Source: Gammaproteobacteria bacterium (lineage in GTDB: Bacteria; Pseudomonadota; Gammaproteobacteria; UBA1113). From it: 64,000 nucleotides of DNA. The position numbers and the translations under genes are program-made. Shown piece by piece: positions 1 through 64,000 of the stretch; the stretch's first letter is position 1; each line of letters opens with the position of its first letter. Below the pieces are notes generated by a model. It had not been told where the DNA came from, searched no databases, and worked only from the letters and a program-made list of their open reading frames with translations. The DNA is taken from contig JAGVJK010000006.1 in assembly GCA_020051155.1 (NCBI GenBank), positions 24,719-88,718 of the forward strand, given 5' to 3'.

Positions 1-21045: not shown

Positions 21046-21240
21046 GATTTTATCTTCCTCTTTAGCTCAACATCTGTACTAATAATAGTCAAACATCAGG
21101 AAGATCTCGCTTATAGCATCAAAATAACTCATTAGCGCATGATTATGTGTTTGATTTATAGTCTATCATGCAATGGAACCTCTCTAGCGTCTCTGGTAGG
21201 CAGGTTGGGAGAGGTTTAACTGAATAATATTTATAAAGCA

Positions 21241-21524
21241 TGGGGGAGGGAAGGAGGTTGTGGCAGCCCGTCCGTGGGCCAGGGGTTTCCATGTAGAATG
21301 TAGATTGTGAAGTTTATCGGGAAGGTTTTGTAGTGATGTCCTATTTACTACAAATACCTACTGATCATCCTTGGTGCCATATGGCTAAAGGTTCCATCCT
21401 TTAGCCCATCCGTCCTGGATCACATGGCAATTCGTCCCTCGGCTGCTGATACCTATCCATCGATATCATTTGGTTGATGGCCCTCTAATCCTATAGGGGC
21501 ACACTCCGTATCAAAGGCATGGCA
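21241..21524 (-). ncRNA. Putative CsrA/RsmA-binding RNA (CsrB/RsmY/RsmZ-like); ends approximate
   Basis: 12 GGA motifs (AGGA/ANGGA) on the minus strand, about half in hairpin loops, e.g. GGCTAAAGG-ATGGAA-CCTTTAGCC and GCCC-ACGGAC-GGGC. Confidence 0.72.
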
Positions 21525-21680
21525 CTAAACGAAACATTCCCTCTCTTTTAATGCCCGGACCCATTGTTCATACAATTCTTTTGCTTGCGTAAACTTATCA
21601 AGAACTAGTAAATTTTGTATCTCTTGTTGAATGCGTTCAGGAAGTAACCCAAAATTGCTTTGTTTGTCATCTTTGCTCAT
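21525..21680 (-). CDS. Small hypothetical protein (51 aa)
   Basis: ATG at 21680 preceded by AGAGG RBS; helical MSKDDKQSNFGLLPERIQQEIQNLLVLDKFTQAKELYEQW. Confidence 0.6.
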   Translation of the reverse strand: MSKDDKQSNFGLLPERIQQEIQNLLVLDKFTQAKELYEQWVRALKERECFV

Positions 21681-21875
21681 AATAAAACCTCTATTTTTTT
21701 CGACGGCCTTATCTTCAACGAGTTCAATTATTAGGCAAACAAAAATGAAAATCAATGATTATATTCTAAATTTAACCCTTTATTTTCTGGGGCTTTTTTT
21801 AAGCAGAGGGTATAAGGAAATAAAAACATGGATCGCTCACACTTCACCATGCTTTAAAAAATGAAATAAAAGAGG

Positions 21876-22394
21876 TTAAGGTTTATGATACTCCGCAGAG
21901 CCTGATTGGCCAGCGCCAGAATAAACTTTAAGAAGAATGTGGTGAATACAATGCTGATGCAATTCTAAGGGCTCAGCAATTAATCGTTGTAAAAACCATC
22001 GTGATAACTCTTCAACCGTAATATTAGCCACCGGTAAAACTTTCACATCGCGCTTTAAGAAGGGGATCTTTTCTTGATTAAAATGAACATAAAGGTAATC
22101 GCCATCTTCTTCTAATCGCTGATAGGGTGATTCACCAGGGATTAATACCCATTCGCTGAGTTCTTTACACAAAGCCCGTAATTTTGCTTTATAAATCCCA
22201 TAATCGAAAGTCATACCATTTTCAGTCACTTCCGCGGTGATCGCAGCATACATATGAAAATTGTGACCATGTAACCGTTCACGATGAGTGCTAGAAAAAA
22301 TGGTGTAGTGTCCCGCAGCGAAAGACATATCTTCTTTATCTAACTCAATGGTTGATAATCGAAGGGAGGTTGAGTGGTTGTGTGATGAAGTCAT
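21876..22394 (-). CDS. 6-pyruvoyl-tetrahydropterin synthase / QueD family protein
   Basis: FAAGHY, ERLHGHNF, NITVEELS T-fold Zn-binding motifs. Confidence 0.85.
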   Translation of the reverse strand: MTSSHNHSTSLRLSTIELDKEDMSFAAGHYTIFSSTHRERLHGHNFHMYAAITAEVTENGMTFDYGIYKAKLRALCKELSEWVLIPGESPYQRLEEDGDYLYVHFNQEKIPFLKRDVKVLPVANITVEELSRWFLQRLIAEPLELHQHCIHHILLKVYSGAGQSGSAEYHKP

Positions 22395-23548
22395 AATTTT
22401 CTGCGCCAATCCTGTAAAGCAAAGCCTAGTAACGATTCGTCGAAGGCTTTGGTTAAAGCCATTACTTTAAAGAGCTCGCCCATTTCATGAGGCATGGTGA
22501 GCATTTTAATTTGCTGATTGTAGTCAAATTGCAGCTGCATATCACTGGTTTTCGCTAAATTTATTAAATTGCATCCCAATAAAAAGTGAGCTTGATTACA
22601 AAATCCTGCAACGTGCCATCCTTGTTGATGAGCTGCAAGGGCGATATGAGTAAAATCGACATGAGCGGTGATGTCTTGCAAACCAGGATATAACAATGGG
22701 TTGTGATGAGAATGGTGCTGATAATGGCACATCAGCGTGCCTTGATCCCGCTGTGGGTGGTAATACTCAGCTTGAGTAAAGCCATAGTCGATGATCAATA
22801 GCACACCGCGAGAGAGGCTTTGCTGCAATGAAGCCAGCCATGGTGTCAGCCATAGGTTAATTTCAGATTGGTAATTAAGGGGGTGTTCCGAAAACAAAGC
22901 AGTAATTTGCTGAGTGAGAGGATCATTGAGCGGCAATAAATCCCAGCATAGTGCGCCTTCTCGCAATGTCACACCCATCTCATAGAGTTTTCCCTCGATA
23001 AAACGAAATGCAGTGATGGGCATGGCATCTAAGACTTCATTAGCAATTACCACAGCCTCAATACTTGGATTGGGTAATGCAGACAACCATTTCACCCTGG
23101 GCAGCAAATGTGGGCATTGCTCTTCAAGTCGTTGTCTTTGCCGCTGTTGTAGTTCGCTACTGAGATCCAGGATGTAATAGGTGGCCGGCAAACACTCTAA
23201 AGCTTCTAATGCTAATAATAAGTGTGCTGCCAATGCACCAGAGCCCGCACCGAGTTCTAATATGCACCCTTGTTGTAGTTTCGGCAGAATTTGTTGGCAT
23301 TGTTGCGCAAGGCATTGGGCAAAGAGGGGCGATAATTCAGGGGCTGTGATGAAATCGCCCTGCGGCCCAAATTTCTGTTGACCATTGGCATAGTAGCCAA
23401 GTCCAGGTTCATAGAGAACGTAGTGCATATAATCCGCAAAGGGAATAGTATTTTTTTGCGAAAAAAAAGTTTTTTGCAACCCTGCCATCACGCGTTGAGA
23501 GAGTGCAAGGGCTTCTGGTGATGGTGTCGGTAACGGAGAGGATGTCAT
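22391..23548 (-). CDS. SAM-dependent methyltransferase, MidA/NDUFAF7 family
   Basis: GYY..KFG..GDFITAPE, LELGAGSG, ANEVLDAMP, IDYG, QDITAHVDF, MGELFKV. Confidence 0.92.
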   Translation of the reverse strand: MTSSPLPTPSPEALALSQRVMAGLQKTFFSQKNTIPFADYMHYVLYEPGLGYYANGQQKFGPQGDFITAPELSPLFAQCLAQQCQQILPKLQQGCILELGAGSGALAAHLLLALEALECLPATYYILDLSSELQQRQRQRLEEQCPHLLPRVKWLSALPNPSIEAVVIANEVLDAMPITAFRFIEGKLYEMGVTLREGALCWDLLPLNDPLTQQITALFSEHPLNYQSEINLWLTPWLASLQQSLSRGVLLIIDYGFTQAEYYHPQRDQGTLMCHYQHHSHHNPLLYPGLQDITAHVDFTHIALAAHQQGWHVAGFCNQAHFLLGCNLINLAKTSDMQLQFDYNQQIKMLTMPHEMGELFKVMALTKAFDESLLGFALQDWRRKL

Positions 23549-23639
23549 TTTATTTATCGTACTCAATCATAAAAATACAGCATATGAATTCTGCACGAAG
23601 TATAATGGTGCGATGATTTTTGAGCAAGGAGTTTACAGT

Positions 23640-24407
23640 ATGCAACGCCAAAATGATTACGTTGAGGCCCCTCTTTTTGATAAAACTAATGGACCGGTGA
23701 TTCTGATTACCGGTGGTAGCGTGCGAGTTGGGCGCGTTATTTCCCAGTATTTGCATCAGCAAGGTTATCGTTTGTGTATTCATTACCGTCATTCCGAGCA
23801 AGCTGCATTGCAGTGGGTCGCCGAGTTAAATGCGCAACGGCCTCATTCTGCTACGGCGGTTGCTGCAGATTTGTGTGATATGGCGAGTGTGACAGCGATG
23901 ATGGCAACGGTGATGAAAGACTGGGGGCGTCTCGATGGCATTATTAACAATGCCTCTAGCTTTTATCCGACTCCGCTGCCTACGGCGACGTCTGAGCAAT
24001 GGGATGATTTGATGGGGAGCAATGTGAAGGGTGCATTTTTTCTTTGCCAAGCAGCGGCGACGGAGTTAACAAAACAAAAAGGGCAAATTGTGAATATCGC
24101 AGATATTCATGGCCAACATCCCTTGCGTCGACATAGTATTTACTCCATGGCAAAGGCTGCTTTAATTATGATGACAAAATCTCTCGCTCAAGAGTTAGCG
24201 CCCAACGTGCGAGTGAATGCAGTCGCACCGGGTGCTGTATTGTGGCCGGAGGATTTGAGCGAAGCGCATCGACAGATGATCTTGGAGCGCACAGCATTGC
24301 AGTGTCCTGGTAGTCCACTCGATGTTGCACAGGCCATTGGTTATTTATTGCAAGCACGCTTTGTTACGGGGCAAGTGCTCGCGGTCGAGGGGGGGCGCTA
24401 TTTTTAA
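23640..24407 (+). CDS. folM: Pteridine reductase (SDR family)
   Basis: ITGGSVRVG, NNASSFYPT, YSMAK catalytic motif, LAPNVRVNAVAPG. Confidence 0.85.
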   Translation: MQRQNDYVEAPLFDKTNGPVILITGGSVRVGRVISQYLHQQGYRLCIHYRHSEQAALQWVAELNAQRPHSATAVAADLCDMASVTAMMATVMKDWGRLDGIINNASSFYPTPLPTATSEQWDDLMGSNVKGAFFLCQAAATELTKQKGQIVNIADIHGQHPLRRHSIYSMAKAALIMMTKSLAQELAPNVRVNAVAPGAVLWPEDLSEAHRQMILERTALQCPGSPLDVAQAIGYLLQARFVTGQVLAVEGGRYF

Positions 24408-24488
24408 GCGTGTAACACTCTTTAGGAGTGTTAAAGACAATGATATACTTTGCGCCAATAACGGCATCCAAATGAAAAGGGAATAAAC

Positions 24489-25205
24489 ATGATCAAAAAG
24501 ATGGTTCTGAGTGGGTTATGTGGAATGATGAGCGTGACGGCCTTTGCTGCATATCCTTCAGATTATTTTGGATTGCCGGAAGTTGTCACTTCCGGTTTCT
24601 ATATCAATGGTCAACTTGGCTGGGGAAGGCAAGAACTGGGTTCCGGCTCCTTTGGGCCAGTGGTCAATGATAGCTTAGGTATTGTGATCACGACGCCATC
24701 AATAAAAGAAAGCGGTATTGCTGGTCGGTTAGCTTTTGGCTATGACTTTAATAATTTTTTTGGCTTAGAGTTGGGTGGTAGCGCGTGGGAGCGAAGTAAT
24801 TTTAATTGGACAACGGTTGATGGAAATAATGTTAGTGGAGCCTTTGGGTCTGGTGATCACGCTAATTACGCGGTAGATTTGTTAGGGAAAATAGATATCG
24901 GTCTTTATCGCGGGTTACATGTTTTTGTTAAAGGTGGTGGTGCCTATGTTTTTAATAACATCGATCTTAACCATCAGTCACTTATTAACGACTCCGTGTT
25001 TTTGACAGCATTAGATAAGAATATTAATGACCGCAACAATTACTTTGCATTGGAGGCAGCTGCGGGGATTGGTTATCAAATTGATCCGCATTGGGATATT
25101 TCACTAAACTATATGCGCATCTTTGGTAATAGCGATAATGTTTTTAGCGGTAATTATAAACCGAAGCTGAGTATGACAACTTTAGGTGTCGAGTGGGATA
25201 TTTAA
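24489..25205 (+). CDS. Outer-membrane beta-barrel protein (OmpA-like transmembrane domain)
   Basis: Signal peptide, GFYINGQLG, GRLAFGYDFN..FGLELG, alternating beta strands. Confidence 0.8.
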   Translation: MIKKMVLSGLCGMMSVTAFAAYPSDYFGLPEVVTSGFYINGQLGWGRQELGSGSFGPVVNDSLGIVITTPSIKESGIAGRLAFGYDFNNFFGLELGGSAWERSNFNWTTVDGNNVSGAFGSGDHANYAVDLLGKIDIGLYRGLHVFVKGGGAYVFNNIDLNHQSLINDSVFLTALDKNINDRNNYFALEAAAGIGYQIDPHWDISLNYMRIFGNSDNVFSGNYKPKLSMTTLGVEWDI

Positions 25206-25211
25206 AGCGTT

Positions 25212-26381
25212 TTACTGTACTGTCAGCAAAATCGCATGTAAATAATTGCCTTCGGGAAATGCGGGTAGCAATGCATGATCGCTGGCCGCGCCATACACAC
25301 CTAATAGTCGACATTCGCGACGCACCATGCGTGCCGATTCATTAATTAAACGGATAAATTCGCTTTGTGTCATAGCTGCGGAGCAGTTGCACGTCATGAG
25401 CAGGGCACCAGGTTGTAAGACTTTAAAGAGTTGTGAATGTAGGAAGCGATAATATTGAGAGGCTTGCGTCAAATGTTTTTGTGATGGAGCAAGTTTCGGT
25501 GGGTCTAAAATCACAAGATCATAATCACTGGCCATGGCTAAACTTTCACGGGCATCGGTTTCAATAAATTCAATGTTGGAGAGTTGATTAAGCTCAGCAT
25601 TACGTTTTGCTTGGGCAATCGCAGCTTCTGAGCTATCGATAGCGGTAACCTGAGCGGCACCTGCTTTTGCAGCATGTAATGCAAAGCCACCGGTATAGCA
25701 ATAAAGATCTAACACACGTTTGCCAGTGGCGAGGGCAGCAATGCGTGCGTGATTTTCGCGTTGATCTAAATACAAACCAGTTTTTTGTGTTTGTGCAAAT
25801 TGAATAGAAAATAAAACGCCTTGTTCGCGAATCACCGTCTCTGTAGCTTGTGTGGATTGCGTAACAGGTTGTTGCCAACCATCTTGTTTCAATGCTTTTG
25901 TTTGTGGAAACCAGATGACTTGCTCTAAGGGCAACGATTTTTTCATGCACGCGATGATCAACTCACGATGAGCTTCAACCCAATAAGCGGAGCTAGAAAC
26001 AATGGCGATCTCATTAAACACATCGATGGTTAATCCTGATAAGCCATCACCTTCGGAATTAAAGAGTCGATAAGCATTAGTTTGTTCATTAGGCAATCCT
26101 AGGTTGCGGCGCAACGCAAGCGCTTGTTGCAAACGATATAGGACAACGCTTTCCAAATCAAAAGCAACAGCGCCTTCACAGAGGGTGAGCATACGAATGC
26201 GATATAAAGAGTGCTCGTTAAACACGCCATAGCCGAGGAGCGATTGATTAGGCCCATGCACTTTGACCAAATCGCCGGTGACAACAGTTCCCTCTTGTTT
26301 GGCGATGGCCTTTGGAAATACCCAAGGGTGGCCTTGTAGGATAGGTTTTGCCTTTTGCGCGGAGAGAGTGATGATCGCCAT
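25212..26381 (-). CDS. rlmI: 23S rRNA m5C1962 methyltransferase RlmI-like
   Basis: GHPWVF PUA start, SEGDGLSGL, QKTGLYLDQREN, LDLYCYTGGF, ILDPP. Confidence 0.85.
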   Translation of the reverse strand: MAIITLSAQKAKPILQGHPWVFPKAIAKQEGTVVTGDLVKVHGPNQSLLGYGVFNEHSLYRIRMLTLCEGAVAFDLESVVLYRLQQALALRRNLGLPNEQTNAYRLFNSEGDGLSGLTIDVFNEIAIVSSSAYWVEAHRELIIACMKKSLPLEQVIWFPQTKALKQDGWQQPVTQSTQATETVIREQGVLFSIQFAQTQKTGLYLDQRENHARIAALATGKRVLDLYCYTGGFALHAAKAGAAQVTAIDSSEAAIAQAKRNAELNQLSNIEFIETDARESLAMASDYDLVILDPPKLAPSQKHLTQASQYYRFLHSQLFKVLQPGALLMTCNCSAAMTQSEFIRLINESARMVRRECRLLGVYGAASDHALLPAFPEGNYLHAILLTVQ

Positions 26382-26447
26382 GAAATGTGAGAGCCTCGTG
26401 TATAAGAAATCCTTTTCTTTGGTTAATGATTTTTACGACGCAGGATT

Positions 26448-26521
26448 TTGTCAATTTTAAGGTAGGCGATTGTCAACCTAACCGGGTGTGATTGTCAACT
26501 TTAAGCGGATTATTGTCAACC
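26448..26521. repeat. Four phased TTGTCAA(C) direct repeats
   Basis: TTGTCAA starts at 26448, 26470, 26492 and 26513 (spacing 22, 22, 21). Confidence 0.8.
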
Positions 26522-26790
26522 TTTGGAACGATAATATGGTTGGTAGCTATCTCAAGATGCTAACCACCGCAGTTGAACTGTTTAGCGTAAGATGTAGGTA
26601 AATCAATAAATTAAGTAATATAATGCAAACGCAGGACTTTAGAAATGCTTGAGGATTAAAATGTGAGTGTAGATTGGTTGATCTGTGAGAGTAGCCTGAG
26701 TTTCAATGAGCTACAATCAGAAGTTTACGTAACAACACCTATAGTGGTAAGTAAGTAAAAAGACTCTGAAAATCGCATCAGGAGATTAAA

Positions 26791-27525
26791 ATGAATAAAT
26801 GTAAATATAACTATTGTGTTAATCGTCCGAAGCAAAATTTGTATATACGATTTTATTATGCAAGCTTTTTAGATCTAGCATTTGCAAAATCATTAACATT
26901 AAAAAACCCTAGAAATTCAATTGAATTGGTCGAATACAAGTCATATTTTTTACAACAGTCTCTGGAAAAACTCTTCAAAGCTATTCTTCTTAATAACGAT
27001 CGAGACTGCAACTATAGAAAATTTGGGCATGATCTAGTAGAGGCAGGGGAAGAGATATCAAAAGAATTTGGCAATGATAATTTAAAATTTATAATTAACA
27101 AAATATATAAAAATAACTTGTCTCATGGGCTTTCAGCTCAAGATAAATCACGGTTGTTAAATGAAGTCAAAAAATTTTTTCCGGGGGATGATGAAGCATT
27201 CATATTTTTTAAACATCTTTGTTTCTCATTAAATGAAAGTTTTTTTGCCATACGTTATCCAGAGAAAGTTTCACAGAAAGTAGAACTGCATGAGGTCTTG
27301 CGCGGTACTGATATTATTCTTCAAACTATTATCGATGTACATAATAAGTTATTGAAGGAATACTTCAACCAAAGCAGTTTAAAAAAGATGATAGTTCGTG
27401 TATATCGTGGGAAGTATCGAGGGTATTTGAGCTTTTATCAAAAAGCCAAATGGTGTTTAATAACTTTTTTCTCCCAGACACAGGAAGATATGATAAAAAA
27501 ATTAATAATCGAAGTGTTTAAGTAA
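26791..27525 (+). CDS. HEPN domain-containing protein
   Basis: FLQQSLEKLFKAIL, GHDL and RYP motifs typical of PF05168-type HEPN; AT-rich; AGGAG RBS. Confidence 0.65.
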   Translation: MNKCKYNYCVNRPKQNLYIRFYYASFLDLAFAKSLTLKNPRNSIELVEYKSYFLQQSLEKLFKAILLNNDRDCNYRKFGHDLVEAGEEISKEFGNDNLKFIINKIYKNNLSHGLSAQDKSRLLNEVKKFFPGDDEAFIFFKHLCFSLNESFFAIRYPEKVSQKVELHEVLRGTDIILQTIIDVHNKLLKEYFNQSSLKKMIVRVYRGKYRGYLSFYQKAKWCLITFFSQTQEDMIKKLIIEVFK

Positions 27526-27539
27526 TAAGTGTTAAGGGT

Positions 27540-27720
27540 CGGAATGTGTCAGGGGATACGAGACAAAAAGTTTATTAAGTTAGTACGCAACGGTGCTTCC
27601 AAAACGTTATTTCTTTGCTCATTATTATTTTCTAAATTCTCTAAGTTAATTTGCGTTATTTGTGGCGGATTAATATAAACTGTTGGAGCGAGCCTCTTTA
27701 GTTTAGGCGAACACTTACAA
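27540..27720 (-). mobile_element. Insertion-sequence right-end remnant (IS3-like DDE transposase tail)
   Basis: Minus-strand frame ..PKLKRLAPTVYINPP resembles the transposase C-terminal VWINPP tail, followed by an end-like TGTCTCGTATCCCCTGACACATTCCG; recognised from memory, not searched. Confidence 0.5.
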
Positions 27721-27836
27721 AACCACGGCATGGAAGAATTACATTGCCATTTCTAAATGCTTCGGCGGTGTCTGGTATTGTCTGTAAAAGACTTTACCTT
27801 TTTCAGCTCGATTATACATGAATAATTACTAAAAAT

Positions 27837-29051
27837 TTATTTAATCCAGATGTTAATATCATAATTTCCGAGCTCTTTTTGTTCAAGATATGCCCTGCCA
27901 ATTGCAATCCCTACGGCAGTTAAAGAAAAAAGATTAAAACCGTTTTTATCCCAGGTGTTAATAATATTGTCGAATGAAGATATGCTATTTAGCAGAACTC
28001 TGACTTCGTCTATTGTTAATCGATTATTCTGTGTAATTGCTTTTATATTCTCTTTTACAACATTATCCTCTATTTTATATGGAGATCCGTTAACAGTCAG
28101 AGGAATATCTTCAAATAAATATAAACCAACATCAGGATTTAATTTAAATAAGCCATTTTCATTTTCTAGGAAACAAATATTTTTGATAACAGAGGAAATA
28201 TTAAGTGTACTGAGAGCTTGTTCAGAAATTTCTTTTAAAAATAATTGAGGATATTGATTAAATATATTTTCCACTATTTCTAGAGTCTGAAATTGTGTAA
28301 TTTTTCCGCAGGAAAGAGCTTCTAAGTATTCAAACTTAGAAATAGTAGCATCAATTTCTTTAAATGTATGTGCAACTTTCGAAAGGTTCAAAAATAACAC
28401 GTCTTCATTCAGTATGGTTCGATATTTTGTTCTTGAGAAAAGAAAACTGAATGCCAAAATTTTTATAAGGTTTTCATCAAGTTTAGACGCGACTTCAATA
28501 GCTTCATTAAGTGTCAACTCAACAATACTACATTTGGTTTTTTGTACTCTATCAGCAACCAATTTAGCTAAAACGTCATGCACTTGGGAGGATTCAGTTC
28601 TTCCTGCGCCTTTTATCGCTTCACGAAGTGCCATTTGAACATCAGACTCAGAAAAATTATCTAATTCTAATTGCGATAATCCTTCAAGCTGTGAATTGAG
28701 TCTTTCTAAAAATTTATTTGAGTTAAGGTGAAATTTTTCAAATGCGCGTTCAGCATGAGGATACATTGATGTGTTGTATGTTTGAGCTAGTATCTGGATA
28801 GCTTGCATATCAAAGTTGCTAACTTGGTTATTATTACCTGTTATTGCAACATTGCTTTTTCCATCCTTTTGCTCAATTTTATTGAAAGATTGTGAGATGT
28901 CGCTTTCCGCGATCTGTTGATTATTATTCCCTTTAATTTGATTGTTTTTTTTAATTAGTGTGCTGAATTTAAATATACCGATAATAGCAACTATTATCGG
29001 AACAATGATTCCAGCAAGGAGTTTATAATGTATTTCTATCCATTCAATCAT
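27837..29051 (-). CDS. LPO_1073/Vpar_1526-like family protein with N-terminal TM
   Basis: TM, Q/N-rich linker, D.QMAL..A...GRT, L..L..DRV, LNEAIEV..KL, LT.VGIAIG..Y; likely start MIEWIE. Confidence 0.6.
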   Translation of the reverse strand: MIEWIEIHYKLLAGIIVPIIVAIIGIFKFSTLIKKNNQIKGNNNQQIAESDISQSFNKIEQKDGKSNVAITGNNNQVSNFDMQAIQILAQTYNTSMYPHAERAFEKFHLNSNKFLERLNSQLEGLSQLELDNFSESDVQMALREAIKGAGRTESSQVHDVLAKLVADRVQKTKCSIVELTLNEAIEVASKLDENLIKILAFSFLFSRTKYRTILNEDVLFLNLSKVAHTFKEIDATISKFEYLEALSCGKITQFQTLEIVENIFNQYPQLFLKEISEQALSTLNISSVIKNICFLENENGLFKLNPDVGLYLFEDIPLTVNGSPYKIEDNVVKENIKAITQNNRLTIDEVRVLLNSISSFDNIINTWDKNGFNLFSLTAVGIAIGRAYLEQKELGNYDINIWIK

Positions 29052-29100
29052 TTCTTGACTCGCTTTTCTAAGCTGGGCATAAACAAAAATTAAACTTGAA

Positions 29101-30435
29101 TTAAGTAATATGCTCAATACGTTTTTTCAAATCGGCAGGTGCAATGAAAGTAAATGCCTTACCAGTTCTTTGTTTTAGTAGCAGCCCAAGGGTTGCTAAA
29201 TTTAATAAATCAGTACGTGCAGTATCATATGTTACGTTGTGAGATTGGCGGTGTCCCTCAATTTTATAATGCATATTCATATGCTTTAACGCATGTCTAA
29301 TGAGTGCGATTTGTCGGTAATTTAGTTTATTCAAAAGAGTTTGACTGGTGTGTAGTAGCTGTTCGGTTTCAATGATTTCTCTGCTTTGCTCTTCAATGTA
29401 TTTATATAGCGTATCAATTGCTTCTAAGATCACATCTAACTGGTGAATTACAAAATAAGTAACATCATTCTCATCTGTTTCAGTATAAAGATATGCACGT
29501 GCATATTGGCTTGGAGCGCGTTTGATAATTTCGGAGATTGAAATATACTCCATCAAACTGTATCCCTGATGTGCCATAGACCAATAAAATAACGCGCGTG
29601 CAGTCCGACCATTTCCATCTACAAAAGGATGGTCATAGGCCAGCATAAAATGTAGTAGTATGGCTCGAATAATAGGATGGATAAAAAACTCACCTTTATC
29701 TGAGGTTTCATTGGCAAATTTACATAATCTAGTCAGTCTTTCTTTTAATTCATTTGCATTAGGTGGAGTATGCAGTACTTGATCCTGATTGTCCCACACC
29801 TGAATATCGTCGGTTAATCTTATCTTTCCAGATGTGTTTGGATCATCTAGCGTATCTGTTGTAAGTATGCGATGTAGTTCTAAGATCATATCAACAGTCA
29901 GTGTTTCATCTTTTATTTCACGAACGAACTGCATTGCTTGATAATTATTAAAAATCATTTTTTCACTTGAATCTCTGGGTTTACGTTTTGTGCGTAACAT
30001 CTCTTTTGCAACTTTTCTAGTGGTGGAGGCTCCTTCAAGCTGACTTGATGTAATAGACTCGTTAATGAGAGATTGGACGAGGTATGTGTTTTTCATTGGT
30101 GTGTTTAGAACTGATATGGGGCTTTGAATAGCATTTCCTGTGCTCCGATCTATAGAGTGCAGCTTATGTAAGATATCGTCTGTGGTTGCTAAAACAAAAG
30201 GATTGTTATTCTTATCGTTAAATGGTAGCTGCTTGTATATTGTTTTACGAGATAATTTTATAATCAGCCACCATTGTTCGGATGATAGTTCATTAGGTGC
30301 TGATAGATGCCTAAGCTTGTCCCAGTGCAGATATTTTCCCTTGACTGTAGTGGAGCGCAGTGCCCATAGCTTATGAAAAACTTGATTATCTATATGATTT
30401 AAATCAAATCTTGGTGGTGGCATTGGTATCTTCAT
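29101..30435 (-). CDS. Fic family AMP-transferase (class II) with C-terminal wHTH
   Basis: Canonical HPFVDGNGRTAR, N-terminal inhibitory motif SSQLEG, C-terminal HNVTYDTARTDL..L...GLL wHTH. Confidence 0.93.
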   Translation of the reverse strand: MKIPMPPPRFDLNHIDNQVFHKLWALRSTTVKGKYLHWDKLRHLSAPNELSSEQWWLIIKLSRKTIYKQLPFNDKNNNPFVLATTDDILHKLHSIDRSTGNAIQSPISVLNTPMKNTYLVQSLINESITSSQLEGASTTRKVAKEMLRTKRKPRDSSEKMIFNNYQAMQFVREIKDETLTVDMILELHRILTTDTLDDPNTSGKIRLTDDIQVWDNQDQVLHTPPNANELKERLTRLCKFANETSDKGEFFIHPIIRAILLHFMLAYDHPFVDGNGRTARALFYWSMAHQGYSLMEYISISEIIKRAPSQYARAYLYTETDENDVTYFVIHQLDVILEAIDTLYKYIEEQSREIIETEQLLHTSQTLLNKLNYRQIALIRHALKHMNMHYKIEGHRQSHNVTYDTARTDLLNLATLGLLLKQRTGKAFTFIAPADLKKRIEHIT

Positions 30436-30452
30436 AACTTTGTATTTTCCGA

Positions 30453-30548
30453 GTTATCTACCAAATTAGTATTAATTGGTAGATAACCGGTAGTATAGTT
30501 TATGTTTTTTAATAAATCTACCAATTCGGTACAAATTGGTAGGTTATT
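30453..30548. promoter_or_regulatory. Two palindromic operator-like sites upstream of fic
   Basis: GTTATCTACCAA-11-TTGGTAGATAAC (30453-30487) and CTACCAATT-7-AATTGGTAG (within 30511-30548). Confidence 0.7.
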
Positions 30549-30603
30549 GGTATTTGAGGGGGGTATCAATTCAATATTGAATAGAACTATCCAATTCTAT
30601 TAA

Positions 30604-30677
30604 TGGGCCCACTAGGACTTGAACCTAGGACCAAAGGATTATGAGTCCTCTGCTCTAACCAACTGAGCTATGGGCCC
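30604..30677 (-). tRNA. tRNA-Ile2 (anticodon CAT, lysidine type); CCA not encoded
   Basis: GGGCCCATAGCTCAGTTGGTTAGAGCAGAGGACT-CAT-AATCCTTTGGTCCTAGGTTCAAGTCCTAGTGGGCCCA cloverleaf; downstream of rpoD like ileX. Confidence 0.92.
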
Positions 30678-30713
30678 GCAAAGGGGGACATTATAAATGA
30701 AGCGCTAAGGTTT

Positions 30714-32636
30714 TTAAACCATTTCTTCTGTATCTAAGAAGCTAGCCAATTCTTCAGAACGGCTAGGATGGCGTAATTTCCGTAGAGCTTTCGCTTCAAT
30801 TTGACGAATACGTTCCCGTGTGACGTCAAATTGTTTGCCGACTTCCTCTAAGGTATGGTCAGTATTCATGTCGATACCAAAGCGCATACGCAACACTTTC
30901 GCTTCACGAGGTGTAAGGCTGGATAAGACTTTTTGAATCGCCTTGCTCAATCCTTCACCGGTGGCTGCTTCCAGTGGGGAAATGGTACCACGGTCTTCGA
31001 TGAAATCACCCAAGGTGGAGTCATCATCATCACCGATGGTGGTTTCCATGGAAATGGGCTCTTTCGCAATTTTCAACACTTTGCGAACCTTATCCTCCGG
31101 CATCAGCAAACGTTTGCTGAGTTCTTCGGGGGTGGGCTCCAAACCGGTTTCTTGCAGCATTTGCCGAGAGATACGGTTTAACTTGTTAATCGTCTCAATC
31201 ATATGAACCGGAATTCGAATGGTTCTCGCTTGATCGGCAATAGAACGAGTGATTGCTTGACGGATCCACCAGGTGGCATACGTTGAAAACTTATAACCAC
31301 GGCGATATTCAAATTTATCCACGGCTTTCATGAGACCAATGTTACCTTCTTGAATCAGATCCAAGAATTGTAAGCCGCGATTCGTGTATTTTTTAGCGAT
31401 GGAAATTACTAACCGCAGGTTTGCTTCCACCATTTCTTTTTTCGCAGAACGTGCTTTCGCTTCGCCAATAGACATTTGACGATTGAGTTCTTTAATATCC
31501 AATACGGTCAAGTTACAAGAGTCTTCAAGGTTGATAATTTTCTTTTGCGCACGAATGATTTCTTTTTCATAGCTAAGTAATTTCTCAGCATTTTTTTTGT
31601 TTTTTGCACAAAAGCCAGTAATCCACTCTAAATTAGTTTCTTGGGTACGGAAGGACGTAACGAATACTTTTTTCTGAATTTTAACCTTGTTAACACAAAT
31701 ATCCAGAACGAAACGCTCTTGTGAGCGCACTTGCTCTAAGAGACCGCGCATATTGCGGATCAACTGATCCAATTGACGGGGAGCTAACTTAAAGTTAACA
31801 AACATTTCCGCCAATTGAGCCCGATATTTTTCAGTGGTTTTATGTTTTTTACCATGCTTTTCTTCGGCAGCCAGAACTTTTTTGTATAGAGTTTCTAACT
31901 CATCAAAGCGTGTTTTTACTAAGATAGGATCGGGGCCAGTGTCGAGAGGATCGGCATCTTCGTCAGTTTTGGCTTTACCACCTTCACCTTCTCCGCCTTC
32001 ATCTTCATCCTCATCTTCAGCAACGGCAACAGTGCTTTCTTCGGCTTCACTAGCGAGTAGTGCATCTTCTTTTTCACTTAACTCCATGGCTTCTATATCA
32101 GCAAAGCCAGTGATGAGGTCGCTTAATTTGCCGTGCTCAGGATCAATTGCCTTATAAAGATCGATAATTTGTTTAATAATTTGTGGGTAAGCAGCTAAGG
32201 CATTGAGTACCATGCGCAAACCTTCCTCGATGCGACGAGCAATAGCAATTTCGCCTTGACGAGTCAGCAACTCGACGGAACCCATTTCCCGCATGTACAT
32301 ACGAACGGGATCATTCGTTCTCGCGGCCTCAAGGTGATTGAAGCTAGCAAACTCTTCTTCATCAGCTACAGGGCTAATAACGCGTTTGAATTGTAAGTCA
32401 TCGGCATCTGGCGCTACGTCAACCACTTCGATGCCCATATCAAGGATCATATCGATGACGGATTGAATCTGATCGGGTTCAATAATTTCAGTGGGCAAAT
32501 GATCGCTGATTTCTGCAAAGGTTACATAACCTCGCTCTTCGCCTTTATCAATTAGTTGTTTTAACAAGGATTGTCCTTGCTCCCCTGGTTGGGTCGCACC
32601 TGTTTCTTCAGCCATTTTATCGTGACTCAAACTCAT
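30714..32636 (-). CDS. rpoD: RNA polymerase sigma-70 factor
   Basis: [73 protein letters not shown]. Confidence 0.99.
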
Positions 32637-32790
32637 GTTTTCAAATACCCCTAGCTTTAGGGAACGTTAAGGATGGGTACGTTCCTAATTGACCAATATA
32701 ACTAGCTACGTTCATCGAACCAGCCATTCTATTATTTTTTAACCCATATATCCAGATTATGGCATGATTTTTTATAATGCCACCCTTCAA

Positions 32791-34563
32791 CTAACTTGAG
32801 AGACTCTCCTTGCTCTGTGCAATGAGCTGCTGTAGTTGAATTTTTTCCTCATTTTTCAAAGTGCTATGACTTGCCTTCAGCATCAATGCTTCAATCTGCA
32901 ACTCAATCGTATTCTTCGACAAGCTTTTTAAGATTTCCTTAAATTCTTGCTCCATGGCGGCGAAGGGCAAAATATGATCAATAATGACCAATCGGCTCAG
33001 TATAGATGCAGATTCTGTTCCTTGCCAATGTTGCAAGAGAGTTGCCGTGTTCGCATGAGGATTCGCTTTAATAAAGTCCATCACGGACAATAGCAATTGA
33101 TGTGTCGCAGGCAGCGTTTCTGCATAATAAGGTATTGAAATCGTTGGATTTCGTGCGATCTGTGGATGCTGAATCAAATAACTTAGGGCTCGTTCAATCG
33201 GGCTTAAGCGTGGCATGGGTATTTTTTTCTGAGCCGTTCTTAATGGATAAGGCACGCTTTGATTGCTGGGTTGTTCTGTAATGAGGGATTGAATTTTTTG
33301 ATTATCGATACGAACTTGTCGTGCCAACTCCTCAGCCATCAATTGTTGATAAGCGCCTGGCGGAATTTTTTGTAATAGTGGAACTGCTAATTGGCTTAGG
33401 GCGGCTCGGCCATCCAAGGTGGTGGGATCGGTTTTTAAGCGTAATTCTTGAAACAGGAACTCAACTAAAGGCTTTGCTTTATCAATGCGTAAATTAAAGT
33501 TATGCACGCCCTCTTGGCGAATGATGGAGTCGGGATCTTCACCCTCCGGCAAAAAGAGGAATTTAGCCTGATGACCATCTTGCATCAAAGGCAAAATGTT
33601 TTCTAAAGCGCGCCAACCAGCTTGACGTCCAGCACTGTCACCATCAAAACAAAAGATAAGTTTTTTCGTGTATCGAAAGAGTCGCTCCAAGTGCTGGCGT
33701 GTGGTGGCCGTTCCCAAGGTTGCAACAACATGAGTGACGCCATGTTGGACCAGGGCAATTAAATCCATATAGCCTTCAACAATCAGAATGTGTGGAATAT
33801 TTCCCGAGTGCTGTAATAAATGATATAAGCCATAAAGATCACCTGTGCCTTTATGATAAATAGGGCTTTCAGGAGAGTTCAGATATTTGGGTAAGCCGTC
33901 ACCGAGCACGCGCCCGCCGAAACCGACAATTTGGCCCTTACGATTGAAAATAGGAAATAAAATACGATCGCGAAAGCGATCATAGGTTTTGCCTTCATCA
34001 TTACGAATGACTAAACCACATTGCACTAATTGGTTTTGCGCGCCAGGGTGATGGGTATTGAAATAATCCAATAATTGCGACCAGCCGGCGGGAGCATAAC
34101 CCAATTTAAAATGACGAATGGTTTGTTGGTTTAATCCACGTTGTCGCAAATATTGTTGCGCTGTTCGCGATTGTTCTAATTGTTGGGTATAAAACTCTTG
34201 AGCTTGCAGCATTAACTCATACAAGCTTTGGTGCTGTGTTGATTGTTGCTGAGTGCGCTCTTGAGAATAAGGCACCGCAACGCCGGCAATCGCAGCTAAC
34301 TGTTCCACGGCTTCCACAAATTCTAAGCGGTCGAGCTCCATTAAAAAGCCGATGGCATTGCCATGTTTGCCGCAGCCAAAGCAGTGATAAAATTGTTTGG
34401 TAGGGCTGACAGTAAAGGATGGTGTTTTTTCCGTATGGAACGGGCAGAGCCCAGAAAGATTTGCGCCAGTTTTGCGAAGAGGCACACGATGATCAATGAC
34501 GTCGACGATATCAACCCGCAACAATAAGTCATTAATAAATGTTTCAGGAATATGTCGTGCCAT
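32791..34563 (-). CDS. dnaG: DNA primase
   Basis: CPFH...CFGC zinc finger, KYLNSPE, VEGYMD, FDGD.AG, DPD TOPRIM motifs. Confidence 0.98.
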   Translation of the reverse strand: MARHIPETFINDLLLRVDIVDVIDHRVPLRKTGANLSGLCPFHTEKTPSFTVSPTKQFYHCFGCGKHGNAIGFLMELDRLEFVEAVEQLAAIAGVAVPYSQERTQQQSTQHQSLYELMLQAQEFYTQQLEQSRTAQQYLRQRGLNQQTIRHFKLGYAPAGWSQLLDYFNTHHPGAQNQLVQCGLVIRNDEGKTYDRFRDRILFPIFNRKGQIVGFGGRVLGDGLPKYLNSPESPIYHKGTGDLYGLYHLLQHSGNIPHILIVEGYMDLIALVQHGVTHVVATLGTATTRQHLERLFRYTKKLIFCFDGDSAGRQAGWRALENILPLMQDGHQAKFLFLPEGEDPDSIIRQEGVHNFNLRIDKAKPLVEFLFQELRLKTDPTTLDGRAALSQLAVPLLQKIPPGAYQQLMAEELARQVRIDNQKIQSLITEQPSNQSVPYPLRTAQKKIPMPRLSPIERALSYLIQHPQIARNPTISIPYYAETLPATHQLLLSVMDFIKANPHANTATLLQHWQGTESASILSRLVIIDHILPFAAMEQEFKEILKSLSKNTIELQIEALMLKASHSTLKNEEKIQLQQLIAQSKESLSS

Positions 34564-34626
34564 GGTGTTCCTCCATCATAAGGTCGCCAAAGCGAACAAA
34601 AGCTTCATACCGTGGCTCAAGAGGAC

Positions 34627-35082
34627 CTACAGTTTAGATAAAGCATCTTTGACGAGCTTGCTAGCCATTGTCCCATCTGCACGGCCTTGAATCTGTGGCT
34701 TTAAGTGAGCCATGACCTTGCCCATGTCTTTAATATCCTTTGCCTCAACAGCAGCAATGGCTTGAGAAATCAATTGTGCAACTTCGGCATCGGTCAAAGG
34801 TTGTGGTAAATATTGCAGGATGATGGTCAGCTCAGCTTGTTCTTTTGCGGCTAACTCCGCACGTCCGGCTGTGTTGTATTGCTCAATGGACTCGCGGCGT
34901 TGGCGCGCCATCTTGTCTAATAGAGCGATTAGCTGATCATCATTAAGAGTAATGCGCTCATCGACTTCTCGTTGCTTAATGCCAGCCATGATAAAACGCA
35001 AGGTGGTCACTAACTCTTTGTCGTGAGCACGCATCGCATTTTTTAAATCGGTATCTATTCGTTGTTTGATTGTTTCGCTCAT
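34627..35082 (-). CDS. yqeY: GatB/YqeY domain protein
   Basis: K.AMRA.DK, QRRESIEQY..AGR.ELA, YLP.PL, DMGKVM; between rpsU and dnaG. Confidence 0.93.
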   Translation of the reverse strand: MSETIKQRIDTDLKNAMRAHDKELVTTLRFIMAGIKQREVDERITLNDDQLIALLDKMARQRRESIEQYNTAGRAELAAKEQAELTIILQYLPQPLTDAEVAQLISQAIAAVEAKDIKDMGKVMAHLKPQIQGRADGTMASKLVKDALSKL

Positions 35083-35245
35083 AAAGGTATTACCTGTTTG
35101 TGCAGGGACTCCAGCGGGAATCCCTCCCTGTTATTTGCCCTACGCTCAACAACGTAACGTCGAGCTTACCATCAAGGGAAAGAACCCTTTCCTTCCCTTG
35201 ATAATGCCTCTCAGAGGAGAGGTTCAGCGAAAAATTTGAGAACGG

Positions 35246-35494
35246 TTACTTTTGTTTTTTACCGCGAGCTACCTTGCCTCGTATGCCGCGGGATGGCATA
35301 GGAGCAGCTTTAGCTTCTTGTTTAATGCGACGTTTTACCGCAGCAGCTTTTTCTTGAGCGCGGATTTTTGCTTTTTTAACGTGACGAGCACGTTTTTTCA
35401 ATTCTTGTAAAACACTAGCTTTTTCACAGGCACGTTTGAAACGGCGCAATAAGCTGTCAACGTTTTCTGATTTTTTCGAAACAACGCTTGGCAT
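35246..35494 (-). CDS. rpsU: 30S ribosomal protein S21 (divergent)
   Basis: MP.V...EN.D.LLRRFKR.CEKA, AAAVKR; first gene of rpsU-yqeY-dnaG-rpoD. Confidence 0.88.
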   Translation of the reverse strand: MPSVVSKKSENVDSLLRRFKRACEKASVLQELKKRARHVKKAKIRAQEKAAAVKRRIKQEAKAAPMPSRGIRGKVARGKKQK

Positions 35495-35663
35495 GTAATT
35501 GGTTACCTTAAATTTAATGGTTAACTTAATTCATTTCGTCCTTTGGAAGAGCAAAAGGGGGCTGAAATAGCCTAATAACCTTATGATCTCGCCCAATATA
35601 AGGCAGAAAATTTTGCAAGTTTAATGACTTCCGGATCAAAAAGCAACAACTTTAGGAGAAACC

Positions 35664-36548
35664 TCACGCGTTCTTACGAGCTTGATAGGCTTTAAACAAT
35701 CGTTCCCAAACTGGCTTTTTAGGGAAGGTACCTACATTTTCTCCATTCAAGGTCGATATCGGCATGATTTCCTTGGTGGAGCTGGTTACCCATATTTCGT
35801 CAGCGTCTTTTAATTGTGCCTCAGTAATAGGGGTTTCCTGGCAGAGGATGCCTTGTTCTTTTGCTAACTCAATGACTAAACCACGGGTAATGCCCGGCAG
35901 CAATTGATAACTGAGAGGGGGCGTCAAGATGGTTTCTGACTTCACAATAAAGACATTGCTCACTGAAGCTTCTGTCACATAGCCATCGCGCAATAGAATG
36001 GTTTCATCGGCATTTAAGTCTTGGGATTGCTGGCGCAGCAAAATATTGCCCAATAAACTAACAGATTTAATATCACAACGATCCCAGCGGATATCCTTCG
36101 CGGTAATTGCTTTCAAGCCACGACTCGATGTTTCAAGCGTAGGCGGTGTAAATGGCATCGCATAAGCAAACAACGAGGGTTGAATCACGGCGGGAAAGAC
36201 ATGTTCACGAGTGGGATAGGTACCGCGCGTATATTGCAAATAAATATAGTTAAACTCAGAGGTGGATAGCGCCAGTAATTCAGAGATGATCCCAGTAATT
36301 TCCTCCAAGGAATGGGTTAAAGGAATACGGATTTTCGCAAGATTTTTCACCAACCGGTCTAAATGGGGCTCTAATAAAAAAGGTTTTTTAGAGTAGGCAG
36401 GAATCACTTCATAACAGCCATCACCATAAAGAAAGCCACGGTCGAGCACGGAAACGTGTAAATCTTTTAATTCTGCAAATGTGCCATTCAAATAACCGAT
36501 AGGTCCAGATACTTGATGAGCAGAGAGCTTATGAGTTGATGTTGCCAT
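35664..36548 (-). CDS. dat: D-amino-acid aminotransferase (PLP class IV)
   Basis: DRGFLYGDGCYE, RWDRCDIKS.SLL.N, TE.SVSNVF, LPGITR. Confidence 0.85.
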   Translation of the reverse strand: MATSTHKLSAHQVSGPIGYLNGTFAELKDLHVSVLDRGFLYGDGCYEVIPAYSKKPFLLEPHLDRLVKNLAKIRIPLTHSLEEITGIISELLALSTSEFNYIYLQYTRGTYPTREHVFPAVIQPSLFAYAMPFTPPTLETSSRGLKAITAKDIRWDRCDIKSVSLLGNILLRQQSQDLNADETILLRDGYVTEASVSNVFIVKSETILTPPLSYQLLPGITRGLVIELAKEQGILCQETPITEAQLKDADEIWVTSSTKEIMPISTLNGENVGTFPKKPVWERLFKAYQARKNA

Positions 36549-36670
36549 GAGAATCCTCCAAATGAGTAGCTGAGAGTATTGTCTTTAATCTTTAGAATTG
36601 TAGTAACTCTCATGGGAAAGAGCTAGTTATTTATGATGGGGTTACATAAGACGTGTTTAGGATGGAGATC

Positions 36671-38851
36671 TTAGTTGCTAAGGATCTCCACCTTTTTCGT
36701 CGTATCTACCAGCTTAGTGGAGAGTAAACAAATAATCGCCTGGTTGAATGCAGTGGCAAGCAGAGGATCATTTAACTCCATGCTGGCTAAGTCGCGTTTG
36801 GTTAATCGTTTTAAACTAGAAGCTTCTTCCGCAAGGATGGATGCGCTGCGACTGGAATTTAAGTAAAACGCTAATTCACCCACAATATTACCAGGACCAA
36901 TTGTAAATAGTTTTTTTGTCCGTGTTTTACCAACATTAATAAACACGGTTAAATAACCTGCCTCTAGGTAGTATAATTCCTGTGAAAGATGTCCTTGATA
37001 CACTAACATATCACCTTTGTTCAAATGAATATCATCAAAGTATTTAGGAATGCTAGACGCAAGAGTTTTATCACCTAAAAAATCTTCCAGCTTGATGCGT
37101 TGTGTGGCAGCTGCTTCTACTGCGTAATGATTTTCTTTAAGTACTTCAACTTCACAAAAATCAAGGGCTGTATCTGCATCAGGGATGTATCGGAAAAAAT
37201 CATGGAACTGTAACCACGTCATTTTTTTTGCTAACTCAGGATAATTATTTTCCGAAAAGCCTGTCAGAATCACACATAGTTTTTCTTCTGCGGCAAATTG
37301 GCTAATTTTTTGAAAACTGACTTGGACAGAGGAGTCAATACCACAGACACGCTCAAAGTCATAAAGCACATATTTTGCAGGCTCATCTCGTTGCTCTGCG
37401 AGTAGGCTTTTCAACTGAATCACGGAGACAGCCGTAGATCCAAAAAACAGATAATCTTGTAATTTTAAATAAATAATTTTATCGCCATTTTTTTTCAGAA
37501 TGGCTTGCGCTTCAGGCTCTCGCCCTTTGGAGCTCGTTAATTCTTTGCCATCCATAACAAAGCGAAGGTTATTAATGCGGCTATAGGTCATCATAAAGAA
37601 CAGTACCGAAATGAAAAATCCGGCAATAGCTCCTTTGACAAATCCGAAGGACATCACAGCAAATACGACCGCACAAATAATAAAGCTATCCCAGACGTCT
37701 AATCGATCTCGCAGACGAAACGTCCATTTGTAAAATAATGAAAGCCCCGCAAGAAAAACTAAACCAATCAGGATGAAACGGGGTAAGTAATTAATGATGT
37801 CTTGAATAAAAAATAAGGTGGCGATACAAGAGAGGCCTGAAATAATACCAATGGTTCGAGTGTGGATATTAAATTTTTCACATAAAGAAGTACCTAACTC
37901 TTCGTGGTAACCGATCAAGCCGCCGGTCAATGCAGAAAAAATATTTGCAAGACCGGTGACGCGTAATTCTTTATTAAAATCGATTTCCTTTTTGATAATC
38001 AATTCTAAACTCAAGTTGATAAATAACAAGGCTAGAAGACTGACAAAGGCAATCATCAACATAGTGCCCAGTTGATCGAAAATAAGGTACCAGTCAATGG
38101 ACTCAGTGAATGTCATCGTTGTTACGAAGGAGTGCCAAGAGATCGGTGTGATATGTAACAATAAATTGTTTTGTTGTGCCCATGCAACGGATTGGCCCGA
38201 GGCAAACAAAACGATATAAAATAAGATGAGGCCACCAATAATCGAGCCTGAAAAAAATAACGGATGTGAATATCGCTCGAAGATAACAAATAACCCTAAG
38301 CCAAAACACAAACTAGGCACCCAAAGTAGCCAAGCAGTCAGATCAAACAAGTGATTAACCATTTCCAATGTAAAATGATGAGTGGGAACTGCTTGCTTAA
38401 TACTGCTGAGAAGCAAGAGTAATCCAGCACTGGCAAGAAACCCTGCAATCACCGGAAAGGGTGCAAATCGCGCGAAGTTTCCCAGTCGAAAGGTTCCAAA
38501 ACCAAAAAATAATAACCCAGTGATGAAGGTTGTCAGAGAGATTGAAATTAGAATGGTTAAAAAAGCTCCGTGACCCGTACTAAAATACAAAGCCATAGAG
38601 TGCACCATTAGAATGATAAGAGGTAATGGTTCATTTTTGGGGCGTGAAAAGGCCGTAGGAATGCTACTAAAGAGTGCAATAATAAGTGTTACGATACCAG
38701 CGCCGAGCAGTGTACATAAAATACCATAGGGTAACATTTCCTCTAAGGGTCCCGTGTAAATAAGCTGTGAGTAAGCGAGACAGACTGCGATGCCAGAAAA
38801 AGATAATCGGCCAGCCAGCGATGAGGCGACTATTAATGACTTCCTATTCAT
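36671..38851 (-). CDS. SulP/SLC26 anion transporter with STAS and cNMP-binding domains
   Basis: Many TMs, PFPVIAGFLA..G, ELRVTGLAN, LFFGS and V.GIDSS STAS motifs, VGELAFYL...RSAS cNMP motif. Confidence 0.88.
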   Translation of the reverse strand: MNRKSLIVASSLAGRLSFSGIAVCLAYSQLIYTGPLEEMLPYGILCTLLGAGIVTLIIALFSSIPTAFSRPKNEPLPLIILMVHSMALYFSTGHGAFLTILISISLTTFITGLLFFGFGTFRLGNFARFAPFPVIAGFLASAGLLLLLSSIKQAVPTHHFTLEMVNHLFDLTAWLLWVPSLCFGLGLFVIFERYSHPLFFSGSIIGGLILFYIVLFASGQSVAWAQQNNLLLHITPISWHSFVTTMTFTESIDWYLIFDQLGTMLMIAFVSLLALLFINLSLELIIKKEIDFNKELRVTGLANIFSALTGGLIGYHEELGTSLCEKFNIHTRTIGIISGLSCIATLFFIQDIINYLPRFILIGLVFLAGLSLFYKWTFRLRDRLDVWDSFIICAVVFAVMSFGFVKGAIAGFFISVLFFMMTYSRINNLRFVMDGKELTSSKGREPEAQAILKKNGDKIIYLKLQDYLFFGSTAVSVIQLKSLLAEQRDEPAKYVLYDFERVCGIDSSVQVSFQKISQFAAEEKLCVILTGFSENNYPELAKKMTWLQFHDFFRYIPDADTALDFCEVEVLKENHYAVEAAATQRIKLEDFLGDKTLASSIPKYFDDIHLNKGDMLVYQGHLSQELYYLEAGYLTVFINVGKTRTKKLFTIGPGNIVGELAFYLNSSRSASILAEEASSLKRLTKRDLASMELNDPLLATAFNQAIICLLSTKLVDTTKKVEILSN

Positions 38852-38901
38852 AAAAACTCCAAACTGCGATTTGTTTAATCTATCGCATATCGCGGGATGT
38901 C

Positions 38902-39888
38902 TCAAGAAGTTAGAAGTGTTAAGTAGTTTTGATAACGTTGTTGAGGGATTAAACCTTGCGTGATGGCTGTTTTAATCGCACAAGAGATTTCATTATTGTG
39001 CTGGCAGTTGCGAAATTGACACTGCTCTAAGTAGGGCGAAAATTCAGGATAACCGGCCAAGAGTTCTTGGAAGGTAATCGGCCAAAGATTAAATTGTCGT
39101 ACGCCGGGGGAATCAATCAGATCACCACCACTCGGTAAATGGTAGAGTACCGCTGTTGTGGTGGTGTGTGTGCCTAAACCAGATTGTTGAGACAAGTCAC
39201 CCACTTGAATGACCTGGTGAGGAGTCAACGCTTGTATTAAGGATGATTTACCAACACCCGATTGTCCGACTAAAATGCTGACTTCATGCTGTAAACATGC
39301 CGCTAATGCCTCTAACCCATGAGATTGGTGTGCGCTGGCTAACACGATGGGAAAGTTTAAGTGTTGATAGGTTTCTAGTAGATGTTGCTGTAATGACGCT
39401 GCTTCCGGCAAATCTGCTTTATTAACGACGATAGCGGGTTTTAGTTGTAATTGATGAGCTGCAATAAGAAATTTATCAATTTGTAAAAAACTAACGGGTG
39501 GAAATGGCGCAATGACAATGATCATTTGTGTCATGTTGGCGGCAATAGGTTTACGGTTGCCGTTGCGATCTAAGCGTACTAACTGCGTATGTCTCTCTTT
39601 AATGGCGATGACAACACCGCGTTGATCATGACTTTCTTGCCAAATCACTTGATCGCCACAAACCGGCGTGGGTAAATGTTGGCGCAAGTGACAGGCGTAA
39701 AGCATACCGTGCTCATCTTCAATCTCAACTTGAGTGCCAAAACGGCGCACAAGTAAACCAGATTGCTCGGGCCCTAAGGGTTGTGAAGATTGCTCAAGCT
39801 CCGATGTTGCAGCCGGCGTTGATTGACGAGAAGCCTGCTTATCCTGGATACGACGTTGCTGTTGGTGGGTAATTTTGCGTTTGCTCAT
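38902..39888 (-). CDS. rsgA: Ribosome small-subunit biogenesis GTPase
   Basis: NKAD, GQSGVGKSS, GTHTTT, DSPG, CQFRNCQH zinc site. Confidence 0.95.
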   Translation of the reverse strand: MSKRKITHQQQRRIQDKQASRQSTPAATSELEQSSQPLGPEQSGLLVRRFGTQVEIEDEHGMLYACHLRQHLPTPVCGDQVIWQESHDQRGVVIAIKERHTQLVRLDRNGNRKPIAANMTQMIIVIAPFPPVSFLQIDKFLIAAHQLQLKPAIVVNKADLPEAASLQQHLLETYQHLNFPIVLASAHQSHGLEALAACLQHEVSILVGQSGVGKSSLIQALTPHQVIQVGDLSQQSGLGTHTTTTAVLYHLPSGGDLIDSPGVRQFNLWPITFQELLAGYPEFSPYLEQCQFRNCQHNNEISCAIKTAITQGLIPQQRYQNYLTLLTS

Positions 39889-40021
39889 GGGGGGATATTC
39901 TATACCGATTGCACCATGAGATGCAAAGTTAGTGCTCTTGGTTGAAGAGCAGATGCATTAGGAGTAAAGGTAACGCCATGTTTATTAATGAATTTTTATA
40001 AATATTATTGAGTTTTTGCGG

Positions 40022-40145
40022 TTGGTGCAATTATGTGAAAGATTGGTGCAATTGGTGCAATTATGGAGAAATTGGTGCAATTGGTGCAATTACGTTATAA
40101 TTGGTGCAATTGGTGCAATTGGTGCAATTGGTGCAATTGGTGCAA
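40022..40145 (+). repeat. Array of 10 TTGGTGCAA nonamers in blocks of 1, 2, 2 and 5
   Basis: Copies start at 40022, 40043, 40052, 40072, 40081, 40101, 40110, 40119, 40128 and 40137. Confidence 0.95.
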
Positions 40146-40166
40146 TTTAATCAAAAAGGAATATCC

Positions 40167-41513
40167 ATGGCTGTTATTTATCCAGAACGAGAGTCAAAAT
40201 CTATTGAGCTGAAATCACTATTGCCCAATTTCAGCCAATTAATTAAGACATGTGTTGCTTTTGCAAATGGTGTTGGCGGACAACTGATTATTGGAGTGGA
40301 TGATAAAACAAGACAAGTGATTGGGGTCGATGAGGCAACACAGAACCGAATCTATGATGAATTCCCTAATAGTATTTATGATGCGACAAGCCCTAGCTTG
40401 TTAGTAGAAGTCTATGAGCAAAACTTTGATGGAGTTAATGTGCTTGTAATAGATGTGCCAGCCAGTATCAAGAAGCCGGTATTTATTAAGAGCGAAGGAG
40501 TTCCCAAAGGTATATATTTGAGAGCGGGTTCTAGTACACGAAGAGCCAGCGAAGACTCAGTAGAAGAGTTAATGCGGGAAAATAAAAGAATTTATTTTGA
40601 TGAAGAGCCAGCATTGCCAGAAGTGAGTGTTCTTTCTTCAGAATTATTACAAAGTATTTTTGGGAAAATTAATCCAACTCAATTGGTAGGAGAGAAAGTT
40701 TTTGCTGCAATGAGCGCTCATTCAAAAACATACCATCCTACTATCGCTGGGCTATTAACATTTTGCCAATCGCCACAAAAATATCTACCAGAGGCTTTAA
40801 TTCAATGTACACAGTTTCGAGGCACTGAGGGTAGAGATATTATTCAAACCCAGGAAATTTCCGGCAATTTGGAAACACAAATCGCACAGAGTTTTCAATT
40901 AATCAAATCATGGTTGTTGCGAGATTATCAACTAGTAGGTGCAACGTTACGTGGCACAACAATTGTGCCAGAGGTTGCCTTGCGAGAAGCTATTGCTAAT
41001 GCAGTACTGCATCGAAAATATTGGTTACCAGGCTCCGTAAAAATTGCGCTTTATGACGATCGATTAGAAATTTTTAGTCCAGGAAATTTTCCTGGGATTA
41101 TAGATGTTAATGATTTGGGAGATGGTACGACGTATTTAAGAAACCCCCATTTAGTCAGGATTGCACGGCGTTTTGGGTTAATTGAAAAGCTAGGCACAGG
41201 AATTAAATTAATTTTTGAAAGTTGTCAAAAAGCAGGTTTAAAAAAACCAGAATTTATTGAAGGAGCAGATAGTGTAAAAATTATTTTTTATTTACTGCCA
41301 GAAAAAGATAACTTTTTGGCAGAGGAAGAGCGATTGATGGCCCTGTTTAACATGCGAGAAGCTGTGACATTAAAAGAAATGCAACATTATCTGCAAGTAT
41401 CAAGAAATACCGCTACGAGACGACTTAATCAATTATTAGAAAGTGGAAAAATAAGGCGTCTAGGAAAAGGTCCAGCAGTGCGTTATGTGCGTGTAGAACC
41501 TCCACGCCAATAA
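40167..41513 (+). CDS. AlbA_2/Schlafen domain + HATPase_c_4 + wHTH protein
   Basis: ESKSIELK, CVAFANGVGG.LIIGVDD, YLRAGSS; ALREAIANAVLHR.Y, DRLEIFSPG, RNP, IEKLGTGI; C-terminal VSRNTATRRL; ATG after AAGGA. Confidence 0.88.
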   Translation: MAVIYPERESKSIELKSLLPNFSQLIKTCVAFANGVGGQLIIGVDDKTRQVIGVDEATQNRIYDEFPNSIYDATSPSLLVEVYEQNFDGVNVLVIDVPASIKKPVFIKSEGVPKGIYLRAGSSTRRASEDSVEELMRENKRIYFDEEPALPEVSVLSSELLQSIFGKINPTQLVGEKVFAAMSAHSKTYHPTIAGLLTFCQSPQKYLPEALIQCTQFRGTEGRDIIQTQEISGNLETQIAQSFQLIKSWLLRDYQLVGATLRGTTIVPEVALREAIANAVLHRKYWLPGSVKIALYDDRLEIFSPGNFPGIIDVNDLGDGTTYLRNPHLVRIARRFGLIEKLGTGIKLIFESCQKAGLKKPEFIEGADSVKIIFYLLPEKDNFLAEEERLMALFNMREAVTLKEMQHYLQVSRNTATRRLNQLLESGKIRRLGKGPAVRYVRVEPPRQ

Positions 41514-41541
41514 CTATTAACATTTTATTAGGAATTACTAC

Positions 41542-42798
41542 ATGAGTCATAATCTGCAAAAAGGCACAGTCTATCTTGTTGGTGGTGCTGTACGTGATGA
41601 ATTGTTGGGGCGTTCTGTTAACGAGCGTGATTGGGTCGTGGTAGGTGCATCGCCTGAAGAGATGGTGGCCGCAGGGTTTGTGGTGGTCGGTAAAGACTTT
41701 CCAGTTTTTTTGCATCCAGAAACTAAAGAAGAATATGCGTTAGCACGTACAGAACGTAAAACTGGCGTTGGTTATGGCGGTTTTTCATTTAACACATCGC
41801 CAACGATAACTTTAGAAGAAGATTTAAAACGGCGAGATTTAACCATCAATGCTATTGCTAAAACAGAACAAGGTCAGTTAGTAGATCCTTACGGCGGTGT
41901 TGCTGATTTGAAAGCGCGACATTTACGTCATGTGTCCTCTGCATTTACAGAAGACCCTTTGCGCGTTTTGCGGGTTGCTCGCTTTGCAGCACGTTATTTT
42001 TCCTTAGGTTTTTATTTAGTGCCAGAGACATTGCAACTCATGCGCGAGATTGTAAAAAGTGGAGAGTTAAAGCATTTAGCTGCAGAACGAGTTTGGCAAG
42101 AAACATTAACAGCGCTGACAGAAACCCATCCTCGAATTTATTTTGAAGTGCTAAGAAATTGCGGTGCCTTAGAACAATTATTTCCGGAGTTGGCAAATTT
42201 ATATGGTGTACCCAATCCACTAAAATGGCATCCTGAAATCGATAGTGGTGTGCATACAATGATGGTGTTAGATGCTGCCGTGGCGTTGTCACCCGATCCA
42301 CAAATTCGTTTAGCAGCGTTGTTGCATGATTTAGGTAAAGCTCTAACACCATCACAATATTGGCCGAAACACGCAGGACATGAAGAAAAAAGCGTGCAAT
42401 TAATTCAAGACTTTTGTGAACGTTGGCGAGTGCCTAAGGATTTCAAAGAGTTTGCAATTCTTGTGGCGCGTTATCATGGTATCTCTCATAAAGTTTTTGA
42501 ATTAAAACCCAGTACCTTAATTGAAAAACTAGAGCGACTAGATGCTTATCGCCGTCCACAACGTTTTTATGATTTTCTACTCGCCTGTCAAGCTGATCAT
42601 CATGGTCGTACCGGGCATCGACATGCACCGTACCCTCAAGCAGATTATTGGCAAGCAGCCTATGAAGCAACAAAAACAATTGATACCAAATCATTGCTAG
42701 CGCAAGGATTAGAAGGCGCCGCCATCGCAAAAGCGATTTTTTCTCGACGTGAGCAAGCAGTCACGGCACTTCAAGCAGAATACTTGAGTAAAAGATAA
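41542..42798 (+). CDS. cca: Multifunctional CCA-adding enzyme (with HD domain)
   Basis: [47 protein letters not shown]. Confidence 0.97.
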
Positions 42799-42895
42799 TT
42801 TACTTTTTGGGTGCGGAATGTGAGATAAAACAATATTCAATGACTAAAATAAACCGGAGAGATTGATGTCTAAACAAACATTCGAGTTAACAACG

Positions 42896-43695
42896 TTATC
42901 GAAAGAGGCGCAGGGTATTTTTCGCAACAGTCTGAATTTGTTGGTCAATATTTTTTTTCATAGGGTCAGGTAATAGTTCTTTTTGCTCCAACGTGCCCCA
43001 TGCCGTGATGGTGCGCTCTATGGTTTCTATTACCAGCTGTGATATGGGGTTTGCTGGTAATCGTGCAGTATCAGCAAAACGCCGTATTTGATCTGGGGTA
43101 ATCTCATTGAGACTGCGGCTTCCGCCAAAGGTCAATGCTAATTGATCTCCTTGGATATACGGGAGCGTAGCTACAAGATCATAAGCGGGTGATAGTGCGG
43201 GTGTGTGCTTATCAGGATAAAGCAGCGACCAATTCTTAAGATGCATATCGGCGTTGCCAATCAGTATTGAAAAAATAAGGCGACGCACAAATTCGAAAGT
43301 GCCTATTTCTCCGGTTTCCGCCCACAGCACAGAGGCAATATTAGCATAGCTACGGCGACGATATTTGTCTTCCGGAAATAAACCAAAAATTTGAGCGAAA
43401 TCTTCCATATGAATGCGTTGTCCATTAGGGCCGCGGTCGAAGCGTTGAATAGCCAGCGCTTTACCTTCAATATTCGTCGCATCCTCGGGTAAGCCACGAA
43501 TGTCATTGATATTAATCAAATGATTTTCTGGTAAGGTAATACCAACGGCGCGCGCCAACGCAAGCATTACAAATTCATTTTCGGGTACAGCAGGAAATCG
43601 AGCAGAAGGCAATTTGACGATCCAAGACCCATTCATTCCGTATAATCTTGCAGCCAAACACCCAGTGCATTGATTTGTGAAAGGTTAGATTTCAT
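42896..43695 (-). pseudogene. hipA: HipA family kinase toxin, internally deleted and frameshifted
   Basis: ATG at 43695 gives MKSNLSQINALGVWLQDYTE*; another frame resumes at GMNGSWIVKLPS..ENE, RFDR, EDF, GNADMHLKNWS, LSPAYD; the coupled domain and P-loop are missing. Confidence 0.75.
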
Positions 43696-43708
43696 TGTTG
43701 GGCGGTTC

Positions 43709-44047
43709 CTATTCTTCAGAGTCTTCATTATCAGCATAGAGCGGGCGCTCTTCAGTTCCGTCATCATAATCGCGCATGAGTGATTGAACAGTCGGCACCA
43801 GTGAGCGATGAACCATCAGAAAATCATAATCAAGAATGCGCACAAGATCGAGAAGCGTATTAAAGCGAGGTACAATCTTACCAGTTTCAATGGCAGAGAT
43901 ATGCATTTGAGGTAATCCAATTCGTTGCCCTAACTCAAGCTGGCTCCAGCCATGTTTGAGGCGGGCAGTCTTTAACTCTTGGCGCAGAGATTCGGGTAGA
44001 CCTTTAACTTTAGTCGGTTTCATATGCTTTTTTATATCAGTTTTCAT
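43709..44047 (-). CDS. XRE/HipB-type HTH antitoxin
   Basis: LKTARLKHGWSQLELGQRIGLPQMHISAIETG HTH, C-terminal RPLYA; directly upstream of hipA. Confidence 0.85.
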   Translation of the reverse strand: MKTDIKKHMKPTKVKGLPESLRQELKTARLKHGWSQLELGQRIGLPQMHISAIETGKIVPRFNTLLDLVRILDYDFLMVHRSLVPTVQSLMRDYDDGTEERPLYADNEDSEE

Positions 44048-44085
44048 AAATAATATAATAAGACATATTGAGTCATTTTGCCACT

Positions 44086-44139
44086 TTCATATATTAAAAC
44101 ATATGAATCGAGCATTTTCATATAAAATAACATATATGA
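44086..44139. promoter_or_regulatory. Two palindromic operators upstream of the hipB-like gene
   Basis: TTCATAT-8-ATATGAA (44086-44107) and TCATATA-8-TATATGA (44118-44139). Confidence 0.7.
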
Positions 44140-44170
44140 TGAGATTCTAAGCCAGTAAAGACCATGCTCA

Positions 44171-44629
44171 TCAAGCCATGGCTGAAATGATCTTCCACTC
44201 TGCCGCGGTCACCGGTGTTACTGACAGTCGATTGCCGCGTTGTAGAATTTTCATCGATTCTAAACCAGGAATTTGTTTTAACTCATCCAGTGAAATCATT
44301 TGGGAAAAACGTTGTTTCAATTGAACGTCCACCATGTACCAACGTGGATTATCAGATGTTGCTGTCGGATCATAATGGTCAGAATTAGGATCCTGTGCTG
44401 TGTAATCGGGATAACCTTCTTTTACCACTTCGACGATCCCTACAATGCCGGGCGGTGTGCAATTAGAATGATAAAAAAACACAAGGTCGCCTTTTTTCAT
44501 TTCATCGCGCAACGTATTGCGTGCTTGATAATTACGAACGCCATCCCAGTATGTTGTTTTTTTCGGTTGATGATTTAAATCATCAATGCTAAACGCTAAA
44601 GGTTCAGATTTTATTAACCAATAATTCAT
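44171..44629 (-). CDS. EVE domain protein
   Basis: YWLIKSEP, WDGVRNYQARN, FFYHS, RLSV.PV. Confidence 0.95.
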   Translation of the reverse strand: MNYWLIKSEPLAFSIDDLNHQPKKTTYWDGVRNYQARNTLRDEMKKGDLVFFYHSNCTPPGIVGIVEVVKEGYPDYTAQDPNSDHYDPTATSDNPRWYMVDVQLKQRFSQMISLDELKQIPGLESMKILQRGNRLSVTPVTAAEWKIISAMA

Positions 44630-44638
44630 GGCATGCTC

Positions 44639-45241
44639 CTAATTGCAATCGTAGTAATGTGTATCAGTGACGACACCGGTTAAAGCGACATCCCAATCAT
44701 CATGAGGAATTTGTGAAACTTGTTGTAACTCATAAGCAAGACCGATCAAGGGTCGAGCAGCGCTGAGTGTTTGTTTCGTAAATGCAAACGTTCGATCATA
44801 AAAGCCACCACCCATTCCCAGTCGATTACCTTGTTGATCGAATGCAACCAACGGGCATAACACTAAGTCAAGTTGTTGCGGTGAAATAGCTTGCTCGCTG
44901 ACAAAGACAGGTTCTAAAATGCCAAATTGATTTGCCACCAGCAGTGTATCGCGTTGATAAGGCATGAAGGATAAAAAATTATTTGGCTCTGCAGATAAAA
45001 TCGGCAAATAACAGTTTTTCTTTAAAGCCAAGGCGTCTTCTAAAATAAATTGTGTACTGATTTCCGCATCATTTTCAAGATATAGTGCAATATGTTGTGC
45101 GGCTTGATAGAAAGGCAGTTTTTTCAATTGCAGCAAAAGATTTTTTGCAGCAAGCTCGCGTTGCTCCAAGGATAATTGTCGACGCCGTTGTCGCAAGGAT
45201 TGTCGTAATTCAACTTTAGTCACTTGAGCCTGGGTCCTCAA
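44639..45241 (-). CDS. ygfA: 5-formyltetrahydrofolate cyclo-ligase
   Basis: FGILEP, PLVAFD..GNRLGMGGGFYDR, WDV; downstream of 6S RNA. Confidence 0.93.
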   Translation of the reverse strand: MRTQAQVTKVELRQSLRQRRRQLSLEQRELAAKNLLLQLKKLPFYQAAQHIALYLENDAEISTQFILEDALALKKNCYLPILSAEPNNFLSFMPYQRDTLLVANQFGILEPVFVSEQAISPQQLDLVLCPLVAFDQQGNRLGMGGGFYDRTFAFTKQTLSAARPLIGLAYELQQVSQIPHDDWDVALTGVVTDTHYYDCN

Positions 45242-45254
45242 TCGTAAACGATAA

Positions 45255-45442
45255 GATGCTATCCAGAACTGCCGTTTTCAGTGATCGTTGCCCTGAACCA
45301 TGAAGTTCAGGTGGGGGTCTCTGGGCTGTATCAGGCGTCCCATGAATGGGCGGCACAACAACAACGATTTTCGACCTCCATATAGAAGCTATTTAACGGT
45401 TCGGCAACGAAAAACCTAATTCCGAACAAACCAGACAGCATC
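45255..45442 (-). ncRNA. ssrS: 6S RNA
   Basis: 188-nt region whose ends pair (GATGCTGTCTGG / CTGGATAGCATC), internal CCTGAAC..GGTTCAGG hairpin and ACGGCA; canonical zapA-ssrS-ygfA position. Confidence 0.88.
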
Positions 45443-45485
45443 AGGATGAGAATCATAACGCATGATTCTTTTTTTTGCTATATCT

Positions 45486-45569
45486 TTTTATTAGATGCTG
45501 CGCCCGGTAATCCGGGCTTGCAATTAGATGGGAGCTCGCTCCCCTTTAATAACTTCTTATCCCAGTGAA
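45486..45569. repeat. Dispersed two-hairpin element, copy 2
   Basis: Colinear with 20432-20517; stems GCCCGG-TAAT-CCGGGC and ATTAGATGGGAG-CTCG-CTCCCCTTTAAT. Confidence 0.8.
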
Positions 45570-45587
45570 ATGAGTATGTACCCGGGG

Positions 45588-45917
45588 TTAGTAAATCGCA
45601 TCTTCAGTAGCGAGTGGTGCGGGTATCTGCAGAAAAACCTCAGCCATTGATAGCGTTAACACTCTCATGCGCTCGTGAATGTCGGCATAAGGTTGCAGAG
45701 AACCGTTTTTTAAACGTAACAATTCATCAGAAAGGTTCAACGCAGCAGTCACCAAGGCATTTTCAAAGGAAGAAACTTTCTCCGATGTTTGACGCACCGT
45801 GTGTAAGACTTCATCTAAATACAAGGCCGCTTGGGCCAAATTGGCATGATCCTCAATGGGATGTTTGATATGAAACTGTTTACCCAATAGGGAAATTGTT
45901 TGTGTATCGTTACTCAT
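45588..45917 (-). CDS. zapA: Cell division protein ZapA
   Basis: ISLLGKQF.I, L.QAALYLD, AALNLSDELL; synteny with ssrS. Confidence 0.85.
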   Translation of the reverse strand: MSNDTQTISLLGKQFHIKHPIEDHANLAQAALYLDEVLHTVRQTSEKVSSFENALVTAALNLSDELLRLKNGSLQPYADIHERMRVLTLSMAEVFLQIPAPLATEDAIY

Positions 45918-46153
45918 AGAGTCTCAACCTCTTCCATAGAATGCTCGGTACGATCAACCGCTTTTAATTGGTAGATGATTTTAGAAATTTGCTCGGCGAT
46001 GAGCGCATTGCGTTTTTTTAGTTCAGAACACTCATGGGTCAGTGTTGCGACTTGCTCTTGCAAAGAGTAATTTTCTTGTTTGAGATGCTTGCAAGTTTCA
46101 ATGAGCAATTCTGCGTGTTCTTCTAGTTCGTTAAAAAGAATTGAAAAGTCCAT
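45914..46153 (-). CDS. ZapB/TIGR02449-like coiled-coil protein
   Basis: 79-aa coiled coil (LEE....LI..C..LKQEN..L) overlapping the zapA start. Confidence 0.75.
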   Translation of the reverse strand: MDFSILFNELEEHAELLIETCKHLKQENYSLQEQVATLTHECSELKKRNALIAEQISKIIYQLKAVDRTEHSMEEVETL

Positions 46154-46351
46154 GGAGGAGCTCCTGTGTCAATGTAAGAAATTGAGCGTATTGTCACATA
46201 TTTTTAACAGCGATACTACTCGCGTCTTTAGGTATAAGCGGTATTGGCTGTATCATACTACAATAAGAGAAAGGCAAAGATGATGATGGCAATTTATTGA
46301 TCCATCTTGTCGTAATGAAAACCTCATAAAAACAATTAATAAGGAATTTCG

Positions 46352-47710
46352 ATGGAAATTAAATTTCTTGGAGCGGCAACAACCGTGACAGGTTCAAAGT
46401 ATTTATTGTCCTTTGATAATAAAAAAATATTGATCGATTGTGGCTTGTACCAAGGGTTGAAAGAATTAAGATTACGTAATTGGAATCCCTTACCGATTCA
46501 TCCAGCGACCATTGATGCAGTGATTCTGACCCATGCGCATATTGATCACTCCGGTTATTTGCCATTGCTGATTAAAAATGGATTTACCGGAAAAATTTAC
46601 AGTACCGATGGTACGCGGGATTTGTGTTCGATTCTGTTGCCAGATAGTGGGCATTTGCAAGAGGAGGAAGCAGCACTCGCGAATAAATACGGCTACTCGA
46701 AGCATCATCCCGCGCTTCCTCTGTATACTCAAGAAGATGGGATGAATGCGCTTAATTTTTTTGAAACCGTGCCTTTTCAGAGACAAAGGCAGTTAACCGA
46801 TCATTTTAGTTTTCAATTTCTTCCAGCAGGCCACATTATTGGTGCGTCCTTAGTTCGTATTCAATATAAAAATTTCTCATTATTGTTTACAGGAGATATG
46901 GGACGATTGCACGATCCCGTGATGCAACCACCGAGTATTGTTCATGATACGGATTATTTAGTCATTGAATCTACCTACGGCAATCGATTGCATGAGGCCG
47001 GGCATCCGAAGGATTTTTTGAGAAAGATTATTAATGAAACTACGCAGCGAGGCGGGACAGTGATTATTCCATCCTTTGCAGTAGGTCGCGCTCAAGCAAT
47101 CTTACATTATATTTATCTTTTGAAAAAAGAACACTCCATTCCCGATGTGCCAGTTTTTCTGGATAGTCCGATGGCAGTGAATGCCACGAATATTTTGCTG
47201 AAATATCAAAACAGTTTGCGCTTGAATAAAGAGGAGTGTCGTCAATTAAATGATGTGGCTACTTATGTGAATTCACCGGAGGAATCGAAATTGCTGGATA
47301 GCGATCAGCAGCCAAAAATTATTGTTTCAGCAAGCGGCATGGCAACGGGTGGTCGAGTGTTATTTCATTTACAACGATATGGCAGTGATCCTAAAAACAC
47401 GATTGTGTTTACCGGGTATCAAGCCATAGGGACTCGCGGCGCGCGGATCATGCGGGGTGAAAAAGAAATAAAAATTCATGGTGAAATGCTGCAAGTACAA
47501 GCGCAAATTGAGTCGCTTTCAAATGCTTCAGCTCACGCCGATTATAGCGAACTTCTTACTTGGTTAAGTGCATTTGAAAGAGCACCAAAAAAAGTATTTA
47601 TTACTCATGGTGAATTAGACGCTGCAATATCATTCAAGGAAAAGATAGAAACTAAATTCGGTTGGTCGTGTATCGTTCCACATTACTTGCAAGAGGAATC
47701 GCTGTTATAG
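46352..47710 (+). CDS. MBL-fold beta-CASP ribonuclease-like protein
   Basis: FLGAA..VTGS, THAHIDHSG, AGHIIG, ESTYG.R.H, FAVGRAQ, SAHAD, THGE. Confidence 0.92.
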   Translation: MEIKFLGAATTVTGSKYLLSFDNKKILIDCGLYQGLKELRLRNWNPLPIHPATIDAVILTHAHIDHSGYLPLLIKNGFTGKIYSTDGTRDLCSILLPDSGHLQEEEAALANKYGYSKHHPALPLYTQEDGMNALNFFETVPFQRQRQLTDHFSFQFLPAGHIIGASLVRIQYKNFSLLFTGDMGRLHDPVMQPPSIVHDTDYLVIESTYGNRLHEAGHPKDFLRKIINETTQRGGTVIIPSFAVGRAQAILHYIYLLKKEHSIPDVPVFLDSPMAVNATNILLKYQNSLRLNKEECRQLNDVATYVNSPEESKLLDSDQQPKIIVSASGMATGGRVLFHLQRYGSDPKNTIVFTGYQAIGTRGARIMRGEKEIKIHGEMLQVQAQIESLSNASAHADYSELLTWLSAFERAPKKVFITHGELDAAISFKEKIETKFGWSCIVPHYLQEESLL

Positions 47711-47886
47711 TCATAAAGAATGAAGCCCTATAGTGGCCCCCATTGTTAAGACAGCAGAAGTGCAATAATAGCGTTATTTCTCAACAGTTCTGTCAAATTA
47801 GTTGTCAGTTTGAACAAGCATCATAATTTCGACTTTACCACCTGCTGTGCTAAAATGGGCCTTTTTTTAGAGATGGTGGAATCGAT

Positions 47887-48465
47887 ATGGAGCCAAAATA
47901 TAGTTTACCGGACTATGATGATGTGGCAGATGCCTTGGTGGAGATCAAAAACATGGTCACACCAGCGCAAATGCATGGTTTAATTTGTGGGGTTATTTGT
48001 TTGGGGGAGACTGCGTTAGATGAGCAAGCATCCATTGCTATTGCCATTGGTTTTGAGCAAGAAGAAGTGCAGTTAGCGCCAGAGCAATCCCAGACATTAA
48101 AGGCCTTATTAGATTACTCCCATGACCGATTGTCACAAATGGAATTTGATTTCCAGCTCCTCTTACCCGACGATGATAGATCCTTACGAGAGCGTTCTGA
48201 AGAGCTTGGTTGCTGGTGCAGCGGTTTTCTCTTGGGTCTAGAATCCTTAAAACAAAAAGATGAGTTAAGTGAGCAATTATCAGTGGATGGTTTTGACACC
48301 TTGTTAAAACTCAGTGAAATTGCACAAATTGATTATGAAGATTTGAGTTATAGCGAGTATGATGAAACAGCGCTGATGGAAATTACTGAGTATGTGCGGA
48401 TGGCGATTTTAACCTTGTACAGTGAGTTTCACCGACATGTCATCACATCACGCACGATTCATTAA
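47887..48465 (+). CDS. ygfB: UPF0149 family protein
   Basis: MHGLICG, FQLLLPDDD, WCSGFLLGL, EYVRMA; upstream of pepP. Confidence 0.9.
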   Translation: MEPKYSLPDYDDVADALVEIKNMVTPAQMHGLICGVICLGETALDEQASIAIAIGFEQEEVQLAPEQSQTLKALLDYSHDRLSQMEFDFQLLLPDDDRSLRERSEELGCWCSGFLLGLESLKQKDELSEQLSVDGFDTLLKLSEIAQIDYEDLSYSEYDETALMEITEYVRMAILTLYSEFHRHVITSRTIH

Positions 48466-48501
48466 AAGATGGAATGGTTATCACCATGAGAGGAGATTGG
48501 A

Positions 48502-49806
48502 ATGACGGAGTTTTCAAAAAGACGAGAGGCGCTGTTCGCGCAGATGGCAAACAACAGCATGATGTTATTGCCCGCGGCTACGGAAGCCTTGCGTAATGGT
48601 GATGGTTATTATCCATTCCGACAACACAGTGATTTTTATTACTTAACCGGCTTTCAAGAACCCGATGCGGTTATGGTGTTACACAAATACCAAGGTAATG
48701 AAGTTTTCATTCTTTACAATCGTCCTCGTGATCCGAAGATGGAAACTTGGAATGGTCGACGTGCGGGGCAAATAGGAGCCGTGCGTGAGTGGGGCGCTGA
48801 TGAAAGCTATTCCATCGAAGATTTTTTAGAGCATTTGCCCGAGTTATTACAAGAAGCAGAAACGCTTTATTATCCAATAGGCGCTGATGCCGAGTTTGAT
48901 GCGGCGTTGATGACGGCATTAAATGAAGTGCGAGCCAATGTGCGACGTGGTGCCTCTATCCCTACGCTTTTTATGGATGTGAATCCTTTGATTCATGAAA
49001 TGCGATTATTTAAAAGCGATGAAGAAATTGCCTTGATGCGTCGCGCAGCACAAATATCTGTGGAAGCTCATCGTCGTGCTATGCAAGTGTGTCGACCGGG
49101 GATGAAAGAATATCAATTGCAAGCAGAGATTGAATATGTCTTTAAGAACAACGGCAGCGGAGCGCCTGCGTATAACAGCATTGTTGGAAGTGGCAGTAAC
49201 ACTTGCATTTTGCATTACAATGAAAACGATCAAACTCTGGCAGCCGGTGCCTTAGTGCTAATCGATGCAGGTTGTGAGTTTGAAAACTACGCCTCTGACA
49301 TTACCACGACATTTCCAGTGAATGGCCTGTTTACCAAAGAGCAACGGCAAATTTATGAGTTAGTGCTTAACGCACAAGCTACCGTCATCAATCTCATCAA
49401 ACCAGGTTTGCCCTGGGATAAAATGCAGGAGCTGACCATAGAGGTTTTAGTGGATGGTCTATTAAGTTTAGGTATTTTAAAAGGCACTCGTGAGCAAGCG
49501 CTCGCAAAGAAAACCTATGAACAATTTTATATGCACCGCGTGGGGCACTGGTTAGGTTTGGATACTCACGATGTGGGTTCCTATCGGCACGGTGAGCAAT
49601 GGCGTCTCTTAGAAGCTGGGATGGTGTTTACGGTAGAGCCAGGACTCTACATTCCAGCAAACACACCCGATGTTGACCCATGTTGGTGGGATATTGGTGT
49701 ACGCATTGAAGATGATGTGTTAGTGACAACCACCGGTTGTGACATCTTAACCGCGGGCTTACCGCGTACGGTAGAAGAGATTGAAGCGTTCATGGCAGCC
49801 TTTTAG
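48502..49806 (+). CDS. pepP: Xaa-Pro aminopeptidase
   Basis: FRQ.SDF.YLTGF.EP, LHY, IDAG.E...YASDIT, GHWLGLDTHD, TVEPGLY, GVRIEDD. Confidence 0.95.
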   Translation: MTEFSKRREALFAQMANNSMMLLPAATEALRNGDGYYPFRQHSDFYYLTGFQEPDAVMVLHKYQGNEVFILYNRPRDPKMETWNGRRAGQIGAVREWGADESYSIEDFLEHLPELLQEAETLYYPIGADAEFDAALMTALNEVRANVRRGASIPTLFMDVNPLIHEMRLFKSDEEIALMRRAAQISVEAHRRAMQVCRPGMKEYQLQAEIEYVFKNNGSGAPAYNSIVGSGSNTCILHYNENDQTLAAGALVLIDAGCEFENYASDITTTFPVNGLFTKEQRQIYELVLNAQATVINLIKPGLPWDKMQELTIEVLVDGLLSLGILKGTREQALAKKTYEQFYMHRVGHWLGLDTHDVGSYRHGEQWRLLEAGMVFTVEPGLYIPANTPDVDPCWWDIGVRIEDDVLVTTTGCDILTAGLPRTVEEIEAFMAAF

Positions 49807-49808
49807 CG

Positions 49809-50948
49809 ATGAAAATTCTTTGTGCCGAATCTGTGTTAAATGCTACTCACTTATTTAGCACCTTAGGTGACGTGCAAGTGTTACCTGATAACAAGATCAA
49901 TTCAGAGGCGTTGTGCGGCACGGATGTTTTGATCATTCGTTCAGGCACGCTCGTGAATGAAACGTTATTAGCGCATACTCATTTGCGAGTGGTTGCCACA
50001 GCGACGGCGGGTATTGATCATCTTGATCTGCAAGCGTTGCAACAGCGTCATATTCAAGTATTTCAAGCGGCAGGCAGCAATGCAGCGAGCGTTGCTGAAT
50101 ATGTGGTACATGGGTTGATGGCTTTTTCCAAAGAACGACATTGGCCTTTAACGGGCAAAACCATTGGTTTGATTGGTTATGGTGCGGTAGGCCAATGTTT
50201 AAAGCATTATTTGATAGCGTTGGGCTTACAAGTGATTGCCTATGATCCTCTCTTGGCGCAACAGACATCATCGCTTGTCAGTTTGTCACAACTGCAACAG
50301 CAAGCAGACATTATTAGTTTACATTGTCCTTTAGTGAAAGAAGGCGAATATCCTACCTATCATTTATTAAATGCGGAATTTTTTGCAGCGCTTAAGCCAG
50401 GAGTCTTGTTAATCAATACAGCACGAGGTGCGGTGGTGGACACCGCTGCGCTATTAACAGCTATAGAGCAAGGACAAATTTGCGATGCGCTGATCGATGT
50501 GTGGGAAGGCGAGCCGTTGTGGTCTTTACCGTTAATGGAAAAAGTATTTTTAGCAACACCGCATATCGCAGGTTATTCTTATACAGGTCGCTTAAAGGGA
50601 AGTTATGATATTTATCAACAATTATGTGCCTATCTACAACAACCCATTACGATCACATGGCAGCAATTACATGAACAACAGCAGCGCACAATTAATATTG
50701 AGTCAATGACCGGCGAGCGAAGCGATATGCAATGGTCACTCTTAAAAAAAACCTATGACCCACGACAGGATGATATTGCTTTACGCGCCTTAGTCCCTTT
50801 ATCGACAGAAAAGCGTGCACAGGCATTTAAAGCATTACGACAACAGTATCCATCTCGTTATGAACACAGTGATTATGCTATTCATTTAGCAACAGCAGAT
50901 GCGTCTTTAACACAATGGCTGCAAGCCATGGCTTTTAAGGTGAAATAA
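49809..50948 (+). CDS. pdxB: Erythronate-4-phosphate dehydrogenase
   Basis: TATAGIDH, AGSNA.SVAEYV, GYGAVG, SLHCPL...YPTYHL, DVWEGEP, TPHIAGYS, C-terminal F..LR..YP.R.E. Confidence 0.88.
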   Translation: MKILCAESVLNATHLFSTLGDVQVLPDNKINSEALCGTDVLIIRSGTLVNETLLAHTHLRVVATATAGIDHLDLQALQQRHIQVFQAAGSNAASVAEYVVHGLMAFSKERHWPLTGKTIGLIGYGAVGQCLKHYLIALGLQVIAYDPLLAQQTSSLVSLSQLQQQADIISLHCPLVKEGEYPTYHLLNAEFFAALKPGVLLINTARGAVVDTAALLTAIEQGQICDALIDVWEGEPLWSLPLMEKVFLATPHIAGYSYTGRLKGSYDIYQQLCAYLQQPITITWQQLHEQQQRTINIESMTGERSDMQWSLLKKTYDPRQDDIALRALVPLSTEKRAQAFKALRQQYPSRYEHSDYAIHLATADASLTQWLQAMAFKVK

Positions 50949-50949
50949 G

Positions 50950-52206
50950 ATGACAGATATTCAACAAACAACAAAGGCTTCCTCAGATCTGCCGCCACAT
51001 TATGATATTGCAATTGTAGGCGGTGGGTTAGCGGGTGCGAGCATGGCGCTGGCGCTTGCACCGTTGCCATTATCCATTGCGCTCATTGATAGTGTTTCTG
51101 CGATGGAACAAGTTCAAGCTAATTATGATGCACGCTCTGTGGCTCTAGCCCATAGCTCTTGCCAAATTTATCAAGCACTAAAAGTATTGCCTGCCATTCA
51201 ACAGCAGGGTGAAGCGATTACCAAGGTGCATGTCTCGGAGCAAGGGCAATTTGGTTTTACTCGAATCGATGCGAGTGAATTAGGGTTGTCGGCATTAGGT
51301 TATGTCATCGAAATTCCACAATTATTATTTATTTTATCGCAAGCCTTAGCTTCTGCATCGAATGTGACGCGCATCGCACCTGCAACGGTTGCTTCCGTAG
51401 CGCAAGTGACGCCGCATCAACAGCAATTGCAATTTACCGATCACACACCGTTAACTGCCAGTTTAGTGATTGCAGCGGATGGCGTGCATTCACCGTTGCG
51501 ACAACAATTAGGATGGCCGGTGAAGCAAGTGGATTATCATCAACATGCCTTTGTGGCCAATCTCACGTTGAACCGCCCGCACAACAATGTCGCGTATGAA
51601 CGGTTTACACCGCAAGGTCCCTTAGCATTATTGCCACTGCACGAAAAAATGATGACCTTGGTGTGCACTGTACCGACAGAGCAATTAGCCTTTATGCGAG
51701 GATTGCCTGATAAAGAGTTCTTAGCGTTTTTGCGCCAACAATTAGGTTATCGTGTTGGACGTTTCGAAAAAATCGGCCAGCGCACAACATTTCCATTACA
51801 ATTATTACAAGCGACACAACAATATCAACCAGGAATTGTAGCATTGGGCAATGCGGCGCATAATTTACATCCCATTGCGGCGCAAGGATTTAATTTAGGA
51901 TTACGTGATGTGGCGTGTTTAGCGCAAGTCTTAATAACGGCTTGTCAAAAACAACAAGCGATATCCGACGAAACCTTGTTGCAAGAGTATTGGCAATTAC
52001 GACAAAAGGATCAGCAAAAAACTATTCGCTTTTCTCATGGATTAGTGTCGTTATTCATGACGGAGTTTCCAGGCATTCGCTTTGCGCGTAATGTCGGGAT
52101 GCTAGGACTTGATATGTTACCGATGGGTAAACCTTGGTTTGCTCGTTATGGAATGGGCTCAGCGGGATATGCGCAACGATTAGCAAGAGGAATTAGCGAT
52201 GAATAA
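50950..52206 (+). CDS. ubiH: 2-octaprenyl-6-methoxyphenol hydroxylase
   Basis: GGGLAG, YDARSVAL, AYERFT..GPLALLP, GNAAH.LHPIAAQGFNLGLRD. Confidence 0.88.
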   Translation: MTDIQQTTKASSDLPPHYDIAIVGGGLAGASMALALAPLPLSIALIDSVSAMEQVQANYDARSVALAHSSCQIYQALKVLPAIQQQGEAITKVHVSEQGQFGFTRIDASELGLSALGYVIEIPQLLFILSQALASASNVTRIAPATVASVAQVTPHQQQLQFTDHTPLTASLVIAADGVHSPLRQQLGWPVKQVDYHQHAFVANLTLNRPHNNVAYERFTPQGPLALLPLHEKMMTLVCTVPTEQLAFMRGLPDKEFLAFLRQQLGYRVGRFEKIGQRTTFPLQLLQATQQYQPGIVALGNAAHNLHPIAAQGFNLGLRDVACLAQVLITACQKQQAISDETLLQEYWQLRQKDQQKTIRFSHGLVSLFMTEFPGIRFARNVGMLGLDMLPMGKPWFARYGMGSAGYAQRLARGISDE

Positions 52207-53386
52207 GCAATATGATGTCATTGTCATTGGTGCTGGCATGGTGGGTTTAACCGTTGCAAATTGTCTTGCTAATACCGAGTTAGAAATTTTAGTGCTAGAT
52301 CATCATCCCTTACTTTCTGGTTGGCAATTACCAGAGGTAGCTGGTCGAGTTAGTGCGATCAATTGTCGCAGTCAAGATATTTTTATAGAATGTGGCGCGT
52401 GGCAGCGCATGACCGCATTACGTGTGAGTCCCTATCAACACATGCACGTTTGGGATTCAGAAGGCACAGGCGTGATTGATTTTGATAGTGCGCAAATGGA
52501 TCAAGCAGAGTTAGGACACATTATCGAAAACGATGTACTTACCACCGCGTTGCAGCAAAATTTAAAAGACTGTAAACATGTGACGTTGTTAGCGCCCGTT
52601 CAATTGCAAGAGATGCGACGACATGGCGTCGGTATGGAGTTGATTACATCGGCAGGTTCTTTTCATGCGCCTTTATTGATTGGAGCGGATGGTGCACATT
52701 CATGGTTGCGACAACAATGTCACATTGAGTTGACACAACAATCCTATGAGCATAAAGCCATCGTTGCGACAGTAACAACCGAGAAACCTCATCAACAAAC
52801 AGCATGGCAGCGGTTTTTGCCGACGGGACCTTTAGCTTTTTTGCCGTTGTCGGATCCTCATCAATGTTCCATTGTGTGGTCGAGTGTGCCGCAAAAGGCT
52901 GACTTTCTTATGGAGCAAGAAGATGAAAGTTTCAAAACACTATTAGCAACGGCGTTTGATCATCAGTTAGGCAAGATGGTTGCGGTAGGTCCGCGTGCTT
53001 GTTATCCCTTACACATGCGACATGCCAAAGACTATACCCAGGAAGGCATCGCTTTAATTGGTGATGCAGCTCATACGATTCATCCCTTAGCAGGTCAAGG
53101 TGTTAATTTGGGAATTGCAGATGCTCATGAATTAGCAACGGTGATCCGCGACGCCTTAGCTCGACGACAACGATATGGTAAGCATGCCATCTTGCGCCGC
53201 TATGAACGCGCTCGCAAAGCAGAGACTAGTGCGATGATTTTAACCATGGCAGGTTTTAAAGAATTGTTCGCCAGTGAAAACACTTGGGTGACACGGTTAC
53301 GCAATCAAGGATTATCTTTGGTGAATCGATGCACACCGGTGAAGTCACTCATTATGCGACAAGCCATGGGTAAATTGATGAAATAA
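52199..53386 (+). CDS. ubiI: UbiI/VisC-type FAD monooxygenase
   Basis: GAGMVG, RVSAIN, LGHIIEN, AWQRFLPTGPLAFLP, GDAAHTIHPLAGQGVNLG; follows ubiH. Confidence 0.8.
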   Translation: MNKQYDVIVIGAGMVGLTVANCLANTELEILVLDHHPLLSGWQLPEVAGRVSAINCRSQDIFIECGAWQRMTALRVSPYQHMHVWDSEGTGVIDFDSAQMDQAELGHIIENDVLTTALQQNLKDCKHVTLLAPVQLQEMRRHGVGMELITSAGSFHAPLLIGADGAHSWLRQQCHIELTQQSYEHKAIVATVTTEKPHQQTAWQRFLPTGPLAFLPLSDPHQCSIVWSSVPQKADFLMEQEDESFKTLLATAFDHQLGKMVAVGPRACYPLHMRHAKDYTQEGIALIGDAAHTIHPLAGQGVNLGIADAHELATVIRDALARRQRYGKHAILRRYERARKAETSAMILTMAGFKELFASENTWVTRLRNQGLSLVNRCTPVKSLIMRQAMGKLMK

Positions 53387-53518
53387 CAAATTTTAAGATC
53401 CATTGCTTGACATCTTGGCCCACTCCAGTAAACTGCTAATTTTTAACGCAAAATACCGTTTGTCCTCATTATTTTGAGAGGCAGTTTTTATTTTAAGAAT
53501 GAAGAATAAGGAAGTAAC

Positions 53519-54736
53519 ATGGGAAAATTAATCGGTGGCATTCTGTTAGTTGTGGGAACGTCCATTGGTGCTGGGATTTTAGCATTGCCAGCGGCAGTGG
53601 CCACAAGTGGTTTTCTCACATCTTCCATCGTTTTATTTTTCATTTGGGCGTTAATGACATTTAATGCTCTGTTATTGCTAGAGGTGAACCTATGGTTACC
53701 TGAAAATAGCAATATGATTTCCATGGCGCGATCGACCCTCGGAATTTGGGGGCAATTGGTGGCTTGGCTGAGTTATCTTTTACTACTCTATGCGCTTTTA
53801 GCGGCTTATATTTCCGGTGGTGCAGATGTTTTACACGGCTTGCTGCATCTTGTTGGTGTTAGGCATCATATGCCATGGCTGTACGCTGTGGTCTTTACGG
53901 GTATTCTCGGATATGTGGTGTATCTTGGTACAAGATCCATCGACTATGTCAATCGGTTATTAATGCTATTCAAGCTAGCTTCTTTTGCTATTTTAGTAGG
54001 CTTGGTATTGGATCGCGTGAAGTTACCTCACCTGCAAGAAGGCACGCCGCATTATATTTTGGCATCGTTGATGTTGATGGTGACCTCCTTTGGTTTTGCT
54101 ACCATTCTTCCGAGCTTGCGTTCTTACTTTCATAGCGATGTAAAAAAATTACGAATCGTCGTGTTAGTGGGTAGTTTCATCCCATTAGTTTGTTACATTC
54201 TGTGGGATATGGCGATTTTGGGTTCGTTGCCGGTGGATGGTGTACATGGTTTGAAACATACCTATGCGTCTGGTCACGTGACTAGCGTGTTGATGATACA
54301 TATTGCGCGCTTTATACATAACTCTTGGGTAACAGATTTGTCTCGTATCTTTACATCCATTTGTGTCGCAACCTCTTTCCTCGGCGTGGCGATGAGTTTA
54401 TCGGACTTCTTTGCCGATGGCTTACGTACGGCGAAAGTAGGTTGGGGTGGTGCTTTAGTCTATAGTTGCACATTTATACCACCGTTAGTGTTAGTAATTT
54501 TTACTCCTGGCTTGTTCGTACATGCTCTCGGTTATGCAGGAACTTTCTGTCTTATTCTATTAGCTTTGTTGCCAACCTTGATGGTGTTGCGAGGTCGCTA
54601 TTCTAAGCATCTCAATGTAGCGGAAGGTGCTTATCAAGTGATGGGCGGCAAAAGCGCATTGATCGTGTCACTGGTAGTAACCGTTGTACTTCTCATCATC
54701 GGGCTGTACGATGAAGTGCTATGGATTTTCCATTAA
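53519..54736 (+). CDS. Aromatic amino-acid permease (TyrP/Mtr family)
   Basis: GGILLVVGTSIGAGILALP, LLLEVN, TSFGF..ILPSL, TSFLGV..SL.DF, ALGYAG. Confidence 0.88.
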   Translation: MGKLIGGILLVVGTSIGAGILALPAAVATSGFLTSSIVLFFIWALMTFNALLLLEVNLWLPENSNMISMARSTLGIWGQLVAWLSYLLLLYALLAAYISGGADVLHGLLHLVGVRHHMPWLYAVVFTGILGYVVYLGTRSIDYVNRLLMLFKLASFAILVGLVLDRVKLPHLQEGTPHYILASLMLMVTSFGFATILPSLRSYFHSDVKKLRIVVLVGSFIPLVCYILWDMAILGSLPVDGVHGLKHTYASGHVTSVLMIHIARFIHNSWVTDLSRIFTSICVATSFLGVAMSLSDFFADGLRTAKVGWGGALVYSCTFIPPLVLVIFTPGLFVHALGYAGTFCLILLALLPTLMVLRGRYSKHLNVAEGAYQVMGGKSALIVSLVVTVVLLIIGLYDEVLWIFH

Positions 54737-54742
54737 CCGATC

Positions 54743-56065
54743 TCAACTCTTGCTAAGCGGCGGCATATTTACGGGGGAGGGACGTCTTCCCCCAGTGTGT
54801 GTAGCGGTATCTGGATAGGTGTGGTTTAGCTTATTAGCGGATGGTACATTGATGGATTCATGCATCACCGGTAGCTGTTCACCATTAAACACACGCGTCA
54901 CGTCTTGCATAATAAAATAGGTTGCAGTAGCGCCTTTTGCGGTTTGACGTGCTAACACAATCCCTTGTTGCTGTAAGGTTTTCGCAACGACATTAATGTT
55001 GGCAGTGATTTTCATATCTCGCATAAATTGTTGTATGACATCACCACGAATAAATAAGGCACGTTCGTTAACGATCAATTCGGCGTTAGCACTGTTGATA
55101 CGTAGATTCGTATTTTTCAAAGCGTTGACTCGCAGCCAGTTGGTGAGCAGCGCCGCTAACTTGCCATCGTTCAATTGATTGATTAATTGTCGTTCCGTAA
55201 TATCAGAGCCGGGGGTAAGCCCAGCAAAACTAGCGAGTCTCGCATTAATGAGTTCTTGTTTGGTGAGGCCGGAAGCTTTATCAGCTACGCTGTTTTCCAT
55301 AGATTGTAAGAACTCTGCCATATCTTTTTCAATGGAGTCCAAGGTGTTTACACCAGCTGCGGTTTGCGCAATCAAGGCCGCACTTTGCATTAAATCTTTC
55401 TGTGCGGGCAGAATAAAGCGAGATAAGAGTTCACCATGCTTTTCATCATTTTGTAAAATAGCCAACCAGTAACCAAAAATATCAGTATCACTGGCTAACC
55501 AATTAAATCCTTGTTCTGGCATTAAGACTCTCGCTACTAATGGCGTTGCCCGAGCAGCGAGTGCATCGCGACGCTCAGAATCTAAAGCATAACGATAGTG
55601 GGTGTAAGGGAGGTTGGTCATAGGGCCAGAAACAGGTAACCAGCGTTCACTATCATTTCCACGTTTATCGCAGAGATACACAATATAAGTTGCAGTGAGT
55701 TGACCGAGCCCATAAAATAATCCCGCCGTAAACAGGGCGTAAGTATATAAGGCCCACTTGGGATCCATATCCTCTGGCGTGGTGCCTTTTAGAGGAATTT
55801 CTTTGCGATATAAGACTAAGGCTCGCAAGGAGCGCTCAATCCCAAGTTCAAGCAAGCCGCGATTGAAGGTATAACCGCTGACTTGGCTGGCAGGTAATTC
55901 TTGCACATAGGCGGCATAAGCTTCCAAGGTGCTGGCATAAAGTAATGGATAATGCTCTGCAGGAACATTCGCTAATTTTTGAATTTGCCCCAATAAACGT
56001 TGAATTTGTTTATTTTGCAGTAACGCTTCACCAGTTTGTAAGGCAAAAGGCGTTTGATTCAGCAT
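54743..56065 (-). CDS. TraI_2/MobH relaxase-domain protein, catalytic residues degenerate
   Basis: LY...L..YAAYVQELPAS..GLL..G.E....AL, YALFTAGL...LG, W.P..GPM, A..LMP..G..WL pattern of MobH; start placed at MLNQTP. Confidence 0.65.
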   Translation of the reverse strand: MLNQTPFALQTGEALLQNKQIQRLLGQIQKLANVPAEHYPLLYASTLEAYAAYVQELPASQVSGYTFNRGLLELGIERSLRALVLYRKEIPLKGTTPEDMDPKWALYTYALFTAGLFYGLGQLTATYIVYLCDKRGNDSERWLPVSGPMTNLPYTHYRYALDSERRDALAARATPLVARVLMPEQGFNWLASDTDIFGYWLAILQNDEKHGELLSRFILPAQKDLMQSAALIAQTAAGVNTLDSIEKDMAEFLQSMENSVADKASGLTKQELINARLASFAGLTPGSDITERQLINQLNDGKLAALLTNWLRVNALKNTNLRINSANAELIVNERALFIRGDVIQQFMRDMKITANINVVAKTLQQQGIVLARQTAKGATATYFIMQDVTRVFNGEQLPVMHESINVPSANKLNHTYPDTATHTGGRRPSPVNMPPLSKS

Positions 56066-56283
56066 GAATGAATTCCGAGGAACGGGGGTTGTGGCACGGC
56101 CTGTGGTCATATGAGTAAAATTCCCTGCAGTTCTATATTGGACACCGATTGTACACACTTTATCAATAAAATGGAAATAAAAACAAGAGCCAACGAGAAA
56201 CTTAGTACAGAATGGTTATTATTGCATGTTCATTAACAAGCAAAATAGCTCATATAGCTGATAATTCCGCACTTTTGATGTTC

Positions 56284-58143
56284 TTATTTTTGAGTGTTTT
56301 TTTGCGTGGGGTATAATGTTTTTAGCGTGTCAATGAGTTCAGAGGGAGCGTAGGCGGCATGCCAGAAGGATAAATAAATCTCCTGGGGTAACATCAAAAT
56401 CTGCGTTGCGCCTTTTGCTAGAATGGAGGCGCTTCGCGTCGTGCCAGATAGCACGCTGTTACTACCAATAATGCTATAGGCGGGAATTTTAAAAGAGGCA
56501 TAGCCGCCTAAGGGCATTTCAAGCAATCCTGGGGATAAGGGGATATAAACGAAACCAGGCGGTGAGTCGGCCTCTAAAAGAATTTCACCGGCAAGCAAAT
56601 GAATCAGTCGCACATCATTAAAAGCATGAGATAACTTCACATTATCAACTTTGAAACCTTTTTTACTAACTTGTTGGATGAGTTTTCTTTTCTGTGGCAA
56701 AGACCAATCCAGCATCTTCCCGTTTAGATAGCGTTGTTTTTCTATAAGTGGAATATGATGCAGGGGGGTGCGATATTTTATTCGATGTTTTAACTCAGGC
56801 TTCGTCTTTTTAATTTCCCCCGCAATCAGTTGCGTGTAGTGCCAATTGTCGGGCGTATTTTCTAGAAAAATTTTGAGGGGATCCCGTTTTTTAATTTGTT
56901 CTTTCCCTCGATAATCTTTTGGTAACCGTAAGCTATCAACCACATCACCAATAATGTCACAAATGATCATGGCAACATGTTTTACAGAGTTATTGCAAGC
57001 TTCTATGGAGTGGAAAAAACCAGTGTAAAACGCAATAGAGAGATCACCAGCAGCGGTGTATTCACAACTTTTTATATTTGCTTCTCCAACAGCGTGAGCA
57101 TCATTATTTTCTAATAGAAACATTTGTTGCTGTTTATTGCTTAAGGCAAAGACGGAGTTACCAGTATATTGATTAACAAAAATTTGATAGCCACCAGAGG
57201 TTTTAAAACTAGTGCCGCGTTGACGAAAAGCATCAGCACAACGCAATGCACGCAACGTGTCTTTGATGTCGTCAATGAATTCTAATACGAAGGGGTCATT
57301 ACTCAGCAGCCAAGCAAAAGCCGAGTCAATATTATCACCATAAAGTTTCGTCAATGTTTTTTTGGTTTTTTCAGAGTATTTTTTTGGTTCAAGGGAAGAT
57401 AGAGATTTTTTTAATTCATTCATTTTTTTTGTGGTAATTCGAATCTCTTTTTTATCTTCAAGTGTTTTTAGTTGAGCGGTTAGAGTGTGTAATTGCTTAC
57501 GTTGATATAAGTAAAATAAATCGTATTGTAAAATTTCTAAAACATGCTGACGTAATTGATGGTTATCATTTAATTCTTCTATGGGGAAGGTGCTTTTACT
57601 GTGTGCGGGTACCAGCGCTAAACATTCACGTAAGATGGTCCTTGGATTACCCTGCAAGTGCCCCGTCTCATGGAGCTGAGTAATGCGCCACGCCAAGCCA
57701 CCACAGTTTTGCTCCCAAATCGTATCAAGATGTTTTTCAAGGTTGCGAGTGTATATTTCTTGCGCTGCAAATTGTGAGTGGGAAGCACGACCAAAGGTTG
57801 AAAAATGAATCATACCGATATCATGAAAATACGCACAAATAACACCAAACCCTTTCATCATAATAAATCGAAAAGCGGAGCGCGGTGCAATGTGCACACC
57901 GTGCATAGCATCCAAGGTTTTGATAATAAGTTGAGCAACATTGCGGACATGAATGACACCATGGTCAGAAAAAAGCGCAATGTGATCGCGAACATCAGTC
58001 ATAAATGCGTCATCATAGACAAGATTGTCCAAGGCTGATTGAGTATTTATCCGTTGATAATAGTTTTTTTCTATGTAATTTCTGACGGACTCTGCCAGAT
58101 AATAGTCAAGTAGTAAGTCCGTTTGTTGTGTTTTAGGGTCCAT
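56284..58143 (-). CDS. HD-domain phosphohydrolase fused to a C-terminal cNMP-binding domain
   Basis: DHGVIHVRNVA, YFHDIGM, HS, AHSKS, LRCADAF; C-terminal L.AGEILL....P.FVY..., G...V.....RSASI.A. Confidence 0.7.
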   Translation of the reverse strand: MDPKTQQTDLLLDYYLAESVRNYIEKNYYQRINTQSALDNLVYDDAFMTDVRDHIALFSDHGVIHVRNVAQLIIKTLDAMHGVHIAPRSAFRFIMMKGFGVICAYFHDIGMIHFSTFGRASHSQFAAQEIYTRNLEKHLDTIWEQNCGGLAWRITQLHETGHLQGNPRTILRECLALVPAHSKSTFPIEELNDNHQLRQHVLEILQYDLFYLYQRKQLHTLTAQLKTLEDKKEIRITTKKMNELKKSLSSLEPKKYSEKTKKTLTKLYGDNIDSAFAWLLSNDPFVLEFIDDIKDTLRALRCADAFRQRGTSFKTSGGYQIFVNQYTGNSVFALSNKQQQMFLLENNDAHAVGEANIKSCEYTAAGDLSIAFYTGFFHSIEACNNSVKHVAMIICDIIGDVVDSLRLPKDYRGKEQIKKRDPLKIFLENTPDNWHYTQLIAGEIKKTKPELKHRIKYRTPLHHIPLIEKQRYLNGKMLDWSLPQKRKLIQQVSKKGFKVDNVKLSHAFNDVRLIHLLAGEILLEADSPPGFVYIPLSPGLLEMPLGGYASFKIPAYSIIGSNSVLSGTTRSASILAKGATQILMLPQEIYLSFWHAAYAPSELIDTLKTLYPTQKNTQK

Positions 58144-58298
58144 GCTTCACCAGATCCTCTATACTCTTACCATTGAGCTTAGCAGCTCTTGCCGACAGTA
58201 TTAGTATAGGCAAATAATGTTTGCTATAATGCCGTCTGCTCATGTCTGGCACGCCTTAATTAATAGTGTGTTTAAAGTTTAAAGAGAGTTTTTATAAA

Positions 58299-58724
58299 AT
58301 GCATGATGTTATAACATTTTTTATGGATCACTGGCTTTTAGCGACAACATTTATCGTTGTGTTGCTTCTTTTGGCGGGAAATGAATTTTTCTCACAGCTC
58401 ATTGGAGGACGTAAATGTGTACCATCTAATGTCGCTTATTTAACGAATAAAGAGGGCGGTACGCTCATCGATTTACGTAACAAAACAGAATATCAACAAG
58501 GTTACATTGCCTCTGCTGTGAATGCTCCTTTTGCCGAGTTGACTGCGTTTTTTAGTAAAACAAAGCTTGCCAAAGATAAGCCAATTATTTTGGTGGACGC
58601 ACAGGGCGCGCAAAGCCAGAAGGCGAGCGCTCTATTTCGCAAACAAGGATTTACTCAAGTGTATTTTTTAGCAGGGGGTATTGCTGCTTGGCGACAAGAA
58701 TCTTATCCTTTGGTAAAAAAATAA
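58299..58724 (+). CDS. Rhodanese-like protein YibN
   Basis: N-terminal TM, IDLR...EY..GYI..AVN, LAGGIAAW....YP; upstream of grxC-secB-gpsA. Confidence 0.88.
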   Translation: MHDVITFFMDHWLLATTFIVVLLLLAGNEFFSQLIGGRKCVPSNVAYLTNKEGGTLIDLRNKTEYQQGYIASAVNAPFAELTAFFSKTKLAKDKPIILVDAQGAQSQKASALFRKQGFTQVYFLAGGIAAWRQESYPLVKK

Positions 58725-58735
58725 AATAGGGAGAT

Positions 58736-58996
58736 ATGAAGATGGCAGATGTTGTCATATACAGCACTCAAACCTGTACCTATTGTCACAGGGCAAAGCA
58801 ATTGCTGGAAATGAAAAAGATTCCTTACACAGAAATTATGATCGATGAAGATGATCAAAAAAAAGAAGAAATGATTAAAAAAAGCGGGCGTCGCACGGTG
58901 CCTCAGTTATTTATAAAGGGTGTTTCAATCGGTGGTTGTGATGATTTGTATGAATTAGATCGCACCGGGAAACTAGATGAAATGTTAGCAAGATAA
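58736..58996 (+). CDS. grxC: Glutaredoxin 3
   Basis: CTYC active site, TVPQLFI, IGGCDDL. Confidence 0.95.
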   Translation: MKMADVVIYSTQTCTYCHRAKQLLEMKKIPYTEIMIDEDDQKKEEMIKKSGRRTVPQLFIKGVSIGGCDDLYELDRTGKLDEMLAR

Positions 58997-59013
58997 TATT
59001 GAAGGAGTTGATA

Positions 59014-59523
59014 ATGGCTAAAAAAGATGACGAAGCAGCAAGTGCAGCACCAGAAGTAAAGAATGAATTAACCATTCAAAAAATCTATATGAAGGACTGC
59101 TCTTTCGAAGCGCCTAATGCCCCAGGTATTTTTCGCCTGGACTGGCAGCCCGAAGTTAATTTTGAATTAGCGTCTGACAGTTCTAAGATGGAAGGCGATG
59201 AAGGGTTGTATGAAGTGGTATTACGCATTACTGTTACTGCAAAAATTCAACAGAAAATTGCGTTTTTAATGGAAGTGCACCAAGCCGGTATCTTTACTGT
59301 TAAAGACTTCAATGAAGAACAAATGAAGTATATCTTCGGTAGCATTTGCCCATCTATTTTATTTCCCTATGCAAGAGAAACCATTGCTAGTGGCGTCAGC
59401 CATGGTGGTTTCCCGCAATTAAATTTAGCCCCCATTAATTTTGATGCAGTGTTTGCACAGCAAATGCAAAAGCAACAAGAGGAAGCTGAAAGTAAGCGCG
59501 CAGGGGATGCAGCGCTGAATTAA
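59014..59523 (+). CDS. secB: Protein-export chaperone
   Basis: IQKIYMKD.SFEAPNAP, EVHQAGIF, CPSILFPYARE, GGFPQLNLAPINFDA. Confidence 0.97.
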   Translation: MAKKDDEAASAAPEVKNELTIQKIYMKDCSFEAPNAPGIFRLDWQPEVNFELASDSSKMEGDEGLYEVVLRITVTAKIQQKIAFLMEVHQAGIFTVKDFNEEQMKYIFGSICPSILFPYARETIASGVSHGGFPQLNLAPINFDAVFAQQMQKQQEEAESKRAGDAALN

Positions 59524-59698
59524 TCAAAGCGATATGTGCTTTGATGATGGCGGGCGATGTGCGTGGTGAGATGCGCTTTGAATCCTAGGTTTTGAACAGT
59601 GCGAGATTGATGTCTCAAAGATTAATCTCGCACCAGGTGCAATGCAAATCTAGAGATTGAGTGGTATTGATAAGGTGGTGATAGTGGTAAAAGAGACG

Positions 59699-60685
59699 AT
59701 GGCTGTACTCGGTGCTGGTTCTTGGGGAACAGCTATCGCACTGACGCTTGCACGCAATCAACAATCTGTGATGCTGTGGGATCATGATCTCGAGCAATGC
59801 GAGCGCATGATTGCTGACGGCGAAAATAAGCGTTATTTACCCGGTATTGCTTTGCCATCGACTATCCAGATTGAACCAGACTTAGCTGCGCTTTGTCATC
59901 ACTGCGATGATCTTATTTTTGTTGTGCCTAGTCATGCCTTTGCAGAAGTCTTGCGTCGTATTAAATTGTATTTGACGCCGGAACATCGTTTAGCATGGGG
60001 CACCAAAGGCTTAGATCCCAGCGGACACTTTCTCAGTGAGGTGGTGGCTCAAGAAATTCCCTTTGATATCCCCATTGCAGTTATGTCAGGCCCCTCCTTT
60101 GCAGGAGAGGTCGCGAAGCACATGCCCACCGCAATTACCATTGCAAGCCCATCATTGTCCTTCGCTCAAGATTTAGCGCAGGCCTTATCTCATGATACGT
60201 TTCGGGTGTATACCTCCACAGATATTATTGGCGCGCAGCTCGCAGGTGCCGCAAAAAATATTTTAGCTATTGCCACGGGAATTTCCGATGGGATTGGTTT
60301 TGGTGCTAATACGCGTTCTGCTTTAATGACACGCGGTTTAGCAGAAATGATTCGCTTAGGTGTGGCTGCTGGCGGACAGCAAGAAACCTTTATCGGTCTT
60401 GCTGGTGTGGGCGATTTAGTTTTAACCTGTACCGATAATCAATCTCGCAATCGCCGTTTTGGTTTAGCCATCGGTCAATCACAAGATGTTGATACGGCGA
60501 TGGCGGCTATTGGGCAAGTGGTCGAGGGCTATCAAGCTACCAAACTTATTTTAGGATTAGCTCAACGCTATCAAATTGAAATGCCCATTGTCGAGCAAGT
60601 TTATCAAGTACTATACAATCACCTATCCCCCAAACAAGCCGTCATCAATTTGATGTCGCGTCCTGCGAAATTAGAGACGGAGTGA
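59699..60685 (+). CDS. gpsA: NAD(P)H-dependent glycerol-3-phosphate dehydrogenase
   Basis: GAGSWGTA, SGPSFA.EV, KNILAIA.G, GDLVLTCTDNQSRNRRFG. Confidence 0.97.
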   Translation: MAVLGAGSWGTAIALTLARNQQSVMLWDHDLEQCERMIADGENKRYLPGIALPSTIQIEPDLAALCHHCDDLIFVVPSHAFAEVLRRIKLYLTPEHRLAWGTKGLDPSGHFLSEVVAQEIPFDIPIAVMSGPSFAGEVAKHMPTAITIASPSLSFAQDLAQALSHDTFRVYTSTDIIGAQLAGAAKNILAIATGISDGIGFGANTRSALMTRGLAEMIRLGVAAGGQQETFIGLAGVGDLVLTCTDNQSRNRRFGLAIGQSQDVDTAMAAIGQVVEGYQATKLILGLAQRYQIEMPIVEQVYQVLYNHLSPKQAVINLMSRPAKLETE

Positions 60686-60686
60686 G

Positions 60687-61694
60687 TTAAATAACCATCG
60701 TTTTATTTAATTCCCCCGGTGTTTCTCGTACCAGCTTTGGTACTAGATACCCAGGTAATTTTGCGGTTAATTGTTTCATTAAAGCAATTGCTTCAGCGTC
60801 GGATAAATAGAAATGAGCGCTACCATGAACTTTATCTAGCACATGCAAATAATAAGGTAACACGCCTATTGCAAACAGACGTTCACTCAGCGTTTGTAGT
60901 GTATTAACATCATCATTAATCCCTTTCAGTAAAACACTTTGATTGAGCAACGTGACACCCGCGTGTTTCAGTGTCGCCATGGCGACGGCAACATTCTCAT
61001 CACACTCGTTGGCGTGATTGCAATGCAACACCATCACGCTGTGTAGCCGAGAATGTTGTAAATTTTTCGCAAAGTCACTGGTAATACGTTCTGGTAGCAC
61101 CACGGGAATGCGACTATGAAATCGCAAGGTTGTCACATGAGGGATCGCCTCAAGTCGTTGCAGAAAATTCGCTAATTGCGCATCGCTCAATAACAGGGGA
61201 TCACCGCCGCTTAAGATGACTTCCTTAATACTATGATCTGCCCGAATATAATCGAGCGCTTGTTGCCATTGATTAAAACCAGGATTGTTTTCTTTATAAG
61301 GAAAGTGGCGTCGGAAACAATAACGACAATTAATCGCACAAGAGGCTGTAGCAGTGAGTAGCACGCGCCCATGATATTTGTGGAGTAAACCGGGAATAGG
61401 ATTGGGGAGGGCTTCCTCTAAGGGGTCATAAGAAAAGCCAGGGTGAATATCCAATTCTTTTGCGATGGGCAATACCTGTAATAGTAAAGGATCCGCCGGA
61501 TTCCCCACCTCCATTCGTGCTACAAAACCACGAGGCACCCGCAGTTTAAACCCCTGCCACGCGGCTTCCGCTCCCTCTAATAAACTCAAGGGTAATTGCA
61601 ATATTCTTAAGAGCTCCACCGGATCGGTAATCGATTGTTGCAGTAATTGCCCCCAAGAAAGGGAGGGTTTTAAGCTTTTTGTTGTTAACACCAT
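60687..61694 (-). CDS. epmB: EF-P beta-lysylation radical SAM lysine 2,3-aminomutase
   Basis: LLHKY..RVL, CAINCRYCFRRHFPY, SGGDPL, NQSVLL.GIND, PYYLH; divergent from efp. Confidence 0.95.
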   Translation of the reverse strand: MVLTTKSLKPSLSWGQLLQQSITDPVELLRILQLPLSLLEGAEAAWQGFKLRVPRGFVARMEVGNPADPLLLQVLPIAKELDIHPGFSYDPLEEALPNPIPGLLHKYHGRVLLTATASCAINCRYCFRRHFPYKENNPGFNQWQQALDYIRADHSIKEVILSGGDPLLLSDAQLANFLQRLEAIPHVTTLRFHSRIPVVLPERITSDFAKNLQHSRLHSVMVLHCNHANECDENVAVAMATLKHAGVTLLNQSVLLKGINDDVNTLQTLSERLFAIGVLPYYLHVLDKVHGSAHFYLSDAEAIALMKQLTAKLPGYLVPKLVRETPGELNKTMVI

Positions 61695-61759
61695 AGGTTT
61701 TATGTCGCAAATCAGTTAAAATGTGCGCGATTTTAACATTATTTGCCCAGAGGATATAT

Positions 61760-62326
61760 ATGGCAATTTATAGTACCAATGAATTTAAACAAGGCTTGAA
61801 ATTGCTAATGGATAATGATCCTTATAGCATCGTCGAAAATGAGTTTGTGAAACCCGGTAAAGGCCAAGCTTTTAACCGCGTGCGCATGCGTAATTTAAAG
61901 AACGGCCGAGTCGTGGAAAAAACCTTTAAATCCGGGGAAAGCTTAGAAGGCGCGGATGTGGTGGATGTGGAAGCCCAATACCTCTATAACGATGGTGAGT
62001 TCTGGCATTTCATGAATCCATCGTCCTTTGAACAATTCCAAGCATCAGAAGTCAGCATGGCTGATGCAACCCCTTGGATTAAAGAGCAAGACCTCTGCAT
62101 GGTTACACTCTGGAATGGCGTACCCTTAAGCATTAGCCCACCCAATTTTGTGGTCTTAAAAATTGTTGAAACTGATCCAGGTGTGAAAGGTGATACTTCC
62201 GGTGGTGGTACCAAACCAGCAAAATTAGAAACAGGCGCTGTGGTGAAGGTTCCCTTGTTTGTGCAAGAGGGCGAACTCATCAAAGTGGATACCCGTACGG
62301 GTGATTACGTTTCTCGAGTGAAATAA
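61760..62326 (+). CDS. efp: Elongation factor P
   Basis: [36 protein letters not shown]. Confidence 0.98.
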
Positions 62327-62347
62327 AAGAGTTTTATTTCGTATTCT

Positions 62348-62370
62348 TAAGAGGGGGCGCCCCCCTCTTA
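62348..62370. terminator. Bidirectional terminator-like hairpin between efp and the PPTase gene
   Basis: TAAGAGGGGG-CGC-CCCCCTCTTA perfect 10-bp stem between convergent genes. Confidence 0.7.
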
Positions 62371-62373
62371 GTC

Positions 62374-63060
62374 TTAGATATTTTTAAATGCCACAGCAGC
62401 CGTATATCCAACGAGGGGCGTAAACCGATGCAGTTGCCATGGTTGCGCGATTTGTTGCTGACCTTCAAAAGAGATTAACCTCGCAGGCTCCGTGGGTAAC
62501 ACACTGACTTCACAGGTCGCCAAATGATGTGCAATCCCAACTCCCATCGCTTTTAGCACAGCTTCCTTTTGTGTCCATACTTGATAAAAAGCTGAAATTT
62601 GTTCTTCTGCTGTGAGCGACTGTAATGCCTCAAATTCCTTCGGATGAAAATAACGCTGCGCAATACTCAAAGCAGAAAGTTCCTCTCGATTGATAAACTC
62701 AATATCCACACCCACAGGTGTTTGCCGACTAAAACCAAATAGCATTCCATCACGCGCATGGGACAGATTAAAAGAAAGGGAACAATCTTTGATAAAAGGT
62801 TTGCCTTGCGGAGATCGCTCAAAAGTAATCGCCTCGGGTGTTTTCTGCAGATAATGAGCGAGTAGTTCTCGCAACAGACCATGCGCAATAATATAACGTG
62901 AAGATAATTCTGAAGTCACAAAACGTTGTGCTTTAGTTTGTTCTTCGGCATTTAATGTTGAATAAAAATAATCTTGATGCATCAAAAAATGAGAGACATC
63001 ACCCCACCATAATTCAATGGGTCCGATGCATTGTTGTGTGAGTGGAAGTGTTTCAATCAT
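62374..63060 (-). CDS. 4'-phosphopantetheinyl transferase, Sfp type
   Basis: GKP, FNLSH, VGVDIE, WTQKEAVLKA.G.G; start placed at MIETLP to avoid overlapping dam. Confidence 0.9.
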   Translation of the reverse strand: MIETLPLTQQCIGPIELWWGDVSHFLMHQDYFYSTLNAEEQTKAQRFVTSELSSRYIIAHGLLRELLAHYLQKTPEAITFERSPQGKPFIKDCSLSFNLSHARDGMLFGFSRQTPVGVDIEFINREELSALSIAQRYFHPKEFEALQSLTAEEQISAFYQVWTQKEAVLKAMGVGIAHHLATCEVSVLPTEPARLISFEGQQQIAQPWQLHRFTPLVGYTAAVAFKNI

Positions 63061-63178
63061 TATAAAGTGACTCACTGTTGAAAAAAAGATGAGCGCGCGA
63101 AGTATAACACGAAAAGAAATGGACGTCCTGCCCTTAGCAATAGTAAACTGCCGCATCGAATTTCTCTTTGAGGCTATT

Positions 63179-64000
63179 ATGACATCAGCAAGCCGACCCT
63201 TTTTAAAATGGCCTGGCGGCAAGTATGCGTTACGTGCGCATATTACGGCATTATTGCCACCCGGCAAGCGACTCATTGAGCCCTTTGTTGGAGCCGGTGC
63301 AATTTTTTTAAACACGGATTACAAAGAGTATCGATTAAGTGATAGCAATCCAGATTTAATTAATACGTATCAAACATTACAACAGTATGGCCAGAGATTT
63401 ATCGATGATGCGCAACAGTATTTTTCGCCGCACTATAATCAAGCCCATGTCTATTACGAGTTACGACAGCAATTCAACGAAAGTAATAATGCTTATTTAA
63501 AAGCGCTATTATTTTTATATTTGAATCGCCACGGTTATAACGGTCTGGTTCGCTACAATCAAAGTGGTATTTATAATGTTCCCTTTGGTCGCTATCAACG
63601 CGTGTATTTTCCCGAGGAGCAATTACATTTTTTTTATGAAAAATCGGCACGAGCGTTATTTTTATGTCAAGACTTTAGGCAAACCTTAAAGCAATCAAAA
63701 CGACATGATGTTATTTACTGTGATCCTCCGTACCTTCCTTTGAGCTCTTCAGCGAATTTTACAAAGTACAGTCGCAAAGATTTTACGTTGCAAGACCAGC
63801 AAGATTTAGCAACATTGGCTTGTCAATTGAAGGATAAAGGTGTGCATACTTTAATCTCAAATCATCACACACCGTGGGTTAAACAACTTTATGACGGTGC
63901 AATTTTAGAAACATTACAAGTAACACGAGTCATTAGTTGCAAAACGCAATCCCGCAAAGCGGTGAAGGAAATTTTAGCGTTATACATCGCAAAAAATAAA
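63179..64000 (+). CDS. dam: Dam-family DNA adenine methyltransferase, 3' end beyond window
   Basis: Own translation: MTSASRPFLKWPGGK, IEPFVGAGAIF, YLNRHGYNGL.RYN..G.YNVPFG, YCDPPY, LISNH; no stop before 64000. Confidence 0.93.
   Translation, partial: MTSASRPFLKWPGGKYALRAHITALLPPGKRLIEPFVGAGAIFLNTDYKEYRLSDSNPDLINTYQTLQQYGQRFIDDAQQYFSPHYNQAHVYYELRQQFNESNNAYLKALLFLYLNRHGYNGLVRYNQSGIYNVPFGRYQRVYFPEEQLHFFYEKSARALFLCQDFRQTLKQSKRHDVIYCDPPYLPLSSSANFTKYSRKDFTLQDQQDLATLACQLKDKGVHTLISNHHTPWVKQLYDGAILETLQVTRVISCKTQSRKAVKEILALYIAKNK

Follow-up and report, generated by a model that had tools for sequence, protein, structure and literature searches.

Positions 21524-21241 on the minus strand of the window (the whole stretch of DNA analysed, 64,000 nt long) raise the question of what RNA could be made from a region between genes with twelve GGA motifs on one strand. 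The host is an uncultured gammaproteobacterium whose order, in the collection searched, consists of one family with 21 species, and its best named protein matches are in Legionella. A preliminary description had taken the stretch for a free intergenic small RNA that sequesters CsrA. On balance, we favour a CsrA-titrating (sponge) RNA that would form the 3' portion of a transcript beginning with a conserved 51-aa gene. The features are listed below in the direction of predicted transcription.

21727..21755, minus strand: sigma-70-like promoter TTGATT-17 nt-AATAAT (promoter scan, 9/12 matches)
21681..21726, minus strand: short leader lacking GGA, with a Shine-Dalgarno-like AGAGG placed 8 nt upstream of the ATG
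21525..21680, minus strand: small gene, 51 aa and stop (translation), without known family
21264..21524, minus strand: GGA-rich RNA body with 12 A(N)GGA and hairpins H1-H6
21507, 21491, 21458, 21437, 21415, 21411, 21399, 21395, 21370, 21341, 21290, 21273, minus strand: positions of the GGA
21480..21500, minus strand: H1, AGGA in the loop, bulged stem; GGA unpaired probability 1.0
21447..21468, minus strand: H2, stem of 7 bp, AUGGA in an 8-nt loop
21408..21420, minus strand: H3, stem of 4 bp, loop AGGAC, second GGA in the 3' arm
21383..21406, minus strand: H4, stem of 9 bp, hexaloop AUGGAA; unpaired probability 1.0
21327..21354, minus strand: H5, stem of 8 bp, AUAGGAC in a 12-nt loop; unpaired probability 0.98
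21264..21281, minus strand: H6, stem GCCC/GGGC, hexaloop ACGGAC; unpaired probability 0.98
21187..21263, minus strand: C-rich, G-poor zone, including the tract 21263-21241
21169-21142: promoter-like site between the tail and the downstream gene (promoter scan)
21045-20566, same strand: gene of a secreted Tyr/Arg/Pro-rich protein, 479 nt downstream

GGA motifs and hairpins of the stretch

Counting on the minus strand of 21524-21241 returned the 12 motifs that had been claimed, and 12/12 match A(N)GGA, while TCC occurs only 5 times. Across the genome, 284-nt windows have a mean of 3.0 GGA (sd 1.8), and 12 or more are found in 0.034% of 3.62 million windows. Using a fixed rule for loop display (at least 4 consecutive pairs with at most 1 G-U, and a loop of 4-12 enclosing the whole GGA), 9/12 motifs of the stretch are loop-displayable, against a mean of 1.29 (sd 1.19) per 284-nt genome window. 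The maximum in the 1.82-Mb genome is 10, which is reached in 17 of the 3.62 million windows, every one of them at this locus. At least 8 loop-displayable GGA are found at 14 loci; at 13 of these an open frame of at least 100 aa overlaps, with partial or marginal cover at C40:125051-125334, C26:50828-51111 and C17:19152-19435, and the present stretch is the sole locus of these best 14 without such a frame. Dinucleotide shuffling of the tail (n=1000) gave 12 GGA in 8 cases and 9 loop-displayable GGA in 0. The anatomy of a CsrA/RsmA-titrating RNA is supported in the stretch, far above chance.

The six hairpins proposed from the letters were found as read (H1-H6), and two of them carry hexaloops. 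In the ensemble fold of the 300-nt tail, 5/12 GGA have an unpaired probability of at least 0.98 and the other 7/12 are partly or mostly paired, with a mean of 0.54 for GGA versus 0.44 overall. The GGA of H2 is mostly paired in the global ensemble (unpaired probability 0.29), and the two GGA of H3 differ, at 1.0 in the loop and 0.05 in the arm. The statement that about half of the motifs sit in loops is fair, given 9/12 loop-displayable, 5/12 open and this difference in means. The stability of the global fold is unremarkable (MFE -86.4 kcal/mol, z = -1.14, 13/100 shuffles at least as stable). CsrA dimers bind GGA best when it is in a short hairpin loop, and since a dimer can span a pair of motifs, several dimers could occupy a single RNA, freeing CsrA-repressed mRNAs. 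Between five and nine of the twelve motifs are in short hairpin loops and are predicted CsrA sites. Most CsrA SELEX ligands, as described in PMC7652899, present GGA in a hairpin loop of 6 nt closed by a short stem.

Candidates elsewhere in the genome were also inspected. A palindromic repeat, and not a sponge-like RNA, accounts for three GGA-dense 'intergenic' regions (C40:95434-95709, C27:20550-20855, C24:33546-33851), each being a copy of it. A genome scan for the UvrY/GacA box at up to 2 mismatches gave 68 sites, with 0 exact; eight with a GGA-rich side were checked, of which 7 lie wholly or mostly inside open frames and one, C26:55727-56027, consists for the most part of a palindromic repeat element. 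Taken singly, a high GGA count or short hairpins are also found elsewhere in the genome. For the stretch itself, a pseudogene was rejected as no frame exceeds 57 aa across it, and a repeat or mobile element was rejected as the genome contains just one copy of the stretch.

The small gene, its predicted transcript and its relatives

The GGA-rich stretch begins at the stop codon of the 51-aa gene, and the promoter scan found no promoter-like site between the two. The sole promoter-like site upstream of the stretch on the minus strand precedes the small gene by ~45 nt. A free-standing intergenic small RNA is not supported on these grounds, because the stretch adjoins the stop codon of a conserved gene. 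Transcription would instead start at the sigma-70-like promoter 21755-21727 and probably read through the small gene into the ~260 nt with twelve A(N)GGA. CsrA would then bind the RNA and be titrated, and CsrA-repressed mRNAs would be released.

The small gene with a GGA-rich tail is found at three further loci in two related organisms, namely L059, a metagenome locus, and L142 and L146 in the genome G005. Homologues in L059 and L061/L142 share 48-60% identity with the small protein, with 20 invariant columns; G005 has a second copy of the gene, weaker relatives occur elsewhere, and closer relatives (P0005-P0008) reach 55-86% identity. The protein matches no Pfam or NCBIfam family. A search of the protein collection returned 10 proteins, unnamed or 'hypothetical', and the ESM Atlas gave hypothetical clusters only, with scores <0.9. 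A predicted complex of two CsrA chains and the small protein scored 0.04 (mark 0.32), which speaks neither for nor against an interaction. Upstream of the gene in L142 and L146, TTGCAT-17-AATAAT stands at equal distance (by eye), and the site in L059 is less clear. No conserved frame is found in the stretch itself, the longest frame crossing it being at most 57 aa and none being common with L059.

The tails of the relatives contain 14 GGA in 329 nt, 8 of them loop-displayable (L059), 16 in 440 nt, 12 loop-displayable and with TCC 0 (L142), and 4 in 150 nt, 4/4 loop-displayable (L146). Shuffles matched the observed loop-displayable counts of the four tails in 0, 6, 2 and 10 cases per 1000. Pooling the four, 42/46 GGA are A(N)GGA, and position -2 is A in 30/44 GGA with full flanks. 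Similarity from tail to tail is confined to islands of 9-22 nt (H6, H4 and the G005 terminator) plus CACAACCTC, a 9-mer with three occurrences in L142. Judged from the letters, the pattern is kept in these tails and the letters have drifted. H6 has the best conservation and alone is alignable across the four loci; its alignment with L142, L146 and L059 has 16/16 cells paired, with one compensatory change (C-G to U-A) and one G-C to G-U, and the covariation is not significant (149/500 shuffles equal, n=4 sequences). H4 is alignable with L059 only, where its counterpart has the loop-proximal letters in common and an outer stem that differs yet pairs. Covariation was read from 2-4 sequences.

An insertion in G005 separates gene and tail by 2.3 kb from the gene for PTPS (6-pyruvoyl tetrahydropterin synthase-like), and the second copy of gene and tail has different neighbours, so tail and small gene move together. 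The G005 tail was triplicated by tandem duplication. By eye, the tail ends in hairpin-plus-U-run terminators ahead of the following gene, three in L142 and one in L146, which argues that the tail is not the leader of that gene. Besides the window organism, only two organisms carry the tail: among 17 other family genomes with the PTPS gene, no non-coding GGA peak was found up to 1.5 kb downstream. A GGA peak downstream of PTPS in L017 was rejected, being antisense to a pilin-like gene. A DNA search with 21100-21700 in 41 relatives returned the window itself and a 39-nt piece at chance level only. Low-depth contigs from four DNA sequencing runs yielded pieces of relatives covering parts of 20900-21960 at ~87-94% likeness, with 9 letter differences and 4 gaps in 21330-21482 versus 37 and 3 in 21048-21342.

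The C-rich tract that had been placed at the end of the RNA was located at 21263-21241. It belongs to a zone in which the C/G ratio of 78-nt windows rises from 0.5-0.8 (21524-21343) to 1.9-4.4 (21368-21187); an equal switch runs along the tail of L059, and the motif CAACCTC in the zone is common to the tails of the relatives. The proposal that this tract is an anti-Shine-Dalgarno tail found nothing beyond the letters in its favour, and the C-rich, G-poor composition would suit a Rho-loading zone at least as well. The scan for intrinsic terminators in 20800-22000 gave 0 terminator-like sites, and the transcript probably ends within 21263-21187 via Rho. The G005 copies, unlike this proposed Rho-type end, finish at hairpin-plus-U-run terminators.

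Csr partners and known CsrA-binding RNAs

The preliminary description suggested searching the genome for csrA and letA/gacA, and the partner genes are present. Three CsrA proteins exceed the Pfam cut-off, and L4 and R44, residues named for RNA binding in PMC7652899, are invariant in 3/3. A regulator of the UvrY/SirA/GacA family scores 314 bits against a cut-off of 280, and a BarA/LetS-like kinase is encoded at full length. Rfam models, GGA density, loop rank and the box scan revealed no further candidate CsrA antagonist RNA in the assembly.

The comparison with Rfam, which was to place the stretch among CsrB, CsrC or RsmX/Y/Z, came out negative. No Csr/Rsm family was reported by cmscan for the whole window at gathering scores, nor for 20900-21900 at E up to 10, nor likewise for 18 related loci, and the best hits of RF00195 and RF00166 on the genome (13.8 and 17.5 bits) are weak terminator-like pieces elsewhere. 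Upstream control was examined using a box of the UvrY/GacA TGTAAG-N6-CTTACA type. In the 330 nt preceding the small gene, the best site has 4/12 mismatches, which is the mode of the background (1481/3000 random windows at 4 mismatches), and the regions upstream of L059, L142 and L146 are likewise at background. Control of the LetA type is not indicated, given that no such box lies upstream. Of the LetAS-Rsm-CsrA switch of Legionella invoked for the locus, the partner genes stand, and the host is not Legionella and lacks the box at this site. The sponge reading as a whole keeps an anatomy beyond chance, the partner genes and a pattern retained in relatives; a Rfam match, a box and an intrinsic terminator are missing, which argues against membership in the classical Csr/Rsm families. 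The stretch is probably a decoy RNA for CsrA of unusual build, as far as its sequence tells.

CsrB/CsrC of Enterobacteria and CsrB1/CsrB2 of Shewanella resemble the stretch in being several hundred nt long with many A(N)GGA, many in short hairpin loops, and the motif density of CsrC is close to 12 in 284 nt. RNAs of the CsrB type were first predicted via AGGA/ARGGA motifs in single-stranded regions, and the UvrY/GacA box is present at their genes (PMC3171408). CsrB and CsrC differ from the stretch in having that box, whereas here box, model match and intrinsic terminator are lacking and the RNA is attached to a protein gene. RsmY and RsmZ are about half as long as the present stretch. With the RsmX/RsmY/RsmZ systems of Legionella pneumophila and Pseudomonas, the host shares a LetS/BarA-like kinase, a LetA/GacA/UvrY-family regulator and CsrA paralogues; here the promoter has no box, and the small gene was not found in 5/5 named Legionella genomes searched. 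The L. pneumophila RNAs of this set act by sequestering CsrA (PMC5338858). RsmW of Pseudomonas aeruginosa, a 3'-UTR-derived RsmA-binding RNA according to PMC4950607 and PMC13622538, is likewise the 3' part of a protein-coding transcript, as predicted here by position, from the stop codon; it follows another gene and homology is not indicated, whereas in the present case gene and RNA stay paired across genera. Dual-function RNAs (SgrS/SgrT, SR1/SR1P, Spot 42/SpfP) also combine a small ORF and a regulatory RNA, in one predicted transcript here. To our knowledge, the known ones all act via base pairing, in contrast to the protein titration predicted here. A 2025 review names CsrA-binding small RNAs as a class in which small ORFs might yet turn up, and the part of it drawn on here describes no case of coding combined with protein titration (PMC12612679).

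Rival readings and the wider small-gene family

Other readings have to be weighed against a CsrA-titrating 3' RNA. The tail lies within or beside an mRNA, a C-rich, G-poor zone comes after its G-rich part with the GGA motifs, and the UvrY/GacA box of classical sponges is absent, all of which would suit a cis-acting CsrA-responsive 3' region that sets local mRNA stability or translation, or CsrA-dependent Rho termination, with no global titration. CsrA controls Rho-dependent termination in the pgaA leader, which provides a precedent (PMC7652899). We consider this unlikely, since twelve sites far exceed the need of known cis targets, and the triplicated tail and intrinsic terminators of G005, a genome with 17 csrA matches, fit selection for binding capacity better. 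The lack of a Rfam match and the ordinary fold energy would also agree with a structured RNA or termination region that serves another partner, with GGA as a by-product of purine-rich hairpins and CsrA playing no part. This is quite improbable given GGA flanks that fit the CsrA consensus (the A(N)GGA and -2 A counts above), loop GGA in excess of shuffles in 4/4 tails, and a strong strand bias, GGA versus TCC being 12 versus 5 here and 16 versus 0 in L142.

It is very unlikely that the stretch is a long 5' leader of the Tyr/Arg/Pro-rich protein gene, repressed by CsrA. That gene is the next on the same strand and has a GGA within its ribosome-binding site, and the tail of L061 has a gene for a similar Tyr/Arg-rich protein behind it; however, terminators and ~480 nt part the L142/L061 tail from it, the next gene in L146 is unrelated, the promoter-like site 21169-21142 intervenes in the window, and the GGA body stops ~220 nt short of the start codon. 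Chance, or a decaying gene remnant without function, is hardly credible: GGA count and short hairpins each occur elsewhere, but the locus ranks first in the genome, as the sole non-coding one of the best 14, and the pattern appears again at three loci behind the same small gene, and a remnant is opposed by the short frames, none common with L059, and by the single copy.

A CsrA-titrating 3' RNA would make the locus a testable candidate decoy in a lineage with CsrA, a LetA/GacA-type regulator, a LetS/BarA-type kinase and no recognisable Rsm RNA. CsrA decoy RNAs evolve so rapidly that, beyond a few genera, they escape curated models. The unusual part would be the architecture, with the decoy behind a small protein gene and an ordinary promoter instead of a UvrY/GacA box. 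CsrA switches set the replicative versus transmissive lifestyle in Legionella and its relatives. The small gene is also linked to GGA-rich RNA in several other families, on the opposite side, which suggests a comparative rule, namely to search beside the small gene for Csr decoys in such genomes. The linkage also raises a possible transcript that is both coding and a protein sponge, for which the review, in the part drawn on, gives the possibility only (PMC12612679). We tentatively raise, as a doubtful extension, that small protein and GGA-rich RNA form a conserved two-part Csr module, in which one transcript would have a dual function and its RNA part would act by protein titration. If so, the small protein would itself belong to the LetS/LetA-CsrA type of switch in bacteria related to Legionella and Coxiella, as a new player or as an output.

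The small-gene family was found in 27/401 sampled genomes of the class. Over the 200 nt preceding the gene, 12/34 distant loci (7 genomes) have at least 5 GGA, compared with a background of ~7% for such windows, and a UvrY/GacA box at up to 2 mismatches is found at 6/38 small-gene loci versus 27/3000 random windows. On the module reading, the order in the clade of the window is reversed, with the gene before the RNA and the box lost. In at least one genome, G351, the upstream GGA-rich RNA closes just ahead of the gene with a terminator-like hairpin whose loop contains GGA (by eye).

Position and motif content of the GGA-rich stretch

The GGA-rich stretch had been described in the preliminary description as an intergenic CsrB/RsmZ-like RNA. 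On the minus strand, its surroundings are ordered as follows, with the source of each assignment in brackets.

23566-22391, minus strand, first: Methyltransf_28 gene (annotation)
22409-21876, minus strand, second: 6-pyruvoyl tetrahydropterin synthase (PTPS)-like gene (annotation)
21680-21525, minus strand, third: small ORF of 51 aa (translation)
21524-21241, minus strand, fourth: GGA-rich stretch (GGA count)
21045-20566, minus strand, fifth: secreted Tyr/Arg/Pro-rich protein gene (annotation)
3' of the Tyr/Arg/Pro-rich protein gene, minus strand, sixth: aroQ, accB and accC (annotation)

From this order, it follows that the stretch starts directly at the stop codon that ends the small ORF, which is a real gene since three closely related small proteins have 20 invariant columns in common in an alignment. 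The stretch is GGA-rich as described, with no frame longer than 57 aa across it, but it adjoins a stop codon and would form the tail of a conserved gene. A promoter scan found a single promoter-like site upstream on the same strand, TTGATT-17-AATAAT (21755-21727), about 45 nt before the ATG of the ORF, and a scan of 20800-22000 found no terminator-like sites. The Tyr/Arg/Pro-rich protein (20566-21045, minus strand) has a signal peptide and an extreme repeat region with YYRP-like units, and belongs to no Pfam or NCBIfam family; such a secreted protein lies 3' of the tail both here and in the family relative G005 (L061 7922-8512, plus strand).

The reported motif count was reproduced, with 12 GGA on the minus strand of 21524-21241, all 12 as A(N)GGA, and the six reported hairpins are present, as located from the letters and a fixed hairpin rule (the C-rich tract from sequence).

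21500-21480, minus strand: hairpin H1
21468-21447, minus strand: hairpin H2
21420-21408, minus strand: hairpin H3
21406-21383, minus strand: hairpin H4
21354-21327, minus strand: hairpin H5
21281-21264, minus strand: hairpin H6
21263-21241, minus strand: C-rich tract, 3' of H6

Under the fixed rule, a GGA is loop-displayable when wholly within a hairpin loop of 4-12 closed by a stem of at least 4 pairs, and this holds for 9 of the 12. The genome maximum of this count, 10, falls at this locus, against a mean of 1.29 (sd 1.19). At least 12 GGA per 284-nt window occur in 0.034% of 3.62 million genome windows. Dinucleotide shuffles of the stretch reached its GGA count in 8 of 1000 cases and its loop-displayable count in 0 of 1000. 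Open frames of at least 100 aa overlap 13 of the 14 loci with at least 8 loop-displayable GGA, a few of them partly, and none lies over the stretch, which is single-copy in the genome. The GGA/hairpin pattern therefore exceeds chance. For the 300-nt tail, the folding ensemble leaves five GGA unpaired with a probability of at least 0.98 and seven partly or mostly paired; the stability of the global fold is not unusual against shuffles (z = -1.14).

A candidate CsrA sponge and its partners

The best-supported reading, towards which we lean on the sequence, is that the stretch is a CsrA-sponge RNA. It is built like a CsrA decoy, because many A(N)GGA motifs are present and a good share sits in short hairpin loops, including hexaloops. 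GGA in such loops is described as the preferred SELEX ligand of CsrA (PMC7652899), and this kind of criterion is reported to have served for the prediction of CsrB-type RNAs in Shewanella (PMC3171408). That the RNA is transcribed, together with the small gene, that it binds and titrates CsrA and that it is Rho-dependent is our inference: transcription would begin at the promoter preceding the small gene, several CsrA dimers would bind via H1-H6 and the intervening GGAs, and this predicted binding would leave less CsrA free. Within the window, Rho would probably set the 3' end; in 78-nt windows, the C/G ratio rises from 0.5-0.8 (GGA body) to 1.9-4.4 (21368-21187), with the same switch in the metagenome locus L059. 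The suggested pairing of the C-rich tract with ribosome-binding sites, as an anti-Shine-Dalgarno sequence, found no support beyond the letters, and only CAACCTC is common to relatives.

Among known systems, CsrB/RsmZ had been named as the model. The sponge anatomy agrees, whereas the classical promoter box and terminator are absent. A cmscan of the window, and RF00195 and RF00166 run on the genome, gave no covariance-model match to Csr/Rsm families. The only two Rfam matches in the window are:

45256-45440, minus strand: 6S RNA (51.1 bits against a gathering score of 46.4)
30604-30677, minus strand: tRNA (75.1 bits)

The best upstream UvrY/GacA site has 4 mismatches, the background mode, and likewise in L059 and both G005 copies (L142 and L146). 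The stretch thus differs from CsrB/RsmZ by having no covariance-model match, UvrY/GacA box or intrinsic terminator in the window, and by its attachment to a coding gene. On paper, it would act like a Csr/Rsm sponge, yet none of the curated families includes it. Among the sources cited here, its architecture comes closest to that of RsmW of Pseudomonas aeruginosa, described as a 3'-UTR-derived RsmA-binding RNA (PMC4950607, PMC13622538).

A search for the partner genes csrA and letA/gacA had been proposed. The window's own genome, G000, encodes a UvrY/SirA/GacA-family regulator (314 bits, cut-off 280), a BarA/LetS-like kinase of full length (BarA, 712 bits; LetS, 662 bits; both under equivalog cut-offs) and, above the Pfam cut-off, three CsrA paralogues:

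G000 C16:67689-67922, minus strand: CsrA paralogue (Pfam)
G000 C29:63947-64132, plus strand: CsrA paralogue (Pfam)
G000 C22:456-659, minus strand: CsrA paralogue (Pfam)

All three keep L4 and R44, which PMC7652899 singles out as critical for binding RNA. CsrA occurs in 21/21 family genomes with 1 to 18 matches each and a strong expansion in parts of the family (18 in G016, 17 in G005, 16 in G014, 3 in G000). Rfam, GGA/loop and box scans found no second plausible CsrA antagonist RNA in the 84%-complete assembly. At G000 C30:23740-23969 (plus strand), the roughly 150 nt directly behind a gene's stop codon contain 8 GGA and several hairpins and may be another sponge-like tail, though a weaker one; this stretch is absent from the 25 best loci listed for loop-displayable GGA. 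A palindromic repeat with arms of the type GTCATCCTGAGCG ... CTCAGGATGAC around GAAGGATC / GGATCCTTCG raises local GGA counts at intergenic C40:95434-95709, C24:33546-33851, C27:20550-20855 and C26:55710-55954, and a similar element lies in L059 at 3530-3690.

Host lineage and tails in related loci

The window corresponds to C14:24719-88718 of the assembly, which comprises 1.82 Mb in 42 contigs (completeness 84%, G+C 42%). In the collection searched, the host's order is one family of 21 species, and the host is the sole species of its genus. Judging from the matches of its PTPS-like protein, the host is uncultured, related to the Legionella/Coxiella group and no Legionella itself: identity is 63-71% to MAGs labelled only Gammaproteobacteria or Proteobacteria, and about 52-55% to many Legionella species.

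On the metagenome contig L059, whose PTPS is 71% identical to that of the window, the gene order is the same: methyltransferase, PTPS, a homologous 52-aa ORF, a GGA-rich segment of about 300 nt (14-15 GGA) and a small secreted protein. Two copies of the small ORF occur in G005, a MAG labelled Gammaproteobacteria, which is also the genome with 17 CsrA matches. Its first copy lies 2.3 kb from PTPS with an inserted gene between, and has a 440-nt tail with 16 GGA (L142 1657-2096, G005 C65). Within this tail lies a tandem repeat with a unit of about 154 nt, of which the third copy is partial (86% identity between copies); every unit closes with a terminator-like hairpin that carries GGA in its loop and precedes a U-run. 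The tail of the second ORF copy, at a different location, measures 150 nt and carries 4 GGA plus a terminator.

What the tails have in common in sequence is restricted to short islands, namely H4 and H6, the 9-mer CACAACCTC and, for the two G005 copies, their terminator; A(N)GGA fits 42 of 46 GGA over the four. Loop-displayable GGA exceed shuffles in all four tails (9, 8, 12 and 4 observed; reached in 0, 6, 2 and 10 of 1000). Aligned across the four loci, H6 is paired in 16/16 cells with one compensatory change, which is not significant with 4 sequences. As far as searched, the GGA-rich tail is confined to the window's genus, the genus of G005 and the organism of L059, because in the other family genomes the 1.5 kb downstream of PTPS showed no GGA peak that was non-coding.

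The small-gene family elsewhere

Members of the small-gene family (proteins of 40-60 aa, no known family assignment) turned up in 27 of 401 genomes sampled within the class and in none of 5 named Legionella genomes. None of the 34 distant loci in 27 genomes (L143-L145 and L154-L184) has at least 5 GGA in the 200 nt downstream. On the gene's strand, at least 5 GGA in the 200 nt upstream were seen at 12 of these loci, in 7 of the 27 genomes (background for windows of G000 about 6.6%). Using the consensus as given in PMC3171408, a UvrY/GacA box (2 mismatches or fewer, in the 330 nt upstream) occurs at 6/38 loci versus 27/3000 random windows. In both counts, kin among the loci are not independent. 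Inspected by eye, some of the GGA-rich segments upstream finish, immediately before the gene, in hairpins that resemble terminators and carry GGA in the loop; these upstream RNAs have no Rfam match. As a lead, the small gene may be conserved as a pair with a GGA-rich RNA, the two standing in reversed order in the window's clade. Folding two CsrA chains together with the small protein gave no verdict. At L181 (G058 C78:6801-8926), the homologue has an in-frame TAG and may be a pseudogene.
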